Sequence record: NC_041877.1
Length of the DNA: 64,000 nucleotides
DNA from: Pseudomonas phage SM1
Strand: one strand, 5' to 3'
Under the pieces are notes generated by a model that saw only the letters and a program-made list of their open reading frames with translations, did not search any database and was not told the origin of the DNA. Made by a program: the position numbers and the translations under genes. Shown here in pieces: positions 1 through 64,000 of this stretch; position 1 is the stretch's first letter; the number at the start of each line of letters is the position of its first letter.

Positions 1-828
1 AGTCGTGTACTGCGCGCCGCGCGCCAGGACGGTTCGGCCAACGACGACGGCTCCAACGACCGTTACGTTCGTAAGGCCGACCGCGCGGCGCCGAACTTCG
101 GCAAGATCACCCTGACCTCGAAAGAGGTGATCGCGGAAGTGCGCATCCCCTACGAAGTTCTGGAAGACAACATCGAGGGCGCCTCTTTCGAGGAGCACCT
201 GATGCGCTCGCTGGCCGAGCGTGTGGCCGTGGACCTCGAAGAGCTGGCACTCTGGGGTGACACCACCCTGGGCGCTACCGACCCCTACCTCGCGCTGTTC
301 GACGGCTGGATGAAGCTGGCCAACGTTCACGTTCTGGACAACGCCTCCGCCGGCATCACTCCGGACGTGTTCGCCCTGGCCCAGAAGACCCTGCCGCAGA
401 AGTATGCGCGTCTGCTGCCGCAGCTCAAGGCGTTCGTGTCGGTCTACAACCAGATCAACTACCGTCAGGCTGTCGCCCGTCGTCAGACCGGCTACGGCGA
501 CTCCGCCCTCCAGAACGCCATCGACGTGCGCGCCTACGGCCTGCCCATCGAGCCGGCGCCGATGATCGGCATCAAGGAAAACGGCGAGAGCGGTCTGGTG
601 ACCGTACCCCAGAACCTGATCCTCGGCATTCGCCGCGACATCACCCTGGAAACCGCGAAGGACATCCGCAGCCGCGAGATCATCATCGTGGTAACCGCCC
701 GGGTCGGCACCCAGATCGACGACCGCGACGCGGTTGTTCGCCTGAAGAACCTCGGTGGCCTGTCGCCCATCGCGGCCACTCACGTTATCGTGGACAACGC
801 CGCCGACTTCCCCGGCGGTACCCCGTAA
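1..828 (+). CDS. major capsid protein, 3' portion (5' end outside window)
   Basis: Frame is open from nt 1 with no stop upstream of the track ORF 127..828. It is the first gene of a head-to-tail module (followed by connector, tail and tape-measure genes) and is followed by a hairpin terminator. Confidence 0.5.
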   Translation, partial: SRVLRAARQDGSANDDGSNDRYVRKADRAAPNFGKITLTSKEVIAEVRIPYEVLEDNIEGASFEEHLMRSLAERVAVDLEELALWGDTTLGATDPYLALFDGWMKLANVHVLDNASAGITPDVFALAQKTLPQKYARLLPQLKAFVSVYNQINYRQAVARRQTGYGDSALQNAIDVRAYGLPIEPAPMIGIKENGESGLVTVPQNLILGIRRDITLETAKDIRSREIIIVVTARVGTQIDDRDAVVRLKNLGGLSPIAATHVIVDNAADFPGGTP

Positions 829-839
829 TCCATCGGCCA

Positions 840-860
840 GGGGCCTTCGGGCCCCTTCTT
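840..860 (+). terminator. hairpin GGGGCC-ttcg-GGCCCC plus weak T tract
   Basis: Inverted repeat directly after the capsid stop codon. Confidence 0.4.
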
Positions 861-895
861 ATCCCTCCTAGGATCGGTTAAACGGAGTAATAGTT

Positions 896-1312
896 ATGAG
901 TCAAGTCAAATACCTGCGCCTTACCAGCGGCCCGAAAACCCTGACCCTCACCACCGTTGTCGGTGAGCCGTTGTACCAGGGCGGCGTCATTCGTCTCACC
1001 AACGACGCTCACATCGAGTATCTGATCGGCGAAGGCACCCAGTTCGTCACCGAGTTCATGGACGGCTCGAAGAAGAAATGGTTCACAGACGTGACCGGTG
1101 AATTCGTCCAGCGCGAGAAAGCCAAGGTACAGCTCGCCGAACGTGTAGAGCCCGGCCTGGGCGATCAGGACGACGATCACAGCGATGACCAGGGCGACGG
1201 CGAAGGCAACGACCAGGGCGACGAAGGCAACGGCGAGGACGATGCCGATGCCGACCACACCAAGCGTACAACCACCAAGACCCGCCAGCGCGCCAGCAAG
1301 CCGGCCAAGTAA
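896..1312 (+). CDS. hypothetical structural protein with strongly acidic D/E/G-rich C-terminal tail
   Basis: ORF with RBS (ggagtaatagtt-ATG). C-terminal low-complexity tract DQDDDHSDDQGDGEGNDQGDEGNGEDD. Confidence 0.45.
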   Translation: MSQVKYLRLTSGPKTLTLTTVVGEPLYQGGVIRLTNDAHIEYLIGEGTQFVTEFMDGSKKKWFTDVTGEFVQREKAKVQLAERVEPGLGDQDDDHSDDQGDGEGNDQGDEGNGEDDADADHTKRTTTKTRQRASKPAK

Positions 1313-1332
1313 GTAACTGCGAGGAGAGAGTC

Positions 1333-1995
1333 ATGTACCTGCTTTCTAACGGGGAAATCGAAGCGCTCATCAAGGGAGTAACTACCCAGTCTGGACAGTG
1401 CTGTACCGAACCTTCCCCGTCAGTATTTGACTCTCTCCATCGCAACATCCGCACCCGTATCGAGGATTGCTTGGGGGTCCAGCACCTCTACCGCTACACC
1501 TGGGCGGATACTTTCGAGATCGGGTCGTGCGAGTCCAACAATCGGGTTCTCCTGCGTTTGTCCAACGCTTTCATCAATGAAGTGGACAGCGTTAAGGTTT
1601 TCAATTCCGATGGCAGTGCAAACGCTTGCACTACCGAAGTAGACCAGCGCATGGGCCTTGTTGAGCTTACCCTGCCGAAAGGCCGGTATCGCATCCAGTA
1701 CATTGCTGGGTTCGAGGCTGACGAAATTACCAAAGTGCTGAAGGGCACTCCCGATTGGATGCGGGCCGCCGCGCAGGCCGCGCTCCGCCTCTGGCTGCTA
1801 GCAAGCAGTAACTCCTCCATCCCGAAAGAAGTAGCGCTTGGGGAACTAACAGCCGCAGCGCGCCGGGAGCTGGCTATTCGCATTTACCAGCGCTACGACC
1901 GCCCGCGCGGTAACGTGGTTTGGCCCATTCGCGATTGCGTGGCCGTAGCACCTGCGGCGGCGCCTACGGAGAACGGGAGCCCTGTAGCATGGTAA
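1333..1995 (+). CDS. hypothetical head-tail connector/adaptor-region protein
   Basis: Good RBS gaggagagagtc-ATG. Sits between capsid and tail genes. Contains in-frame motif copy at 1616-1631 (S-A-N-A-C-T). Confidence 0.45.
   Translation: MYLLSNGEIEALIKGVTTQSGQCCTEPSPSVFDSLHRNIRTRIEDCLGVQHLYRYTWADTFEIGSCESNNRVLLRLSNAFINEVDSVKVFNSDGSANACTTEVDQRMGLVELTLPKGRYRIQYIAGFEADEITKVLKGTPDWMRAAAQAALRLWLLASSNSSIPKEVALGELTAAARRELAIRIYQRYDRPRGNVVWPIRDCVAVAPAAAPTENGSPVAW
1616..1631. repeat. motif copy GTGCAAACGCTTGCAC (inside CDS, frame S-A-N-A-C-T)
   Basis: 16-bp near-palindrome family TGCAA-RCGY-TTGCA. Confidence 0.8.
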
Positions 1996-2480
1996 TGAAC
2001 GAACGGTACGTAGGCGGAGCCAAGAAACTCCAACAACGTATCGCTACAATCCGAAGAAATCTTGCGCTCCCCGCCCTCACTTCCGAGATCGGGGATTTGC
2101 TTTATCGGCGGACCATGGATCGGTTTCGCCGTATGGTTGATCCCGACGAGAACCCCTGGAAAGACCTTGCCCCTGCTACCCTACGACGTAAGCAGGCGGA
2201 AGGCTACGGGGATGCCCAAAAGCTGGTTCGTAAAGGTTTCCTTCGCGACTCCATACAGAAGATCACGGGCGGTATCTCAGGAGCACTTTTCATCAATACC
2301 GGGGCCGGAGTACGGATAGGCATTACCGACCCCGGTGTAGCGGAGTACGCCGCAGTCCAAAATAGGGGAAGTCGTGACGGCAGGATACCGGCTCGCCGCT
2401 TCCTCGGCATAGGACGCTTGGACGTTAAGTCGGTGGATTCTTTCCTGCGCCGAAAGGCGAATAACCTGGGACTGGACTAA
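1989..2480 (+). CDS. putative virion morphogenesis / head-tail joining protein
   Basis: Start ATG overlaps the upstream stop (ATGGTAA). Resembles the phage virion-morphogenesis family (RRFLGIGRLD-type motif). Position fits the structural module. Confidence 0.45.
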   Translation: MVMNERYVGGAKKLQQRIATIRRNLALPALTSEIGDLLYRRTMDRFRRMVDPDENPWKDLAPATLRRKQAEGYGDAQKLVRKGFLRDSIQKITGGISGALFINTGAGVRIGITDPGVAEYAAVQNRGSRDGRIPARRFLGIGRLDVKSVDSFLRRKANNLGLD

Positions 2481-2998
2481 TGGCAGACACAATCATTACG
2501 GACTACGACGAGGTTTTAGACCTCCTCGAAAATGATCTGAAAACCAAGATCATTCGCGCGATGCAGCGGGCCAACATCCAGGCTTCGGTAGTCGGAGTCT
2601 TCAGCCTGGATGAGCTGGAGCAACGTACGGAAAGTGATATGGCGATGGGCAGCGTAGTTTTTGGCGTAGCCTACCAAGGCTGTAAGCCCGGCCCTGATAT
2701 GCCTGAGCGCACTAACCCAGCCCACACCAACGGGGCGGGGTTTGCGGATTTCCTGTTCAGCATCATCATTGGCGGCAAGGTAGATACTTGGTGTAGCCAA
2801 CGAGGCTTCGTAGCCCGTATCCTTACCCTGCTGCGAAAAGAGATTTACCAGAGCGACGTACAGACCGGAAAACGGCCCGAGGCCGTACGGGTCTGGAACT
2901 TCGTACAAGAAAGGCCGGAGATTGCAGACTCGTCTAGTGACATGCTGTACTATTCGCAGGTCTGGAAGCTCAACCTACCACTGAAGTCGTTGAAGTAA
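2480..2998 (+). CDS. hypothetical tail-completion-region protein
   Basis: Start overlaps the upstream stop (TAATG coupling). Lies in the head-tail joining module. Confidence 0.45.
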   Translation: MADTIITDYDEVLDLLENDLKTKIIRAMQRANIQASVVGVFSLDELEQRTESDMAMGSVVFGVAYQGCKPGPDMPERTNPAHTNGAGFADFLFSIIIGGKVDTWCSQRGFVARILTLLRKEIYQSDVQTGKRPEAVRVWNFVQERPEIADSSSDMLYYSQVWKLNLPLKSLK

Positions 2999-3013
2999 AC
3001 AAGGAGACCATTC

Positions 3014-3781
3014 ATGGCTACCAACCGTCCCGTGCCGAAGTCGGCATACTACTCTGGCCAGGGCCGCCTCATCATCGGTGAGCGCGATCCGGTTACCGGT
3101 AAACCCCTCAACCTCTACGAGGTGGGCAACTGCACCGCTCTGGAGATCACCATCGCCACCACCGAGACCGACCACAAGGAATCGATGACTGGCGAGCGGG
3201 CTATCGACTTCACCATCGTGAGCGAGAAGAACGCCACCTTCACCATCACCTGCGAGTCGCTGTCGCTGAAAAACCTGGCTCTCGGCTTCTGGGGTTCCAC
3301 CGCCACCAAGGCCGCCGGTACCGTAGCTGCCGAGCCGATCAAGATCGCCCCGGGTGCGTACGTCGCCCTGGCTAACCAGAACGTCTCGGCTGTCGTCATC
3401 ACCACCACTGGCGGCACTCCGGCGCCGGTACCGACTACTGCCTATTCGGTCGATCCGGAATTCGGGGTCATTCGTTTCAACGACACCGCTACTGCGGGCG
3501 ACGGCACTGTCGAGTACGAGTTCGGCGAAGTAAGCCGTCTCGAAGCTCTGACCCAGGTCGCGGCGCCGGAACGTTACCTGCGTTTCGAGGGTATCAATAC
3601 CCTGAACGAAGAACTGGTGCTGGTCGAGATTCCGCGCGCCCAGTTCTCGCCGCTGCAAAACCTCCCGCTGATCAACGAAGAAGTGGCATCCTTCGAGATC
3701 GCTGGTAAAATCTTGCAAGACCCGCTGGCTGGCGAAGGTGATGCGAAATACTATCGCCAGACTCTGATCACCGCCGCCTAA
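3014..3781 (+). CDS. putative major tail protein
   Basis: 255-aa ORF with RBS aaggagacc. It is the gene immediately upstream of the chaperone pair and tape measure. A strong terminator follows, as expected for a highly expressed structural gene. Confidence 0.5.
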   Translation: MATNRPVPKSAYYSGQGRLIIGERDPVTGKPLNLYEVGNCTALEITIATTETDHKESMTGERAIDFTIVSEKNATFTITCESLSLKNLALGFWGSTATKAAGTVAAEPIKIAPGAYVALANQNVSAVVITTTGGTPAPVPTTAYSVDPEFGVIRFNDTATAGDGTVEYEFGEVSRLEALTQVAAPERYLRFEGINTLNEELVLVEIPRAQFSPLQNLPLINEEVASFEIAGKILQDPLAGEGDAKYYRQTLITAA

Positions 3782-3799
3782 TCGGTAGCGGTTTTATCG

Positions 3800-3826
3800 A
3801 AGGGGCCTACTGGCCCCTTTTCTTTT
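3800..3826 (+). terminator. rho-independent terminator (AAGGGGCC-tact-GGCCCCTTTTCTTTT)
   Basis: GC hairpin followed by T-rich tract. Confidence 0.65.
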
Positions 3827-3838
3827 GAGGAGAAGAAA

Positions 3839-3854
3839 ATGCAAACGCTTGCAC
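3839..3854. repeat. motif copy ATGCAAACGCTTGCAC (includes start codon of 3839 gene; 12 nt after terminator)
   Basis: Same family. Confidence 0.8.
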
Positions 3855-4117
3855 CGAACACCGCCCTTCGCAAAGACGATGTATTCGTAAAGCTCCTTGT
3901 GGACATGGAATACAATCGGGTAATCTGCGGTCCGGGCCGCACCTATACCCATCTTTGGGTTAGTCGCGATTTCGCCCGCCGTAAGTTGCTCAAAGGTGAA
4001 GTCGAGATGGCCACTCCCGATCAACCGGAAGAACAGAAGGTTACCGTGAAGGAACGGCAGGACGACGCCCAGGAAGACGGCAACCAAGAGCAAAAACCAA
4101 CCACCAAACGCAAGTAA
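3839..4117 (+). CDS. hypothetical protein (tail-assembly region)
   Basis: RBS gaggag. The start codon is the first triplet of a motif copy (ATGCAAACGCTTGCAC). Confidence 0.4.
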   Translation: MQTLAPNTALRKDDVFVKLLVDMEYNRVICGPGRTYTHLWVSRDFARRKLLKGEVEMATPDQPEEQKVTVKERQDDAQEDGNQEQKPTTKRK

Positions 4118-4128
4118 GGATCGGAATA

Positions 4129-4725
4129 ATGACTGAGATGACCCAGGCGCAATCGCGCAATCGCGAAGTTTTTCTTTCTACTCTCTCGGCTGTGCAGGAG
4201 TTGTTCGACCAGGGCAGCGCATCCATTCAGGTAACCATCGTCAAGGAAGACGAGAACGGCAACGACGCGGAGCCGTATACCAAGGATGTAACGTTCCGGG
4301 CGTGCAAACTGAAGCATCTGGGCCCTCTCACGCACCTGATCCAGGGCATGGTAAGTGGCCTCGGGGAACCGGAAGTAGTGAAGCTTCTGGAGTACGTCTC
4401 CGAGGCCCAGACCCGTCAGATAGAACAAGGCATCGATCCTTACAAGCTGGATACTGAAGGTTTGGTACGTGAGGCCGGCATCGTCGGAAATCTGGTCCGT
4501 CAGCTTTTTACCGGCGCCGCCGATCTTTTGCCGCAATATGTTGATCTGTTTACTAACCTCACCAAGGAAGAAGTAGAGGAGTTGGAGTTCACCGACGTGT
4601 GCTTAGTGTGTTACGGCATTTTCGCGAGGAACTTCAGTTTTTTTACCCAGAATGGACCCCTGCTCTTTCAAGCCTTCGTTGCGGCGGTTGGTCCCCGGAT
4701 GAACAAAGCGAAAGCGAAGAAGTAA
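4129..4725 (+). CDS. tail assembly chaperone (lambda G-like)
   Basis: Immediately precedes the tape measure. Contains slippery run TTTTTTT at 4638-4644, with an overlapping -1 frame ORF continuing to 5084. Confidence 0.55.
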   Translation: MTEMTQAQSRNREVFLSTLSAVQELFDQGSASIQVTIVKEDENGNDAEPYTKDVTFRACKLKHLGPLTHLIQGMVSGLGEPEVVKLLEYVSEAQTRQIEQGIDPYKLDTEGLVREAGIVGNLVRQLFTGAADLLPQYVDLFTNLTKEEVEELEFTDVCLVCYGIFARNFSFFTQNGPLLFQAFVAAVGPRMNKAKAKK

Positions 4726-5084
4726 AAAAGCGGCGTAGGAAGAAAGGCGCCGGAGGAGACGGGAAGACCGCGAGCAAGGAAGTAGGCCCGCCGGGCTACT
4801 GGTTGGAGACTACAGTGGCTAAGCTGGTCAGCTACGGCCACTCGTTCAAGGACATCCCCGATTACACCCTACAGCAGGTAGTTATTTTTCTAAGCGCTGC
4901 GGGGAGGCTTGAGGCGTCCAGGCGAAAAGCAACCGTCACGGACCTGACTGCCAGCATTGGCGCGATGGTTGGAGGTAGCAAAGAGCTTGCGCGCCACATG
5001 GCTCTCCTAGGCGATGCCGAAACTGGAGAGCCAAAAGATGGCAAACGAAAGCGAACTGACGGTACGCATAAACGGGCAGGATAA
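4129..5084 (+). CDS. tail assembly chaperone -1 frameshift fusion product (GT-like; shift at 4638-4644)
   Basis: ORF 4599..5084 is in the -1 frame relative to 4129..4725. The overlap contains a T7 heptamer (X XXY YYZ = T TTT TTT). This is the canonical siphovirus G/GT arrangement upstream of the TMP. Confidence 0.45.
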
Positions 5085-8000
5085 CCTAACTCCCCAACTC
5101 TCCCAGTTGGAAAGCCGGCTTATCCGATTTGTGGGGGCCGTCTCTTCGGCCCTCTCTGCCCTGAAGATTGCATCCTTCCCCATCCAGGCTATTCGTGGTT
5201 TCGAGCGCGAGATGGCCGGGGTGCAAAAAACCACAAACTTCACGGATGCGCAGATCAAACAGCTTGGCGACTCGCTGGTTGATCTGTCGCGCCGTATCAA
5301 CGTGTCTGCCGAAGACTTGGCCAAGATCGCGGCTGCGGCGGGCCAGCAAGGCTTAGGCCGAGAGGGTGTGGAGGGTATCCGCCAATTCTCCGAGTCGGTA
5401 TCCCGGATGGCTGCCGTACTCGACCTCACTGCTGAAGATGCCGGTACCAACATTGGTAAGATCGCTTCGATCTTCAAGATCAGCCTGCGCGATATCGAGT
5501 CTGTAGTTTCGGCGTTCAACCAAGCGTCCAACAATTCCACGGCGAGTGGCGAGCAGCTACTCGATGTGGTCAAACGTATCGGTGACGCTGCCGGGTCGCT
5601 TAAACTTGAACAGTCGGTAGGTCTTGCCGCGTCCGCTATCGATTTTGGCGTATCGCCTGAAGTTGCCGGTACCTCGCTCTCCAAAATCTTCGCCGAGTTT
5701 TACGGTCGCGCAGACAAGTTCTCCAAGCTTCTCGGGGTAAGCGTCAACGACTGGATGCAACAGCTCCAGAAAGACGGCATCGGTGCCCTGAAAATGTATC
5801 TCGACGGGCTGCGAAAACTCTCTGCTGATCAGCAGCAGAAGGTAATCAAGGAGCTGTCCGGGGGCGGTCGTATCGGAGTGCTTCTGACCAAGTTCGTTCA
5901 GGATGCCAATAACTCCGTTCTGGATAACAACCTGAACAACGCAGTCCAGGGGTACCGTTCCGGCACTAGCGCCATCCAAGAGCAGCGCACCGTCTTGAAG
6001 ACTCTGGACGCTGAGCTGGCCAAAGCCGGAAACAGTTTCCAAGCACTGGGTATCAAAGCTGGGGAGGTGTTCGGTCCGCGTCTTGCAGCGTATATCGCCC
6101 AACTCAACAAAGCCTTGGCAGACCCGGCGGTTATCCACTTCGCGGAGTCGGTAGGTAACGCGTTTCTCGATATGTTCGATAGCATCGCTACGGGCATCAA
6201 GTTCATAGCGGACCTGAACGTTAACTGGGAGAACTTTGTACAGATCGCTAAAACCCTAATAGCTATCCGCTTGGGTCAGTGGTTCCTTAGCGCGCTGTCC
6301 AGCGTCCCCGTCCTCGGCGCGGCCATGACTCGCCTCGGGTTGGACTTTGCGCGATCTAGCGAGCAGCAACGCAACGCCAGCCAAGTAGCCAATACCGCGT
6401 TCCAGACCCAGATTACCCGTATCCGGGAACTCATGGCCCAGCGGCGCGCGTACATTCAGGCGGTTGAGGCGGAGACCCAAGCGGAGATTGCAGCCTCTAG
6501 GGCCCGTGAAGCGCAGACCGCAGCCGAAACCCGTAACCTACAGGCGCAAATGGCTTTGCGTCAGCGTAACGATGCGGTCAACGCGGCGAGCGGGCAGGTA
6601 ACAGCGGCCCGTGGCGGTATTGCTACGGCCCAGGCGGCTGTAGCTCAGCGTGCCGCGCAAGTACAACAACAGCTCAACGAACGACTTCAACGGGCGGAGC
6701 AGCAGCATCAAGCACGTCTTACCGCTATCGTCACCCAGGGCGACGCAGCGCGAGCGGAGGCGCGGGCTCAGGGTAGCCGGGCCGGGGTGCGCCAAGCCAA
6801 TCTTGCTCAGGCAGAGGCCATTGCCCAAGAGGAAGCCTACCAGCGTCGCTCGCTGGCCGGCATCAACGCCTACTACGCTCGTCGCATCCAGGCTGTTCAA
6901 CAAGCTGGCGTGCAAGAGGTAGCGGCTGCACGTCTGGCCTTCATGCAGTCTCTGAGTCAGTTCGACCGAGTAGCGTCGGGTCCAGGGATGATGGTGCTGA
7001 CCAACCAAGCACGTCTTGCGGCTTCGGCTCTCAACCAAGCCGACCAAGCTGCCAATCGCGCGAATGCCAGCCTTACCGCTGCGCAAGCTGCTACCACCCG
7101 GGCCGCTGCCGGCTTCTCGATGTTGGGGTCGGCACTGCGTATTGTAAGTGCCGGGTTCCAAGCGTTGATCGCTATTGCCGGTCGCGTCTTCTTCTGGTTG
7201 TCGATCATCTACCTCGCCTTGGACGCCTTCGGGGTTCTGGAGAACATCGGCGCTGGCTTCCAGAAACTAACCGATGCCATGGGTCTTACCTCGGAGGCGT
7301 CCAGGCGTGAGGCCCAAAATCAGCGAGACCTCATTGCTGCCTACAATGCGGCAAACAAAGCTCGTCTCGACGCCATCGACGGGCTAAAAGCCTACGCGGA
7401 TGCAAGTGGCCGGGTGCGGGATGACGTAGTTACTCGTATTCGCTCGAACTTGACCGATTCGGACAACGACGTTCGCAGTGAGGCCATGAAGCAACTGTTC
7501 GAGTTGCAGCGTGGCGTCCTGGCTTCCCAAGAGCAAGCAACTACCGATATTCAGGGTTTGCCGGAATGGCGACAGAAAGCCGAAGCGGATATTGCTGCGG
7601 TAAAAGCCGAGCTGGAGAAGGCCAAGAAAGACTTGGAACAATCTCTGGCAATAGCCGACATGCCTGTTCTTTTCGACGACACCGGCATGGGCGCGATTGC
7701 CAATCAGCAAGCGGTAAAGATTGCGCAAGACCGCGTAGCGGCTCTCACTCAGTCCTTGGAGGATGCGCAGAAACGTCTTGGTATGTTCACCGACGAAAGC
7801 GAGCGGGGCTTGAACCAGTTCGGCCAAAACGCAGCCGACAATGCCGAGAAGGTTAAAAAGGTACTCTCCGAGCTGTTTACGCAGGACTCGGCCAAAGCCT
7901 TCGAAACCTTGGCTGATCCATTCATCGCTGCGTCCAAAGCGCGGGATGATTTCGCCAAGAAGATGTCCGACCTGAATGAGCAGATCGTACAGGCCACTGG

Positions 8001-10290
8001 GGATCAATCTACCTCGGCTCAACAGGAGAACTTGAAAAACCTGCAAACGGCATACGACGAAGCCCAGTCCGGTTACGCTGCGGCTAACGGCCAACTGCAA
8101 GACCTGCGCACCCGGCTGGATGGCTTTATTGCTGATGCTCGTAAAAACAATCTCGGAGATGCGGTTCTTGGTTCACTGCAATACTTGCAAGTCGTACTGC
8201 AACAACCGGTAGCTTATATCCAAGACACGCTTAATCTGCTGCGGCAGGTAAGTGCCGAGGGTGCCAAGCTGACCGGTGCCGCTGCTGTTCCTACCAAGCC
8301 AACTTCAGGTACTGGTTCCTTTACGCCGACCTCCGATAGCGATGCGCGCCGTCTTAGTCGAGCCCGGGTAGAGCTGGCGAAAGCCGAACTGCAAGCGCTT
8401 GCAAACTTGGAGAAACAAGCCAACAAGGAGCGAGAAGAAGCGCTTGAGTTTTCGTATAGCCGGTCCTTGGTCTCGATTAAGGAATACTATGCACAGCGCA
8501 TGGCTATCACCCGCAGCAATCTCGATATCGAACTGAAACTGCGCCGCCAGGAGCTGGCTGCTATTCAGGACGAGATGAAGAATCTTGCGGCGGACTCCAG
8601 CACTGGCAAGAACCAAGCCGAACAGGTACGCATGCAGGCTCAGGTCGCGCAAGCGCAAGGGCAGATAGATGTTTTGCTGAAACAACGTGACGCGCTGGCG
8701 GCCACTACGGACCGGGAGCTTAGCAATGCCATGCGGGAGTTCACGGACTCTATCGTCGAGCAGCGCAACAGTCTCGTGGAGTTCTTCGGCGCGGCTACAG
8801 ATGGGGAAGGGTTCCAAGTTGCCCTTGAAGCGGCTCAGGTCAAATATCGCGACTTCATCGACAAGATGAAGGCGAACGCTGCCGACTTCCCGGAGCTGGT
8901 TCCGCTGATCGGATTCACCGAAATGATGGGTCGCTTTGAAGCCCTAGAATCCGCTCTGGGGCAAGTGCAACGCGAAGCCGACCTTACTGGTAAAGGATTC
9001 GACAATCTGCGAGATCGTATCGATCTGGCGGTGGGTGCCGGGGCTCTTACCCGCCTTGAGGGGGTGGCTGCGCTGGACGAGCTTCGTAAGAAGGAGATCG
9101 CCTATCAAAAATCTATCGTAGATCGGAGCCGCGCAGAGATCGCAGCAGCCGAGGCATCTGGGAAAGGACTCGACCGCAATAGTCTGCGCTACAAAGAGCT
9201 TCAGCAAACTATCGACGATGCACAATTGAAACTGGAGAAACTCCAGTTCCAGGGCAACGAGGTAGCTAAAGAGATCAACGAAGGTATTCGTGGAGCTTTT
9301 GAAGACCTCTTTAACTCCATCGCTTCCGCAGATACCGAGAACCTGCTAAGCGACTTCCTGCGGTCGGTCACCATGTCTATATCGGAGAAAGCATCCGAAG
9401 GTCTGTCCGATATGATCATGAATGCCCTGAGCTCCAGCGGAGATGGTGGAATCGGCGGGTTCTTCGCAAGTCTCTTCGGCGCTACGTCCGAGGCAGGACC
9501 AGACGGCTCCGCATTGAATCCACTCTATGTCCGTCTTACCGATGGTATCCCCGGGCTGGATGGCGCTGTAGCGGACCCTAACGCAACGCCTAGCAGTTGG
9601 CTCGACCGGATCATGGGTAGGGGCGCAGGGGACGAGGAAGCCCCAACGCCGAAGACAGACAAGGACCAGCAAGGGGTGTTCGGTACGCTAGAGTCTGCCT
9701 TTACCCCAGGCGGTTTGTTGGACTCTGGTCTTAGCTCGGTGGTCTCCGGGGTGCAGGGCGTAGCCCAGGCAGTTAGCGGAGGGTTCGGTAGTTTGCTTGG
9801 CGGGCTCGGGAGTTTGATCGGCCAGATCATCTCCGCTATCTACGCCTCTTCAGCTTCTTCCTCGGCGTCGAGCGGTTTGGGGGCAGCGGGCGGAGCCTTC
9901 GGTATGGCGCACACTGGAGGGATTATCGGACGTACTACCATGCGTCGTTCCTATGCTCCCGTTTCTGTATTTGCCAATGCGGTTCGGCACCACACTGGGG
10001 GTATTATCGGATCGCAACCTGGGCTACAGGCCAATGAGGTTCCGATCATAGGAGAGCGTGGTGAGGAGGTTTTGACCAAACAAGACCCGCGCCATCGTGA
10101 CAATCTTGGAAAAGGCGGAAGCGGAGCTGGCACTAGTGGTGATACCATGCAGCCGATTTTCAACGTGCAACCGGTGCTTAGCGAACAAACTGTGCTGGAG
10201 GCGCTGCAAGGGTCGCAAGGTCAGAAATTACTTCTGGTCCATATCGGCAAACAGCCCCAGAAGTTCCGTCAAGCCCTCGGCATTAACTAA
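5038..10290 (+). CDS. tail tape measure protein (about 1751 aa)
   Basis: Very long alpha-helical, A/Q/R/E-rich ORF with a Gly-rich C-terminal region, located after the chaperone pair. RBS ggagagccaaaag-ATG. Contains in-frame motif copy at 8389-8404. Confidence 0.85.
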   Translation: MANESELTVRINGQDNLTPQLSQLESRLIRFVGAVSSALSALKIASFPIQAIRGFEREMAGVQKTTNFTDAQIKQLGDSLVDLSRRINVSAEDLAKIAAAAGQQGLGREGVEGIRQFSESVSRMAAVLDLTAEDAGTNIGKIASIFKISLRDIESVVSAFNQASNNSTASGEQLLDVVKRIGDAAGSLKLEQSVGLAASAIDFGVSPEVAGTSLSKIFAEFYGRADKFSKLLGVSVNDWMQQLQKDGIGALKMYLDGLRKLSADQQQKVIKELSGGGRIGVLLTKFVQDANNSVLDNNLNNAVQGYRSGTSAIQEQRTVLKTLDAELAKAGNSFQALGIKAGEVFGPRLAAYIAQLNKALADPAVIHFAESVGNAFLDMFDSIATGIKFIADLNVNWENFVQIAKTLIAIRLGQWFLSALSSVPVLGAAMTRLGLDFARSSEQQRNASQVANTAFQTQITRIRELMAQRRAYIQAVEAETQAEIAASRAREAQTAAETRNLQAQMALRQRNDAVNAASGQVTAARGGIATAQAAVAQRAAQVQQQLNERLQRAEQQHQARLTAIVTQGDAARAEARAQGSRAGVRQANLAQAEAIAQEEAYQRRSLAGINAYYARRIQAVQQAGVQEVAAARLAFMQSLSQFDRVASGPGMMVLTNQARLAASALNQADQAANRANASLTAAQAATTRAAAGFSMLGSALRIVSAGFQALIAIAGRVFFWLSIIYLALDAFGVLENIGAGFQKLTDAMGLTSEASRREAQNQRDLIAAYNAANKARLDAIDGLKAYADASGRVRDDVVTRIRSNLTDSDNDVRSEAMKQLFELQRGVLASQEQATTDIQGLPEWRQKAEADIAAVKAELEKAKKDLEQSLAIADMPVLFDDTGMGAIANQQAVKIAQDRVAALTQSLEDAQKRLGMFTDESERGLNQFGQNAADNAEKVKKVLSELFTQDSAKAFETLADPFIAASKARDDFAKKMSDLNEQIVQATGDQSTSAQQENLKNLQTAYDEAQSGYAAANGQLQDLRTRLDGFIADARKNNLGDAVLGSLQYLQVVLQQPVAYIQDTLNLLRQVSAEGAKLTGAAAVPTKPTSGTGSFTPTSDSDARRLSRARVELAKAELQALANLEKQANKEREEALEFSYSRSLVSIKEYYAQRMAITRSNLDIELKLRRQELAAIQDEMKNLAADSSTGKNQAEQVRMQAQVAQAQGQIDVLLKQRDALAATTDRELSNAMREFTDSIVEQRNSLVEFFGAATDGEGFQVALEAAQVKYRDFIDKMKANAADFPELVPLIGFTEMMGRFEALESALGQVQREADLTGKGFDNLRDRIDLAVGAGALTRLEGVAALDELRKKEIAYQKSIVDRSRAEIAAAEASGKGLDRNSLRYKELQQTIDDAQLKLEKLQFQGNEVAKEINEGIRGAFEDLFNSIASADTENLLSDFLRSVTMSISEKASEGLSDMIMNALSSSGDGGIGGFFASLFGATSEAGPDGSALNPLYVRLTDGIPGLDGAVADPNATPSSWLDRIMGRGAGDEEAPTPKTDKDQQGVFGTLESAFTPGGLLDSGLSSVVSGVQGVAQAVSGGFGSLLGGLGSLIGQIISAIYASSASSSASSGLGAAGGAFGMAHTGGIIGRTTMRRSYAPVSVFANAVRHHTGGIIGSQPGLQANEVPIIGERGEEVLTKQDPRHRDNLGKGGSGAGTSGDTMQPIFNVQPVLSEQTVLEALQGSQGQKLLLVHIGKQPQKFRQALGIN
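8389..8404. repeat. motif copy CTGCAAGCGCTTGCAA (perfect 14-mer palindrome core; inside TMP, frame L-Q-A-L-A-N)
   Basis: Same family. Confidence 0.75.
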
Positions 10291-10300
10291 GGAGAGAGCA

Positions 10301-11257
10301 ATGGCATTCAGTCAAGGCCAAGCGGCCAACTTCAACGACCTTCTGGATAAGCTGGTCGCGTTCCTCACTACCAATCCGGACTTGGTTGCAGCCGGGCAGG
10401 CGTATGAGGTGCTATACGATCAAACCTTGCCGTATACCGGCCAGGAAGTATCGGGACTTAACCGCCGGCACGTAGCGTTCAGGTCCAAGGGGCTGTCTGG
10501 TCTGGATCAGATTTATACCGCTATCTCCACGGCGGCGAACACGGCTACCGACTACTACAACTGGCGGATCATGGGCGGTACGGGGCTTAACCTGTCCGCC
10601 CTTACCCCGGGGTTCCGGGACCTTACGCAGGGCCTGATTAACCCATGCCCGTTTACCCAGGGTGGATGCTTCTGGAACCAAGCCATGCCGTACTGGTTCG
10701 TAGCCAACGGTCGTCGTTGGTGGGTGACTGCCAAGGTATCGTCGGTCTTCACCACTGTAGGGGCGGGATTCATCCTGCCCCCCTGCCCGCCGGACGAGTT
10801 CCCTTACCCTCTAGCGGTTTGGGGCTCCCACACTGCGTACGAGGGCGTTCGCTGGTCGGATTCCTCTTCGAATCACTCCAGCCCCACGATGGGTCGGGCA
10901 GCCCTGCGTACTCCGTCCGGGCAATGGTGGGACTTCTATGGCGGTATGGGCGGACCGTACGCGGGGCTTCGTTGCGTAATGCCTACCGGACGCTATGCCC
11001 CGGACCAAGCCGCGCGAAACCGGCTATTGCTCGTACGTGATGCCCTGGATGGTAGTTTCCCTCTACTGCCCGTAGCGTTGCTGGTACGCGACTCGCAGGG
11101 GAGTATCCCTTTCGGCGAGGCTGACGGGTTGTTCTGGGTGCCTGTTCTCAACAACGGCTCAGAAGACACGATTGTCGCCAACGGCGCCACTCATGTGGTG
11201 TTTCAGTCTGCGTTCCGTACCGATTCTCCTAACCTACTCGCACTGAGGGCTAACTAA
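10301..11257 (+). CDS. tail protein (distal tail/baseplate region)
   Basis: Start at RBS ggagagagca-ATG just after the TMP stop. The track ORF 10097 start lies inside the TMP and was rejected. Confidence 0.5.
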   Translation: MAFSQGQAANFNDLLDKLVAFLTTNPDLVAAGQAYEVLYDQTLPYTGQEVSGLNRRHVAFRSKGLSGLDQIYTAISTAANTATDYYNWRIMGGTGLNLSALTPGFRDLTQGLINPCPFTQGGCFWNQAMPYWFVANGRRWWVTAKVSSVFTTVGAGFILPPCPPDEFPYPLAVWGSHTAYEGVRWSDSSSNHSSPTMGRAALRTPSGQWWDFYGGMGGPYAGLRCVMPTGRYAPDQAARNRLLLVRDALDGSFPLLPVALLVRDSQGSIPFGEADGLFWVPVLNNGSEDTIVANGATHVVFQSAFRTDSPNLLALRAN

Positions 11258-12243
11258 TGGCTTACCAGACTGGACCAGTAAGTACGATTTCCGAGCTGAT
11301 CGATACTATGGTCAATTTCGCGGCAGCTAATGGCTGGACCAAAGACACTATCTCTGGCGGCGGTAACGGCTGGGCTTTGCATTCGGCAAGCGGCGGGTAC
11401 TGGTCGTTTCGCTACGGGCAGGGCCCTACCGTGGACGCTGAGAACGGTAACCCATTCGGGCAAGCGATTGCACAGAACCAAGGGTTCTATGTCTACAACA
11501 ATACGGGCTTTAATGCTGCGCTACCTGCACACAGGCAGCCGGGCTGGTCTGCATCCAACTACCCTGCCGCTGGAGGCTGGTTCGACCTCAAGCAGGCCGG
11601 GCCATACACCACTTACTGGCTGTTCGTAACTGAGCAGTACGTGCATCTGGTAGTAGAGGTGCAGTCCAAGGTCTACGCCCACTTCGGTATTGGTACCTTG
11701 GACAAGCGCGGCTCTAGCTATGGCGGAGGTTTCTATACGCAGCATCATAAACTGTCGTATAACCCCTCCTCCAGCGAAGGTAACGGCCTCTCTGATGCTG
11801 CGACGCAATATGTATGGGACTCGTTCCGCAGCGTGAATAACTCGCGTTGCCAAGTCGATATTCGGGATGGAGAGATCGCCGGTCGGGAGCTACTTGGTGT
11901 GTATACCAACAACGCGGGCGCTGGCGACCGGGGGTGGTCGGCCCTGGGCCACGGGTCGGATACCTATCATCCGGACGACAGCTATCTCGACGCCAGTGCC
12001 AATCAGATGACGGGCGAGACGGTTCTGATCCCGAACCGGGTTTACATGATCGGTAACCAGTCACGCTTACGCCCGTTGGGGGAGGTGGCAGACTTCGCTT
12101 TTTGCGATATGTCGTTCTGCTCACCAGCCCAGGTCCAGATTTACGGTTCGGAGGAATGGATCGTATTCCCGGCTTTCCGCGTAGGCATTAGTGCCCTAAC
12201 CAGCTCGTTGCAACGCGGCAACGCCTATCGCATCCGGAGGTGA
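11257..12243 (+). CDS. tail protein
   Basis: TAATG start-stop overlap with the upstream gene. Lies in the tail module. Confidence 0.5.
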   Translation: MAYQTGPVSTISELIDTMVNFAAANGWTKDTISGGGNGWALHSASGGYWSFRYGQGPTVDAENGNPFGQAIAQNQGFYVYNNTGFNAALPAHRQPGWSASNYPAAGGWFDLKQAGPYTTYWLFVTEQYVHLVVEVQSKVYAHFGIGTLDKRGSSYGGGFYTQHHKLSYNPSSSEGNGLSDAATQYVWDSFRSVNNSRCQVDIRDGEIAGRELLGVYTNNAGAGDRGWSALGHGSDTYHPDDSYLDASANQMTGETVLIPNRVYMIGNQSRLRPLGEVADFAFCDMSFCSPAQVQIYGSEEWIVFPAFRVGISALTSSLQRGNAYRIRR

Positions 12244-12246
12244 TGT

Positions 12247-13962
12247 GTGGCTAACTTTTCTGGAATTACCTTCAAGTCCCCCTGGCAAACCGCCGGGGGT
12301 CGCCGCAGTACGAACTTGCGAAAGATGAAAGTCAACCAAGAGACTGGGCTTGCTTGGCGGTTCAATTTGGCGGCACCTAGCTCCTACCAGCAGAACGCCC
12401 CGATAGACCTCATCCACAAGGAACGGGTAGGTGCGGACTACCCTCTACTCCTGCGGCTGATCTACAACAAGATCAACCTCAATAGCATCAACTTCGAACT
12501 CGGGAACGTGGTCGGTTCGCAACAGTTGGACCTGAAAATCTGGAATGCGTATTTCGTGCCTGTCACGCTTTTGAGCATTGAGTACGATGGCGATAGTGGG
12601 GTAACGATCAGCGGGCAACCGAACCCACCTTTGGTACTGAAAGCCCTGGAGCAGCGTATTTGGAAAATAGGCATTGATGCCAACGGTCCGCCTGTAATTG
12701 AGGGGAAGATCACTATCAAGTTCTCCGATGGCACCACCGTCGTCATCCAGATCAGCGGAAGTCGTATCACCATCTGGTCTTTCTCGGCGGATTGGTCGTC
12801 GAGCGTGGTAGAGCGTCTGGAGTGGCTGACCAGCATCACCAACAGCCCTCTTGGCGACGAACAGCGCCGCTCTCTACGCCTCTCCCCTCGCCGCTCTTTT
12901 GAGGTGCAAGCGCTTGCACGAGACCGCGAACGACAACTAATGGACATGGCGGTTTTCGACTGGGGTGGCCGGAATTGGGCACTACCTATCTACCCAGATG
13001 TTCAGGAGCTGGCAGTCGGCATTGGGGCCGCATCCCTAGAAATACCCTGTATTACCGCGAATCGGGATTTCCGGTCCGGCGGTTTGGTTATCCTTCGCGG
13101 AGCTACGGCCTTCGACTATGAGGTGGCAGTGATCGCTACAGTGGAACCCAACCGGGTAACTTTGCAGCGCCCTCTTCAAAGTGCATGGGCTCGTAAGAGC
13201 AAGGTGTTTCCTGCGAGGTCAGCGAGGTTCTCCGAACAACCTACCTTCACCCGGATAACGGACCGTGCATACTCGGTGAAAGCTAAGTTCCAACTGAGTG
13301 AAAACTCAGACTGGCCGGCGGTATCGCCATCGTTGATCTATCGCGGTAAGCCTGTATTTGAATTGCCGCCGGAGGAGTCGGAGGAACTCACAAGTACCTA
13401 CGTTCGTCTACTTCGCATGATTGACAATAGCACGGACCTGCCCGCGTACCGGGACACTGCCAATTTGGGATTCACGGCTACTGCCCACCGTTGGCTGATG
13501 CATGGGGCGGAAGAGCACTCGGCGATGCGCAGCTTCTACTACAGCCTTCGTGGCCGGTGGAAATCAGTATGGCTTCCTACCCACGCGGATGATGTAACGA
13601 TGTACCGTCAAGCGTTGACCCAGGACACTACCTTGGATGTGCTGCCCGGCGGTTACGCCCGTTTCGGTATCTCGCGCCCTGGGCGTCGCGATCTCTATAT
13701 TTTGCTTACGGACAACTCGGTAATTCTTCGCAGGGTGGAGTCGGCCACGGAGCTTACTGAAAATGGAGAAACGTTCGAGCGCCTGACTCTGGATGGGCAG
13801 ATTGGTCAAGATTTGCCGGTAACCAAAGTCAAGCGGATCAGCTTCATGGCCCTATGTCGGCTCGATCAAGATTTCATTGAAATCAACCACGAAACCGATA
13901 TCGAGGGTTTGGGTTCGTGCAAAACCACTTGGCGCAGTCTGCGGGATGATATGGAGGTGTAA
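12247..13962 (+). CDS. tail/baseplate protein (571 aa)
   Basis: GTG start 7 nt after RBS ggaggtga. Contains in-frame perfect-palindrome motif copy at 12904-12919 (V-Q-A-L-A-R). Confidence 0.5.
   Translation: MANFSGITFKSPWQTAGGRRSTNLRKMKVNQETGLAWRFNLAAPSSYQQNAPIDLIHKERVGADYPLLLRLIYNKINLNSINFELGNVVGSQQLDLKIWNAYFVPVTLLSIEYDGDSGVTISGQPNPPLVLKALEQRIWKIGIDANGPPVIEGKITIKFSDGTTVVIQISGSRITIWSFSADWSSSVVERLEWLTSITNSPLGDEQRRSLRLSPRRSFEVQALARDRERQLMDMAVFDWGGRNWALPIYPDVQELAVGIGAASLEIPCITANRDFRSGGLVILRGATAFDYEVAVIATVEPNRVTLQRPLQSAWARKSKVFPARSARFSEQPTFTRITDRAYSVKAKFQLSENSDWPAVSPSLIYRGKPVFELPPEESEELTSTYVRLLRMIDNSTDLPAYRDTANLGFTATAHRWLMHGAEEHSAMRSFYYSLRGRWKSVWLPTHADDVTMYRQALTQDTTLDVLPGGYARFGISRPGRRDLYILLTDNSVILRRVESATELTENGETFERLTLDGQIGQDLPVTKVKRISFMALCRLDQDFIEINHETDIEGLGSCKTTWRSLRDDMEV
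12904..12919. repeat. motif copy GTGCAAGCGCTTGCAC (perfect 16-bp palindrome; inside tail gene, frame V-Q-A-L-A-R)
   Basis: Same family. Confidence 0.8.
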
Positions 13963-13963
13963 T

Positions 13964-14785
13964 ATGGCGTTCGACGATATTGAGAAATCCGAGGAGCTGG
14001 GTCAGCCTGTCCGTTGCTATCGGTTTACTCGAAGTTCAGTGGTCTTTGCGTACACTTCGGCGAACCGCAACATCACACTCAACAACATAGAGTTCAAGAG
14101 TGGGTCCCAGATAGCGGACCCTGGTTTCGAGAACACGGGCGGCATGGATGCCAGTACCGTGGAGATAACGATCCACATAGACTCCGAAATCTCTCGCGCC
14201 TTCCAGGCTTTCCCGCCGTCTAATGGCGTAAATCTGGTGATCTGGGATGGGCACTACGGGTCGGATGATTTCGTCGTAACGTGGATGGGTTTGGTGGAGA
14301 CGGCCAGTTGGCCGGATAGCATTACGTGCAAGCTATCGTGTCAGTCGTTGGCATCTTCCATGACGCAGCCGGGTCTTCGTCGTTGCTGGCAGCGGGGATG
14401 CTCGAATACACTTTACGACGAAGACTGCCGCGTGAATCCGGAGGCTTATCGCGTGGACGATCAGGTAGCGAGTATGGATGGCTTGAGTGTAGATGTAGCT
14501 TTGCTGGTCGGATTTCCTGACGATTACTTCAGTGGAGGGTATATCACTTTCACTACGCAAGATGGTTTCGCGGAGCTTCGCGGGGTACGTAGGCAGACTG
14601 GCAGGCATTTCGTTCTTCTAGGAGGCACGGCAGGGCTTTATACGGGGGCTGCTGTAGCATTGTACCCAGGGTGCAATCGCGTCATTGCTACCTGTCACGA
14701 TAAGTTCAATAACAGCGTCAACTACGGCGGCCAGCCGCATCTCCCGGGGCGGTCTCCCTTCGACGGCAACCCCATTTTCAATTAA
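13964..14785 (+). CDS. tail protein
   Basis: RBS ggaggtg plus ATG directly after the upstream stop. The track ORF 13877 start was rejected as lying inside the upstream gene. Confidence 0.5.
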   Translation: MAFDDIEKSEELGQPVRCYRFTRSSVVFAYTSANRNITLNNIEFKSGSQIADPGFENTGGMDASTVEITIHIDSEISRAFQAFPPSNGVNLVIWDGHYGSDDFVVTWMGLVETASWPDSITCKLSCQSLASSMTQPGLRRCWQRGCSNTLYDEDCRVNPEAYRVDDQVASMDGLSVDVALLVGFPDDYFSGGYITFTTQDGFAELRGVRRQTGRHFVLLGGTAGLYTGAAVALYPGCNRVIATCHDKFNNSVNYGGQPHLPGRSPFDGNPIFN

Positions 14786-14795
14786 GGAGAGCAGT

Positions 14796-15029
14796 ATGCA
14801 AGCTCTATACTATCTGGCCTGGATCGCCATCAGCTACTACATCAATAAGGCCATCGCCCCTAAACCGGATAAACCGAAACCTGCTGCTCTTTCCGACTGG
14901 AACTTCCCTCAGTTCGAGGAAGGTACGCCGCAGGCTGTCGTGTTCGGTGACGTATGGACCGAAGACTGGATGGTGTTGGGCTTGGGCAATTACCGCACCT
15001 CGAAAATCAAAACGAAGTCCGGTAAATAA
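14796..15029 (+). CDS. small hydrophobic protein (possible tail-associated membrane/assembly protein)
   Basis: RBS aaggagagcagt-ATG. Hydrophobic N-terminus YYLAWIAISYYI. Confidence 0.4.
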   Translation: MQALYYLAWIAISYYINKAIAPKPDKPKPAALSDWNFPQFEEGTPQAVVFGDVWTEDWMVLGLGNYRTSKIKTKSGK

Positions 15030-15045
15030 GTGCAAGCGTTTGCAC
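15030..15045. promoter_or_regulatory. motif copy GTGCAAGCGTTTGCAC, intergenic, immediately 5' of SD ggagggg of gene 15056
   Basis: Same family. Preceded by TAAATAAGT. Confidence 0.8.
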
Positions 15046-15055
15046 GGAGGGGAAA

Positions 15056-15280
15056 ATGGACGATTTCTTGATCACAACCGAGCATGTTAAGTACATGCGC
15101 GCGGAGCCCGGGGAGCCTGACTTTTGCGTACCCGGGATGAAGCATTGGGCCTCTATACTTGGCATCGACTTCAAGGATTTCGTAAGGAACGGTGTTATGG
15201 CTAGCAAACTGGAAGCTACTGGCGATGCTCACGTCATCGCAATGGTAGACAAGATCAGAAAGGGGGTGGCCCGTGGGTAG
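15056..15280 (+). CDS. hypothetical protein
   Basis: RBS ggagggg 10 nt downstream of motif copy 15030-15045. Confidence 0.4.
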   Translation: MDDFLITTEHVKYMRAEPGEPDFCVPGMKHWASILGIDFKDFVRNGVMASKLEATGDAHVIAMVDKIRKGVARG

Positions 15281-17510
15281 TAAAAAGAGCGTCACGATTG
15301 GCTACAAATACTACATGGGCATCCACATGGGGGTATGTCGCGGCCCTATAGATGAGCTAGTAGAGATTCAGGTCGGTGACCGCTCCGCCTGGAAAGGCTC
15401 TATTACGGAGAACGGCACCTTCACGATCAACAACCCGAATCTCTTCGGCGGGGATAAAAGCGAGGGCGGCATCGTAGGTTCCGTTGAGGTGCTGATGGGG
15501 GACTGGGAGCAGCCAGTATCTGGCCGCCTTGCGGCTATGTTGGGCGGTATCGTACCTGCTTTCCGCCGAGTCTGTACCTTGTTTTTCGACGGACAGGTCA
15601 GCGCTATGAACCCTTACCCGAAGGTTTGGAAAATGCGGGTGCGCCGAGCCTTGAAAGGATGGCAAGGGGAGCCGTGGTACCCGTCGAAAGCCGTCATAAA
15701 TCTGGAGGGACCAAACGGAGAGCCGATCCGGGCTATGAACCCGGCGCACATACTCTACGAATGCGCTACCAACTCCGAGTGGGGTAAAGGCCTTGACCGT
15801 GGTCTAATCGACGAAGCCAGCTTCTCCCAGGCCGCCGATACCCTATTCGATGAAGGATTTGGTCTTTGCCTGAAGTGGACGCGTACCGATAGTGTCAGTA
15901 ATTTCATGCAGACTGTCATTGACCACATCGGCGCCGTAGTCTACTTCCATCCAAGGACTGCCCTGTTCACCATCAAGCTACTGCGCGCCGATTACGACCC
16001 CGCGAACCTACCGCACTACACCTATGGAAAAGGCATCATTAGTGCCAGCGATGTCACCCAGGGCACCCCCTACACTGCTACGAACACGGTAACAGTCACC
16101 TACGTCAACCCTATTAACGGCGAGAAACTGTCATCCGCGCCGGTCCAAAACCTAGCGGCGGTAAGGCTGAATGGCTCGATAGCTCAGAACAATGAGTATT
16201 TGGGGTTGCCAACACCATCTCTGGCGGGTCGAGTAGCCCTACGTGATCTCGAAGCTAGTATGGGGTATCTGCGTCGCCTAGAACTGGGTTTTGATCGTAC
16301 GGGCTGGGATATATTGCCCGGGGACGTAATTAGCATCACCATCCCAGAGCATGGCATACAGGCCATGCCGGTGCGGATCGGCAGTGTAAATTCCTCATCC
16401 CATCTAGAGGGGAGGATAACCTTTACCGCAGTGCAGGATGTGTATGGCCTGCCGCAACGGTCTATTGTGGAACCTCAACCTTCCGAGTGGGTTCCGCCGG
16501 ACCAAACGGCGCGGCCTGTACCTATCCGCCGAGTTCGGGAGATGGGGTATCGCGATTTGTTTCGGATTACCTCCCCGTCTGACCTCGACCGGCTGGACGC
16601 CTCCACCACCTATCTGTATGGGATGGGCTCTAAACCGTTCGGTATGGCCTACGGTTACGAGCTGTACGTCGATTATGCTTCTTCCGGCTTCGCTGACCAC
16701 GGGGAAGGCGATTGGGTACCTAACGCCCAGATTGGCATATCGATACCGATGGCTGCTGACGACATTGAAGTGCCGCTCGGTGGTACGGAGAATCTGGACT
16801 TTGCGCAGGTTGGCTCGCCGGCTGTGATCGACGAAGAGGAGTTCATTGTCAAGTCGATAAACACGTCCACCAACGTTGTTGTGCTTGGGCGCGGAACTTT
16901 GGATACAGTGCCCGCCTACCACGCTGCTGGCTCTCGTATTTGGTTGTATGACGACTATACGGCGGATTCGGACGCCACCTACCTGCCTAACACCACAGCT
17001 AACGTCAAAATGCTTACCCGGACCGGTCGCGAGCTATTGGCGCTATCTGACGCGCCGGTCGATGTGCTGAACATGCGTGGGCGTCATGCGAGGCCGTACC
17101 CCCCAGGTAATTTCAAAACTAACGGACTGGCCTTGGGCGCGCTGGAGCCGGTAGCTCGTCCCGTCACGTTTACCTGGGCCCACCGAAATCGCGAAGCTCA
17201 GGCTGACCAACTATTTGGCCACACCTACGGGAGCCTGACGCTGCCCGCAGGGGTTACGTACACCTTGCGAATCCTGAAGATGTCAGGTCAGGTCTTGCGC
17301 TCGGTTACTGGATTGACCGGTACGTCCTGGGAGTATACTGCCGCGATGATCGGTGAGGACGGTATCGACGCTGAACAAGGACAATTCCGAGTGCAGCTTT
17401 GGTCCGAAGTGGACGGGTTGCAGTCTTGGCAGATTTACGACATACCACAAATTCTAATTCGTCCTGGCCTCGGGTTGAGTCTGGGTTACGCTCTCGGAGA
17501 AGGAGACTGA
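15273..17510 (+). CDS. tail tip / host-specificity (J-like) protein
   Basis: 745-aa ORF in the tail module after the small tail genes. GTG start overlaps the upstream stop. Confidence 0.5.
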   Translation: MGSKKSVTIGYKYYMGIHMGVCRGPIDELVEIQVGDRSAWKGSITENGTFTINNPNLFGGDKSEGGIVGSVEVLMGDWEQPVSGRLAAMLGGIVPAFRRVCTLFFDGQVSAMNPYPKVWKMRVRRALKGWQGEPWYPSKAVINLEGPNGEPIRAMNPAHILYECATNSEWGKGLDRGLIDEASFSQAADTLFDEGFGLCLKWTRTDSVSNFMQTVIDHIGAVVYFHPRTALFTIKLLRADYDPANLPHYTYGKGIISASDVTQGTPYTATNTVTVTYVNPINGEKLSSAPVQNLAAVRLNGSIAQNNEYLGLPTPSLAGRVALRDLEASMGYLRRLELGFDRTGWDILPGDVISITIPEHGIQAMPVRIGSVNSSSHLEGRITFTAVQDVYGLPQRSIVEPQPSEWVPPDQTARPVPIRRVREMGYRDLFRITSPSDLDRLDASTTYLYGMGSKPFGMAYGYELYVDYASSGFADHGEGDWVPNAQIGISIPMAADDIEVPLGGTENLDFAQVGSPAVIDEEEFIVKSINTSTNVVVLGRGTLDTVPAYHAAGSRIWLYDDYTADSDATYLPNTTANVKMLTRTGRELLALSDAPVDVLNMRGRHARPYPPGNFKTNGLALGALEPVARPVTFTWAHRNREAQADQLFGHTYGSLTLPAGVTYTLRILKMSGQVLRSVTGLTGTSWEYTAAMIGEDGIDAEQGQFRVQLWSEVDGLQSWQIYDIPQILIRPGLGLSLGYALGEGD

Positions 17511-17511
17511 T

Positions 17512-20484
17512 ATGACTATTGTTTATGGCGGTAACCTGGGGCTGATGTCCGGCGGTGCCAAGGGTGAAGAACACTACGATCCTCTAATGAACTTCATGCG
17601 AGGCCTAGATGCTTTGGTTCAGCCTCGGGTACGCAGTATTGTCTCTTCCCTGCCGACTTCCGGTATGGCGGATGGTGACGTATACGTTTACACCGGGGCC
17701 GACGCCAACCAGAACAAGCTAGCGCGCTACAGCGTTGTTCTCGCTGGGTGGGAGTATTTCACCCCTAAAAATGGCTGGGAGGTTCGAGTTCTGGACCAAC
17801 TGGATGGTAACGGGCAATACAAAATCTTCGGGTTCAAAGGAGGAGCCTGGACCGAACAGTTGTCCACGGGGGGACTCACTATCGCAGAGGGCGATGCGCG
17901 CTACGAAAAGTTACTGAAGCATAACCTCACGGCCACCACGGACCCGACCTCGGCGGACGATGCCTCGCAGGGCTATTCGATTCTTAGCAAATGGCTGAAC
18001 ACCACCACCAAGGAACTGTACTTCTGCGTAGACACTACGGCTGGTGCGGCCAAGTGGGAACAGGCCACTCTCACTATCGACGATCTGGGGACTGCGGCGA
18101 TGTCCAATGTTGGCAGCTCCGCGAATAACCTGCCCACCGTCAGCACCGTGCAAAGTCTGATAAGCGGTCAGCCAGTTTTCGTTCCCTCCGACGCTAGTGG
18201 ACCTGGGGTGAAAGGCCTAGTACCCGCGCCGCCGGCTACTGAAGTGAAGCGATTTCTCGCTAATGACGGGACCTGGGCACTGATCACGCAAGAGGATATT
18301 GACCCTGCTAGCGGCGAGAACTTGGGCAACGGTGCCGCCGTTTACCTACAAACCGTTGGTAACGTCCTTCAGTTCAAAACCCTGGTCTCTACCGATGGTA
18401 GCGTTAGCATTACGGTGAGTGAGGGCACCCTTGACTTTTCCGCTACTGGTTCGGTGGCATTCAAGACGCTCCAGCAGGCGGGCAGCGGCGGGGTAGCCTT
18501 ACTCTCGGCGCCGAACACCACTACTCTGTCTGCGAAACAACTGAAGGCAGGCAACAACGTTACGCTTCAGGACCAGTCCGGGGTGATCACTATCAACGCG
18601 ACTGGAGGCAGCAGCGGGGGCGGAAACGTCGAACCTGTAGTTACCGAGTACGAGCTGTTCTACGGCGTTAGCGGTAACTCCGTACCTAACAACAATGCCA
18701 TTCTTTCCGTCACTGAGGCTCAAGCCCTAGGCGTGTCCGCCACCTTCACCGATCTTGGTAATGGCCGCTTCGAATTCAAGGACCCGGTAAATACTCCGGA
18801 TGCGTTGATCTGGGGCGTTTACCTAAAGATCAAACTTCCAGACTATCCAGTGCAGTACCTGATGGACGTTGAATCTTTTGCGCTGTCGGGCTCTTCGCAA
18901 ACTAACGTAGCACTCAACGTAGCTAGCTCTCTGGACAAAGACCCGAGCAAGTACGGCTGGGTAGCCATCAACAACAATAAGCCTTTCCCGTGGAAAGCTG
19001 GCGACCTTATGAACGACCGAGATACCAAGTTCTACGATATGGTCGGACCCGGCGGGGACTACTTGGGCGGCACCCCGATGCAATCGGTAGTGTTCGGCCT
19101 GTACCACATACCCACTGGCAATCCAGAGCCTATCCCTTTGGTGCCTTACACCCTGCCGGGTTTGGATACTACGGCAACGCGCGGGAATATTGGCAGTCTG
19201 CGTATCCGGGCTAGGTTCGAAATCCCTGGGCCGCCGGTAAACGATGGGTTCATCCCCACCGGTCAGCTTCTGTCATCTTCGCAGTATCCGGCTTTGGCCC
19301 TGCGCAGTAACCAAACGTTTGGCGATCTCTTCAATTTTGCGCTGTTGGAGGAAGTACCAGACGTGGGAGCTAACGCCGGCACTCAAGCACAAATGATCGC
19401 CTACGCCTCCTCGTTTTCCTACATCTCCAACGGGACCACTACGTATTATGATTGTGTGGTCGGGTATGGTGATCCGGGCGGCGATGCATTCGCTGATCAA
19501 CGGCAAATGGCCTGGGTACGCGTGCAGGGTGATACCGGGCCGTGGGTCGCGAAAAACTTGGACCCGGCGGGTGATCGTTTGAACTCCGCGATTGTGCAGA
19601 TCGAAGAGTTTCAACAACGTCTGGTACTGGTGCGCGACAGTCAGGGCCGCTTGTACAGCTCCGCCAATGCTCTGGATTCCATCACCCCGATAGACCTTCC
19701 GGATGTGCAATCCGGCACCGAGTTCATGGTGGGCTCCCTCCCTTCTGGGAACTACGCTCCGCATTCTCTTGCGGGGTTCGCAGATGGGACTTCTAAACTC
19801 GTGTGGCGGGACATGGACGAAAACGGAAATGTGTTGGGTTGGCAGGCTAGCAACGCCACGCCACCGGAGGCCGGTCAGTTTATCGGTTGCGCGTTCGGTA
19901 GTGGCCGCCACTTGGCAATAAATAACGATGGCAAGATTTGGGTAACCACGGATTTCGGGCAAACCTGGGCCGAGTACGCCTACCAACTGCCACTCAATAA
20001 CGGTAACCCGTACTTCCTTCGCGCGATCCAAGGAAGCGATAACGGCTTTGTCATTTGGGCAGACAACGACATTCATTTTGTAATGAACTACGATGAGTCT
20101 GCTGGATGGAAAGGTCCGTTCCGCATCCGTACTACTGTCGAGGTGAACCCTGTGGCTTTCAGGCTCACCGGTTCGTCCCTGATAGTAGCTGCGCAGGTAT
20201 TCCCCGAGTCTCCCCCGACTTACTCTGCTCTTTTCATTCGTCAGAACATTTTCTCGGGTACAGAGTCTGGCCCTGCCTCGTGGAAACAGAGCTACATGAC
20301 CTTCGTGAATAACGAGCGTCTGTATCTTGCTGAATACGGAGGTCAGCCAGTAGTGATTACCGACAACGAAATGGCGCCGTACGAGCCTACGCTTTGGCGT
20401 AGCACGAGTAACACCGATGGATGGTTGTACCTCCCGCCGTACGAGGCTCAGGAAGGGTACGAAGCGGTAGTTCGTGCATACTGA
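17512..20484 (+). CDS. tail fibre / tail spike protein (990 aa)
   Basis: Large ORF at the end of the tail module, rich in G/S/T/N, followed by a motif copy and a terminator. Confidence 0.55.
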   Translation: MTIVYGGNLGLMSGGAKGEEHYDPLMNFMRGLDALVQPRVRSIVSSLPTSGMADGDVYVYTGADANQNKLARYSVVLAGWEYFTPKNGWEVRVLDQLDGNGQYKIFGFKGGAWTEQLSTGGLTIAEGDARYEKLLKHNLTATTDPTSADDASQGYSILSKWLNTTTKELYFCVDTTAGAAKWEQATLTIDDLGTAAMSNVGSSANNLPTVSTVQSLISGQPVFVPSDASGPGVKGLVPAPPATEVKRFLANDGTWALITQEDIDPASGENLGNGAAVYLQTVGNVLQFKTLVSTDGSVSITVSEGTLDFSATGSVAFKTLQQAGSGGVALLSAPNTTTLSAKQLKAGNNVTLQDQSGVITINATGGSSGGGNVEPVVTEYELFYGVSGNSVPNNNAILSVTEAQALGVSATFTDLGNGRFEFKDPVNTPDALIWGVYLKIKLPDYPVQYLMDVESFALSGSSQTNVALNVASSLDKDPSKYGWVAINNNKPFPWKAGDLMNDRDTKFYDMVGPGGDYLGGTPMQSVVFGLYHIPTGNPEPIPLVPYTLPGLDTTATRGNIGSLRIRARFEIPGPPVNDGFIPTGQLLSSSQYPALALRSNQTFGDLFNFALLEEVPDVGANAGTQAQMIAYASSFSYISNGTTTYYDCVVGYGDPGGDAFADQRQMAWVRVQGDTGPWVAKNLDPAGDRLNSAIVQIEEFQQRLVLVRDSQGRLYSSANALDSITPIDLPDVQSGTEFMVGSLPSGNYAPHSLAGFADGTSKLVWRDMDENGNVLGWQASNATPPEAGQFIGCAFGSGRHLAINNDGKIWVTTDFGQTWAEYAYQLPLNNGNPYFLRAIQGSDNGFVIWADNDIHFVMNYDESAGWKGPFRIRTTVEVNPVAFRLTGSSLIVAAQVFPESPPTYSALFIRQNIFSGTESGPASWKQSYMTFVNNERLYLAEYGGQPVVITDNEMAPYEPTLWRSTSNTDGWLYLPPYEAQEGYEAVVRAY

Positions 20485-20500
20485 GTGCAAGCGTTTGCAC
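20485..20500. promoter_or_regulatory. motif copy GTGCAAGCGTTTGCAC, starting 1 nt after the tail-fibre stop codon
   Basis: Same family. Followed by an 8-bp inverted repeat and a terminator. Confidence 0.8.
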
Positions 20501-20557
20501 CAGGGTAGTCAATTTGTGTTGATAGCCATTGGCTACCCTGGTACTTTGCGCACATAC

Positions 20558-20577
20558 GGGGCTTCGGCCCCGTTTTT
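20558..20577 (+). terminator. rho-independent terminator GGGGC-ttcg-GCCCCGTTTTT
   Basis: GC hairpin plus T5 after the tail fibre gene. Confidence 0.65.
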
Positions 20578-20607
20578 GTAACTGAACCCACCAACTAGGA
20601 GAACGGC

Positions 20608-21240
20608 ATGGGCGCTACATACTCCGAGAAAACTTATCGCAGGCTCCAGTCTGTTTGCCTGGGGCTAACGATATTGAGTCTGTTTGTCCTGTTCTACGTA
20701 CACCAGTACGTTATTGACGGGGACGCGCGCAACATTACCCAGACCCTGGGCAGAGTGGCTTCCTCGTATGTGGAGCCGGAGAGTAACCCTCAAGCGATTA
20801 TCCGTGCGGAGGATCATTGTCGGTTCTGGGACAGTAGTTATTGCAAAGCGGCAGAGATTCGTCGTACGACTTTTACGTCGTACTTCAACATGCCTTTGCG
20901 GGTGCCGGCGTATATCCAGCAGGACCCGCAGTACATGGACTTTCAAAAAGCTAAACAGCAGCTTTTGAAATCGACATCAACCTTTGTTCTCTTTCTGAAC
21001 ACGAAACCTAGCAATGAGGAGTACAAAGCGAAAGCACAGAGTTTCGAGAAGGAGGCCGACGAGCTGGTAGGCAACATCATCAACAGCTTGTACGGGCTAC
21101 AGCAAACGGCTACGTCGCGGTCCGACCGTGCCAATATCCCTTTGTTGGTCGTATGCTACCTGATCGCGCTCGCGCAGTTCGCCATACTCAGTATCATGCG
21201 CTTTGACTGGGGGCTGCAATGGACGCGCAAACTGGGGTAA
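20608..21240 (+). CDS. membrane protein (lysis-region, function unknown)
   Basis: N-terminal TM segment LGLTILSLFVLFYV and a C-terminal hydrophobic segment. RBS ggagaacggc-ATG. Confidence 0.45.
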   Translation: MGATYSEKTYRRLQSVCLGLTILSLFVLFYVHQYVIDGDARNITQTLGRVASSYVEPESNPQAIIRAEDHCRFWDSSYCKAAEIRRTTFTSYFNMPLRVPAYIQQDPQYMDFQKAKQQLLKSTSTFVLFLNTKPSNEEYKAKAQSFEKEADELVGNIINSLYGLQQTATSRSDRANIPLLVVCYLIALAQFAILSIMRFDWGLQWTRKLG

Positions 21241-21548
21241 TGAGTATTCCCCTCACGACGCTGGTATGGGTCCTGGGGATTGCGGCTATGGGTGGTCTGG
21301 TCAGCTACCTAAACAAGCCGGAACCAAAGACCATCGGCGGGGTCCTGATTGTACTCCTTACCAGTGGCTTCACAGGATTCATGGCTTACTGCCTCTGCAT
21401 CGAAAATGAGGTAAGTGTAGGTATGACTACTGTGATAGTAGGTATTGTGGGTATGATGGGTAAACGGGCCGGGGATGACTTCCAGAACATGGTTAGGACA
21501 CGTCTGGGGATTCCTACCGCCGATCAAAAATCCAGAGAGGCTGAGTGA
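21240..21548 (+). CDS. putative holin (multi-TMD small membrane protein)
   Basis: About 100 aa with 2-3 predicted TM helices and a charged C-terminus, immediately upstream of the endolysin. TAATG coupling. The alternative start 21219 is possible. Confidence 0.45.
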   Translation: MSIPLTTLVWVLGIAAMGGLVSYLNKPEPKTIGGVLIVLLTSGFTGFMAYCLCIENEVSVGMTTVIVGIVGMMGKRAGDDFQNMVRTRLGIPTADQKSREAE

Positions 21549-22036
21549 TGAACAAAACTATCGAGGTAGGCAAATCCCTTTGGGAGGTAGTGTGCAGCTC
21601 GGTAAGCGCACTGGTAGCAGCGGGCTTGCTGATGATGTTCGTCTACTGGATGATCCTTCAGCCAGCCCCTCTCTCTATCAACTCGGAGGGGCTGGAGCTG
21701 AACTACAAAGCGGCAAGAGGAACTCTGATGTATGTAGAGAATCCGATTAGCCCTCCCAATACATCCATTCAGGTTGAGCTGAACGCCGAATTGATCGGGG
21801 TAGATAACAGTAGTCGTTATCTGATGTCCTCGCGCGACTCCCGTGACATGATCGTTATCGACGATGCGGATTTGCGACCCGCTAATGTCCGGATCGGCTA
21901 CCCGCTCTATGGGGTATACATACCGCCTTACGTCAAGCCGGGGACCTACCACTACGAGGTAGAGGCGAGATACAGGCTGAACTTTTTCCGAGAAGAAAAA
22001 TTGAAACTACCGACGATTACAATAACGGTAGAGTGA
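21548..22036 (+). CDS. membrane-anchored protein (unknown; lysis region)
   Basis: TGATG coupling. N-terminal TM helix VCSSVSALVAAGLLMMFVYWMIL. Confidence 0.4.
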   Translation: MNKTIEVGKSLWEVVCSSVSALVAAGLLMMFVYWMILQPAPLSINSEGLELNYKAARGTLMYVENPISPPNTSIQVELNAELIGVDNSSRYLMSSRDSRDMIVIDDADLRPANVRIGYPLYGVYIPPYVKPGTYHYEVEARYRLNFFREEKLKLPTITITVE

Positions 22037-22052
22037 GTGCAAACGCTTGCAA
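22037..22052. promoter_or_regulatory. motif copy GTGCAAACGCTTGCAA, between stop of 21548 gene and SD of endolysin
   Basis: Same family. Confidence 0.8.
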
Positions 22053-22064
22053 AGGAGAACCACA

Positions 22065-22739
22065 ATGGCACAAGTAACCGCAGAGCAGCTTCGTATCCTG
22101 GCGCCGGGCGTAAAGTCGGTAAAGCGCATAGATAATCTGGTACAAGCGCTCAACTTAGCAGCTATGACGTGCGGCATCGCCAACACTCCACGTCGGCTGC
22201 GCTATTTCCTGGCCCAGTGCGCCCACGAGTCTCGTGACTTTACCCGGGTGGAGGAGAGTCTGTACTACACCGACCCTAAGCGGGTAGTAAGCATCTTCAA
22301 GTCTGGCTTCGACCTTAACCGCAATGGAGTTGCTGACGCGGACGAGATTGAGTTCGCAAAAGGCTATCTGCGCAATCCTGAAAAGCTGGCTAACCGCGCC
22401 TATGCCAATCGTTTCGGGAATGGCGACGAGGCCTCTGGGGATGGTTGGAGGTATCGAGGGTCAGGCTTCATTATGCTGACGTTTAAGGACAACTTTCGCG
22501 CTATCTCCAGGCGGATTTACAAGGATGACCGTCTGGTAGATCAGCCGGAGCTACTGCGCAATACTGACAGCTTTTACGGGCCGGCGATGTCGGCTGGGTA
22601 TTTTTGGATGGATAAGGGGTTGAATGCGCTGGCTGATGCGGATCAGTTCACACGGGTCAGCCAGATCATCCAGGGCGATACCAGCACGGTAAAAGAACGC
22701 CTGGATTATTTGCGACGAGCTAACGCTTTGGTGTTCTAA
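22065..22739 (+). CDS. endolysin, glycoside hydrolase family 19 (chitinase-like lysozyme)
   Basis: Motifs FLAQCAHESRDF and MSAGYFWMDKG match GH19 signatures. RBS aaggagaac. Position in the lysis cassette. Confidence 0.8.
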   Translation: MAQVTAEQLRILAPGVKSVKRIDNLVQALNLAAMTCGIANTPRRLRYFLAQCAHESRDFTRVEESLYYTDPKRVVSIFKSGFDLNRNGVADADEIEFAKGYLRNPEKLANRAYANRFGNGDEASGDGWRYRGSGFIMLTFKDNFRAISRRIYKDDRLVDQPELLRNTDSFYGPAMSAGYFWMDKGLNALADADQFTRVSQIIQGDTSTVKERLDYLRRANALVF

Positions 22740-22742
22740 GAT

Positions 22743-22952
22743 ATGGAGCACTATAAAGACCCATATTTCTGGGTATGCGTAAGAGCAGCCCTGTCCAACT
22801 CCTCTTTTGTCGAGAACTGGGCTAGACTGCACGAGCTTGAACTTCCGCGAAACGGAATAGAGGCGGCAATCGACGAGGCTACTGGGAGGAATAGCCAAAT
22901 CGTTGAGTTGTTTCTCGGCGATGTTAAAAATCTGATATACGACAGGGCATGA
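22743..22952 (+). CDS. hypothetical protein
   Basis: Short ORF between endolysin and spanins. Confidence 0.35.
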   Translation: MEHYKDPYFWVCVRAALSNSSFVENWARLHELELPRNGIEAAIDEATGRNSQIVELFLGDVKNLIYDRA

Positions 22953-22955
22953 ACT

Positions 22956-23321
22956 ATGGGCTCGATAAAGATGTACGTGATAGGGGGCCTAGCGTTGGTA
23001 GCTGTAGGTCTTCTCGGCGTTTTGGGTACCTGGGGTGCTTGGGAGTACCGTGGCCGGATAGCGGATCGCGAACTGAAGGCAGAGCAGGACAGGATGGCCG
23101 GTCTCCTGAAGAAGCAGACGGAACTAACCGACCAATACCGCAATCAAGCTGACAAGGTGTATAGCGAGCTGCTGGATCGGATTGACAACATCAAGGTAGT
23201 AAACACCACTATCAACAAAACCATCCAGGCGGAGAAAATTGCCAATCCGAGCTTCTACGCTCAACCACTGCCGCCTGGGGGGAGGGAAGCATGGCTAAAG
23301 GCACGTATGCAGTTGCAGTAG
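22956..23321 (+). CDS. i-spanin (Rz-like)
   Basis: N-terminal TM helix, then coiled-coil rich in Q/E/K/R. Lies downstream of the endolysin. Confidence 0.6.
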   Translation: MGSIKMYVIGGLALVAVGLLGVLGTWGAWEYRGRIADRELKAEQDRMAGLLKKQTELTDQYRNQADKVYSELLDRIDNIKVVNTTINKTIQAEKIANPSFYAQPLPPGGREAWLKARMQLQ

Positions 23322-23584
23322 TGTTTGGGATGGCGTTATTCGCCGCCGGATGCAGCAACAAACAGCCCCAGGAACCCAACGAATACCAGATTGCCTTGAA
23401 GAGCATACCGGATGACCTGCTGCGCCAGGGGCCGGTATTGGGGCCGCCTCCGGGGAACTCGGTTGGAGACCTCCTAGATGACTACAACGATGCGGTATCA
23501 GTTGGTAGTCAATGCACCGCGAGGCATGCAGCTCTCATCCGCCTACTAGCTCCTCTAGTCCAAAAAGCAAAAGCCCCTCAATAG
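23291..23584 (+). CDS. o-spanin (Rz1-like outer-membrane lipoprotein)
   Basis: Lipobox LFAAGC and Pro-rich mature part. Start overlaps the 3' end of the i-spanin gene in another frame. Confidence 0.6.
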   Translation: MAKGTYAVAVVFGMALFAAGCSNKQPQEPNEYQIALKSIPDDLLRQGPVLGPPPGNSVGDLLDDYNDAVSVGSQCTARHAALIRLLAPLVQKAKAPQ

Positions 23585-23601
23585 CCCGCTACGGCGGGCT
23601 T
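23584..23601 (+). terminator. weak hairpin AGCCCGC-tacg-GCGGGCT (no strong T tract)
   Basis: Inverted repeat at the end of the lysis cassette. Confidence 0.3.
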
Positions 23602-23614
23602 ACCCTCTGTTCCT

Positions 23615-23643
23615 TTGCCTAGTCTTGTCCTTTTCCGTATAAT
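23615..23643 (+). promoter_or_regulatory. sigma70-like promoter TTGCCT-17-TATAAT, 7 nt upstream of motif copy
   Basis: -35 at 23615-23620, 17-nt spacer, -10 TATAAT at 23638-23643. Motif GTGCAAGCGTTTGCAC starts at 23651, which is about +1. Confidence 0.45.
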
Positions 23644-23650
23644 CGTCATC

Positions 23651-23666
23651 GTGCAAGCGTTTGCAC
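23651..23666. promoter_or_regulatory. motif copy GTGCAAGCGTTTGCAC at predicted +1 of promoter 23615-23643; followed by conserved extension TTGCACTAGGTCT
   Basis: Same family. The extension is shared with copy 59454. Confidence 0.8.
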
Positions 23667-23720
23667 TAGGTCTCGAATGACTGCGGCTTACCCGCCGCCA
23701 CTACACGACAGGAATAGGAC

Positions 23721-25445
23721 ATGAGCCAGAATATCTCCGCCTCGGCGGTATCCGAAACCCCCGAGTCTGAGCGTATGCTTTGCGACGAGCTGGTACGGTT
23801 GGTAGACGCCGGCATCTCCATCATCCAGATCAAGACCCGGGAGCCGGGGCGCACCCTCGAAATCCTGCGCAAGCACATTACCGCCGACCAGGCAAACGCC
23901 TACCGCGAGTTCGACATCGTTTCCGGGACTCGCAACAACTTCAGCCCGGCGAACTACAGCGAACATGCCCTGGCCGGTACGAACAACGACGCCATGAAAT
24001 ACGTCGAGGCTATCGGGTTCATTCACCGTGACCTGAACAGCTCTGACGGTATTCTCCGGCAGCCAGACCCCAAGCTACTCCATTGCGTCTATAACGTCCC
24101 GATTGAAATGACCAACAACAATCACTTGGTCTTGGAGACGTTGAAGCTCTACTACACAGTTTTGCCCTCTACCAAGGCATGCATGATCTTCATCACCGGC
24201 GAAGACTCGCTCAAGCTTCCGACTGGAATGGTGCATGTCATCAACGCTCCCACTCCCACCCTGTCCGAGCTGGAGAACTACCTGCGGGCTACTTTGGAGC
24301 GGGTAGCAGACGATTACGAAGGTGGTCTGGAAATCGACGATGGGCAGTATACCGCTCTCGCTCGGCTGGGCCTGGGGATGACCAAAGACGAATTCGACAA
24401 TTGCGTTTGTCTGGTCATTGTAGACAACCCGGATAGCGAGGTAGATACCCTCACTGCCGAGCCGTTCTTCGAAGGTATCGCACGCGGCAAAACCGAGATC
24501 GTCAAGTCTTCCGATATTCTGGAACTCTACCATCCGGAGAGCATCGAGAATGTGGCAGGCATGGCGGGCCTCAAGGACTGGGTAGGGGCCCGGGTAAACT
24601 GCTTCTCTGACGAAGCCAGGGAGTTCGGTATTCAGCCACCTAAAGCTGTAGCCTTGGTTGGCGTTCCGGGTACCGGTAAAAGCCTCGCTGCAAAGGCCAT
24701 CTCTTCGGTTCTCGGCGTGCCACTCTTGCGTTTGGACTTCGGTAAAGTCTTCTCGAAATGGGTAGGCGACTCGGAGTCGCGCATGAGGTCGGCACTCAAT
24801 ATGGTCTCCTCCATGGGGCAACTCGTACTCATGGTTGATGAGATCGACAAGGGTCTGGGTGGAATCGGCCAGGGCGGCGCCGACTCGGGCACTAGCTCTC
24901 GGGTTCTCGGGGCTTTCCTGACTTGGATGCAGGATAACGATAGCGGGTGCCTCGTAGTGGTTACCGCTAACCGGATCGACGGACTGCCGCCGGAGCTGTT
25001 CCGTAAGGGTCGTATGGATCAAGTATTTTCGGTTGGCATGCCTAACGCCGAGGAGCGCCGAGCTGTACTGGAAGTTCATTTGCGCCGCCGTGGCCGCAGC
25101 CTGGAGGATTTCAGCGAAAGCGAGCTGTCCGAATTCGAGTTGGTCTCGGACGGTTATGTCCCCGCTGAGATAGAGCAAGCTGTTAAGGATGCTCTCATTC
25201 TCGCGTTCAACGAGGACCCCGGCAATCCGACACTTGAGATGCGGCATATTCTCTCGGCCATGGACTCCAGCGTCCCCATGTCGCAATCGCATGCGGACCA
25301 GATCGCCCGTATAACCGAATGGGCCGAGAAAAATGCGGTACCAGTCAACCAGCCTATTCGAGTGCGCAGCGAAACCAGCCCTGCCGTGGTTCGTCGTGAT
25401 CGGGCGCCGCGTAGCCGCTCCAATCGTATCCTCGGAGGGAAATGA
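23721..25445 (+). CDS. AAA+ ATPase (classic AAA family)
   Basis: Walker A GVPGTGKSLAAKA, Walker B LVLMVDEIDK, and a second-region-of-homology-like VVTANRIDGLPPELFRKGRMD. Confidence 0.8.
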   Translation: MSQNISASAVSETPESERMLCDELVRLVDAGISIIQIKTREPGRTLEILRKHITADQANAYREFDIVSGTRNNFSPANYSEHALAGTNNDAMKYVEAIGFIHRDLNSSDGILRQPDPKLLHCVYNVPIEMTNNNHLVLETLKLYYTVLPSTKACMIFITGEDSLKLPTGMVHVINAPTPTLSELENYLRATLERVADDYEGGLEIDDGQYTALARLGLGMTKDEFDNCVCLVIVDNPDSEVDTLTAEPFFEGIARGKTEIVKSSDILELYHPESIENVAGMAGLKDWVGARVNCFSDEAREFGIQPPKAVALVGVPGTGKSLAAKAISSVLGVPLLRLDFGKVFSKWVGDSESRMRSALNMVSSMGQLVLMVDEIDKGLGGIGQGGADSGTSSRVLGAFLTWMQDNDSGCLVVVTANRIDGLPPELFRKGRMDQVFSVGMPNAEERRAVLEVHLRRRGRSLEDFSESELSEFELVSDGYVPAEIEQAVKDALILAFNEDPGNPTLEMRHILSAMDSSVPMSQSHADQIARITEWAEKNAVPVNQPIRVRSETSPAVVRRDRAPRSRSNRILGGK

Positions 25446-26047
25446 TCATGCTTTTTGCCCAGTACGCAGTGGGTTCGATTAACCTCGACAAACATCAAGT
25501 AACGCTCTCGGCGATGCGCGTAGAGGCTCCTTGGGTTCGCAAGTCGGCTATCGATACGGGCCGCCGGTCGTTGAATGACCGAGTTTGGCTAGCGGCATCG
25601 CGCACGGCTACTGAGAAAGGATTCTTCCTTCAGGCGGTCGGGCACCCGGAAGGAACGGTAGTGCTCCTGCAAGCTAACGAAACTAGGCGGGGCTTGCCCT
25701 ATGCGCAGGCGGGTCTTTTCTTGCGCCTTCGGGAGTCCGGTCCGTTGCTCACCATTTCTATGCGGTTACCGGTAAACCGCATCACCTTGCTCGGCGATAG
25801 CTTGGAAGTCTTCCGTGGAAAAGCGGATGTAATGACCGCCGCCGAGCTACGTGTACTCGGGATAGACATCCCTAACGGGTATAGCCGTACTTTTTGCAAT
25901 AAGACGGAAGTTGACGAACTCTTCACGGTGCGGGAGGTAGTGCCTTCTCAACTGCCTAAGCCTTCTTTCGCCGCCGTGGTAACTGCCAAAGGGGTGGAGG
26001 TAGTAGCTATAGCCCAACCTAAAGTCCGCACTCCGCGAAGGAGGTAG
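25442..26047 (+). CDS. hypothetical protein
   Basis: Translationally coupled to the AAA ATPase (ATGA overlap). Confidence 0.45.
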   Translation: MIMLFAQYAVGSINLDKHQVTLSAMRVEAPWVRKSAIDTGRRSLNDRVWLAASRTATEKGFFLQAVGHPEGTVVLLQANETRRGLPYAQAGLFLRLRESGPLLTISMRLPVNRITLLGDSLEVFRGKADVMTAAELRVLGIDIPNGYSRTFCNKTEVDELFTVREVVPSQLPKPSFAAVVTAKGVEVVAIAQPKVRTPRRR

Positions 26048-26050
26048 AGA

Positions 26051-27010
26051 ATGGCTCTCTTCGATACCGTAAACACGATAGACCTTCCGGGCGTGAGGGG
26101 CTATAGCCTGACCTTGCGCCCGGAGCAGTTAGCTGACGATATAGCAAGGCGGGACTATAGCCAGCTACGTGCCGTAGGGCTTCCCTGGTTTGTTGAGTAT
26201 CTGTATAGAGTATCGGACGACCACCTACAGGCATTAGCTATTTGCTCTACCTATCTTGGGTTTTATGAGTTTTTGCACAGCCTGACGGGCCGTGAACGGT
26301 TAGAGCTAAACATCGTGCGCAATCCATGCGAGAACTCCGTTCGTATAGTCCTGCTAGCATACGTTGAGCCGGCTCGGGTAGTCGCAGAGATGCCGTCGGC
26401 TCTGCAATGTACAGACCGCCGCTTGTCTGCCGAATCGTTCGGTATATGGGTTAGCGACCGGGAGTATCACGCTACGCCCCCTCTAAAACTAACGAGAAAG
26501 AGAGCTGAGGAGTTGCTGTCGTCGGGAGGGTCGTTGTACGGCGTCAGCCTACCACAGGCCATGACCTACTCTTTCTGTAGGCGCAGCCCCGAGACCGAGA
26601 GCGGTCGGAAGTTGTTCTTGCGACTACTGGAAATTTCTCGGAGAAAAGGCGACCGGAGTATGAGCGAGCTGGCAAGGGGCCTAAAATCTCTAGAACGATT
26701 CAAGCACTTCTGGTTACAGGTTAACCGTAGACCCGAGTCCGATGGTGTAGAGATTCGGGTGTTCGGGGCAAGCAAAAGCCTTTACGTTGAAGTTCTTGGC
26801 TCCCGGGACGTATTCTGCTTAACCGCTCCGGAACAAAGGAACAAAACCACTGTAGCTAGCGAAATCGGAGAGAATCCGTCAAACTCCGAACGTCGCTTGA
26901 TCCGCACTAACCGAAAAGGGAAATACCATGTCTCACACCAGCAGCATCAAAAGCATCAAGATTCAATCGATCTCCGCCTTGACCGCCGCCGTGGCCGAAC
27001 TCCGCGCTAG
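26051..27010 (+). CDS. hypothetical protein
   Basis: 319-aa ORF with RBS ggaggtagaga-ATG. Confidence 0.45.
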   Translation: MALFDTVNTIDLPGVRGYSLTLRPEQLADDIARRDYSQLRAVGLPWFVEYLYRVSDDHLQALAICSTYLGFYEFLHSLTGRERLELNIVRNPCENSVRIVLLAYVEPARVVAEMPSALQCTDRRLSAESFGIWVSDREYHATPPLKLTRKRAEELLSSGGSLYGVSLPQAMTYSFCRRSPETESGRKLFLRLLEISRRKGDRSMSELARGLKSLERFKHFWLQVNRRPESDGVEIRVFGASKSLYVEVLGSRDVFCLTAPEQRNKTTVASEIGENPSNSERRLIRTNRKGKYHVSHQQHQKHQDSIDLRLDRRRGRTPR

Positions 27011-27371
27011 CGGCATGAACATCGACATCGCCACCGACGCGGTGCCGCGCGCCTACTTCCAGAATCAGCAAGGCATGGGCAAGGCCCCCTACGTGATCCG
27101 GCTGCACGATGCCAAGTACGACGTTGGTGTCTACGCCCTCCCGGACGGTTCCGGTTACGAACTGCGTACCGACTTCTGGGGCGGTAGCGTCGAGCGTGTA
27201 GTCGGGGCGAAAGCCTCCAGCTCGGAAACCACCGAGCAGGCAAAGCTGGGCCGTATCTTCCAGGCGTATGCTTTGAACGCAGCGGAACAGCACGCCCACC
27301 AGCAGGGCATGACTACCACTCGTTCGGTCGGCCAAGACGGCGCCATTGAACTTCTCGTCCAGGGCTACTAA
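26928..27371 (+). CDS. hypothetical protein (possibly DUF1257-like; from memory, unverified)
   Basis: RBS aaaagggaaatacc-ATG. The ORF overlaps the 3' end of the upstream gene. Confidence 0.4.
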   Translation: MSHTSSIKSIKIQSISALTAAVAELRASGMNIDIATDAVPRAYFQNQQGMGKAPYVIRLHDAKYDVGVYALPDGSGYELRTDFWGGSVERVVGAKASSSETTEQAKLGRIFQAYALNAAEQHAHQQGMTTTRSVGQDGAIELLVQGY

Positions 27372-27382
27372 GGAGAGCCAAC

Positions 27383-27580
27383 ATGAGTAAGCAAATTCGA
27401 ATCACTGTGCAGCCGGACGGCACTACCAAGGTGGACGCCGAGAACTTCCAGGGGCAGGGTTGCGCCGCTGCGACGGAAGCCATCGCCTTGGCTATCACCG
27501 GGTCTGATCGTGACCGTAGCGACGACGATACCAAACCCGAGTTCTACGCCGAGACCGGCGAGTCCAACTTCCTGAACTGA
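27383..27580 (+). CDS. small hypothetical protein (possibly DUF2997-like; unverified)
   Basis: RBS ggagagccaac-ATG. 65 aa with an acidic C-terminus. Confidence 0.4.
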   Translation: MSKQIRITVQPDGTTKVDAENFQGQGCAAATEAIALAITGSDRDRSDDDTKPEFYAETGESNFLN

Positions 27581-27605
27581 CGGTACGGCCCCAAGAGACT
27601 ACATC

Positions 27606-27956
27606 ATGCATATCGAAAACCCTCATAAATCTCTCGTGCTCTCCTTCTCTCCGAACGGTGAAGTATCCGGTCTGCACATCGATAAATTCGATTTGGGTTT
27701 CTTGGGGAGGAAGGAAATCCGCCGAGCTACGGAAATTCTGTTCCGCGAGAAGGAGCAGGATTGGGAGATTGTAGTTCTGGACGAGTTTGGTACTCGCGTC
27801 AGTGGCTGGGCTCTCCAGAAAGGTTTCACCAGTTACGAGCGGGCTCGCGACGTGGAGGTGGCGTGGCTCAACCTATGCCGGCTTAACCACGTTGAATGGT
27901 CCAGTCAAGCCGGCGGTAATTACCTTCACCAAGCGATCAAGCAAGTCTGCGGTTGA
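27606..27956 (+). CDS. hypothetical protein
   Basis: ORF followed by a strong terminator. Confidence 0.45.
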   Translation: MHIENPHKSLVLSFSPNGEVSGLHIDKFDLGFLGRKEIRRATEILFREKEQDWEIVVLDEFGTRVSGWALQKGFTSYERARDVEVAWLNLCRLNHVEWSSQAGGNYLHQAIKQVCG

Positions 27957-27974
27957 TACCGCCCATTCCTACAA

Positions 27975-27997
27975 AGCCCGCCTAGCGCGGGCTTTTT
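27975..27997 (+). terminator. rho-independent terminator AGCCCGC-ctagc-GCGGGCTTTTT
   Basis: 7-bp GC stem plus T5. Confidence 0.65.
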
Positions 27998-28018
27998 ATT
28001 GCCTTCAATTTGTGGTAC

Positions 28019-28047
28019 TTGACTTCATATGTTCAAAATAGTATCAT
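28019..28047 (+). promoter_or_regulatory. sigma70-like promoter TTGACT-17-TATCAT (probable early promoter)
   Basis: AT-rich intergenic region after a terminator. -35 at 28019-28024 and -10 at 28042-28047, upstream of RBS ggagaaatacc-ATG. Confidence 0.5.
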
Positions 28048-28079
28048 AATAGGGCAGTCTCATACTCTGGAGAAATACC

Positions 28080-28457
28080 ATGGCCACGTTCAACGACGTT
28101 GCTGCGGGGGCCGCGCTTAGCCGGCTCTCTCGTAGACGTGCAACTGAATCGGAGGTAGCCATGCCAGCAGACGTATGCCTGTTCGCGTGGTTGACCGCCG
28201 AGGCTGCACGGCAAAACTCCAACCCTTTCACTATCAGTGCTCGGCAGATTCAGTTCGGGTTCTCCGACGAGCGAGGTCGTGTGGATAAGGTTGGTCTATC
28301 GGTAAACACGATTGCCTTGGGCCTGGAGAGGCTAAAGGAGAATGGTTTTATTCAGGTTGAGCAGGTCAGCCGGCTACGCGGCGGGGGCAGGCTCATGTCG
28401 ATAACCATTGTGGGGAGTTGGCATGGCGCGGTCGAAAGACGCAAGAAGAGTGCCTAA
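28080..28457 (+). CDS. putative winged-helix/HTH DNA-binding protein
   Basis: First gene after the early promoter. Small basic protein with a predicted HTH-like segment. Confidence 0.4.
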   Translation: MATFNDVAAGAALSRLSRRRATESEVAMPADVCLFAWLTAEAARQNSNPFTISARQIQFGFSDERGRVDKVGLSVNTIALGLERLKENGFIQVEQVSRLRGGGRLMSITIVGSWHGAVERRKKSA

Positions 28458-28962
28458 GAGCGCTTTCAACGATCTGTACCGTCGTCTGCGGGTGTTCTGG
28501 GTTACCGGGGCCCTAGAGGACTCGGCGTATGTTTTGGGGGTCCACGTCCTGGCCAAAATGGCGAGGTATGACACTCTCGAAATTACCGCAAGCTGGTCTG
28601 AGTTCGCCTGCTCGGTCGTATCAGCCGGGTCCGAGGTAGTAGTAGGGCCGGTAACGCCCAACAGGTTTTTCCTACTCGGTGCGGTTCAGCAGTTGCATAG
28701 CACTGTAGGGCTACTCAGTCACTTACATCAAGACGGTATAGAGCAGAGCATCGCAGAGGCTCGGAGCAATGGAGGTATTGCAGAGCACTTTTCTAAGCTT
28801 CCTGGCCCAGCTTCGAACATCGTAGGGATGCATACTTTGCTGATCTTCCGATTCGAGCAGCGCTGCGGGTATGACGAAGAGAAGGTTCTAGAAATGTTTC
28901 GAGAGCAAACATCGGTGGCGCGTATGCCATCTTGGGTAAGGGCCGTTCCCTCGGGGAGCTAA
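28423..28962 (+). CDS. hypothetical protein
   Basis: RBS ggggag plus ATG at 28423 (the track start 28408 is less likely). Confidence 0.4.
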   Translation: MARSKDARRVPKSAFNDLYRRLRVFWVTGALEDSAYVLGVHVLAKMARYDTLEITASWSEFACSVVSAGSEVVVGPVTPNRFFLLGAVQQLHSTVGLLSHLHQDGIEQSIAEARSNGGIAEHFSKLPGPASNIVGMHTLLIFRFEQRCGYDEEKVLEMFREQTSVARMPSWVRAVPSGS

Positions 28963-28965
28963 CTG

Positions 28966-30305
28966 TGAAAGTCACGGCGCACGAAGCCCGCAGATATGCG
29001 GAGGTAGTGGCCGATCTCACTAGGCGGGATGATCTTTACTTTAGCGAATACGTAGAAGTCACTTCTGTACTGGCGAGATTCTGGCCTGAGTTCCTAACGA
29101 TGGCCGAGCTGGCAACCCTCACTTTCATTCTTGGGCGAACGCTCATGTTTCGAAAGAAAGCGGAGTCCATCAGCAAGGCTCATTTTCTGAATGGAGTGAT
29201 TGCGGCAGACGGTACACGGGTTTGTAGCGGCGTAGGAGTGTCACATAACACACTCCGTACAGCTCTCGAAGGGCTGGTAGATAAGGGAATAGTTGATATT
29301 CACGCGTTTTTGGACGGTAAAACCGAGACGATATCGCGTGTTTACGAGGTAAAAACAGCCAAAATAGTGGCTGATAGAGATACCGAAGGGGTTCGAAGTA
29401 TGCTCATCAGGTCCCGGAAAACCATGGAAAAACAGCCAGATAGAGACGGTTTTGAGGAGTCTGGGAGGGGGTCCAAAATTTGGCACACCCCCCTCCAAAA
29501 TTTGGCACACAATAAAGAGATACTACGTATCTCTAAAACATCTTCTAAAGAAGATGTATCCGGATCGGGGGAAAAAGTTGTAGAGCGGGCTTTCAAGCTA
29601 CCTATGGCCAAGAGGGTTAGGCGTGCAAGCGTTTGCACAGAGCCCACTACTATGTCTGCCCGTGAACGGGCAGAGCAGATACTTGGTGCCGCCAAGGCGA
29701 AGCGCAATGATCGGGCGGTGAACACCAAGGTACCTACGAAGAAATGGGAGACCCGAACCCTACAGGCCCTATTGGATAAAGCGCGGGAGTCTGTAGGCAC
29801 CTCGTGCCCTCGCATCACGGTAGTCTCTAAGGGTATCGGGGTACTCCATCGGCGTATGTTGGAAAGCGAGGTAGAAGACGTAGTTGATTTCTTCTCTTGG
29901 GCTCTAACGAACTGGACGTTGGTTGCCAGTGCAAACCGAAAAGCCAAAGCGACCCAGTTGCGTAATAAGGCTACCAAGGCTGCGCAATCGGAAATGCACA
30001 TGGCACCTAACTTCAGTGATCTGGCGTATCGGTTCCCCTACTTCTTCCGGTTCTACCAAGACCGCTGCTATACCGAGAAGCAACTAGCTAGCGAACTGAA
30101 AGCGAAGCAAGAAAAAATACAAACAGCCAAGCGCAAGGAATCCGAAGCCAGCATAGCCCGTCGTAATGAGGTGCGCCGCAGGGACGAGGAAGCGGAACGT
30201 CAGCGTCGCAGGGAAGAAGAGGCATTCCGTAAGCGCAGGGCAGTAATGGCGCAGGATTCTGATGATGATCTGCCAGAGTACGAAGCTCCGGCATGGGGAG
30301 GTTAA
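28966..30305 (+). CDS. putative replication initiator (lambda O-like) with origin embedded in the linker region
   Basis: GTG start after RBS ggggag. N-terminal winged-helix-like domain and a charged C-terminal domain. The coding sequence contains two 17-bp iterons plus AT-rich inverted repeats (29466-29556) and a motif copy (29623-29638). A split into two genes cannot be excluded (internal ATG at 29651). Confidence 0.45.
29466..29556. repeat. putative origin of replication: 2x iteron TCCAAAATTTGGCACAC flanked by G5/C5, then AT-rich segment with two palindromes (AGAGATAC/GTATCTCT, CATCTTC-taaa-GAAGATG)
   Basis: Direct repeats at 29472-29488 and 29494-29510. Inverted repeats at 29516-29534 and 29539-29556. 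They lie inside the initiator gene, as in lambda ori. Confidence 0.55.
29623..29638. repeat. motif copy GTGCAAGCGTTTGCAC inside initiator ORF, about 70 nt downstream of the origin repeats and 13 nt upstream of an internal ATG
   Basis: Same family. Confidence 0.8.
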
Positions 30306-30306
30306 A

Positions 30307-30873
30307 ATGAAGAAAGTGAATATCCCTTCTCAACTGCGCAAGGCTGGGGTTCCTCGCTCTTGCTGGGCTATTAACTGCGACGACACGGGCCGTGGGTATA
30401 TCAACACTTGGGCTGAAGATGTGTATAAGCGTTTCGATAGTCGTGAGAGCCGGCTTGGCGTCTACGTTCGGCCAGCGAGCCGGGAGTCCTCCATGCTCGC
30501 TATCGAGGCCGTGGAGTTGCATGCCCGTCAGGCTGTAGTGCATGGCGTGCCCGGGAAGTACCTAACTTTCTCTCGCCTCGTCCAATTGTTACGTCTCTCT
30601 GAAACACGAGAGGCTAGCGACGAGGACATCCACTCGTTGGTAGGTCGTGGCTTTTTCGCGATACCGGTCCTGCCTACTGTCGTCAGTTGGCCGGGCGGCC
30701 AGCAACACGCTTACAACGAAGCCATGGGTTTCCTGCATTCCCACATTTGCGAAGGAGGGATTCTTCTGACCTCGGCGGCGCACAAGCTACTCACTGAGTA
30801 CAAAGGAGGTGTGGGTTTCCCCCTGGAGCTGGAAAAATTGATCTTTGACACATCGGTAATCGTGGAGGTGTGA
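30307..30873 (+). CDS. hypothetical protein (possible helicase loader / replisome organiser)
   Basis: RBS ggaggttaaa-ATG. Sits between the initiator and the DnaB helicase. Confidence 0.35.
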   Translation: MKKVNIPSQLRKAGVPRSCWAINCDDTGRGYINTWAEDVYKRFDSRESRLGVYVRPASRESSMLAIEAVELHARQAVVHGVPGKYLTFSRLVQLLRLSETREASDEDIHSLVGRGFFAIPVLPTVVSWPGGQQHAYNEAMGFLHSHICEGGILLTSAAHKLLTEYKGGVGFPLELEKLIFDTSVIVEV

Positions 30874-30874
30874 T

Positions 30875-32152
30875 GTGACAGTAGGTCTTAATTTCCTTGC
30901 TACCGTTGTGGCCTCCGAGACAGGATCATCCCTAGCTAGGCTGGAGGAGGATTTGTTTGTAGGTGAGCAGGAGCAGGCTGCTTTCGAGTTCGTGCGCCGC
31001 TACTACCGGCAGTACCGGTCCGTCCCTGACGCCAGGACTGTGCAGGAGCATACCGGGGTACGGCTGCCTACTCCTCGGGGGGATGTCGAATTCCACCGAA
31101 ACAATCTGTATGACCGTCGCACGTTTGACGTGATCCGCGATACGTACTCAACCCTACGCGATGCGATAGGTACGCGGCAGCCCGCCCCGGCTATTCAGGC
31201 CCTTGAATCCGGGCTGCGGCGCGTACGTAGCACACAGCGTAATGCTGGACTGGTAGACCTTGCCCAGGGCATGGCGGAGGTCCGCCAGCGCCTTGTACGG
31301 GTGCAAGCCATGGGAGGTATGTCGGGGGTTCCAACACCATGGCCCACTCTGAACGCAGAGACCGCAGGTTACCAAGACTCGGACCTCATCACGTTTGTGG
31401 GTCGTATGGGTACTGGTAAAACTATGACCCTTCTCTGGCAGGCCAACCACGTCTACGAGGAAGGCTACTCCGCATTGGTAGTTACAACCGAGATGGGGTC
31501 GGAGCAGATAGCTCGCCGATGGATGGCGATGCATTACGGCCTGGATGCCAAGATGCTGAAGTCCGGCATGGTCTCTACTCGACTTCTACGTCAGATAGAA
31601 CAGTACGAAGCTGAGTTGCTGGGGCGAGAGCGTTTCCGGATTCTGTCGCTCGGCACCGGGGCGCAGATATCACAGATTGAGGCGGCAGTGGAGGAGTTAA
31701 GTCCTGATATCGTATTCATCGACGGTGCTTATTTGCTCAAACCGAGTAAGCAGAGCCGACCGCTCAACCGTAATGAAACAGCCGCTTATGTGTTTGATGA
31801 GATAAAGCAGCTAACCATCGACACTAACCGCCCTTGGGTAGTCAATACCCAGTTCAACCGCGCAGCGGGCAAGGGCGGTAAGGATGGCACCCTGGAGTCC
31901 ATCGCTATGTCCGATGTGATTGGTTATCACAGCTCGATTGTAGTAGCAGTAAAGCACGGACCCACGGAGAACCCGTATGAGTCTCGTGAGCTTGATATTC
32001 TCAAAGGACGGGAAGGGGAATTCGGGTCATTCTTTACGCACTACCGTTTCAAGCCTGCAAACCTCAACGAGATGACGGCGGAGGAGGTTGAGGCCGTGTC
32101 GGCTGGTCCGGCGGCTGCCGAAGAAGACGATCAAGGATACGCTTGGAGGTAA
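30875..32152 (+). CDS. replicative DNA helicase, DnaB family
   Basis: Walker A GRMGTGKT and Walker B IVFIDGAYLL. DnaB N-terminal-like domain. RBS ggaggtg plus GTG. Confidence 0.8.
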   Translation: MTVGLNFLATVVASETGSSLARLEEDLFVGEQEQAAFEFVRRYYRQYRSVPDARTVQEHTGVRLPTPRGDVEFHRNNLYDRRTFDVIRDTYSTLRDAIGTRQPAPAIQALESGLRRVRSTQRNAGLVDLAQGMAEVRQRLVRVQAMGGMSGVPTPWPTLNAETAGYQDSDLITFVGRMGTGKTMTLLWQANHVYEEGYSALVVTTEMGSEQIARRWMAMHYGLDAKMLKSGMVSTRLLRQIEQYEAELLGRERFRILSLGTGAQISQIEAAVEELSPDIVFIDGAYLLKPSKQSRPLNRNETAAYVFDEIKQLTIDTNRPWVVNTQFNRAAGKGGKDGTLESIAMSDVIGYHSSIVVAVKHGPTENPYESRELDILKGREGEFGSFFTHYRFKPANLNEMTAEEVEAVSAGPAAAEEDDQGYAWR

Positions 32153-32154
32153 TT

Positions 32155-35061
32155 ATGGCATTTGATGAAACACTATGTGATGGCTGCCCGATCCAGGGCG
32201 AGTTCACACCGTACCGTGGCGTAGACGGGAACGAGGATGCCCCCTACCTGATAGTTACAGATTTGCCTAGCCAAGCTGGCGCGAGAAAAGGCCGCATGCT
32301 TCCCGCCAATCAGGGCAAATTGCTCGCTAAGTGCCTGAAGGATGAAGAGTTCGATACAGCGGATTTCCGCCTAGTTCCTATGTGCCGTTGCCCGTACAAC
32401 AAGGATTCCTACAAGACTGCTTTCAAGAAGCAGATTAACCGCCACTGCCGGCGGCACCTAGAAGATTATATCGACGAGACCAAGCCGGCTGCGATTATCA
32501 CGCTGGGGGCAGATGCCACCGGTCAGGTGATGAACAAGAACGTCAAGATCACCAAGGTACGCGGCCTAGCGCATCACTCTGAGGAGTTTGGGGTACCGGT
32601 ATTCCCGATGCAGTCTATCGCCGTAGCGGTTAACTATCCTCAGAACGAGCCGTTGCTAGCCGCAGACTGCGCGAGTTTTGGCCGTCTTGTAGATGCCGAT
32701 CTAGATATCGATACCGCTGACGCCTTCACCACCGGGGAATACACGCTGGTAAAAGACCTGCAATTCCTCATCGATATGGACCCTGAGATTCTGTCGTTCG
32801 ATACTGAGACTACTGGATTGCGTTGGTACCAACGTGGCGTCGATGTACGGAGCTACCGTAAGCACCTTCATGAGGGCAAAGCTTGGTTTCAGCCGCGTTT
32901 CCAGATACTCACTATGCAGTTTACCGTCGAAGCTGGCAAATCCTACGTACTGGCCTGGGACCACCCGGAAGACCCAATACCGGAGGAGGATAAACCTCGC
33001 CTGCGTAATCAGCTCCGCCAGTTGTTATGTGCGCCTAATCGGATAGTGGTAGGCCAGCGTCTCAAGTTCGATAACGTAGCTTTGTGGATGACCGAGGGCA
33101 TTCGCTTCCGCATCGGCGGCGATACTTCGATGATGGCTGCTATCGTGGACGAAAACCTACCCGAGAAAAACTTGGACGTATTGACCAAGCTGTTCGTGAA
33201 GGATATGGCCGGGTACGCGGATCGGTTCAATCAAATCGTGCAGAAAGATCGGATGTGGGAGACCACCTTGGATAGTCTTGTCCCCTACGGCGGTGGGGAT
33301 ACCGATGCGGTTTTTCGTCTATACCATATTTTGGAGGACAAGATCGCGAGCGACGAGGGGCTCTGGACTCACTACACCCAGGTCTCCATCCCTGGCCTGA
33401 ATGCCATGGCTCGCATCGAAACCCATGGTATGTATGTGGACATGGAGGAGGCGATGCCGCAGTTCCAGGCCTACATGGAGGAGGAAGTTGAGAGGCAGCG
33501 GCTTAGCTTGCTTTCGCAGCTTGACCGTGGCTTGAAGCGGGATGTGGTAAGGGACTTTTTGAGCAAATCCCAGAATAAAAATAAGTCCGCGGAGGAGGCG
33601 CTGTCTTTCGGGCGAACTGATTTCCTGAAGGAGATTCTGTTCTATCACCCGAAAGGGTTCCGGCTCAAACCGGTAGTCTTTACAAAGACTACTGACAAGC
33701 TGGAGGACCCGAACCTAAAAGAACCAAGCACCAGTTCGAAAGACCATCTTCCGTTCTTCTTCGACACATGCCCGTTCACGCTGGAGTTGGCCCAGTATGT
33801 GAAGGATAAACGGATGTTGGAGACGAACATCCTGGGTTTCCAAGAAAAGTTCGTCGTAGACGGTATGGTGCGCCCTACCTACTATCTGGATGTCACGGTG
33901 ACCCGACGTACGGCATCTCGCGACCCCAACGGGCAGAACTTCCCGAAGCGCGGCAAGAAAGCCAAGATGTACCAGAAATCCTTTGTGGCGCCGAGGGGGT
34001 GGGTCATCATCTCTTGCGACTTGTCGCAGGCTGAGCTGCGTATTGCGGGGGACATGGCTCGTGACCCAGAGATCATCCGTATCTACAACGAGAATGGGGA
34101 CATTCACATAACCACGGCATGTATCGTGGCCCGCATTAGCGAGGAGGAATTCCATAGACTGCCCGAGGAGCAGAAGAAGGACCTACGTACTAAAGCGAAA
34201 GCGGTGAACTTCGGTTTCCTCTATGGCATGTCTTGGCGGAAGTTCATCATTTACGCCAAAACCCAGTACGGCGCGGTATTCACTGAGCAGCAGGCGAAGC
34301 GTATTCGTACGGATTATTTCCGCCGCTACAAGAATCTGGAGGTATGGCACAAGAGAGTACGGCAGATTGTACAAGAGCGGGGATGGATTCGGTCTTACTC
34401 AGGTCTTATCCGCCATCTCCCTACCGTGTGGAGCCATGAGGAGTACATCCAGGCAGAAGCTATTCGCCAGGGCATTAACAGCCCTGTGCAGGAGTTTGGC
34501 TCGACCCTCGGGGTTATGGCCCTGGGTCGCATGGACGAGGAGTTGGACCCAGAGTACATCAAGCTCATTGGTTTTGTGCATGACGCGATTTATGCCTATG
34601 TCAGGGAGGAGCATGTTGACTGGGGCTTGAAGACCTTGAAGCGCTACATGGAGACCAACCCGCTGGAGGAAACTTTCAATTTGCGCATGCGTATCCCGAT
34701 TGTTGCGGATGCTTCCTTCGGCTGGAATCAGGGCGAAATGTTCGAGTTGAGTAATTTCCGTCTCGACGAGCCTTATGACTTCTCGACAATCCAAGACAAG
34801 GAAGGTAGGCAGCTGTTCGAACTTCCAGAGCAGGTCGCTCCCGCTAATGATGGTTACTTGGTCGGTTCACCGTACACGGAGCCTGATGAGTTTGAGGATG
34901 AGAATGTGGTCTCCATCGCTCGCGTCCGCCGGATACGCGGAGCCAGTGTGAGTAGCACAAAGAAACAGGGCCACCGGAAAGGTCAAGCGCCGGTCAAAGT
35001 GCGTTTCGCGGAAGATAGCGAGACAGCACCAGCAACCTCGCGCATCCGTAGGAGCAGGTAA
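32155..35061 (+). CDS. DNA polymerase I (family A) with 3'-5' exonuclease and N-terminal UDG-like (family-4-like) domain
   Basis: Exo I FDTETTGL. Pol motif A ISCDLSQAELRIAG, motif B RTKAKAVNFGFLYGMS and motif C VHDAIYAY. The N-terminus CDGCPIQ...LIVTDLPSQ..KGRMLP..QGKLL resembles the UDG family 4 core. Confidence 0.9.
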   Translation: MAFDETLCDGCPIQGEFTPYRGVDGNEDAPYLIVTDLPSQAGARKGRMLPANQGKLLAKCLKDEEFDTADFRLVPMCRCPYNKDSYKTAFKKQINRHCRRHLEDYIDETKPAAIITLGADATGQVMNKNVKITKVRGLAHHSEEFGVPVFPMQSIAVAVNYPQNEPLLAADCASFGRLVDADLDIDTADAFTTGEYTLVKDLQFLIDMDPEILSFDTETTGLRWYQRGVDVRSYRKHLHEGKAWFQPRFQILTMQFTVEAGKSYVLAWDHPEDPIPEEDKPRLRNQLRQLLCAPNRIVVGQRLKFDNVALWMTEGIRFRIGGDTSMMAAIVDENLPEKNLDVLTKLFVKDMAGYADRFNQIVQKDRMWETTLDSLVPYGGGDTDAVFRLYHILEDKIASDEGLWTHYTQVSIPGLNAMARIETHGMYVDMEEAMPQFQAYMEEEVERQRLSLLSQLDRGLKRDVVRDFLSKSQNKNKSAEEALSFGRTDFLKEILFYHPKGFRLKPVVFTKTTDKLEDPNLKEPSTSSKDHLPFFFDTCPFTLELAQYVKDKRMLETNILGFQEKFVVDGMVRPTYYLDVTVTRRTASRDPNGQNFPKRGKKAKMYQKSFVAPRGWVIISCDLSQAELRIAGDMARDPEIIRIYNENGDIHITTACIVARISEEEFHRLPEEQKKDLRTKAKAVNFGFLYGMSWRKFIIYAKTQYGAVFTEQQAKRIRTDYFRRYKNLEVWHKRVRQIVQERGWIRSYSGLIRHLPTVWSHEEYIQAEAIRQGINSPVQEFGSTLGVMALGRMDEELDPEYIKLIGFVHDAIYAYVREEHVDWGLKTLKRYMETNPLEETFNLRMRIPIVADASFGWNQGEMFELSNFRLDEPYDFSTIQDKEGRQLFELPEQVAPANDGYLVGSPYTEPDEFEDENVVSIARVRRIRGASVSSTKKQGHRKGQAPVKVRFAEDSETAPATSRIRRSR

Positions 35062-35123
35062 TCGGTGTAGGTCAGCATTACCGGCTAAACAGGTATAATC
35101 CTAACAAATGGAGAACACTACCC

Positions 35124-35588
35124 ATGGCAATCATGCGCAATCCGCAAGTCCGCCGGCTGCGCCGTCCCGCAGCCACGGTCGAGCGGGAAGACAAGGCGAA
35201 AGCTGAGAAAGAACTCAACACCAAGCTCCAGCTCATTGCGGTTGAGCTAGCTAAGGTCGAGGCGGCGACCGATGCTATGGAAGCTTTGCGCAATCGCGTT
35301 GGTGAGCTTTTGAAAACGCTGGGTAAATCTGACCACGAGTTTGCCGGTATATCGGCAGCCTGGAAAGACGAAATGACCAGGGCCAGCCGTGAAGTCGATC
35401 CGCACAAGCTCTACAACAAGCTCGCAGAGAAGGATTTCTTCGCTGTAGTAAAAGTGAGTTTGGGGGAGCTTGGTAAGGTTCTGACCGAAGACGAAATTGA
35501 TGCTATAGCTAAAACGATACCGGCCACTAAAAAGGGACAAAAGCTGGTCGTGGAGCGTAAGAAGGCGGCAGCCGGGAGGAGGAAATGA
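35124..35588 (+). CDS. hypothetical protein
   Basis: 154-aa charged helical ORF. Confidence 0.45.
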   Translation: MAIMRNPQVRRLRRPAATVEREDKAKAEKELNTKLQLIAVELAKVEAATDAMEALRNRVGELLKTLGKSDHEFAGISAAWKDEMTRASREVDPHKLYNKLAEKDFFAVVKVSLGELGKVLTEDEIDAIAKTIPATKKGQKLVVERKKAAAGRRK

Positions 35589-35776
35589 ATAATTTGCGTG
35601 AGCGTATTCGTAACGTGGTCAATCGTTACCGGGACGCCAGTAGCCGGCCCGACGTTATCGTCTTGCTCGCGGAGGCCGCAGTCGAGATCGACAGCCTAAC
35701 CGACATCATCGCTGCCTACGCTGAGAAAGAAGTGCAAGCGCTTGCACGGGCTAAGGACAAAGAGGAGTCGAAGTAG
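35585..35776 (+). CDS. small hypothetical protein
   Basis: ATGA-coupled. Contains the perfect palindrome GTGCAAGCGCTTGCAC in frame (V-Q-A-L-A-R). Confidence 0.35.
   Translation: MNNLRERIRNVVNRYRDASSRPDVIVLLAEAAVEIDSLTDIIAAYAEKEVQALARAKDKEESK
35732..35747. repeat. motif copy GTGCAAGCGCTTGCAC (perfect palindrome), 30 nt upstream of primase start
   Basis: Same family. In frame V-Q-A-L-A-R within the small ORF. Confidence 0.8.
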
Positions 35777-35779
35777 GGT

Positions 35780-36811
35780 ATGGATCGCGGAACGATAAAA
35801 GAGGTCGTCCGCGATGTGTTCGGGCGTTCAACGGAAATGATCGACACTGGCGATTGGGTCAGTATGCGATGCCCGTTAGCGCCCTGGACACATGATAGCG
35901 GGTCGGACACGCACGCTTCTGCCGGGGTATCCGTGGTAGAGGACGGCACCAGTATTTTCAACTGCTTCACTTGCAAAAATACGGCACCGTTCCATGTGAT
36001 GCTAACCCGGTACGCTGAGTTTACCGGGGAGGACCTGGACGACCTTATCGAGGAGCTGGAGGAGGGCGAGTTTCTGGGCCCACGAACCATATCCAGCATG
36101 GATGCGTGGCTAACGGACAACCTCCAAGAAGTGCTAATGCCCATCAATGAGGGCATTTACATGGACCTATATGATTCTGCCGTTGGGCACCCATACCTGC
36201 GGCAGCGGGGTATATCTAACTCCACCGCCCGTAAACTGGAGCTATTGTTCGACCCCTCCGATAGCGAAGGCGAGCCTAGAATACTTTTCCCGGTACGGGG
36301 GCCGGGGGGAGAACTGTACGGGTTCAGCGGACGTGCTACGAGGGATACCGCCCGCCTCAAGGTGCGGGACTACCACGGTCTGGCCAAATCGCATTGCGTG
36401 CTCGGGGCCCATCTCGTAGGCCCTTCTGATGACGTGGTAGTCGTAGAGGGTTTAGTGGACTACGCGGTAGTTCACGACATGGGGGCTTGCGGCTGCGCGG
36501 TAATGCACTCGACCATGACCAAGTTCCAAGCCGCAATTGTGGCAGGGTTCGGCGCGCCAACCTATTTGTTTTACGACAACGACAGCGCGGGCCAAAAAGC
36601 GATCCCGATAGCAGCGAATCAGCTATGCCAGCATGTGAGCGTATTCCGACCGACCTACCCCAAAGTTTGGATACCTAACAGCGCAGAAAAAGAAGGCGGC
36701 CATTTCTTGAAAGACCCGGGAGAAATGACCGATGAAGAGTTTTGGGAGATGAAGAGAACCGCTAGGCTATGGGATAAACCAAACTGGCTTAAAAGCAGAC
36801 GCAACTATTGA
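35780..36811 (+). CDS. DNA primase (zinc-binding N-terminus plus TOPRIM domain)
   Basis: Cys/His cluster CPLAPWTHDSGSDTH...CFTC. TOPRIM motifs VVVVEGLVD and YDNDSAGQKA. Confidence 0.7.
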   Translation: MDRGTIKEVVRDVFGRSTEMIDTGDWVSMRCPLAPWTHDSGSDTHASAGVSVVEDGTSIFNCFTCKNTAPFHVMLTRYAEFTGEDLDDLIEELEEGEFLGPRTISSMDAWLTDNLQEVLMPINEGIYMDLYDSAVGHPYLRQRGISNSTARKLELLFDPSDSEGEPRILFPVRGPGGELYGFSGRATRDTARLKVRDYHGLAKSHCVLGAHLVGPSDDVVVVEGLVDYAVVHDMGACGCAVMHSTMTKFQAAIVAGFGAPTYLFYDNDSAGQKAIPIAANQLCQHVSVFRPTYPKVWIPNSAEKEGGHFLKDPGEMTDEEFWEMKRTARLWDKPNWLKSRRNY

Positions 36812-36845
36812 CATACGCAGGGCTATAGCCTAGTATGGTGAGCAG

Positions 36846-37181
36846 ATGACTACTGGTCATGTAGATGAACCGAACTACCTACTCCAGACCCTTTTGCCGT
36901 TACGCAACGGCCAGACTGCGAAGTTGGTACAGGTTACTAAATCCCGCCACGGTAAGTTGGCGGTAGAGCGGACGACTAATACTGGAATTCTTTTTGCCCC
37001 TGGTCAGCTTTATGGATTGGACCCGAGGGCCGTTGTGATTTCCCTCCTGGGGAGGGGTAGCTGTGTGATCTTCCCTGGATCACGTAAAGGAGCGGGCGAC
37101 TTGGTTCGAGCTGGGGTAGCCCCATCGCTGGCCAAAGCCTTACTTGAAACATTGACTGAAGTGTACGGAGTGAATCGATGA
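36846..37181 (+). CDS. hypothetical protein
   Basis: 111-aa ORF. Confidence 0.4.
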   Translation: MTTGHVDEPNYLLQTLLPLRNGQTAKLVQVTKSRHGKLAVERTTNTGILFAPGQLYGLDPRAVVISLLGRGSCVIFPGSRKGAGDLVRAGVAPSLAKALLETLTEVYGVNR

Positions 37182-38392
37182 GTCGTACTCAACGCCCTAG
37201 CCGGACCTCTGCGTCCCGTAAGCCGGCAACTACTACCAAACCCCTTCGCTCCACCTACGGCGCCGAAGATGGCCGCCGCCAGATGCAGGAGGAAGCTCGC
37301 CGGCAGGAGGCTCGCCGAGAAGCGCAGAAGCAGCGCTCGTCTGAGCCTCGTCGCTTCTGGATGAAACCGGGAGAGACCCGGGAGCTGATCATCGTCGATG
37401 AAGAGCTGTCTTTCTTCCGCTATGAGCACGCTCTTCGCAACACAGCAACTGGCCGTTTCGACCTTTTCGTACCGTGCGTCAACGAGAATGCCAATTGCCC
37501 GGTGTGCGCTAACAGCGAAAACAAGCCGTCGTATTTCGCCGCGTACCTCACCGTGATCGATACCACTCCGTACGAGAACTCCAACGGCGAAGTCATCGAA
37601 TGGTCCAAGCGCCTGATGGTAATCAAGCCTGCGCAGCAGAAGAAATATCTTCGTTTGCAGGAGCGTGAGAAGAGCCTGCGAGGGCTCGTGATCGAAGTCA
37701 CTCGCGACCGCGAGACCGATGCTGCCATCGGCAACGATGTGGAGTGCGTTGGCGATATCAGCGAAGATGACCTGCTCGCGTACGAGACGGTTTATGTGGA
37801 CAAGGATGGTAAAGAGCATGACGTTATCGGGCATGAGCCGTTCGACTACGAAGAGGCTTTCCCGGAGTGGACCGAGAAGCAACTCGTAGCGGTAGCCGGT
37901 GGTCGCTCTCGTTCGACCATGGGTAATCGAGACGATATCGACCGCGATCTTGGTCGTCGCTCTCGTCGCTCCAGCGAAGAGCAGGAGGAGGACGAGGATA
38001 GCGGCACCCGTGGCCGGCGGTCGGCCAGCCGGGACTCTAGCCGATCTGGAAGTCGTCGCGCTGCCCGCGAAGAGCCGGAAGAGCAGTACGAGGAAGAAGA
38101 GGAAGCTGAAGAGGCTGAAGAGCGCACTCCGAGGCGTTCGGCTGGCCGTACCTCGGCCCGCGCCGCTTCACGTTCCGCCCCTCGCCGGCAGCCGAGAGAA
38201 GAGGCGGAGGAGCCGGAATACGAGGAAGAAGAAGCCGAAGAGCAGCAAACCCCGCGACGCTCCAGTCGCGCGTCTTCTGCTCGTTCGAGGGACGAATATT
38301 CGGTAGAAGATACCCTGCCTGATGAGCGCCCACAACGGCCCGCTCGCTCCGGTGGCGCTGCCAACCGCCGCGAAGCTCTACGGCGTCGCTAA
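37178..38392 (+). CDS. putative ssDNA-binding protein (T4 gp32-like Zn site, acidic repeat tail)
   Basis: The H-x17-C-x7-C-x2-C arrangement (YEH...VPC...NCPVC) resembles the gp32 Zn ligands. The C-terminus carries tandem EEEEAEE / RSxxR repeats. Located in the replication module. Confidence 0.45.
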   Translation: MSRTQRPSRTSASRKPATTTKPLRSTYGAEDGRRQMQEEARRQEARREAQKQRSSEPRRFWMKPGETRELIIVDEELSFFRYEHALRNTATGRFDLFVPCVNENANCPVCANSENKPSYFAAYLTVIDTTPYENSNGEVIEWSKRLMVIKPAQQKKYLRLQEREKSLRGLVIEVTRDRETDAAIGNDVECVGDISEDDLLAYETVYVDKDGKEHDVIGHEPFDYEEAFPEWTEKQLVAVAGGRSRSTMGNRDDIDRDLGRRSRRSSEEQEEDEDSGTRGRRSASRDSSRSGSRRAAREEPEEQYEEEEEAEEAEERTPRRSAGRTSARAASRSAPRRQPREEAEEPEYEEEEAEEQQTPRRSSRASSARSRDEYSVEDTLPDERPQRPARSGGAANRREALRRR

Positions 38393-38395
38393 ACC

Positions 38396-40132
38396 ATGCG
38401 CCCGGCTATCCTAGCGGGCGCCATGAAAATCCCCGTCGCTCGGATTAACGCAAAACTTGTCGAAAAGCATACTACCTACCTCTATAGACCAATGGGGGCG
38501 GAGGATGATATCGAAGTTAAAGCGTTTTTCTACGACGGGGATTTTATATGTGTGCCCAGGCAGTATGGTCTTGCGCTATGCAATAAACTAGGCATTGAGT
38601 GGGAGGACCACACCTCATCCGGGGTACCTGTTTCTTTCCCTAAAGTACCGGTACCTCGCGAATACCAAATCCAGACCTTGGACGATATAGTTCAAGCCTG
38701 TGACAACTACTACGATTTTCTTTTCCGAGCGCACACGGGATGGGGCAAGACCATCGGCGCGCTTATCGTGGCCGCCCGTTTGGGTGTATCTACCCTCATT
38801 ATTGTCGATCAAGATAACTTGGCGGACCAATGGGTAGAGCGGCTCACTGACCCTAGCCTCTTCGGTCTTAACCCAGAGGATATAGGGCGAATTCAGGGAA
38901 AAAAGTGTGACTACGAAGGCAAGCCCGTAACTATTGCGATGGTGCAAACGCTTGCACAAAAAAAATTCGATGAGGAGGTCTACCGCTACCACGGTTTGGT
39001 AATATCGGATGAGGTCCATACTATTGGAGCCCCGACCTTTAGTCAGGTTCTGACTCAGTTCGCGGCTACATGGAGGATTGGGATATCCGCTACTCCGAAA
39101 CGCCGGGACGGTTTGCAGAAGGCTCTAGATCATAACCTGGGCAAGGTAAGGGTGGCCGCTGACAAAGAACACAAAGAGTCTGCGGTATACATGATCTACC
39201 ATGACACCGTTTATTCGTGGTATGGGAATGTGTCGCCGAAGGTTGGACGGATATTGACGGAAATCGCAGACGATGGTTTTCGAAATCTCAAGTTGGCTGA
39301 CGCCGTAGTATGGTTGTACGAGACCGGTAGGGATGTGCTTGTCCTGGGCGACCGAATAGAGCAACTCAAGGAACTCGGTTGTTTGCTGAAATACATGGGC
39401 GTGGAAGAAGATCGCATAGGACTTTATACTGGGGAAGACCCGGTATTCCGTCTTACCAAGGACCCACGTCCTGCGCGCCGCCCGAAAGGTTATGTGCGAG
39501 ATACGGAGTACACTCCTCTGAAATACGAGCGAGTCCGTAAGAAAGTGCCAAAGGCCCGCCTGAAGCAAGTCTTGCGGGAGTCTAAAATTATCCTGGCTAC
39601 GTATGGGATGTTTCAAAAAGGTGTGGATGAACCGAGGTTGGCTGGGGGCGCTGACGCCACGCCGCGAGGAACCTCTGAGCAGCAAATGGGTCGTATCCAG
39701 CGGGAGGTCGCCGGGAAGCATATGCCCATTTGGGTAACTATCGTGGACAGGCAGAACTACCGACTTCTGAACTCGTTCCTAGGGAGGGCTCAGGAGTATG
39801 TCAAAAACAACTCTCGCCTCTTCGAATGGGGCGAAGACGGGGGACTTACTGAATGCGAACCAAAGCGCCTATTCGCCGAGATACGAAACCGAATAAACGA
39901 ACTGAAAGCAATGAGGATCGAAACGAACTCAGACGGTATAAATATGCTAACGACAGCACCCTGCGCGAAGACCAAAGGGCAAAAGCACGAGACCGATATA
40001 CGCGAGTGGGCCAAGCGCCTCTCCCGTCAGCGGTCCGAGGGCGAGGCACGCGAAGGGAAATCACCTTCGAAGGTGCGCCGAGGCCCACCACCATCGAAAC
40101 CTTCAGCATCGCCGAGGCTGCGCAGGCGTTAG
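38396..40132 (+). CDS. SF2 DEAD/DEAH-box DNA helicase (UvsW/RecG-like)
   Basis: Motif I AHTGWGKT, motif II VISDEVH and motif VI QQMGRIQR. In-frame motif copy at 38942-38957 (V-Q-T-L-A-Q). The C-terminal about 90 aa are low complexity and overlapped by a better-looking ORF. Confidence 0.75.
   Translation: MRPAILAGAMKIPVARINAKLVEKHTTYLYRPMGAEDDIEVKAFFYDGDFICVPRQYGLALCNKLGIEWEDHTSSGVPVSFPKVPVPREYQIQTLDDIVQACDNYYDFLFRAHTGWGKTIGALIVAARLGVSTLIIVDQDNLADQWVERLTDPSLFGLNPEDIGRIQGKKCDYEGKPVTIAMVQTLAQKKFDEEVYRYHGLVISDEVHTIGAPTFSQVLTQFAATWRIGISATPKRRDGLQKALDHNLGKVRVAADKEHKESAVYMIYHDTVYSWYGNVSPKVGRILTEIADDGFRNLKLADAVVWLYETGRDVLVLGDRIEQLKELGCLLKYMGVEEDRIGLYTGEDPVFRLTKDPRPARRPKGYVRDTEYTPLKYERVRKKVPKARLKQVLRESKIILATYGMFQKGVDEPRLAGGADATPRGTSEQQMGRIQREVAGKHMPIWVTIVDRQNYRLLNSFLGRAQEYVKNNSRLFEWGEDGGLTECEPKRLFAEIRNRINELKAMRIETNSDGINMLTTAPCAKTKGQKHETDIREWAKRLSRQRSEGEAREGKSPSKVRRGPPPSKPSASPRLRRR
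38942..38957. repeat. motif copy GTGCAAACGCTTGCAC inside helicase CDS (V-Q-T-L-A-Q)
   Basis: Same family. Confidence 0.8.
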
Positions 40133-40362
40133 GCAAGTCGCTGAGTACCTTCCGACGGTGGCTCCGAGAGGACATGCTCCCTGAGCCGTATTTGGAGGAG
40201 ACCAGTTCCGGCTACCACGTCTATAGCCGTGGGGAGCTTGAGGTGATTGCTGCGGTTCTGTCCGAGCATGCGCAAACCTTCGCGAATGCATGCCGGACCC
40301 ATACGCATGTATGGCACCAGATACAGCAGCGCATTAGCGCATATCGCGCCGAACGACTATGA
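40011..40362 (+). CDS. putative MerR-family HTH protein (start uncertain)
   Basis: Alternative frame over the helicase 3' end encodes FSIAEAAQALGKSLSTFRRWLRE...GYHVYSRGELEVIAAVL, which is MerR N-terminal-domain-like. No clear RBS. Confidence 0.3.
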
Positions 40363-40370
40363 GGTGAGTT

Positions 40371-40724
40371 ATGGCACTACCACGCCGGATCAATACCAAG
40401 AGACCGAAACCTTCTACAACCCACAAGGGCTCCGTGGTAAGTAACTCGGCTTTACGACATCGAAAAGCCCTACTGGACGAGCAAGAACTTCGCGAAGACC
40501 TCGACGAGGTAACGTTCCCCGCCGGGGAGGAACCCGCGTTTATACGGGTAGGCGTAGGCCAAACGTACAACATGGGCGACTTTAACTCTCTGCGGCTAGA
40601 AGTCTCCGTAACTCTCCCTTGCCGGGTTGATCGGCTGGAAGATACTTATCGGGAAGCTTCCGATTTCTGTAATGAAAAGCTGGCAGAAGAAGAAGCGCTT
40701 TGGTTTCCTAAAAGGGGTAAGTAG
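40371..40724 (+). CDS. hypothetical protein
   Basis: RBS gaggtgag plus ATG. Confidence 0.4.
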   Translation: MALPRRINTKRPKPSTTHKGSVVSNSALRHRKALLDEQELREDLDEVTFPAGEEPAFIRVGVGQTYNMGDFNSLRLEVSVTLPCRVDRLEDTYREASDFCNEKLAEEEALWFPKRGK

Positions 40725-40726
40725 AA

Positions 40727-41929
40727 ATGGCTGTACAGCGGAGAGCGCCGAAGACCTCGCGTAAGATGACCAATGCGACCAGAGACAACCCCAGGACCGG
40801 AGCCGAGCTTACTGCGGCCCTGAAAGCCATCGAGAAGAAACTCGGAGAGCACGTAGTAACTCGGGCCTCTGACTTACGGACGGCCAAGCGATTCCCGTCA
40901 GGGGTGTTCACCTTCGATGTGGCCACTTGCGGCGGCATACCGATTCAAGGTATGACAGAGATTCACGGTATACGCTCTAGCGGCAAAACGACTTTTGCTT
41001 ATCTGGTAATTGCCCAGGCCCAGATGCACTACCCGGATAAGGTATGTGTACTTGTCGATCAGGAGCGTAGTTTCGACTCGGTGTGGGCCGAGAAGTGTGG
41101 CGTCGATTTGGCCCGTCTGGAAGTTATCACCGCAGATACTGGCGAAGATGCGGTAGACCTCATGGAGGGTATGGTGCGGGTGGCTGAGGTGTGTTTGGTA
41201 GTTTTGGACTCCATCGGTACGCTTACTCCCCACAAGGAAATCGAAGGGGCTTCGGAGGACCAGCACGTTGGTATCCACGCCAAACTCTGTACCCGTTTGG
41301 TGCGGAAACTTACCACGGCTTTGGGGGTTGAGAAATCGCGAGGACATGAGGTTTCAGTGCTCTGCATCAACCAGCAGCGAGCCGGCGTTGGCAAATGGGC
41401 CCCACCGGGCCAGGAAGCCGTTAGCCTGCCGGGCGGTAAAGCCCTGGAGCATGCTTTCCTCATAATCGCGAGGTTTAAAAATAAGGAAAATATGCGCAAG
41501 GACAGTGACGGATTCGACCTCCTTGATTACAACGAGCACGCCTTCACGCTTGAGAAGAATAAAATCTGTGCAGGTATGCGGCAGGGTGAATACCAGCTAA
41601 TGCGTCGTGACCATGACGAGATCGAGGACCTCCGCGAGGGCATGGTAGACAATGTGCCGACTATGATCGCGTACGCTAAGAAGATGGGGGTATATGCGGG
41701 GGCTGGCCGTAGCTGGACGTTGTATCTGCCGGACGAGGAGATCACGCTGGGTAGTGCCGACGAACATATCGCAAACATCTATGGCGATCCTCTGTTGTAC
41801 TGGCGGTTCCGTAACCACCTAATAGCTCTGCATGCTGCAAAATTGCGGATGCCAGATTACTTCATCGAAAGTTTCTACGGTGACGACGCGCCGGGGATTG
41901 CCTTCTATGAATCGCTTGAGACGGAGTAG
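40727..41929 (+). CDS. RecA-family recombinase (UvsX/RecA-like)
   Basis: Walker A GIRSSGKTT and Walker B LVVLDSIG. About 400 aa, like UvsX. Confidence 0.8.
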   Translation: MAVQRRAPKTSRKMTNATRDNPRTGAELTAALKAIEKKLGEHVVTRASDLRTAKRFPSGVFTFDVATCGGIPIQGMTEIHGIRSSGKTTFAYLVIAQAQMHYPDKVCVLVDQERSFDSVWAEKCGVDLARLEVITADTGEDAVDLMEGMVRVAEVCLVVLDSIGTLTPHKEIEGASEDQHVGIHAKLCTRLVRKLTTALGVEKSRGHEVSVLCINQQRAGVGKWAPPGQEAVSLPGGKALEHAFLIIARFKNKENMRKDSDGFDLLDYNEHAFTLEKNKICAGMRQGEYQLMRRDHDEIEDLREGMVDNVPTMIAYAKKMGVYAGAGRSWTLYLPDEEITLGSADEHIANIYGDPLLYWRFRNHLIALHAAKLRMPDYFIESFYGDDAPGIAFYESLETE

Positions 41930-42129
41930 GCCAGCCGTAGTGACGGAAACCAAACACGAGCGCCTTAAACAGGCGCTCCGCTGGTATCCAAAGATGCATG
42001 AACAGGGGGCCTCCTTCTCCTCTTTGTTATATACCGCTTCTGTATGGCACGGCAGCCGCGCTAACGTACGGGGCGAGACGTGGAGTGATGAGGAGATATC
42101 TAAAGCCTTAACAGAGCTAGGGATTGAGT

Positions 42130-42495
42130 ATGAGCAACCCAGTATTCGACCGGTTCGAAAAGAAATCGAATCTCACCAAGAGCCATCGCAGGAGCAAGAC
42201 CCAAGAGCGGGAAGTGGCGAAGCGAGTAGGCGGTCGTTTAACTCCCGCGTCAGGCGCCCGAGAAGTGAAAGGGGATGTGCGGGTAAAGAGAGTGGTTCGG
42301 ATAGAATGCAAAACGACGAAGAACAAATCGTTCTCTGTCACGCGCGAGATGATAGAAAAACTGGAAATGGCGGCCACCTTGTCAGGGGAGATGCCAGTGC
42401 TAGTCGTAGAGTTCAACGACGGCGCTGGGCGCAAGCAAGGTGAGTTGGTCATTTGCCCTAGCTATGTTTTGGACGATCTAGTAGAGGTAAACTGA
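42130..42495 (+). CDS. putative PD-(D/E)xK-type nuclease (Holliday-junction-resolvase-like)
   Basis: D...E-C-K motif (GDVRVKRVVRIECK). Fully overlapped by an alternative ORF 41941..42443. Confidence 0.4.
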   Translation: MSNPVFDRFEKKSNLTKSHRRSKTQEREVAKRVGGRLTPASGAREVKGDVRVKRVVRIECKTTKNKSFSVTREMIEKLEMAATLSGEMPVLVVEFNDGAGRKQGELVICPSYVLDDLVEVN

Positions 42496-43502
42496 TGCCA
42501 ACTATTCGCCGCCCTACTTCCGGAAAGCCACCAGCCACCAGAACGGAAGAGGTACTAAAGCGCCGCCGGTCGAGCCCGGAGGAAAAGCCCTCCACCCGTT
42601 TGCGCATACGAGCTGCTCGCAATTTAGTGCAGCCTGCGTCTAGCGGTTTGGGTGAGGTAGTCCGGGCACCCAACACCGATTACGTATACGGAGATGCGAT
42701 CCGCCCGGCAGCACGCCAGAGCAAGCCAATGCGAACGGGCGAGTACCTTCACGTTTCGGACTTGATTCATCGGTGCGTTCGAGCCCGCGCATTGCATGAG
42801 TTGCACCAGTTGTCGCTACCGCAGCAGCGACTTACTGTGTCGGACCTGACCACGTTCGCTCAGGGCGATGCGATACATGACGTTGGCAAATCCCTGGCGC
42901 GCGATGGGGCGCCATACCTCACTTGGGGTAAGTGGTCGTGCAAATGTGAATACCTCAAACACGAAGACCCCTGCCTGTACGAAGAAATCGATCAGGAAGA
43001 GGTTTGCCCGCATTGCCACACGCATGTGGATCAGTACCACGAAGTGAGTTTCTTCGACGAGGAGTATGGCGTAGTCGGCAACCCGGACCTTCTCTTCTAC
43101 ATTCCGCGATCCTCTGCCTACCACGTCGTCGAACTTAAATCGATTTCGCATGAACAGTGGAAGGAGCTGTCCCGCCCTAAGCCGGAGCATGTCTTGCAAG
43201 TAGTGTGGTATTGGCTACTCATGCGCCGGGCCGGAAAGCGGATGACGGATCGATGCAGCATAGTTTACTACACAAAGGGATGGCTGTTCGGTGACCAGAT
43301 CAACAATAAAGAGTTTCTGGTAGAACCTGAAAAGGAAGTGAAACGTCTGGACGATATGATCGAGGACGCCAAACGCTATCGGGCACACCGTAAAGCCCTA
43401 ATTGCGAAAACGTCGGCACCGCTTCCGACCCGCACTTGCGCCAGGGAGGATGTCAAGGCAGCTAAAGCCTGCCCTGTATGCGAACTCTGCTTCAGGAGCT
43501 GA
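42495..43502 (+). CDS. Cas4/RecB-like exonuclease with Fe-S cysteine cluster
   Basis: PD-(D/E)xK core (DLLFY...ELKSIS). One N-terminal Cys plus a C-terminal CxxC..C cluster (CAREDVKAAKACPVCELC). Confidence 0.65.
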   Translation: MPTIRRPTSGKPPATRTEEVLKRRRSSPEEKPSTRLRIRAARNLVQPASSGLGEVVRAPNTDYVYGDAIRPAARQSKPMRTGEYLHVSDLIHRCVRARALHELHQLSLPQQRLTVSDLTTFAQGDAIHDVGKSLARDGAPYLTWGKWSCKCEYLKHEDPCLYEEIDQEEVCPHCHTHVDQYHEVSFFDEEYGVVGNPDLLFYIPRSSAYHVVELKSISHEQWKELSRPKPEHVLQVVWYWLLMRRAGKRMTDRCSIVYYTKGWLFGDQINNKEFLVEPEKEVKRLDDMIEDAKRYRAHRKALIAKTSAPLPTRTCAREDVKAAKACPVCELCFRS

Positions 43503-43504
43503 TT

Positions 43505-44119
43505 ATGCGGATACGACGTACTAAGTCTGATGGTCAGTTGTTCGTTCTGGGCGTAGACCCGTCATTGGGGTCTACCGGCTACTGTTATGAGCTTGACGGT
43601 CGCCCGGTAGTGGGTAGGCTCTGTACTAAGTTTCGTGGAATGCAGAGGCTGGAACACCAGTTAAACCAGTTTCGTGGGCTGTTGGATACGGTGATGGAGG
43701 AGGCGACCGATTACCGGATAGTTTGCGTATACGAAGGGTATGCAATCGGCGCCAAGGGGGTTGGTCGTTGGGAATCCGCAGAGTTGGGCGGGCAATTCAA
43801 GCTGGAACTTTACAAACGCGGGATTCCGGTTATCCTAGTGCCTCCTACTACCCTAAAGCTGGTATTCACTGGCAAGGGGAACAGCAAGAAGCCTGCGATG
43901 AAAGCTGCCGCTATTGAGCACTTCGGTGTAGATAGCAGTTTGAATAACGATGAAGTAGACGCGTATGCTTTGTATCGATTGGGCCATGCGTTACTTCACG
44001 GGATCGGACCGGCGGAGTTTTTGCAACGTGCGTTACGGGCGAAAAGTAAGGTAACATTGCACCCAGGCAAGGGAGCCTTCGAGATGCAAGCGCTTGCACA
44101 TTTGGCTTCTGTAGGTTGA
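43505..44119 (+). CDS. RuvC-like Holliday junction resolvase
   Basis: LGVDPSLGSTGY (Asp1), YEGYAIG, and a DEVDAYAL C-terminal acidic motif. In-frame motif copy at the 3' end (M-Q-A-L-A-H). Confidence 0.7.
   Translation: MRIRRTKSDGQLFVLGVDPSLGSTGYCYELDGRPVVGRLCTKFRGMQRLEHQLNQFRGLLDTVMEEATDYRIVCVYEGYAIGAKGVGRWESAELGGQFKLELYKRGIPVILVPPTTLKLVFTGKGNSKKPAMKAAAIEHFGVDSSLNNDEVDAYALYRLGHALLHGIGPAEFLQRALRAKSKVTLHPGKGAFEMQALAHLASVG
44084..44099. repeat. motif copy ATGCAAGCGCTTGCAC at 3' end of RuvC gene (M-Q-A-L-A-H)
   Basis: Same family, perfect 14-mer core. Confidence 0.8.
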
Positions 44120-44201
44120 TTGCGATATACTTTTGACCTACGATCTGCATCGTAAATTCGATAACCAACGACCGGCTTGCCGGTAAAACCAACGAAACAG
44201 G

Positions 44202-45551
44202 ATGGAAGACACCATGGCACAGACCAAGCCCAAGACCGCCCCGGTCGTGGAACAGGCGGAACAAGAAATCGTAATCGGCAGCCGAGTCAAGTTCCTCGGC
44301 TACGACGAGCAGACCAAGGAAGAGGATCGTATCCTCGAAGACGGCGGCATCTACCTCGTGGTCGGCTTCGAGCCGGAGCAGGAAGGTGACGACGATGAAA
44401 CCCTGCCGGTCCTTCAGGCGCCGAACCCGGGCTTCAATCCGAAGAAGAAGAAGCACCCGGAAACCAACCCGGAATTCCTCGAAGTCGTCTGCTTCCCCGA
44501 GGAAGTAGAGCTTTCTGACGAGGCCGACGAGGCCGAGGAAGAAGCCGAGGAAGAAGAAGTCGAAGAGCAGCCGGAAAAACCGGCGCGCGGCGCCAAGGGT
44601 AAGGCCGCCGACAAGGGCAAAGCTGCCGACAAGGGCAAGGCGCCGGCCAAGGGCAAGGCTGCCGAAAAAGCGCCGGCCAAGGGCAAAGCAGTGGCCAAGC
44701 AGGTCGAAGAAGAGCCGGAAGACGCGGGCGACCCGGTACTGGCCGACGTTCCCGATCTGGAGCAGGAAGACCCGTCCGTTCTCGATCTGGTAAACGACAA
44801 CGACGATCTGATCGCTGCCGTCCAGACCATGGAAAACGAGATCGCCACCACCGAGTTCCAGATCGGCGGCATGCTGTACCACATCAAGCGCGAAGTGCCC
44901 TGGCGTGACATGGACCCTGCCTACGCAGAGCAGGGCGGTTGGGGCAAGTTCGTCGAGGCCTACTTCAACCTCGGCGCGCGTAAAGCCACCCAACTGATCG
45001 CGATCTACGTTCAGTTCAACCAGGCCGGCATCGCCAACCCGTCGGAAGTCGTATCGACCCTCGGCTGGTCCAAGGCGGCCAAGCTGTGTGGCTACCTCAA
45101 CGAGGAAGGCGTCGATGCCGGCGAACTGATCGAACTCGCAGGCGAGACCGCCACCAACGACCTGTCCACGGTCCTCAAGGAGACCTACCGCGAAGGCGGC
45201 ACCGGCGGCACCCCGGGCGAGAAGAAGGTGCGGGTTAAGGTGAACCTGTCCTTCGAGCAGGAGAAGGGCGAGCTGGTTCAGGACATCATCTCGGAAGCCG
45301 TCTCCACCTTCGGCGCGGCCACCGAAGAAGAAGCTCTGTTCCAAGTTCTCGTCGAGTGGCGCGCCAGTAACACCGCCGGCGGCGCGGCTGTCGATGCCAA
45401 AGAGAGCGGCAAAGAGGTGGCAGAAAAAGCGGTAGCGGACGCCAAGGCCAAGCGCGCCGGCGCCAAGCCCGCTTCGAAGCCCGCCGCCAAACCGGCAGCC
45501 AAGCCAGCGACCAAACCGGCGACCAAGCCGGCCAGCCGTGGCCGTAAATAA
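44202..45551 (+). CDS. hypothetical protein with acidic segment and histone-H1-like (K-A-A-D/K-G-K-A) repeats
   Basis: Repeats GKAADKGKAADKGKAPAKGKAAEKAPAKGKAVAK and a C-terminal AKPA repeat. Followed by a terminator. Confidence 0.5.
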   Translation: MEDTMAQTKPKTAPVVEQAEQEIVIGSRVKFLGYDEQTKEEDRILEDGGIYLVVGFEPEQEGDDDETLPVLQAPNPGFNPKKKKHPETNPEFLEVVCFPEEVELSDEADEAEEEAEEEEVEEQPEKPARGAKGKAADKGKAADKGKAPAKGKAAEKAPAKGKAVAKQVEEEPEDAGDPVLADVPDLEQEDPSVLDLVNDNDDLIAAVQTMENEIATTEFQIGGMLYHIKREVPWRDMDPAYAEQGGWGKFVEAYFNLGARKATQLIAIYVQFNQAGIANPSEVVSTLGWSKAAKLCGYLNEEGVDAGELIELAGETATNDLSTVLKETYREGGTGGTPGEKKVRVKVNLSFEQEKGELVQDIISEAVSTFGAATEEEALFQVLVEWRASNTAGGAAVDAKESGKEVAEKAVADAKAKRAGAKPASKPAAKPAAKPATKPATKPASRGRK

Positions 45552-45577
45552 CGCCCGGCGCATCCTGTAACCCCGAA

Positions 45578-45607
45578 GGGGCTCTCCATAGCGGGGAGCC
45601 CCTTTTT
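45578..45607 (+). terminator. rho-independent terminator GGGGCTC-(11)-GAGCCCCTTTTTCTTT
   Basis: GC stem plus T tract. The junction sequence is nearly identical to terminator 3800-3826 plus its downstream RBS. Confidence 0.6.
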
Positions 45608-45624
45608 CTTTGAGGAGAGAAAAC

Positions 45625-46335
45625 ATGGCTCTACAACGTAGCCGGCGCTCGGCGTCTTCGTCCAAAACCAACGCGAAGCCCCGACGTGCGGCTGAGCCCG
45701 TACGGATCAAAATCGACTATATCCCTATCGAGGAGATTGTCCCCTACGAGTTCAACGCCCGTAACAATGAGCAGGCCATCGAAGCGGTCAAAAAGTCTAT
45801 TCAGCAATTTGGCTTTCTGAACCCGATTGTCCTCGACGAGAACAACGTGCTGGTCGCGGGCCATACGCGAACGGAAGCGGCCAAGCAACTAGGCTATATC
45901 GAGCTTCCGTTCGTAAGCGCAGCCCACCTTACTCCGGAGCAAGTACAGGCCTTCCGCCTCGTAGACAACAAAGTAGCTGAGATTGCTACATGGGATGACG
46001 CACTCTTGGCGCAGGAAATGTATGCGATCAAGGAGATGTTTGATTTCACTGATTTCGGTTGGGACGCGGCAGAGATCGATTGCCTGGGCCAGCTTGTTTC
46101 TGACGATTGCCTACTCACTGCTGGTCTAGCTACGCCGGAGGAGGATGAAGAAGGTAGCGCCCGCCTTCCTGTGCGGCGTTCCCCGGCAACTGCGCGTATT
46201 GTGATCGGAGAGTTCGTCTTTTTCCGTCCGGCATCCTCAGTTCGCAATTTCCTCGACGGTCTGCGGCGTGCCCACAACGCCGACAGTGCGGCGATGGAAG
46301 AGGATATCGCTAACCGGCTTGGGCTACTGGATTAA
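45625..46335 (+). CDS. ParB-like nuclease-domain protein (ParB/Srx fold)
   Basis: IEEIVPYEFNARNN...IVLDENNVLVAGHTRTEAAKQLG is a ParB N-terminal domain signature. RBS gaggaga. Confidence 0.65.
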   Translation: MALQRSRRSASSSKTNAKPRRAAEPVRIKIDYIPIEEIVPYEFNARNNEQAIEAVKKSIQQFGFLNPIVLDENNVLVAGHTRTEAAKQLGYIELPFVSAAHLTPEQVQAFRLVDNKVAEIATWDDALLAQEMYAIKEMFDFTDFGWDAAEIDCLGQLVSDDCLLTAGLATPEEDEEGSARLPVRRSPATARIVIGEFVFFRPASSVRNFLDGLRRAHNADSAAMEEDIANRLGLLD

Positions 46336-46345
46336 GGAGCACCAA

Positions 46346-47902
46346 ATGGCACTTCGTCAGCGCCGCACCAGGGTGAGTGCAGCCGATAAACTTACCTCGA
46401 TTACTGTCGTCAATGTACCTACGGAGAACCACTCGCCCGACATCAAGAACCCGCGAAAGGCGGACCCTGCGCGTCTGGGCCTGCTTCGGTTGTCTATCGT
46501 CAAATTAGGGTTCCTGATGCCGATATTCGCGCGAGAACAGGACGGAACTTTGTTGTCTGGGCACCAGCGACAAAGGGTATGCCTGGAGGCGGGAATCCCC
46601 ACCATGCCGACCGTGTACGTATCGCTCACGGAGCAGGAGATGATGGGTATCAACATACTCTTCAACCGCGTCACCAACGACTTCAGTGCTTTCGACACAG
46701 GCAGCACCGGAGTGGCCCGGATCAACATGAAACAAACACTGGAAGCGCTGGAGTCTTTGCCCGACTGTGACTTCAGTAACTTCTATGCAAACGCTTGCAA
46801 AAACGAACCGATCAAAGTATTCGCGGCGGGTTGCGTAGACCAGTACGATAAAAAGGCCATTGTCACCGCCGGGGCGTTCGTTCGAATGGGGGTCAAAATC
46901 CCACTCGTAGTCAGTGAGTCTGGGGAGGTAGTAAATGGGGTCCACCGCCTATTCGCCGCTATTGAGAAGGGTTTGGATCAGTGGCCTGTAGTCCGTATCC
47001 CGGATCGCATCGCCGAGGTCGCTAAGATTGTTCTCAACTACCTGAGCATGGACTTCCACATCGACGAGGACTTCAAGGACCTTCTCCGTGGTGGTGCCTT
47101 CCGGCGAGTTTCAAATAACCGAGGTTTGGTGCCGAAGAGTTTTCGTTTCTGGGCCAATGGCGAACGATCTCTACTTGACAGGGATAGCTACAGCACGGAG
47201 TTTTGGCTACGTTTCCGTGAGATACATGGTAACTCCATTCTCGATTTCGGAGCTGGGCTTTGCCGTGTAGCCCCCTACCTGCGGACCAAGGGATTCGAGG
47301 CAATGGATTTCGAGCCCTATCGCGTCGATCCCGTACTTAACGAAGCAGAGCCTAGCCCCGACTATAGCCGGTCCATGGCGAAGCAATTCCTGTCCGCTAT
47401 CGCTGATCCTAGGCACAAATTCGATTCTATTTTTATGTCGGCAGTGATGAATTCGATTCCTTTCCCGGAGGATCGATTGAAGGTATTGGTTATTGTGCAT
47501 GCACTCTGTCGGCTGGATACTTCGGTTTACGGAACGTGCCGAGATATTTCCGATTTCTCCTACGAGTATGGCGGGGTAAGGAACGGTAACTACTTCGTGA
47601 TGGACGGAGAGCCGGGCATACGGTTGGGTGACATCAACTCTAGGCCTAAAATTCAGAAATTCATGACGCAGGACGAAGCTCGTAGCTACTTTGACCGCTT
47701 CTGGAACAAAGTCGAATTTTGGGAGGGTGGCAACGTTTTCTTCTTCCGTTTGTCTGCTCCCAAAGCACCGAATCTGAAAGCTCTGGGCCAGAGTTTGGAT
47801 TTCGAATTTGGCGATCTGCCTTTTCTTGACGGCTCGCGTATGGGTTTAGCTAAAGAGGCTCGTGCGGCTTTCGCAAAGCGATTGGGGCGGGCGATTCCCT
47901 AG
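46346..47902 (+). CDS. fusion: two ParB-like domains plus C-terminal class-I SAM-dependent transferase domain resembling CmoB (carboxymethyltransferase family)
   Basis: ParB motifs LLSGHQRQRV and VVNGVHRLFAA. MTase motif I ILDFGAGL..DFEPYRVDP and the post-II segment FDSIFMSAVMNSIPFPEDRLKVL are close to CmoB ([23 protein letters not shown]). Contains in-frame motif copy at 46785-46800. Confidence 0.6.
   Translation: MALRQRRTRVSAADKLTSITVVNVPTENHSPDIKNPRKADPARLGLLRLSIVKLGFLMPIFAREQDGTLLSGHQRQRVCLEAGIPTMPTVYVSLTEQEMMGINILFNRVTNDFSAFDTGSTGVARINMKQTLEALESLPDCDFSNFYANACKNEPIKVFAAGCVDQYDKKAIVTAGAFVRMGVKIPLVVSESGEVVNGVHRLFAAIEKGLDQWPVVRIPDRIAEVAKIVLNYLSMDFHIDEDFKDLLRGGAFRRVSNNRGLVPKSFRFWANGERSLLDRDSYSTEFWLRFREIHGNSILDFGAGLCRVAPYLRTKGFEAMDFEPYRVDPVLNEAEPSPDYSRSMAKQFLSAIADPRHKFDSIFMSAVMNSIPFPEDRLKVLVIVHALCRLDTSVYGTCRDISDFSYEYGGVRNGNYFVMDGEPGIRLGDINSRPKIQKFMTQDEARSYFDRFWNKVEFWEGGNVFFFRLSAPKAPNLKALGQSLDFEFGDLPFLDGSRMGLAKEARAAFAKRLGRAIP
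46785..46800. repeat. motif copy ATGCAAACGCTTGCAA inside ParB-MTase CDS (Y-A-N-A-C-K)
   Basis: Same family. Confidence 0.8.
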
Positions 47903-47936
47903 CCACTGTAGCTAAGGCGTAGAGACAAGCTGTATA

Positions 47937-47952
47937 GTGCAAGCGTTTGCAT
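47937..47952. promoter_or_regulatory. motif copy GTGCAAGCGTTTGCAT fused to -10-like TATAGT (47933-47938), 16 nt upstream of the cmoA-like start
   Basis: Same family. Confidence 0.8.
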
Positions 47953-47968
47953 TCAAGGAGCGGCGATC

Positions 47969-48706
47969 ATGCTGACAAGAAAAGATGACAGGCCGGTGCA
48001 TATGCCGGCCAACCCAGCTAAGTTTGAATTCGATGCCGAGGTGGCTGCTATTTTTCCGGACATGGCGTGCCGGTCCATACCGGATTTCCTGCGGGCTCAC
48101 GACCTCCATGCGGAGTTATGCAGAGAGTTGTTCGAAGTTGGCCGTAACTCCGTAGCTGACCTGGGCGCCAGTCGCGGCCACTTCCTCGGGGCATTAAGTA
48201 GACGCTACGGTAAAGAGTTCCATGCTTACGCCTGCGACTATTCACTGCCAATGGTTGAGCATCTGCGCAAGGATTTTCCCTGGGCGGATGTGGAGCTGGT
48301 TGATCTGACCGCGCCCACTTTCTTCCATGATCGTCGTACGTATGACGTAGTTAATCTGTCGTACGTATTGCAATTCATCACTCCTGCAATGCAGCGCAGA
48401 GTGCTCGCCAAGGTGGTAGAAATGGTTAGGCCGGGTGGGTTGCTATTTATCGGGTCGAAATACGAGGTGCTTGGACAAGTAGGGGAAATGCTCCATCGTC
48501 AGTACATAGAGTGGAGAATGGAGCGTGGCTACTCTCGTGAGGAGATTGAAGCCAAGACCAAGGCACTAGCCGGAAGTATGTGGCCGCGCACGCGTAATGC
48601 ACTCCTCATCGACTTGAAGGATTTCGGTATGGAGAATATCTCTGATACTACCTACAACATGGTGTTCGGCAATATCGTGTGTCGTAAAGGCGGAGAACGA
48701 GAATGA
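47969..48706 (+). CDS. cmoA: CmoA homolog (carboxy-S-adenosylmethionine synthase family)
   Basis: Full-length similarity to E. coli CmoA. Matching blocks: FDAEVAAIFPDMACRSIP, ADLGASRG, VVNLSYVLQFITP, RPGGLLFIGSKYE and ERGYSREEIEAKTKAL. The first two correspond to FDERVAEVFPDMIQRSVP and YDLGCSLG in E. coli CmoA. A motif copy fused to a -10-like TATAGT lies immediately upstream. Confidence 0.75.
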   Translation: MLTRKDDRPVHMPANPAKFEFDAEVAAIFPDMACRSIPDFLRAHDLHAELCRELFEVGRNSVADLGASRGHFLGALSRRYGKEFHAYACDYSLPMVEHLRKDFPWADVELVDLTAPTFFHDRRTYDVVNLSYVLQFITPAMQRRVLAKVVEMVRPGGLLFIGSKYEVLGQVGEMLHRQYIEWRMERGYSREEIEAKTKALAGSMWPRTRNALLIDLKDFGMENISDTTYNMVFGNIVCRKGGERE

Positions 48707-49545
48707 CAGATCGGACCGAAGATGGGCGTCGCCCAGTTGCGCGCCGCAATTTGCGCCGGGTGCGGGGTGGGGCACGCTTCGCCTCCAACTCTGGCAGTAG
48801 TAACTTGCGAACTCCACGAGATTTCGATGAGCAGGAGCACGATGACGTAGATGACGCCATTGATCCCCTCGCCGTACATCGCGGTGTAGTATCCCGTGCT
48901 CGTGCAGATGATGCCGAGCCTGGGACGGATGTCTCTCCGGCTCAGCGGATGTTTGATGTGCAGCGAAATGCCCCAGCCAGTGTTTCACGGGAATACCGCC
49001 TGAATCTAGTTGGCCGGTTGTTGATGCGCAAGATTCCATTGGATCGGATCGCCCAACAACTGAACGTGTCTGTATCGACGGTAGAGAAAGATAGGGCGGC
49101 CTGGAAAAAGATGCTAGCTGAACGGGCCCGCCAATTCGATGTGAACGAGTACATCGGCATTCAGTCGGAGTTCTACGACGAGGTGAGCGGTCAGGCAATG
49201 CAGATCGCCTCTATGGCAGCGGGTGAGAATGCCGTACCTACGGCCATGCGTTTGGCTGCGATGCGGACTGCGCTGGCTGGCCAAGCCGACAAGACTCGTA
49301 CACTACAGTCTGCCGGCGTATTTGAGGCCGCGCGCTTCCGCCGAACTACGGACGGCTCTGCCATGAGCGATGTACAGATGCTTATGGCTCGGACTATGGA
49401 AGCTCTGGAAGACCTGATGCAGGCTGACGAGCCTCCACCTCCGCCGCCGCGCGGTGGGCCCCCGACAACCCGCCGACGTGACGGAAGCGGTTTCGACGAT
49501 CTGACGTTGGATGACCCGGAGGAAGGGGAGGTTATGGAGCTATGA
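48703..49545 (+). CDS. putative terminase small subunit (HTH DNA-binding)
   Basis: Directly upstream of, and ATGA-coupled to, the large terminase. HTH-like RIAQQLNVSVSTVEKDR. Confidence 0.5.
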   Translation: MTDRTEDGRRPVARRNLRRVRGGARFASNSGSSNLRTPRDFDEQEHDDVDDAIDPLAVHRGVVSRARADDAEPGTDVSPAQRMFDVQRNAPASVSREYRLNLVGRLLMRKIPLDRIAQQLNVSVSTVEKDRAAWKKMLAERARQFDVNEYIGIQSEFYDEVSGQAMQIASMAAGENAVPTAMRLAAMRTALAGQADKTRTLQSAGVFEAARFRRTTDGSAMSDVQMLMARTMEALEDLMQADEPPPPPPRGGPPTTRRRDGSGFDDLTLDDPEEGEVMEL

Positions 49546-51473
49546 ACGTGAGTCCCATGAAGAAAACACGCCGTGTTCAAGCTTTTCTGCGCACCATAGA
49601 AAGCGTGTCGAAGGATATCGATAATGCGTTTTTTGGCCTGCTCTACCGTACGGCCATGGAGCGCATGGTCGATGGGGAGGCTACGCTGTTCGAGTTCCTT
49701 GGGCAGCTAGAGCATATGCCTGTGAGCATTGAAACCTTCCTCGACAGCGCGGAGTTCTTGGGCGCTACTGACTTGGTGATGTGGCCCGAGGTTCGAAAGG
49801 CAATCGTCGAGGAAAATCAGAACTGGTGGCGAGGCCTCGATACCGCTCCTGGCGCTCTCGGTGGGGCCTTTGATACGGCCTGCCTGATGGGTTGTACGCG
49901 TTCTGGTAAGTCTACCCAGGCCATCGTGGGGTTCATGTACCAGCTTCACATTCTGTTGTGTATGAAGAACCCGCAAGGCTGGTACGGGCTGCCCTCCGCT
50001 ACCTCGATTGTCATGGCGATCATGGGCGCCAAACCTCATGTTACCAAGAAAGTGGTTTACGCGCCGATGAAGAAGTATATCGAGCGTATGCCATGGTTCC
50101 AGAAGTATGGAGTACCGGACAAGAATATCGACAGCGAAATGCTGTTCATCGAAAAGAACATTCGTGTTGTGCCGGTAGCGGGTAATGAAGACGCGGTTCT
50201 CGGTGAAGCCTTGATCGCGTGTTTGATTGACGAGATCAACTTCATGAACGTGGTGCAGAAGTCCAAAAAGGCAGAAGTATCCACGGGGCGCTCTGGCGTA
50301 TACGATCAGGCGCAAACGGTCTACGATACCGTGGTACGTCGTCGGCGTGGTACTTTCCCTAAACGGTACCCCCAGATCGGCATCATCTACGCCAGTTCGT
50401 CTACCCGGTACAAAGGTGATTTCACTGATAAGCTGAAGGCGGAGACCGAGAAGTTCAACCATAACAACGTCTACATTTTCAACAAGAAGCAGTACGAAGT
50501 TCAGCCCAAAGAAAACTTCTGCGGAGAGACGTTCCGTCTACTGATCGGCAATGATGTACAGCACGATACTCGTGTTCTAGGGCCGGACGAGGCGGTGCCG
50601 GAGGGGTCCTGGGTAGAGCTGGTGCCTATCGAATATTTGCCGGACTTCCAGCGTAAGCCCTATGACGCCATGCGAGACGTTCTTGGTATATCCTCGAACG
50701 CGATCAGCCCGTTCATCAAAATGCGCTACCGGGTCTACGAGTGCGTTGAACTCGGCCACGAGAAGCGGTTGGAGTCGTTCCTTGAGAAAGATCACGTCAT
50801 TCTTGGCGTTGACGGTATGCCAAAAGTTCGACATGGGCACGTATGCACCAACCCGAGCAAGCCTCGGTACGTCCATATCGACCTGTCACGTACTGGAGAC
50901 CGCTGCGGTGTAGCGATGGTTCGCTTCGACGGGATGAGTAACTTTGAGCGGGCCGGGGACCAGTCAGAGCGGTTGCCGTTGGCTACGGTGGAGATGGCAC
51001 TTTCCATCGAGCCAGATGCGAATAACGAGATTCAGATTGCAGAGGTGCGGTCCTGGGTTCGATCCCTTATTAAAGTGCATGGCTACCCGATTAAAGGCGT
51101 TTCGTACGACGGCTTTGATAGCCGCGAGTCCATCCAGCAATGGCGTAAGGACCGCATGCCGTCCAAGGAGGTTTCGGTGGATCGTACCAGCGCGCCGTAC
51201 AAGCAATTCCGCGATGCACTCTACGACAGGCGTGTAGCCCTTCTCGATGATCCCATCTTGCTGAATGAAATATTGGAGTTGGAGTACGACACGCATAAGG
51301 ACAAGATAGATCACCCGATGATGGGTAGTAAGGACGTATCCGATGCTGTATGCGGCGCGTATTGTAATATGCTGGAACGCCGAAGCACTTGGGCTGCCGT
51401 TCACGAGATCGATGGCGGTGATATGGCCGGCAGGTTCGAAGGCGAACGTTTTGACGATGATCGACGTTTTTAA
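49542..51473 (+). CDS. terminase large subunit
   Basis: Walker A-like GCTRSGKST. C-terminal RNaseH-like nuclease region with conserved acidic residues (HIDLSRTGDRCG...). 643 aa. Confidence 0.85.
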   Translation: MNVSPMKKTRRVQAFLRTIESVSKDIDNAFFGLLYRTAMERMVDGEATLFEFLGQLEHMPVSIETFLDSAEFLGATDLVMWPEVRKAIVEENQNWWRGLDTAPGALGGAFDTACLMGCTRSGKSTQAIVGFMYQLHILLCMKNPQGWYGLPSATSIVMAIMGAKPHVTKKVVYAPMKKYIERMPWFQKYGVPDKNIDSEMLFIEKNIRVVPVAGNEDAVLGEALIACLIDEINFMNVVQKSKKAEVSTGRSGVYDQAQTVYDTVVRRRRGTFPKRYPQIGIIYASSSTRYKGDFTDKLKAETEKFNHNNVYIFNKKQYEVQPKENFCGETFRLLIGNDVQHDTRVLGPDEAVPEGSWVELVPIEYLPDFQRKPYDAMRDVLGISSNAISPFIKMRYRVYECVELGHEKRLESFLEKDHVILGVDGMPKVRHGHVCTNPSKPRYVHIDLSRTGDRCGVAMVRFDGMSNFERAGDQSERLPLATVEMALSIEPDANNEIQIAEVRSWVRSLIKVHGYPIKGVSYDGFDSRESIQQWRKDRMPSKEVSVDRTSAPYKQFRDALYDRRVALLDDPILLNEILELEYDTHKDKIDHPMMGSKDVSDAVCGAYCNMLERRSTWAAVHEIDGGDMAGRFEGERFDDDRRF

Positions 51474-51488
51474 TGCAAGCGTTTGCAC
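51473..51488. promoter_or_regulatory. motif copy ATGCAAGCGTTTGCAC overlapping terminase stop TAA, immediately 5' of SD of dcd
   Basis: Same family. Preceded by TTTTAAT. Confidence 0.8.
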
Positions 51489-51497
51489 GGAGATACT

Positions 51498-52058
51498 ATG
51501 ACCATTCTTTCCTATACCCGTCTTTGCGAAGTAGTGGACCGGGGCTATCTTAGTGGCCTTGAGGATCGGAGCCAGATAAACGCTGCAAGCATAGACGTTC
51601 GTCTGGGTTGCACCTTTCTAGTAGAAGACGCACCTTTCGACGAGGACTATTTCACAGAACCTCCTTTGCTGAATGTAGATTTGGCGGCCAGGGAATCTGT
51701 GTGTTTCAGGGAACATAAGGGACGGATCAGGCTGGAGCCAATGGAATTTGTACTGGCCCATACTGTGGAGCAGTTTAACCTCCCGGACTGGTTATCCTGT
51801 GAATTCTCATTGAAGTCCTCCATCGCCAGGAATGGCTTGGAGCACCTCAACGCGTGTTGGGTGGATGCCGGGTTCAGTAGCTCGGTACTCACCCTTGAAC
51901 TGAAGAACATGACCCGTCATCATGCGCTGGTGCTAAGGCCCGGTATGCTGATCGGGCAGCTCAAGTTCTTCGAGCATGAACCGGTGCCGGAAGAGCAGAG
52001 CTATCGCAATCGCGGTCGCTACAACGGTGATGCTTCGGTGAGCACTATCAAACCGTGA
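51498..52058 (+). CDS. dcd: dCTP deaminase (dUTPase-fold)
   Basis: The N-terminus (ILSYTRLCEVVDRGYLSGLEDRSQINAASIDVRLG) and overall length match the Dcd/dUTPase family. RBS ggagatact. Confidence 0.7.
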   Translation: MTILSYTRLCEVVDRGYLSGLEDRSQINAASIDVRLGCTFLVEDAPFDEDYFTEPPLLNVDLAARESVCFREHKGRIRLEPMEFVLAHTVEQFNLPDWLSCEFSLKSSIARNGLEHLNACWVDAGFSSSVLTLELKNMTRHHALVLRPGMLIGQLKFFEHEPVPEEQSYRNRGRYNGDASVSTIKP

Positions 52059-52073
52059 GCAAAGGAGTAACAC

Positions 52074-52889
52074 ATGGCTAAAGGTGAACAGGGCAAAGCT
52101 CGAAACGGTAGCCGTAAAAATCGCCGCGATGACGATGTGATGCGGGATGACTTCGAGGCCAGAATGGAGGGGCCCGTAAAGAAGTCTTGGACATTGCATG
52201 ATCTGGTACCGCTGGAGCCGGGTTCGGATAACCAGCGTGCGGCTATCGAGGCCTACTGCCAAGGTGACCATCTCGCCATGCTCGGCTCTGCCGGGGCGGG
52301 CAAGACTACCTTAGCGTGCTATCTGGCAGCAGGGTCTTTAGTGAGGAATGAGGTTGAGAAAATCATCCTTGTTCGTTCTGCCGTAGAGCAGCGAGAGCAG
52401 GGCTTCGTACCCGGTACCCAAGAAGAGAAAGATGCCAAATTCGAAGAGCCGTATGTCTCGGCCTTCGGCCACATCTTTGGCCACCCCACCACTTACCAGT
52501 GGATGAAGCGGCGTGGATTGATCGAGTTCCGTACGACTGGCAATCTACGGAGTCTGAATTTCGATAATGCGGTAGTCGTGGGTGATGAAGTGCAGAATCT
52601 CAATTTCGAGGAGTTGCATACTTTCATAACCCGTCTAGGCCCTCGTTCTAGGTTGATCATGTGCGGAGACCAAGCGCAGTGCGACCTGAAGCGGTTCGAG
52701 ATCAAAGGGCTGCCGATTTTCGAGGAGCTGGCAGGCGACTTGCCAAACCTCACAGTTGTGAAGTTCAGCAGACATGACTGCCTTCGTCATGGATTTGTCC
52801 GCGCATGGCTCGGTGCCGTCGAGGACTGGCACAAGCGTCGGGAGGAAACACGACCCGTAGCCGATATAACCACGAAGGTAGCCGGCTAG
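52074..52889 (+). CDS. phoH: PhoH-like ATPase
   Basis: P-loop GSAGAGKTT, Walker B VVVGDEVQN and LIMCGDQAQCDL are typical of phage PhoH proteins. Confidence 0.8.
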   Translation: MAKGEQGKARNGSRKNRRDDDVMRDDFEARMEGPVKKSWTLHDLVPLEPGSDNQRAAIEAYCQGDHLAMLGSAGAGKTTLACYLAAGSLVRNEVEKIILVRSAVEQREQGFVPGTQEEKDAKFEEPYVSAFGHIFGHPTTYQWMKRRGLIEFRTTGNLRSLNFDNAVVVGDEVQNLNFEELHTFITRLGPRSRLIMCGDQAQCDLKRFEIKGLPIFEELAGDLPNLTVVKFSRHDCLRHGFVRAWLGAVEDWHKRREETRPVADITTKVAG

Positions 52890-52906
52890 TAGACACCAGC
52901 CACTAT

Positions 52907-52930
52907 AGCCGTCCTTCGGGGCGGCTTTTT
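52907..52930 (+). terminator. rho-independent terminator GCCGTCC-ttc-GGGGCGGCTTTTT
   Basis: GC hairpin plus T5. Confidence 0.6.
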
Positions 52931-52942
52931 ACGGGGAGCGGT

Positions 52943-53272
52943 ATGGGATACAAACTGTTCAGCACTTTCCAGGCAACGCCTAGTACGCTGGGAGAAGTAA
53001 AGCCTGTTTTCTATCTTGATTTAGCTGGCCCGTCGCATAAATGTTTATGGCGATTTGAGGGGCAAGTGGCATCCTCTGTTTCTCACGATAGTAATCTACA
53101 GTGTGTTGTCGAGGTTGAGTTCGAAGTAGCAAAACCGATCAGCTATTCGGCCCTTGCTCCGTTGGCTATCTCGGTGATGAGGGACGCGATACGTGAGGCG
53201 GAAGAGGAGCCGGGAGGGTGGGCTGCTATGAAGTGGAGCGTCTATGCCAAACCGCGACACAGCCATGTGTAG
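52943..53272 (+). CDS. hypothetical protein
   Basis: RBS ggggagcggt-ATG. The track ORF 52805 start lies inside phoH and was rejected. Confidence 0.4.
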   Translation: MGYKLFSTFQATPSTLGEVKPVFYLDLAGPSHKCLWRFEGQVASSVSHDSNLQCVVEVEFEVAKPISYSALAPLAISVMRDAIREAEEEPGGWAAMKWSVYAKPRHSHV

Positions 53273-53907
53273 TTGACACTACTTTTCAAAAGAGTATTAT
53301 TGAGGGCGTAGAGCGGGCTCGGCGTTATTTTCACTACTTCCGTCGAGCCCGTTTTCTCCCCATACGTGTGGGTCCTGGGTTCAACCTAGCTGGGCTGAAT
53401 CAACCGCCTAGGGCTCACACGTATGGCGAGACCCGGTAGCACCGGGGTGATAAACGCAACACGCTACGAAACGTGAGGCTCCCATCCAATGGTGACATTG
53501 GCTAATATGGGGAGTAGGTGGCAGGGCGGAAAGCACGTTAGCGCTGACGTTAGGCACTCCAATTTTGGAATGCGTAGCACGGCCCTGGGAAGTAGGCACA
53601 ATGCGCCCGCGCTCTAGTTGTAGCAACAGAGCGCCCACGCGACTAGGCACGTTTGCGTCAATCCCCTCCGAGCAGGTTAGTAGGAGGGTGAGGGCCTCTA
53701 CCTCAAAACTCTGCGGATGCGCGCTGGTCGTTGCGGGGGTCGTCTAGAGGCTCTAAACTGTAGCTAGTCGGGGTAGCGTCCGACCGCCATATTTGATCTG
53801 TTGTTACGGGGTGGCAGGTTGTTCAGGACCTGATGCTCTATGGCTACGTATCGTAGCCACGGCTGAAACACTGAACCGAGGGGCTGGAAGGGGCCCCTGC
53901 CAAACAA

Positions 53908-53923
53908 ATGCAAGCGTTTGCAC
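53908..53923. promoter_or_regulatory. motif copy ATGCAAGCGTTTGCAC, 35 nt upstream of tRNA-Arg
   Basis: Same family. Confidence 0.8.
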
Positions 53924-53958
53924 TCTACGTAGAACGGATCACGGGAGGCAAAACTTGG

Positions 53959-54030
53959 GGGGTGGTAGCTCAGGGGTAGAGCGAGCGTTTTCTAAACGCT
54001 TGGGCGTGGGTTCGAATCCCACTCACTCCA
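53959..54030 (+). tRNA. tRNA-Arg (anticodon UCU)
   Basis: Hand-folded cloverleaf. Acceptor GGGGTGG/TCACTCC (two G-U pairs), D-arm GCTC-AGGGGTA-GAGC, anticodon stem AGCGT/ACGCT with loop TTTCTAA, T-arm GTGGG-TTCGAAT-CCCAC, discriminator A. Confidence 0.75.
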
Positions 54031-54093
54031 TCTAGAAGTTTAGATGCCACGGAAGGCGTCTACCTAGAATTGCTGTAATCCCTTCAAAGGGGA

Positions 54094-54133
54094 AACGTGG
54101 CGGACGGGGGTTCGATTCCCCCCAGCTCCACCA
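54094..54133 (+). other. tRNA-like 3' fragment (T-arm GGGGG-TTCGATT-CCCCC, acceptor 3' strand CAGCTCC, A, CCA) without a matching 5' half
   Basis: Canonical T-loop and encoded CCA. No complementary 5' acceptor (GGAGCTG) within 200 nt upstream. Confidence 0.35.
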
Positions 54134-54457
54134 AAGACATTCTCGGCCAGCACGTTCGTTCCTAGGTGTGAGAAGGTGGCTGCGATACTGCCGGGTGGTT
54201 GCTAGGAACATCATTCGGAAAGTCCAGCTAGAGAGTGTCTCTGATGGGGCTGTTCAGGATTCGACGCCGCGCGTACTTAGCGAAGGCAGCAAGGAAAGGC
54301 GACGCACCTTGACGCGCGCAAATCGATAAACGCCAACGATACTTCGTTCGACGTTCGCCTCGCAGCCTAAACCCCTGCGGAGTGACGGGTAGCCTCCGGG
54401 CTTCCTCCCCCTGCTACGGCTAGTACCCGTAGTTGCCTTGGAACAGAAAGGGGAGGG

Positions 54458-54533
54458 CCTTCGCGTAGGCGCACTGACGGTCGGCACTCCACCGCACGCC
54501 TGTCAGGGGGCTGTCAGTGCGCCTACGCGAAGG
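54458..54533. repeat. perfect 21-bp inverted repeat CCTTCGCGTAGGCGCACTGAC / GTCAGTGCGCCTACGCGAAGG with 34-nt spacer
   Basis: Arms at 54458-54478 and 54513-54533. Lies in an ORF-free region. Confidence 0.7.
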
Positions 54534-54856
54534 TAGCGATAGTGACCTTCGATCACAAGTGGATATTTCTGCTACGCAACGGGCAGTGCCCGTCACTCTG
54601 TCTAACCTTCGGGCGAGACTGGCAAGGCCACCACCGGCATAGCCGGCGCTGGAAACAGAAGGTGGCCAATTTCAGGAATCAGTGAGCTAGAGCCTGCGGG
54701 CCATGACTAGGGGACACACTTCAGTGTGGACGGTAATGCTCGCCGGGCGCCGCGCTAGCCTCTCTCGTCAAGAGGTACACCCCAGGGGGGTAACGTTGAC
54801 CACCCCGCCGGCTCTAGCTCAGTGATCCCTACCCACACCAGACAGAGGATCGGAAA

Positions 54857-55684
54857 ATGTCTGATGTACTTGAGCCCTTCTATCGGACGGGCCGCACCAC
54901 CCGAGCGCTACACTACGTCGCCATGTGCGCGGTCGAAGGCCAGAAGATTGCCTTTCACTGCCCCAATAAAGAGTCTACTTCGCTTAGCGTCCAAGCTTTC
55001 ATGGGGCTTCTCTGCGCCTCATTTGTACGTTACGAGGCCAAACAGCTAGACAAGGGATACCTATTCGGTACCCACGAGATCACGGTGATAGACGACGTAG
55101 GCCGCTCTCGTGGCTCAGTCGCGTTCTTCACATACCGCAACGGCAGTCTAGGGCCTGACGGTAATCACCGGGAGCTTAGCGAATTCAAGAACGTCTTCGA
55201 TCCGTCCTGCTTCGAGCAGGACCCAAGACTGAGGAAGATTCTCTACGCATACCATGCCTTCGACGATCAGAACGAAACCACGACTCCACGCAACGTGCGC
55301 AACGCTATGTCGGCGCAGAAGGGTCTGCGGGGTAACTCCAGCATCCGCGACGACGGTGCGTATTGGGAGCGCCGTATCGTTCGCAAACTCGCTGAGGCTG
55401 GCGTCAAGGATGTTGTACCGGGCAAGAACAAGGTAGACGACATCGGCTATGGCCATCGTTTCTCCATTCCGTTCAATGCGGCCACATCGCTATCGATTCC
55501 GGACGAAGCAGCCAAAGGCGAGTACCTCCCCGACTGGCAGGCCTGCCTGGGCATCTCCAACGAGCCGCCGGTACACGAGGCCCTGTCCAACTTCTCCGAA
55601 GACCAAACCGAGAATAACGCTGTGTGCGTGATTCGGGCTATTGTTACTTCCATCCGGGCCCGAATCTTCAAGGCGTTTCCCTGA
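54857..55684 (+). CDS. hypothetical protein
   Basis: 275-aa ORF with RBS gaggatcggaaa-ATG, after a 700-bp noncoding region. Confidence 0.45.
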   Translation: MSDVLEPFYRTGRTTRALHYVAMCAVEGQKIAFHCPNKESTSLSVQAFMGLLCASFVRYEAKQLDKGYLFGTHEITVIDDVGRSRGSVAFFTYRNGSLGPDGNHRELSEFKNVFDPSCFEQDPRLRKILYAYHAFDDQNETTTPRNVRNAMSAQKGLRGNSSIRDDGAYWERRIVRKLAEAGVKDVVPGKNKVDDIGYGHRFSIPFNAATSLSIPDEAAKGEYLPDWQACLGISNEPPVHEALSNFSEDQTENNAVCVIRAIVTSIRARIFKAFP

Positions 55685-55733
55685 GCGATGGAATGGAAGT
55701 ACGTACTCTGATTGAGAATGCCAACGACGAGAC

Positions 55734-56045
55734 ATGCCTATGACCGACCACGCAGAGTTGCGGAGGCTTGCTGAACAGGCTAGCTATTTCGATATAACTA
55801 CGGATTGGATGTTCAAGCCAGTTATAGCCTTTCAAAAAGCATCCGACCCCAAGATCGTCCTCGCCCTTCTGGACGAGATCGACAGGCTCAAGTCAGAAAA
55901 CGATGCGCTGCGCAAGGATGCTGCGCGATACCGCGCATTGCGGCAGGAGGGTCGTGGAGTTGTAGTTGTACGAGACCGAGTATCTCATTTGTTCGAAAAC
56001 AAGCTCGACGCTGCAATTGATGCAATCATAGAAGGAGATAAGTAG
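55734..56045 (+). CDS. hypothetical protein
   Basis: 103-aa ORF. Confidence 0.4.
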   Translation: MPMTDHAELRRLAEQASYFDITTDWMFKPVIAFQKASDPKIVLALLDEIDRLKSENDALRKDAARYRALRQEGRGVVVVRDRVSHLFENKLDAAIDAIIEGDK

Positions 56046-58054
56046 TGGCTGATCAAGAGAATACTCAACCTACCCAAAGGGAAGGGTTGTGTGGGCCTAC
56101 GATAGTAGCCTATTTGCTCGTTAGACCGGATGGAAGCCTGTCGATGGATGCAGTCAGGCACAAGCCGAAACAACCCGCCGTTGCAGTTATGGCCGTAGAT
56201 GAGCACGCTGCTAGTGTTGCCAGATGGGCAGAAATGTTCAATCGTGCTATTGAAGGGCATGGGCATGTTTTTCCGCGTGCGGATGGAGTAAAGATGCGGT
56301 GCGGCGGCCCTGGGCTCTGCTCGAAATGCACTGCCGACGCTTCTCTCGTCCATCCGTGCCCGGCACATCCTGCGGTAGAGCAGGCAGGCGGAGATGCGCG
56401 CAAACTGTCAGACCTCGGTAACGAATTGCACAACCTTTCGTGCTCGATCATTCACGAAAACGAGGAATGGGCTGAACAGATCGGCGGCATTGCCCGCGAG
56501 CTTTGGAATTGGCCACAAGCCCGCGCTGCCCTGGCGCACGACGAACAAGAACAGGCAGCACATGAACTCAGGCTGCTGGCAAACGCACTTGGCGAGTGCA
56601 TTCAGGCGGCTGGCATTACTGCGCCCGGAGTGCCATTGACTGGGCCGCAGCTTCTCATGTTCGCCGAAGACCTGAAGCGCGATCTGCAACGCTCCTCCCT
56701 AGCGCAACCCTCCCCGAAGTGCGCGACCTGCAACGGCTCGAAAGTCGTTTCCACGACGGACACCGATCACAACGGCGACTACATCGAAGCGCCCTGTCCG
56801 AAGTGCTGCGGCACTGGCGAAGCAGATTCCGGTGGCGCCCACCCATGGGGAGAGCCGGTCTTGATCCCCTGTGACTGCGAGACAGAGCAGGCAGAGCCGG
56901 AACTGGAGCCGCATATACCTGCACAGAACATCGCTGAGGCCGCAATAGAGCAGTTGATTAAGTCTGGCGCCAAACACTATCAGGAATTCCATTTCGACCT
57001 CCACCTTGATGGTCAGGAAGGGGCACGCCCTGTTGTCGTGACAGTAGCGTTTTCTGATGGGCCGTCTGCGCACGAACTACGCATGAAAGCAGAGCAAGAG
57101 CGCGACGCCGCTCTGGCCGAAGTCGAGCGCCTGAGTGAGTCAAAAGGTGACCCTGTTGGCAGCCTCGAAAAGTGCATGAAAGTGATGTACGAGCGCGACG
57201 AAAACGCTAAGCGGCTGGAAGCCGCCCTGGCCAGGGTGGCGGAGTTGGAAGGGAAGTTGACGGACTGGGTGCACGAAGGGTTCCGGCTCAACGAGGCGCT
57301 AGCGGTCGCCAAGGCTCAGCACAGCGTGCCGGATGACGACATGATCTTGCAGATTTTTGCCGATAATGCTGAGCACTCGGAGCAAGGCGACGAGCATGGT
57401 TACTGTATCGTGCGCGAACAGCATGCTCAAGCAATTGCGCGAAAACTGCTCGCCGCCGCGCCCGGCAACTCGGCTCAGCACAGCGTACCGGAGGGCTGGA
57501 AGCTGGTTCCGATTGAGCCGCTTCTCAACATGATGAGCGACAAGGACCACGACACCCGAATTACGGCTGAGCGCCAACTGCTTTCGATACTCGCCGACGC
57601 GCCCGCCCAGGCTCAGCACAGCGCGCCGGAAGTGTCAGGGATCGGACGCGACACTGGTCATCCGCGCGCGGTCGTTCTGTACCTACGCAAGGAGCCGACC
57701 GACGATGATCTGCGAGCCATCCATGATGCTCTGCGCTCTCTCGCCGCCGCGCCCGGCAAGGAAGTGCCACAGGCATGGCTCGACGTGCAGGCAGAGCGCC
57801 GCCGGCAGATCACCGCCGAGGGATGGACGCCGGAGCACGACGACCTCTATTGCGCCGCCGAACTTCCGCGCGCCGCAGCGGCATACATCCTCAACGGAGC
57901 CAATGACGAGGCGCCGGCTATCTGGCCGTTCTCGGCGAAGTGGTGGAAACCCCGCGACGCGCGTGCCAACTACGTGCGGGCAGCCGCCCTGATCCTGGCC
58001 GAGATCGAGCGACTGGACCGCGCCGCGCCCGGTAAGGATGTAGGCCATGAGTAA
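56045..58054 (+). CDS. DnaJ-type CxxCxGxG zinc-finger protein with C-terminal tandem repeats (AAAPG..AQHSVPE)
   Basis: CATCNGSKVV...CPKCCGTGE is a DnaJ-CR-like motif. Three to four repeats of about 45 aa (AQHSVP / AAAPGK) are also visible at the DNA level. Confidence 0.5.
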   Translation: MADQENTQPTQREGLCGPTIVAYLLVRPDGSLSMDAVRHKPKQPAVAVMAVDEHAASVARWAEMFNRAIEGHGHVFPRADGVKMRCGGPGLCSKCTADASLVHPCPAHPAVEQAGGDARKLSDLGNELHNLSCSIIHENEEWAEQIGGIARELWNWPQARAALAHDEQEQAAHELRLLANALGECIQAAGITAPGVPLTGPQLLMFAEDLKRDLQRSSLAQPSPKCATCNGSKVVSTTDTDHNGDYIEAPCPKCCGTGEADSGGAHPWGEPVLIPCDCETEQAEPELEPHIPAQNIAEAAIEQLIKSGAKHYQEFHFDLHLDGQEGARPVVVTVAFSDGPSAHELRMKAEQERDAALAEVERLSESKGDPVGSLEKCMKVMYERDENAKRLEAALARVAELEGKLTDWVHEGFRLNEALAVAKAQHSVPDDDMILQIFADNAEHSEQGDEHGYCIVREQHAQAIARKLLAAAPGNSAQHSVPEGWKLVPIEPLLNMMSDKDHDTRITAERQLLSILADAPAQAQHSAPEVSGIGRDTGHPRAVVLYLRKEPTDDDLRAIHDALRSLAAAPGKEVPQAWLDVQAERRRQITAEGWTPEHDDLYCAAELPRAAAAYILNGANDEAPAIWPFSAKWWKPRDARANYVRAAALILAEIERLDRAAPGKDVGHE

Positions 58055-58370
58055 AGTGAAGCGATTCTACGCCCCTGGCCTGGATTGCCTTTACCGCAGC
58101 GATGCAGACGCACCCCGGCAACTGATTGCTCTGGTTCTGGGGTCGGATTACGACGCACTCGCCGCCAAGCTGGCCATGGCCGAGGACGCAGCAGCAAAGG
58201 GAGATGCTGCTCGCCAGCAATGCGGCGGAATGGGGATGGAGATCGAGGAACTTCGCGCTGAACTAGCGGAACTGCGCGCAAGGGTGGTGGTTTTGCCGGA
58301 GCCGTTGAACGAAGGCGATGCTCGACGAGAATGCGGGGGAGTACGGAGCGGCCATGCAGCGTGGATATAA
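58047..58370 (+). CDS. hypothetical protein
   Basis: ORF overlapping the upstream stop. Confidence 0.35.
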   Translation: MSKVKRFYAPGLDCLYRSDADAPRQLIALVLGSDYDALAAKLAMAEDAAAKGDAARQQCGGMGMEIEELRAELAELRARVVVLPEPLNEGDARRECGGVRSGHAAWI

Positions 58371-58545
58371 CGCATGCCTGCGCGAACTGGCGCGCATCAA
58401 CGGTATGACGGTCAGCGAAGGACTACTGCGACGTACTTTGGAGTTCGTCAAGGTTACCAATTGCAAGGGCTCTATCCCGCTCGGACTGATCGAAGAGTTG
58501 AGCGAGCTGCTCGGTGAGGTGAATGATGTCAGCCGTACTAAGTGA
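58318..58545 (+). CDS. hypothetical protein
   Basis: 75-aa ORF. Overlaps neighbours, so uncertain. Confidence 0.3.
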   Translation: MLDENAGEYGAAMQRGYNACLRELARINGMTVSEGLLRRTLEFVKVTNCKGSIPLGLIEELSELLGEVNDVSRTK

Positions 58546-59038
58546 ATGTGGTTTGTACCGCTACCGGCTAGAACGGAGTGTAAACCTTGGCCGCCCATTT
58601 GAGCCTAGGTCAGTCGCCTTCATAGGGGTCAATCCCTCTACTGCCGATGCTGTATCAGATGACCCTACTATCCGGAAGATGGTCGGCTTCGCCCGGCAAT
58701 GGGGCTATAGCCGTATCCTTGTCGGTAATCTGTTTGCTTACCGCGCGGCAGATGTGCGGGAGTTGCGTCGAGTCTATCTCGATCCGTTCGGGGCCGGAAC
58801 TCTGTTCGAAACCGAGTCTGTCTATCTGCTTGATATTTTGCAAGAAGCGGAGCTGTTGGTACCTTGCTGGGGTGATCGTAAAAAGCTTCCCAGGGTGTTG
58901 CGTGAGCGTGTTATTGACGTTCTCAGCATGCTGCGCCAGCAGCTTAAGCCTGTTTGCCATCTTGGCTTGACCGCTGGGGGAGACCCCAAACACCCGCTCT
59001 ATCTACCATACTCTACGGAGCTACAGCTATGGGAGTGA
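58523..59038 (+). CDS. DUF1643-like protein
   Basis: YRYRLERS...AFIGVNPSTADAVSDDPTIRKMVGFARQWGYSRILVGNLFAYRAADVRELR matches my recollection of the DUF1643 N-terminal signature (LNPSTAD..DDPT..). Not checked against a database. Confidence 0.5.
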   Translation: MMSAVLSECGLYRYRLERSVNLGRPFEPRSVAFIGVNPSTADAVSDDPTIRKMVGFARQWGYSRILVGNLFAYRAADVRELRRVYLDPFGAGTLFETESVYLLDILQEAELLVPCWGDRKKLPRVLRERVIDVLSMLRQQLKPVCHLGLTAGGDPKHPLYLPYSTELQLWE

Positions 59039-59454
59039 TAAAGAAAATAGTCGGTAAGGTTACAATCGCACGTAACTCCAATGGCCGTATGAGCATTCAA
59101 GTAGTCGATAGCGCGTCTAAGCTTCAAGTGATCGATATAGACATGGACTTGACTTTGTTCGCTATGGCCCTTACGGGCATTGCCCGCCAAGAGGCAGAAT
59201 GTGAAGTCAACATCGATCCGGACATTGGCCAGCTTCTGGTTCGGGAACCGCGCAGCGTGGTAGTGCCCGGTAGTGTACCTACTGAGCAGCGGGAAAAATA
59301 CTTGTTGGAGCATTGTAAAGAGGATGGCTGGCGTGTAGACCCGTATCTGCGTTCTCAGAACTCTGTACAGCACGTACCAGAGGGTGTGCGTTTGAACTAC
59401 CACGTATACAAGTATGTGGATTCCGTTGCTTCTCGGAAAAGAATCAGGCGGTAG
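59029..59454 (+). CDS. hypothetical protein
   Basis: RBS ggagctacagct-ATG. Its stop codon overlaps the first base of a motif copy. Confidence 0.4.
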   Translation: MGVIKKIVGKVTIARNSNGRMSIQVVDSASKLQVIDIDMDLTLFAMALTGIARQEAECEVNIDPDIGQLLVREPRSVVVPGSVPTEQREKYLLEHCKEDGWRVDPYLRSQNSVQHVPEGVRLNYHVYKYVDSVASRKRIRR

Positions 59455-59469
59455 TGCAAACGCTTGCAC
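59454..59469. promoter_or_regulatory. motif copy GTGCAAACGCTTGCAC overlapping stop of 59029 gene; followed by TTGCACTAGGTCT extension
   Basis: Same family. Confidence 0.8.
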
Positions 59470-59592
59470 TAGGTCTGTGTAGCTATACGTAGTTTGCAAT
59501 ACAGCATAGTCTAGACCGTATCTAGAATCCGTCGTTGGACCCCAGCCGGGCGGGGCAAGGCCCGGCAACTATTACGAACCGAGGAAATAGAC

Positions 59593-60033
59593 ATGACTGT
59601 AAGCAAAAAGAAAGGGGTAGGCGCGAGTCTGGTCCGGTCGAACCTGAGCGAGGAGGAAGCGAAGGATGCTGCGGCTGCCTTACAAAATGTGGTCTTCGTC
59701 CCGTCAGGCGGACCGTACCTGCGCCATGGCCACCCCTACGCTCTTCGTTGCGATGAAGATGGCGATGGTACCTTTATTTACATTCGTGACGAAAAAGACG
59801 ACAATGTAGACCTCCGGTGCGTGCCGGAATCCGGCGATATTCGGACCTACTGCGGTAAGTTCTATCTTCAAGAAGTCTGGGACGAGATAGAGCGAGAATC
59901 CGACCCGGATAAAAACGAACTGAGCCAGATGAGTTCCGACGAACTGATGGCTCTGTATAAGGACTGCGAGAAGCGTATGACCATTGCGAAAAACTTGCTT
60001 ACTCGCCGTCTTTCCGGTATTTTATCGAAGTAG
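59593..60033 (+). CDS. hypothetical protein
   Basis: RBS gaggaaataga-ATG. Followed by a strong terminator. Confidence 0.45.
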   Translation: MTVSKKKGVGASLVRSNLSEEEAKDAAAALQNVVFVPSGGPYLRHGHPYALRCDEDGDGTFIYIRDEKDDNVDLRCVPESGDIRTYCGKFYLQEVWDEIERESDPDKNELSQMSSDELMALYKDCEKRMTIAKNLLTRRLSGILSK

Positions 60034-60046
60034 TTTGTTTTGACAT

Positions 60047-60073
60047 AAAGCCCCGTTCGCTCGGGGCTTTTTT
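60047..60073 (+). terminator. rho-independent terminator AAAGCCCCG-ttcgct-CGGGGCTTTTTT
   Basis: GC hairpin plus T6. Confidence 0.7.
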
Positions 60074-60124
60074 ATGCCTGGGATTTGAGCTACTGTATGG
60101 ACCATTTACAGGAGGAGATACGTT

Positions 60125-60445
60125 ATGAATGGCCCAACGATGTGCCACACCCGTGGCGATAGCTTTGTTGTACAGGGCCGGGTGAGCCAGGATGGAATTC
60201 CAGTAGATATCACGGACTGGGTTATTCGTTCCCAAGTCCGCAATGGTAGTGAAGTGGTTGCGGAGCTGGTTATCTCGATGACGGATGCGACCAAAGGTCT
60301 GTATCGAGCGGAGGCTTTGGATACCACGAACTGGCCGTTGGTCACATTGGATATCGACATCCACTATGCCATGCCCGGAGGCTACAAGTACACCACGCCG
60401 ACCGGGAAGGTGGCTGTAAAGCCGGGGGGTTATTATGCCCCTTGA
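60125..60445 (+). CDS. hypothetical protein (tail-fibre locus)
   Basis: RBS ggaggagatacgtt-ATG. Confidence 0.4.
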   Translation: MNGPTMCHTRGDSFVVQGRVSQDGIPVDITDWVIRSQVRNGSEVVAELVISMTDATKGLYRAEALDTTNWPLVTLDIDIHYAMPGGYKYTTPTGKVAVKPGGYYAP

Positions 60446-60725
60446 GATGACGCTCATACCGGTGATGCGGTACGAAACAGCTTGGACACTGGGAGATGGG
60501 GCGGTGGTCCAATTTGGTCCGGCCCTAGAGCCGATGATCCTGCTGACTGAGGTATCTGTAGGCCCTCCTGGGCCGCCGGGCAAGGACGGAAATATAGACA
60601 ATTTGGAGGCGGCGATAAGCACAGACCCTGGGAACAATCTGGCGCTGGGCTCCGATAGTAAGTTGTACACTCCGGACGACATAGCGTCCGATCCACTCGC
60701 ATATTACATACTCGCAAAGGGGTAA
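60435..60725 (+). CDS. hypothetical protein with short collagen-like GPPGPPGKDG segment
   Basis: Overlaps the upstream gene. Collagen-like triplets are typical of tail-fibre-associated proteins. Confidence 0.4.
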   Translation: MPLEMTLIPVMRYETAWTLGDGAVVQFGPALEPMILLTEVSVGPPGPPGKDGNIDNLEAAISTDPGNNLALGSDSKLYTPDDIASDPLAYYILAKG

Positions 60726-60729
60726 TGCC

Positions 60730-61413
60730 ATGAGTCTCGAAACTAAACTCAATCAGCTCGCTACGGCAGTCGGTACCGATGTCAAAGGTATTTTAGTGTC
60801 TATTGGCAATCTGGCAGACCTGGGCATCACTCCCACTCCTGCTAGTTTGGTCGCCGCTCTACTCCTGTATAAAGCTGATATCGATGGCAACACGAACAGC
60901 ATAGGCGACCTCAGTGCCCTGACCACGACGGCTAAGAGCAACCTCGTAGCCGCGATCAACGAAGTAAAAAGTCTGATCGGGCAGTCTGGCGCGGTGATCG
61001 ACGATAACGCTGGCATCGGCGACACGGACGTAACTTGGTCTGCCGACAAGTCAGCTACGGAACTCGCTGGTAAATTGGCCATCACCAGCAAAGCCACTGG
61101 CGACGACGTGATTGCAGGTACCGATGACGTTAAGTACACCACATCCAAAGCTGTCGCTGCGGGTATCGCCAAGGCAGTAGGTGATCTGGTAAATGGCGCG
61201 CCCGAGGTACTGGATACTCTGAAAGAGCTGGCTGACGCCCTCGGCAACGATCCTAACTACGCGGCCACTATCGCAGAGGCGTTGGGCAAGCGTGTACGGG
61301 TAGACGCAGCGCAGACTTTCACCACCGCCGAGAAGCTTCAAGGTTGTCAGAATCTGGGTGTTGGCGACCCAGAGCAGGACCTCGTAGCCGTATATAATGC
61401 AGCTAAGGCGTAA
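60730..61413 (+). CDS. tail fibre protein (N-terminal anchor-type)
   Basis: The N-terminus (KLNQLATAV..., NLVAAINEVKSL) resembles conserved phage tail-fibre N-terminal domains. A/G/T-rich. Confidence 0.5.
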   Translation: MSLETKLNQLATAVGTDVKGILVSIGNLADLGITPTPASLVAALLLYKADIDGNTNSIGDLSALTTTAKSNLVAAINEVKSLIGQSGAVIDDNAGIGDTDVTWSADKSATELAGKLAITSKATGDDVIAGTDDVKYTTSKAVAAGIAKAVGDLVNGAPEVLDTLKELADALGNDPNYAATIAEALGKRVRVDAAQTFTTAEKLQGCQNLGVGDPEQDLVAVYNAAKA

Positions 61414-61418
61414 CAACT

Positions 61419-63149
61419 ATGAGCCTCGCACAACGTCTATCAGCACTAGCCCAGGCGATAGCTCAGGATGTAAAAAACATCATCCTTAACTATCGTTTGA
61501 AGACCGATCTGTACGAGGAGAAGACTACTGCGGTAACAGTGGCACCTTCTACTTTCGACCAAGTTAAGCAGGCTCGATGGCTAAAGGCGACCTGGGCGCC
61601 CTCTTCTGCCAGCAATGGAGGGGTAGTAGCTGCTGACTTCGTAGATATGATCTTCAACGGGGCTAACGGAAGCGTAACTGGGGGCGGCCACTACGTTGGC
61701 CGCTTTACCTATTTGCAAGCGATTGGCGGCGGCGCGCTCGATCAAGGCTTTCTCGAAGAGCATCGAGTAGGCGTCCGCAACAGCACTACGGTAAACACGG
61801 TCATAGGACGTAAGTGGGTTATCGATAAGAACTCGGAAGCTAGCGGTACTATAGGCAAGTTGGCGTTGGAGGTATTCGACGACATGCGCGCCGATGTCAG
61901 TTACGTGCAGCGATTCACTCGCGAGTTCTTAGACCCGCGTATGGTTACGTTACATGCTGGCGGGGTAATACAGACTGGAGTCATCATAGGGGACGAAACT
62001 ACAACAGTCTCCATTGCGGACTATTGGTCAGGTAAGTCTGTCTACCTCAATAGTGCCAGTAATCGAACTCTATCGGTACCTGCCTCGATCACTGAAGGCT
62101 TCTCTTTGAAGCTGATCCAGGGATCGTTAGGTGGTAAATGGTCGATCACCGCTCCGGGCCGTACGATTCTGTCTAACACTGGAGCAACAGCCACTGTTAA
62201 CGCCTACGATATAGTCACCTTGAAGGTCTACCCCGGAGGGATAGTGTGGCTAGAGTTCGAGGCTAATCCGGCCACCAGTTACGACACTTCCAAGGTCGTG
62301 CCGATTATTAATGGCGGTACTGGCGCTACGAGTGCCGCTGCCGCGCGGTCGAATCTATTCGATACCCGTTTGCAGAACTTCAGTTCGCTATCGGGTGGCG
62401 TTGACCAACTCCCATATCAGACTGGGGCCAATACCTGGGCGCAGACCCCTCTCACCTCGGTAGGGCGGGGCGTTTTAGGTGGAAGTACAGTTGCTAACGT
62501 CCTTTCTTACCTTGGCGGCGTACCCAAAAGTCTAGCGTCTAACCGGACGGTCTCCGATCCGAATACTGTGCCGGATGAGTGTGGTTTTTACAGCATAGGT
62601 TCGAGCCCGTGGTCTAACTTACCGGCGGGCGTAGACTCTCTGAACCCCATAGGTTCAATGCTGTATCACCATCCGTACGATGCAGCTACCGCAGTTCAAA
62701 TGTTGGTGGTTCGTACATCTAACTTGATGTACTTCCGACGGCGCGCGGCTGGGTCGTGGCAGGCGTGGAACCGTGTTTTGTCGGATACTCAGCTACTCGG
62801 TATTGTCGCCCAGACTGGAGGCGTTCCTGTAGGTTCCGTGATAGAGCGTGGTAGTAACTCTAACGGCCAGTATGTTCGTTTTGCTGATGGGACTCAGATT
62901 TGCATAATTAGCTTGCTAGGGGCGAATGACCGGACTGCTGGCGTAGGCTACACGCTCACGTTGCCTGTATCTTTCACTCCAGATTGGACCGTGGGGGTAT
63001 CGGTGTCCTGGGTGTCGCACGCAACGAACCCGTCAACATACAACGGCACGCGTGTTGCTTATGCTAACGGTAACGCCTTGACGTTTATACTCTCTGAGAA
63101 CCTGACAACTAACCGATTAATTTTTACCTGCATAGGAAGGTGGTTCTAA
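61419..63149 (+). CDS. tail fibre protein (576 aa)
   Basis: N-terminus MSLAQRLSALAQAIAQDVK is paralogous in style to the start of 60730. Large G/S/T/N-rich ORF. Confidence 0.5.
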   Translation: MSLAQRLSALAQAIAQDVKNIILNYRLKTDLYEEKTTAVTVAPSTFDQVKQARWLKATWAPSSASNGGVVAADFVDMIFNGANGSVTGGGHYVGRFTYLQAIGGGALDQGFLEEHRVGVRNSTTVNTVIGRKWVIDKNSEASGTIGKLALEVFDDMRADVSYVQRFTREFLDPRMVTLHAGGVIQTGVIIGDETTTVSIADYWSGKSVYLNSASNRTLSVPASITEGFSLKLIQGSLGGKWSITAPGRTILSNTGATATVNAYDIVTLKVYPGGIVWLEFEANPATSYDTSKVVPIINGGTGATSAAAARSNLFDTRLQNFSSLSGGVDQLPYQTGANTWAQTPLTSVGRGVLGGSTVANVLSYLGGVPKSLASNRTVSDPNTVPDECGFYSIGSSPWSNLPAGVDSLNPIGSMLYHHPYDAATAVQMLVVRTSNLMYFRRRAAGSWQAWNRVLSDTQLLGIVAQTGGVPVGSVIERGSNSNGQYVRFADGTQICIISLLGANDRTAGVGYTLTLPVSFTPDWTVGVSVSWVSHATNPSTYNGTRVAYANGNALTFILSENLTTNRLIFTCIGRWF

Positions 63150-63451
63150 TGTACATAAAACTATCCCCGTACGTAGTGATCCCTGGCGACAGCACGGATA
63201 TGGAGGTTTCCGTATCTGGCGATTTGATCGCCATCAACGGTACCGACTTCGACTTTTCGCCGTTGCCGGAGGGTGCAGAGCTGCCAGCCGTAGCTACAGG
63301 CTCGGACTACTTTGAGGGCTCTATTACCCGCGTTGATGGGGAAATCCGCTTGACCTTGAAGTTGCCTATCTCCTCGGACGCAAGCGAAGAGGCGCGATTC
63401 CCGGCGCCGATTCACGTAACGTGGAGCGGTCCAGTGGAGTTGCCGAAATGA
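63140..63451 (+). CDS. hypothetical protein (possible tail fibre assembly/chaperone)
   Basis: Small ORF overlapping the fibre gene's 3' end. Confidence 0.35.
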   Translation: MVLMYIKLSPYVVIPGDSTDMEVSVSGDLIAINGTDFDFSPLPEGAELPAVATGSDYFEGSITRVDGEIRLTLKLPISSDASEEARFPAPIHVTWSGPVELPK

Positions 63452-63663
63452 CTATCGATTGGGGTCATTTGAAAACTCCCGAGGAACTGTTGGAGGAGAA
63501 GCGACAGCTTGTCAGGCAGCAGCGGAGAGAAGCCTACGGCATAGAATCACTCCCGCTGTATATGGAGGCCCAGTACGAAGCGGCCAAGACGGGACAACCT
63601 GCTGACCTAACCGAATGGGTAGCTAAGGTTGACGAAATCGTAGCGCGCTATCCGATGCCGTAG
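63421..63663 (+). CDS. hypothetical protein
   Basis: 80-aa ORF overlapping the upstream gene. Confidence 0.35.
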   Translation: MERSSGVAEMTIDWGHLKTPEELLEEKRQLVRQQRREAYGIESLPLYMEAQYEAAKTGQPADLTEWVAKVDEIVARYPMP

Positions 63664-63984
63664 AGGTAGAAAGGAAATCCTGTGTGGGCATGGACGCTCC
63701 CCTACTAAATCCTGTGTGGGCATACGCCTTCCCCTACTGTCCAGATTCTGTGTGGGCATACGGGCTCCCCTACTACACCCCAGTGCAGTTTTGTGCTTAT
63801 TCGCCGGCGTCAGTGTTCGATTACTGGCAGCTCCCGCTGGCCGCTGGGTGGTCTCCTTCTGGTTACTGGTGTTGAGCTGGTGAACTCTTCTTGTGCTACC
63901 CCACTGACTGTCAGATTTAGCTTTCTGGTAGTAGGCCTCTGGTATTCGCTCGCTGTAGCAGCACACAATCCCATATCGCGTATA

Positions 63985-64000
63985 ATGCAAGCGTTTGCAC
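63985..64000. promoter_or_regulatory. motif copy ATGCAAGCGTTTGCAC fused to TATAAT (63981-63986) at window end
   Basis: Same family. Confidence 0.8.

Follow-up and report, generated by a model that had tools for sequence, protein, structure and literature searches.

A probable non-coding RNA operon with a two-piece tmRNA and a candidate new RNA family in the lytic Pseudomonas phage SM1

What does a lytic phage keep in some 1.6 kb of DNA that is poor in open reading frames? We addressed this question in the window, a stretch of 64,000 nucleotides from Pseudomonas phage SM1 (NC_041877.1), a Samunavirus of the SM1/PaMx31-like Pseudomonas phages. The locus (53273-54856) is bounded by the stop codon of a 109-aa ORF (53272) and the ATG of a 275-aa ORF (54857), and immediately follows a set of genes for replication and nucleotide metabolism (MJ0330_N protein, thymidylate synthase, dCTP deaminase, and PhoH). 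A preliminary description had called it ORF-poor and unusually self-complementary, with structured non-coding RNAs, a packaging-initiation region or other cis-acting DNA element, or an intron/ribozyme as candidate roles. The scarcity of ORFs was borne out, since those present are all short and overlapping, of 80 aa at most. In our reading, the region is very likely an RNA gene cluster, probably one promoter-driven non-coding RNA operon, with all its RNA modules on the + strand. Comparative evidence backs the earlier proposal of structured RNAs in at least three genes or domains: M1, a tmRNA, and M6.

Folding, promoter and modular organisation of the region

At the folding level, self-complementarity was above chance, with MFE z-scores of -5.7 for 53301-53958 and -4.9 for 54371-54856. 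When 49 consecutive 400-nt segments spanning 44-63.6 kb were scanned, the strongest excess of folding was that of 53201-53600 (z -4.7), followed by 54401-54800 (z -3.3), and the remaining ones fell between -2.4 and +1.6. The main inverted repeats are I2 (53355-53379/53407-53431), the perfect 21-bp I3 with a 34-nt loop (54458-54478/54513-54533), I9 (54380-54389/54589-54598), and I1 (54674-54700/54804-54830). The repeats listed in the preliminary description do exist, but two of its coordinates were 2-6 nt off: CACACGTATGG lies at 53416-53426 and CCCGTCACTC at 54589-54598. The long-range pairing of I9 (54380 with 54589) is probably coincidental, because each arm has a conserved local partner.

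The region opens with a sigma-70-type promoter on the + strand (TTGACA-16 nt-TATTAT, 53273-53300) that matches 11 of 12 consensus positions. Its -35 TTGAC and -10 TAnnAT are kept at the same place in 7/7 lineages, as seen in the alignment and, for L021, in a separate reading. We searched the region for a convincing intrinsic terminator or internal promoter and found neither. Transcription would start near 53307, and the region would probably be transcribed as a single unit: the host-type promoter would drive transcription into M1, behind which come the spacer M2, tRNA-Arg(UCU), which is dispensable, and the gene of a circularly permuted tmRNA. As for the intron or ribozyme suggested earlier, Rfam gave no group I, group II or self-cleaving match, no host gene is interrupted, the tRNA and the tmRNA are intact, and the region has its own promoter, which follows a stop codon.

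Comparison with sister phages placed breakpoints at 53792/3, 53926/7, and 54066/7, and these are module edges. Modules are exchanged among relatives: the tRNA is swapped for an ORF, and both the tmRNA and M6 may be present or absent. BHU-1/15/17 were considered as natural deletions of the region and rejected, since their intergenic DNA is replaced by runs of 100 N.

M1 and the structured domains M2, M5 and M6

M1 is a structured RNA of about 490 nt on the + strand (53301-53792), with covariation across seven lineages and no Rfam family. Its fold is an RNAalifold consensus of these lineages over a 426-column alignment. A 5' hairpin, H1 (~53314-53351), and a long hairpin, H2 (53365-53421), precede a core of about 370 nt that contains hairpins H3-H10. 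The core is closed by three nested long-range helices: P1 (7 bp, 53422-53428/53785-53791), P2 (5 bp, 53463-53467/53760-53764), and P3 (53469-53475/53648-53654).

The consensus holds 95 pairs, 44 of them with compensatory changes according to RNAalifold. Shuffled alignments gave 16.8±2.9 double-change pairs (none of 500 shuffles reached 44) and 81.5±0.8% paired cells against the 92.7% observed, statistics that kinship can inflate; the family consists of seven lineages plus near-identical Samunavirus copies. Sliding the partners as a control left only 9-13 double-change pairs. Helix cells contained 68 G-U against 10 A-C combinations, and the consensus energy was better on the + strand (-87.9 kcal/mol, covariance term 4.5) than on the - strand (-72.6, 0.2). 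H1 is found in every lineage with unrelated sequences.

M1 persists while its neighbours change. The window and L018 share blocks of 27-41 nt at 100% identity, whereas the proteins that flank M1 in the two are only 27% and 35% identical. L022 lacks the upstream small ORF. On the downstream side there may be a tRNA, an 82-aa ORF, a DNA ligase at a distance of 440 nt, or 550 nt free of genes; in the window, L022, and L026, what comes after M1 is a tRNA or tmRNA. M1 is older than the tmRNA and also occurs without it.

Searches beyond these relatives were negative. For 53290-53960 at E-values up to 10, Rfam returned no family match beyond weak ones attributed to chance, and no tRNA or tmRNA model matched M1. 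Four DNA patterns derived from M1 had zero matches in IMG/VR, JGI metagenomes, and GTDB genomes, and an nhmmer profile had no match in either L029 (PhoH 44% identical) or Xanthomonas phage Rb1. Blastn with the divergent L025 and L021 copies retrieved four Samunavirus records only, and a search of IMG/VR for related loci with the 275-aa protein and PhoH as queries retrieved nothing. We hold with high confidence that M1 is a genuine new RNA family. Our best guess is that it acts in trans, as an abundant and stable RNA whose target is the translation or tRNA-processing machinery of the host, because it has its own promoter, persists despite changing neighbours, and has a 7-bp closing helix stacked on a 5-bp hairpin.

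M2 (53793-53958, + strand) is a less conserved structured spacer. Alignments showed compensatory hairpins at 53857-53873 and 53881-53898, followed by a terminal conserved palindrome, TGCAAGCGTTTGCA (53909-53922). L024 aligns to 53357-53924 with 70.6% identity. The consensus fold of M2 is weak, with 27 pairs and nine of them compensated.

At the other end of the region, the perfect 21-bp hairpin with its 34-nt loop (I3, 54458-54533, + strand) is replaced in L022 by a shorter hairpin of different sequence, and 11 nt of its loop are missing from UF_RH6. M5 (54574-54673, + strand), with the hairpins ACGGGCAGUGCCCGU and GGCCACC...GGUGGCC, is a block conserved chiefly in sequence: 19 of its 29 predicted pairs are invariant and one is compensated. 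M6 (54674-54830, + strand) is a structured domain of about 157 nt formed by inverted repeat I1, with a closing helix of about 25 bp; it is present in L022 and absent from L018. Covariation across related phages, a check that the preliminary description had proposed, is found here as well as in M1: between the window and L022, 12 of the 41 predicted pairs of M6 changed on both sides and none was broken. The cluster ends at the RBS (AGAGGA) and ATG of the 275-aa ORF (54843-54859, + strand), and CAGACAGAGGATCGGAAAATG at this right edge is conserved in L018 and L022.

The functions of M1, M2, M5, and M6 are a matter of inference, and one could also read M1/M2 and M5/M6 as long cis-regulatory leaders (5' UTRs, attenuators, or riboswitch-like elements) rather than RNA genes, acting on the 82-aa ORF or the tRNA/tmRNA in the case of M1 and on the 275-aa gene in the case of M5/M6. 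M5 and M6 do lie right before the RBS of the 275-aa gene, and M5 keeps that place in L018, which is without tmRNA. For M1, an 82/83-aa ORF follows M1 and M2 in four relatives, PA_L9, and UF_RH6, and in the window H1 followed by UUUUCU looks attenuator-like. However, this U-tract is not kept in the other lineages, M1 is maintained whatever lies downstream, and 490 nt with three nested long-range helices far exceed known leaders. Altogether, we consider the leader explanation unlikely, although it may hold for M5 and M6.

Less probable still is a cis-acting DNA element, either a replication origin or a pac site, in which the hairpins would serve as DNA structures or protein sites and the promoter would only activate the origin. 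The position after replication and nucleotide-metabolism genes would suit it, and the reported circular permutation of UF_RH6 means that there is a pac site somewhere in the genome. Moreover, the palindrome TGCAAnCGnTTGCA is conserved in sequence and not merely in pairing, and in single-sequence folding the inverted repeats fold equally well on both strands. The packaging or DNA element proposed earlier nevertheless gained no support. Neither iterons nor an AT-rich block turned up, all direct repeats are short, occur in just two copies, and were judged due to chance, and the GC content (0.55-0.59) is that of the remaining genome. A DNA duplex or cruciform would be strand-symmetric, whereas the helices of M1 tolerate G-U and not A-C and fold better on the + strand. 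In addition, a conserved promoter is directed into the region, and about a quarter of it is bona fide tmRNA and tRNA.

The tRNA-Arg and the two-piece tmRNA

The presence of tRNA-Arg(UCU), the one element that the preliminary description could fold canonically, was confirmed by ARAGORN (53959-54030, + strand): it is a 72-nt canonical cloverleaf with tct at position 33. It lies within a swappable cassette (53927-54066), and in PA_L9 and UF_RH6 an 83-aa ORF replaces it. Its acceptor stem has G1-C72, G2-C71, G3-U70, and G4-C69, with A73, and its D-loop (AGGGGUA) places a U at position 20. Identity studies in E. coli established A20 as a determinant for ArgRS and G3:U70 for AlaRS; this tRNA lacks the former and carries the latter. 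Its charging specificity is uncertain because of U20 and G3-U70 with A73.

The tRNA is not the sole canonical fold of the region, as had been claimed. ARAGORN and two Rfam covariance models, tools that the preliminary description had named for this locus, found a permuted tmRNA next to the tRNA-Arg and left M1 without a family. ARAGORN placed the tmRNA at 54041-54461 with the tag ANDTSFDVRLAA, and the Rfam match spans about 54071-54410. RF04321 scored 118.6 bits (gathering threshold 47) over model positions 1-213 of 213, and RF01850 scored 111.2 bits (gathering threshold 84) over positions 1-331 of 331. The element at 54071-54460 is a circularly permuted two-piece tmRNA of betaproteobacterial type.

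The permuted order is evident: the 5' acceptor strand and the tag ORF come only after the T-arm and the CCA-bearing 3' acceptor strand. According to the RF04321 alignment, the acceptor piece (54071-54133, + strand) comprises the P2 3' strands, the T-arm GGGGG-UUCGAUU-CCCCC, the acceptor 3' strand CAGCUCC, A73, and an encoded CCA (54131-54133); the recombination boundary at 54066/54067 is 4 nt upstream of it. A 112-nt intervening segment follows (54134-54245, + strand), which is not conserved in L022 and is presumably removed in processing. The coding piece (54246 to a provisional 3' end at 54460, + strand; ARAGORN, RF04321 and RF01850 alignments) starts with the 5' acceptor strand GGGGCUG (54246-54252) and contains the D-loop analogue UUCAGGAUUCGAC, the P2 5' strands, and the PK1 hairpin. 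Its tag ORF runs from the resume codon GCC (54332) to UAA (54368-54370) and encodes ANDTSFDVRLAA, and a conserved stem/hairpin element follows the tag (~54398-54460). The acceptor stem GGGGCUG/CAGCUCC-A-CCA includes G3:U70 and A73, and the same is true in L022 and Rb1.

In relatives, the mature pieces show the mark of selection and the intervening segment does not. L022, with a PhoH 61% identical, carries the same tmRNA gene (127 and 120 bits). Identity between the window and L022 is 90% in the acceptor piece and 73% in the coding piece against 27% in the intervening segment, which is 48 nt shorter in L022. The tag frame of L022 is intact (ANDESYGIRAAA) with synonymous changes, and a hairpin is compensated from ACGG/CCGU to CAGG/CCUG. 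Rb1 has a permuted tmRNA of about 60% identity with the tag ANDDNFRPALRLAA, and 11 IMG/VR contigs have only a T-arm/acceptor 32-mer in common with the window.

Most likely, by analogy, this tmRNA works as in bacteria with a two-piece tmRNA. RNase P would cut the precursor before G54246, and the encoded CCA (54133) would mark the trimmed end. The acceptor stem and P2 would keep the acceptor piece (~54071-54133) joined to the coding piece (from 54246 onward), and host AlaRS would charge the molecule through G3:U70 and A73. We searched the window for SmpB with an approximate query and found none; the tmRNA would therefore have to rely on Pseudomonas SmpB. Together with host SmpB and EF-Tu, the charged tmRNA would enter stalled ribosomes, translation would resume at GCC 54332, and ANDTSFDVRLAA would be appended, its C-terminal LAA directing the product to ClpXP-type proteases.

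Could the tmRNA and the tRNA instead be decaying, non-functional passengers of bacterial origin, with the surrounding structure as capture junk? The tRNA has such traits: besides its dispensability in PA_L9 and UF_RH6 and the missing A20, its T-stem has a mismatch in FBPa45, and AGA and AGG are rare in this phage (2.0 and 6.1 per 1000 codons). The tmRNA form is also foreign to the host genus. However, the tmRNA is retained across lineages with about 39% PhoH divergence, its mature pieces are conserved while the spacer varies freely, G3:U70 and the T-arm are intact, as are the resume codon, frame, and stop of the tag, and the tag has synonymous changes. M1, moreover, predates the tmRNA and is found without it. 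We regard such decay as highly improbable. Finally, missed small proteins, such as PAL9_105 (73 aa, 53218-53439) or a 60-aa ORF (53565-53747), hardly come into question: PA_L9 and UF_RH6 have short ORFs annotated here and ORFs of up to 80 aa exist, but the relatives differ by many indels of lengths not divisible by three, substitutions come in pairs across helices and are not biased to third codon positions, we saw no conserved frame, and the neighbouring small proteins lack Pfam and PHROGs support.

Several other candidates were set aside. A second ARAGORN tmRNA (53880-54133, tag ATEGVYLELL) overlaps the tRNA, borrows the T-arm of the real acceptor piece, and has its 5' half in the cassette that PA_L9 and UF_RH6 replace. 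Relaxed ARAGORN thresholds gave implausible tRNA-like calls only, such as a 'tRNA-Pyl' at 53713-53798. Weak Rfam matches were far below gathering and were attributed to chance: IMES-2 on the minus strand (20.8 vs 54.7 bits), plastid UTR motifs over the T-arms, and miRNA and snoRNA models. An RNase P RNA, suggested by GGAAAGUCC (54211-54219) and ACAGAAGGUGGCC (54655-54667), was rejected because GGAAAGUCC lies in the non-conserved intervening segment, the two motifs cannot make a P4, and no model matched.

Significance and comparison with known systems

Samunaviruses are culturable, lytic P. aeruginosa phages under consideration for therapy. Public records leave this 1.6-kb region blank or fill it with doubtful ORFs, and the tmRNA is annotated in none of the four usable GenBank records; the annotation can now be corrected. 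A complete two-piece tmRNA foreign to its host offers a tractable system to ask for what reason lytic phages carry a ribosome-rescue RNA of their own, and whether the SmpB and AlaRS of the host accept such a molecule. The module swapping among relatives reveals how phage non-coding RNA clusters are assembled.

The own ssrA of Pseudomonas has the one-piece form. The SM1 tmRNA resembles instead the betaproteobacterial two-piece tmRNA (RF01850/RF04321) in the order of acceptor piece, intervening segment, and coding piece, in its T-arm, encoded CCA, G3:U70/A73, D-loop analogue, and P2, and in an Ala resume codon with a tag that begins with AND and ends with LAA. It differs in being borne by a lytic phage of a genus with one-piece ssrA, in its long intervening segment of 112 nt, in a post-tag region that exceeds the Rfam model in size and passes into additional structured modules, and in that the approximate query found no SmpB in the window.

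Phage two-piece tmRNAs are already known. The OM43 phage Melnitz, from the marine environment, encodes one of alphaproteobacterial type linked to a glutamine riboswitch (Buchholz et al. 2022, PMC9004378). Table S1 of that study includes SM1 itself: the entry 'Pseudomonas_phage_SM1' (93,191 bp) has two ARAGORN calls, a 'linear' one and a 'Permuted' one, the same two that we obtained. Both SM1 and Melnitz are lytic phages with a complete permuted ssrA of a lineage type unlike that of their host. In SM1, however, it is of beta type, in a sewage/clinical phage, and linked to the new large RNA M1. M1 itself appears to be a new RNA family.

For M1, the closest likeness in lifestyle is to the large ornate RNAs ROOL and GOLLD, phage-encoded RNAs with no known protein partner or function (Kretsch et al. 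2025, PMC12286853). M1 shares with them its phage origin, a length of hundreds of nucleotides, many covariation-supported helices, and a place beside tRNA genes. Their covariance models gave no match at E<=10 in 53290-53960, at E<=5 in 52800-55200, or at E<=1 in five relatives, and M1 has other sequence motifs and another helix topology. The M1 family is also much rarer, as judged from the four patterns without matches in IMG/VR, JGI metagenomes, and GTDB genomes. M1 extends this very short list of RNAs with a strongly covarying member of about 490 nt and, unlike most on the list, it is found in growable isolates with a manipulable host, so that knock-outs, Northern blots, and cryo-EM are directly feasible.

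A second comparison concerns one-piece tmRNA and tRNA-like domains. The M1 core of about 370 nt is closed by a 7-bp helix whose 3' strand comes directly after a 5-bp hairpin, like an acceptor strand after a T-arm, and 2 nt upstream of this hairpin there is another 5-bp helix. On the other hand, M1 lacks G3:U70, a T-loop sequence, and a conserved tag frame, and CCA follows the closing helix in only one of the seven lineages. This topological resemblance, read from the predicted fold, is a lead. Following it, we tentatively raise the possibility that M1, possibly with M2, is the first of a new class of large phage RNAs that act in trans. It may be a mimic resembling tRNA or tmRNA, or a scaffold that assembles by itself, and may engage host factors of translation or tRNA processing. 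If so, its core may be closed by an acceptor/T-arm-like coaxial stack, and M1 may share the lifestyle of ROOL, GOLLD, and OLE while being unrelated to them in sequence and fold. It could then act alongside the phage tRNA and the two-piece tmRNA grafted onto the same transcription unit.

A cluster of structured RNA genes

The ORF-poor region extends from where a 109-aa ORF stops (53272) to the ATG of a 275-aa ORF (54857); the genes 5' of it form a module for replication and nucleotide metabolism, the last members of which are dCTP deaminase and PhoH. This 1,584-nt stretch was 99.4% identical in Pseudomonas phage vB_PaeS_FBPa45 and 96-99% identical in PaMx31, PA_L9, and UF_RH6, which all belong to Samunavirus. 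In the four GenBank records that could be used, the only annotations here are tRNA-Arg or doubtful short ORFs. The BHU-1/15/17 records were left out, since 100 N stand for every intergenic region; the apparent loss of the non-coding cluster in Pseudomonas phage Pa BHU-15 (OL473897) and its sister records was false, the intergenic sequence being exactly 100 N.

Two side observations concern the neighboring genes. The UF_RH6 and BHU records label the PhoH-like ATPase and its neighbors (52074-52889 in the window; also in UF_RH6 and Pa BHU-15) 'tail length tape-measure protein' or 'minor tail protein', which is clearly a misannotation: the homologues are Pfam PhoH and DCD. Besides, the replication module of the uncultured relatives L018 (6899-7393) and L022 (1364-4438) presents signs of mobile endonucleases. 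One sign is a free-standing GIY-YIG ORF that separates the genes for dCTP deaminase and PhoH; the other is a 1,024-aa MJ0330_N protein, ~380 aa longer than its homologues and with a faint LAGLIDADG match, which may contain an intein.

At the structural level, we confirmed the high self-complementarity that the preliminary description had pointed out: folding energies went beyond dinucleotide-shuffled controls at 53301-53958 (z = -5.7) and 54371-54856 (z = -4.9). Of 49 consecutive 400-nt windows scanned as a control over 20 kb, 53201-53600 (z -4.7) and 54401-54800 (z -3.3) were the most strongly over-folded, and coding windows ranged from z -2.4 to +1.6. The inverted repeats described there exist, with two coordinates off by 2-6 nt. 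Its proposal of structured ncRNAs was borne out by a tmRNA (ARAGORN and Rfam) and by the fold of M1, a ~490-nt conserved RNA (53301-53792) with 44 compensated pairs across seven lineages; its statement that only tRNA-Arg folds canonically was wrong, as ARAGORN and the Rfam models RF04321 and RF01850 found the permuted tmRNA. Overall, structured RNA genes form a real and unusually dense cluster here.

Modularity and the tRNA cassette

Breakpoints between near-identical Samunavirus genomes coincide with module edges. One marks the end of M1 (53792/53793), from where UF_RH6 carries a divergent allele of the next module, M2 (53793-53958); two others (53926/53927 and 54066/54067) bound a tRNA/ORF swap, the right one 4 nt before the tmRNA. 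M2 presents compensated hairpins and a weak consensus fold. The palindrome TGCAAnCGnTTGCA that ends it (53909-53922) was found in all lineages (alignments A4 and A8), ~120-160 nt past M1, and its sequence itself is conserved, beyond mere pairing. It could serve as the 3'-terminal hairpin of an M1/M2 transcript or as a binding site for a dimeric protein.

Among Samunavirus genomes of 98-99% identity, the tRNA-Arg cassette (53927-54066) is exactly replaced by a cassette for an 83-aa protein (phrog_6978; 3656-4034 in the compared record L002, 3667-4045 in UF_RH6). Because the same ORF also lies 3' of M1 in four uncultured relatives, it is probably ancestral and tRNA-Arg a later replacement. This tRNA(UCU) (53959-54030) has an Arg anticodon and, in the acceptor stem, the complete AlaRS identity set (G1-C72, G2-C71, G3-U70, G4-C69, and A73), with U instead of A at position 20; on these sequence grounds, it might be charged with alanine or have dual specificity. 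The codons AGA and AGG are rare (2.0 and 6.1 per 1000). That the tRNA is a pseudogenised passenger is plausible too: it is dispensable, being absent from PA_L9 and UF_RH6, and in FBPa45 it has a T-stem mismatch.

The two-piece tmRNA and the modules 3' of its tag

Beyond the tmRNA tag, a stem/hairpin element (~54398-54460) is conserved and its inner hairpin compensated, and where the window has a perfect 21-bp hairpin (54458-54533), L022 has a shorter, different one. M5 (54574-54673), conserved mainly in sequence, is present in the tmRNA-less L018 and therefore goes with the downstream gene, not with the tmRNA. M6 (54674-54830), absent in L018, is a ~157-nt domain with a closing helix of ~25 bp; of the 41 pairs predicted in it, 12 differ on both sides when the window is compared with L022, with no pair broken. 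The modules after the tag may belong to the tmRNA coding piece as a 3' tail or to the 275-aa gene as its 5' UTR, and it is possible that M5 and M6 represent a cis-regulatory leader.

For the tmRNA itself, ARAGORN called a permuted gene at 54041-54461, with end-to-end matches to Rfam tmRNA_permuted RF04321 (118.6 bits, gathering score 47) and the betaproteobacterial model RF01850 (111.2 bits, gathering score 84). The acceptor piece (54071-54133) contains the tmRNA P2 3' strands, the T-arm GGGGG-UUCGAUU-CCCCC, CAGCUCC, A73, and an encoded CCA. After an intervening segment (54134-54245), the coding piece starts at G54246 with GGGGCUG, which yields G3:U70, and continues with the D-loop analogue UUCAGGAUUCGAC, P2, and the PK1 hairpin. 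The tag ORF, from the resume codon GCC (54332) to the stop UAA (54368-54370), encodes ANDTSFDVRLAA.

L022, a metagenomic lineage with a PhoH 61% identical to that of the window, has this tmRNA gene too (127 and 120 bits). The acceptor piece is 90% identical between the two, the coding piece 73%, and the intervening segment, 48 nt shorter in L022, 27%; the tag has stayed in frame (ANDESYGIRAAA), with synonymous changes. As judged from this comparison, the divergence pattern is that expected for a functional two-piece tmRNA with a discarded spacer, and a pseudogenised passenger is excluded. Within the intervening segment, GGAAAGUCC (54211-54219) is identical to the CR-I motif of RNase P RNA; we judged it a coincidence, since the segment is not conserved in L022.

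Going by the family it belongs to and by what is established for trans-translation, the precursor would be processed by RNase P and then trimmed at the 3' end, and the two pieces would be held together via P1 and P2. AlaRS would alanylate the tmRNA through G3:U70, SmpB and EF-Tu would bring it to stalled ribosomes, and a tag peptide ending in LAA would be added for ClpXP. A search of the 64-kb window with one SmpB query sequence gave no homologue. The phage could plausibly gain ribosomes kept free during host mRNA degradation, or altered tagging targets.

This tmRNA is known in kind, because phage two-piece tmRNAs are documented (53 permuted among 133 unique phage tmRNAs in Buchholz et al. 2022, PMC9004378) and Table S1 of that study gives two ARAGORN calls for Pseudomonas phage SM1, the first 'linear' and the second 'Permuted', exactly the two obtained here. 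It was thus already listed for the genus, never analysed or annotated there, and simply missed. A 2025 tmRNA database, the source of RF04321, holds 79 phage sequences. Xanthomonas phage Rb1 (PQ569993) has an unannotated permuted tmRNA, ~60% identical and with tag ANDDNFRPALRLAA, at 3973-4278 (103 bits) of a 2.6-kb unannotated gap (3016-5648) that also holds tRNA-Phe and in which no M1 homologue was found. In this gap, we read by eye a tRNA-like sequence with a 15-nt anticodon loop, directly after a promoter-like TTGACG...CAATACT. Besides, IMGVR_UViG_3300009551_000370 (4955-6186, minus strand) presents a beta-type permuted tmRNA (150 bits, tag ANEDIFEAPLALAA), with a tRNA ~0.8 kb upstream that ARAGORN could not assign (two-base 'anticodon').

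M1 and its candidate role

A near-consensus promoter (TTGACA-16 nt-TATTAT, 53273-53300) marks the very beginning of the gap. With the 275-aa neighbor as protein query, we retrieved L018, a Logan contig in which the genes follow in the same order and a 1.1-kb gap, lacking tRNA and tmRNA, occupies the region's position. The proteins on either side of it share only 35% and 27% identity with those of the window; the promoter is common to both gaps, and blocks of 27-41 nt are 100% identical. A PhoH search added L021, L022, L024, L025, and L026 at 60-62% PhoH identity (64% for L018), and promoter and M1 are present in all these lineages. A cis-regulatory leader is an unlikely reading of M1, which is retained despite changing surroundings: the upstream small ORF is absent in L022, and M1 is followed by tRNA-Arg in the window, an 82/83-aa ORF in L022, L024-L026, PA_L9, and UF_RH6, DNA ligase in L021, and other structured sequence in L018.

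The 5' hairpin H1 occurs in every lineage, with sequence unrelated between them, and is followed on the + strand by the long hairpin H2 (53365-53421). Three nested long-range helices close the ~370-nt core: P1 (UAUGGCG/CGCCAUA, 53422-28/53785-91), P2 (GCUAC/GUAGC, 53463-67/53760-64), and P3 (AAACGUG/CACGUUU, 53469-75/53648-54). Inside are hairpins H3-H10 and the invariant single-stranded blocks ACGCAACAC, UACAAUGCG, GUUUGCGnCAAUC, and GAGCAGnUUnGUAGG. In the window, UAUGGCG (53422-53428) can pair with CGCCAUA (53785-53791), as in the covariation-supported P1, or with the upstream CCAUA (53360-53364), which would lengthen H2 by 5 bp; the two may be alternative conformations.

RNAalifold predicted 95 pairs over the seven lineages, with compensatory changes in 44. 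In an independent pair count, 92.7% of cells were paired vs. 81.5±0.8 in shuffles, and the 44 double-change pairs (16.8±2.9 in shuffles) were reached in 0 of 500 shuffles and fell to 9-13 when 3' partners were slid by 1-3 columns. Strand tests favour M1 as a + strand RNA: G-U cells numbered 68 and A-C cells 10, and consensus energy was -87.9 kcal/mol on the + strand vs. -72.6 on the - strand (covariance terms 4.5 vs. 0.2), with RNAalifold preferring G-U by construction and promoter orientation being the independent strand argument. A DNA element, either origin or pac site, is disfavoured, as the region has no iterons or AT-rich block and its conservation is asymmetric between strands and tolerates G-U; hidden small ORFs are contradicted by the indel and substitution pattern. 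For M1, the data go no further than showing selection on an RNA fold and on specific unpaired sequences, and a stable trans-acting RNA is our working hypothesis.

No Rfam 15 family matched M1 from the window or five relatives, permissive filters included, and four M1-derived patterns gave zero matches in IMG/VR, JGI metagenomes, and GTDB genomes. With an nhmmer profile and with blastn queries from divergent copies, M1 turned up in Samunavirus and in the six uncultured lineages but nowhere else: the family is rare. By the evidence here, M1 is a previously undescribed RNA family and the largest component of the cluster. The value of this new-family candidate in a culturable, therapeutic phage genus lies in M1 itself and in the experimental tractability of the system, limited by the small family.

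The closing 7-bp helix of M1 continues straight into a 5-bp hairpin, which is preceded, at a distance of 2 nt, by another 5-bp helix. M1 thereby mimics the acceptor/T-arm/anticodon-stem layout of tRNA, and its overall topology is like that of tmRNA. Unlike them, it has no G3:U70, T-loop, or tag frame and matches no tRNA or tmRNA model, so the resemblance is a lead, not a classification. ROOL and GOLLD are large, ornate, phage-encoded RNAs of unknown function that adjoin tRNA genes and form RNA-only cages (PMC12286853). M1 belongs to neither family, and it is to these two that it comes closest in lifestyle.
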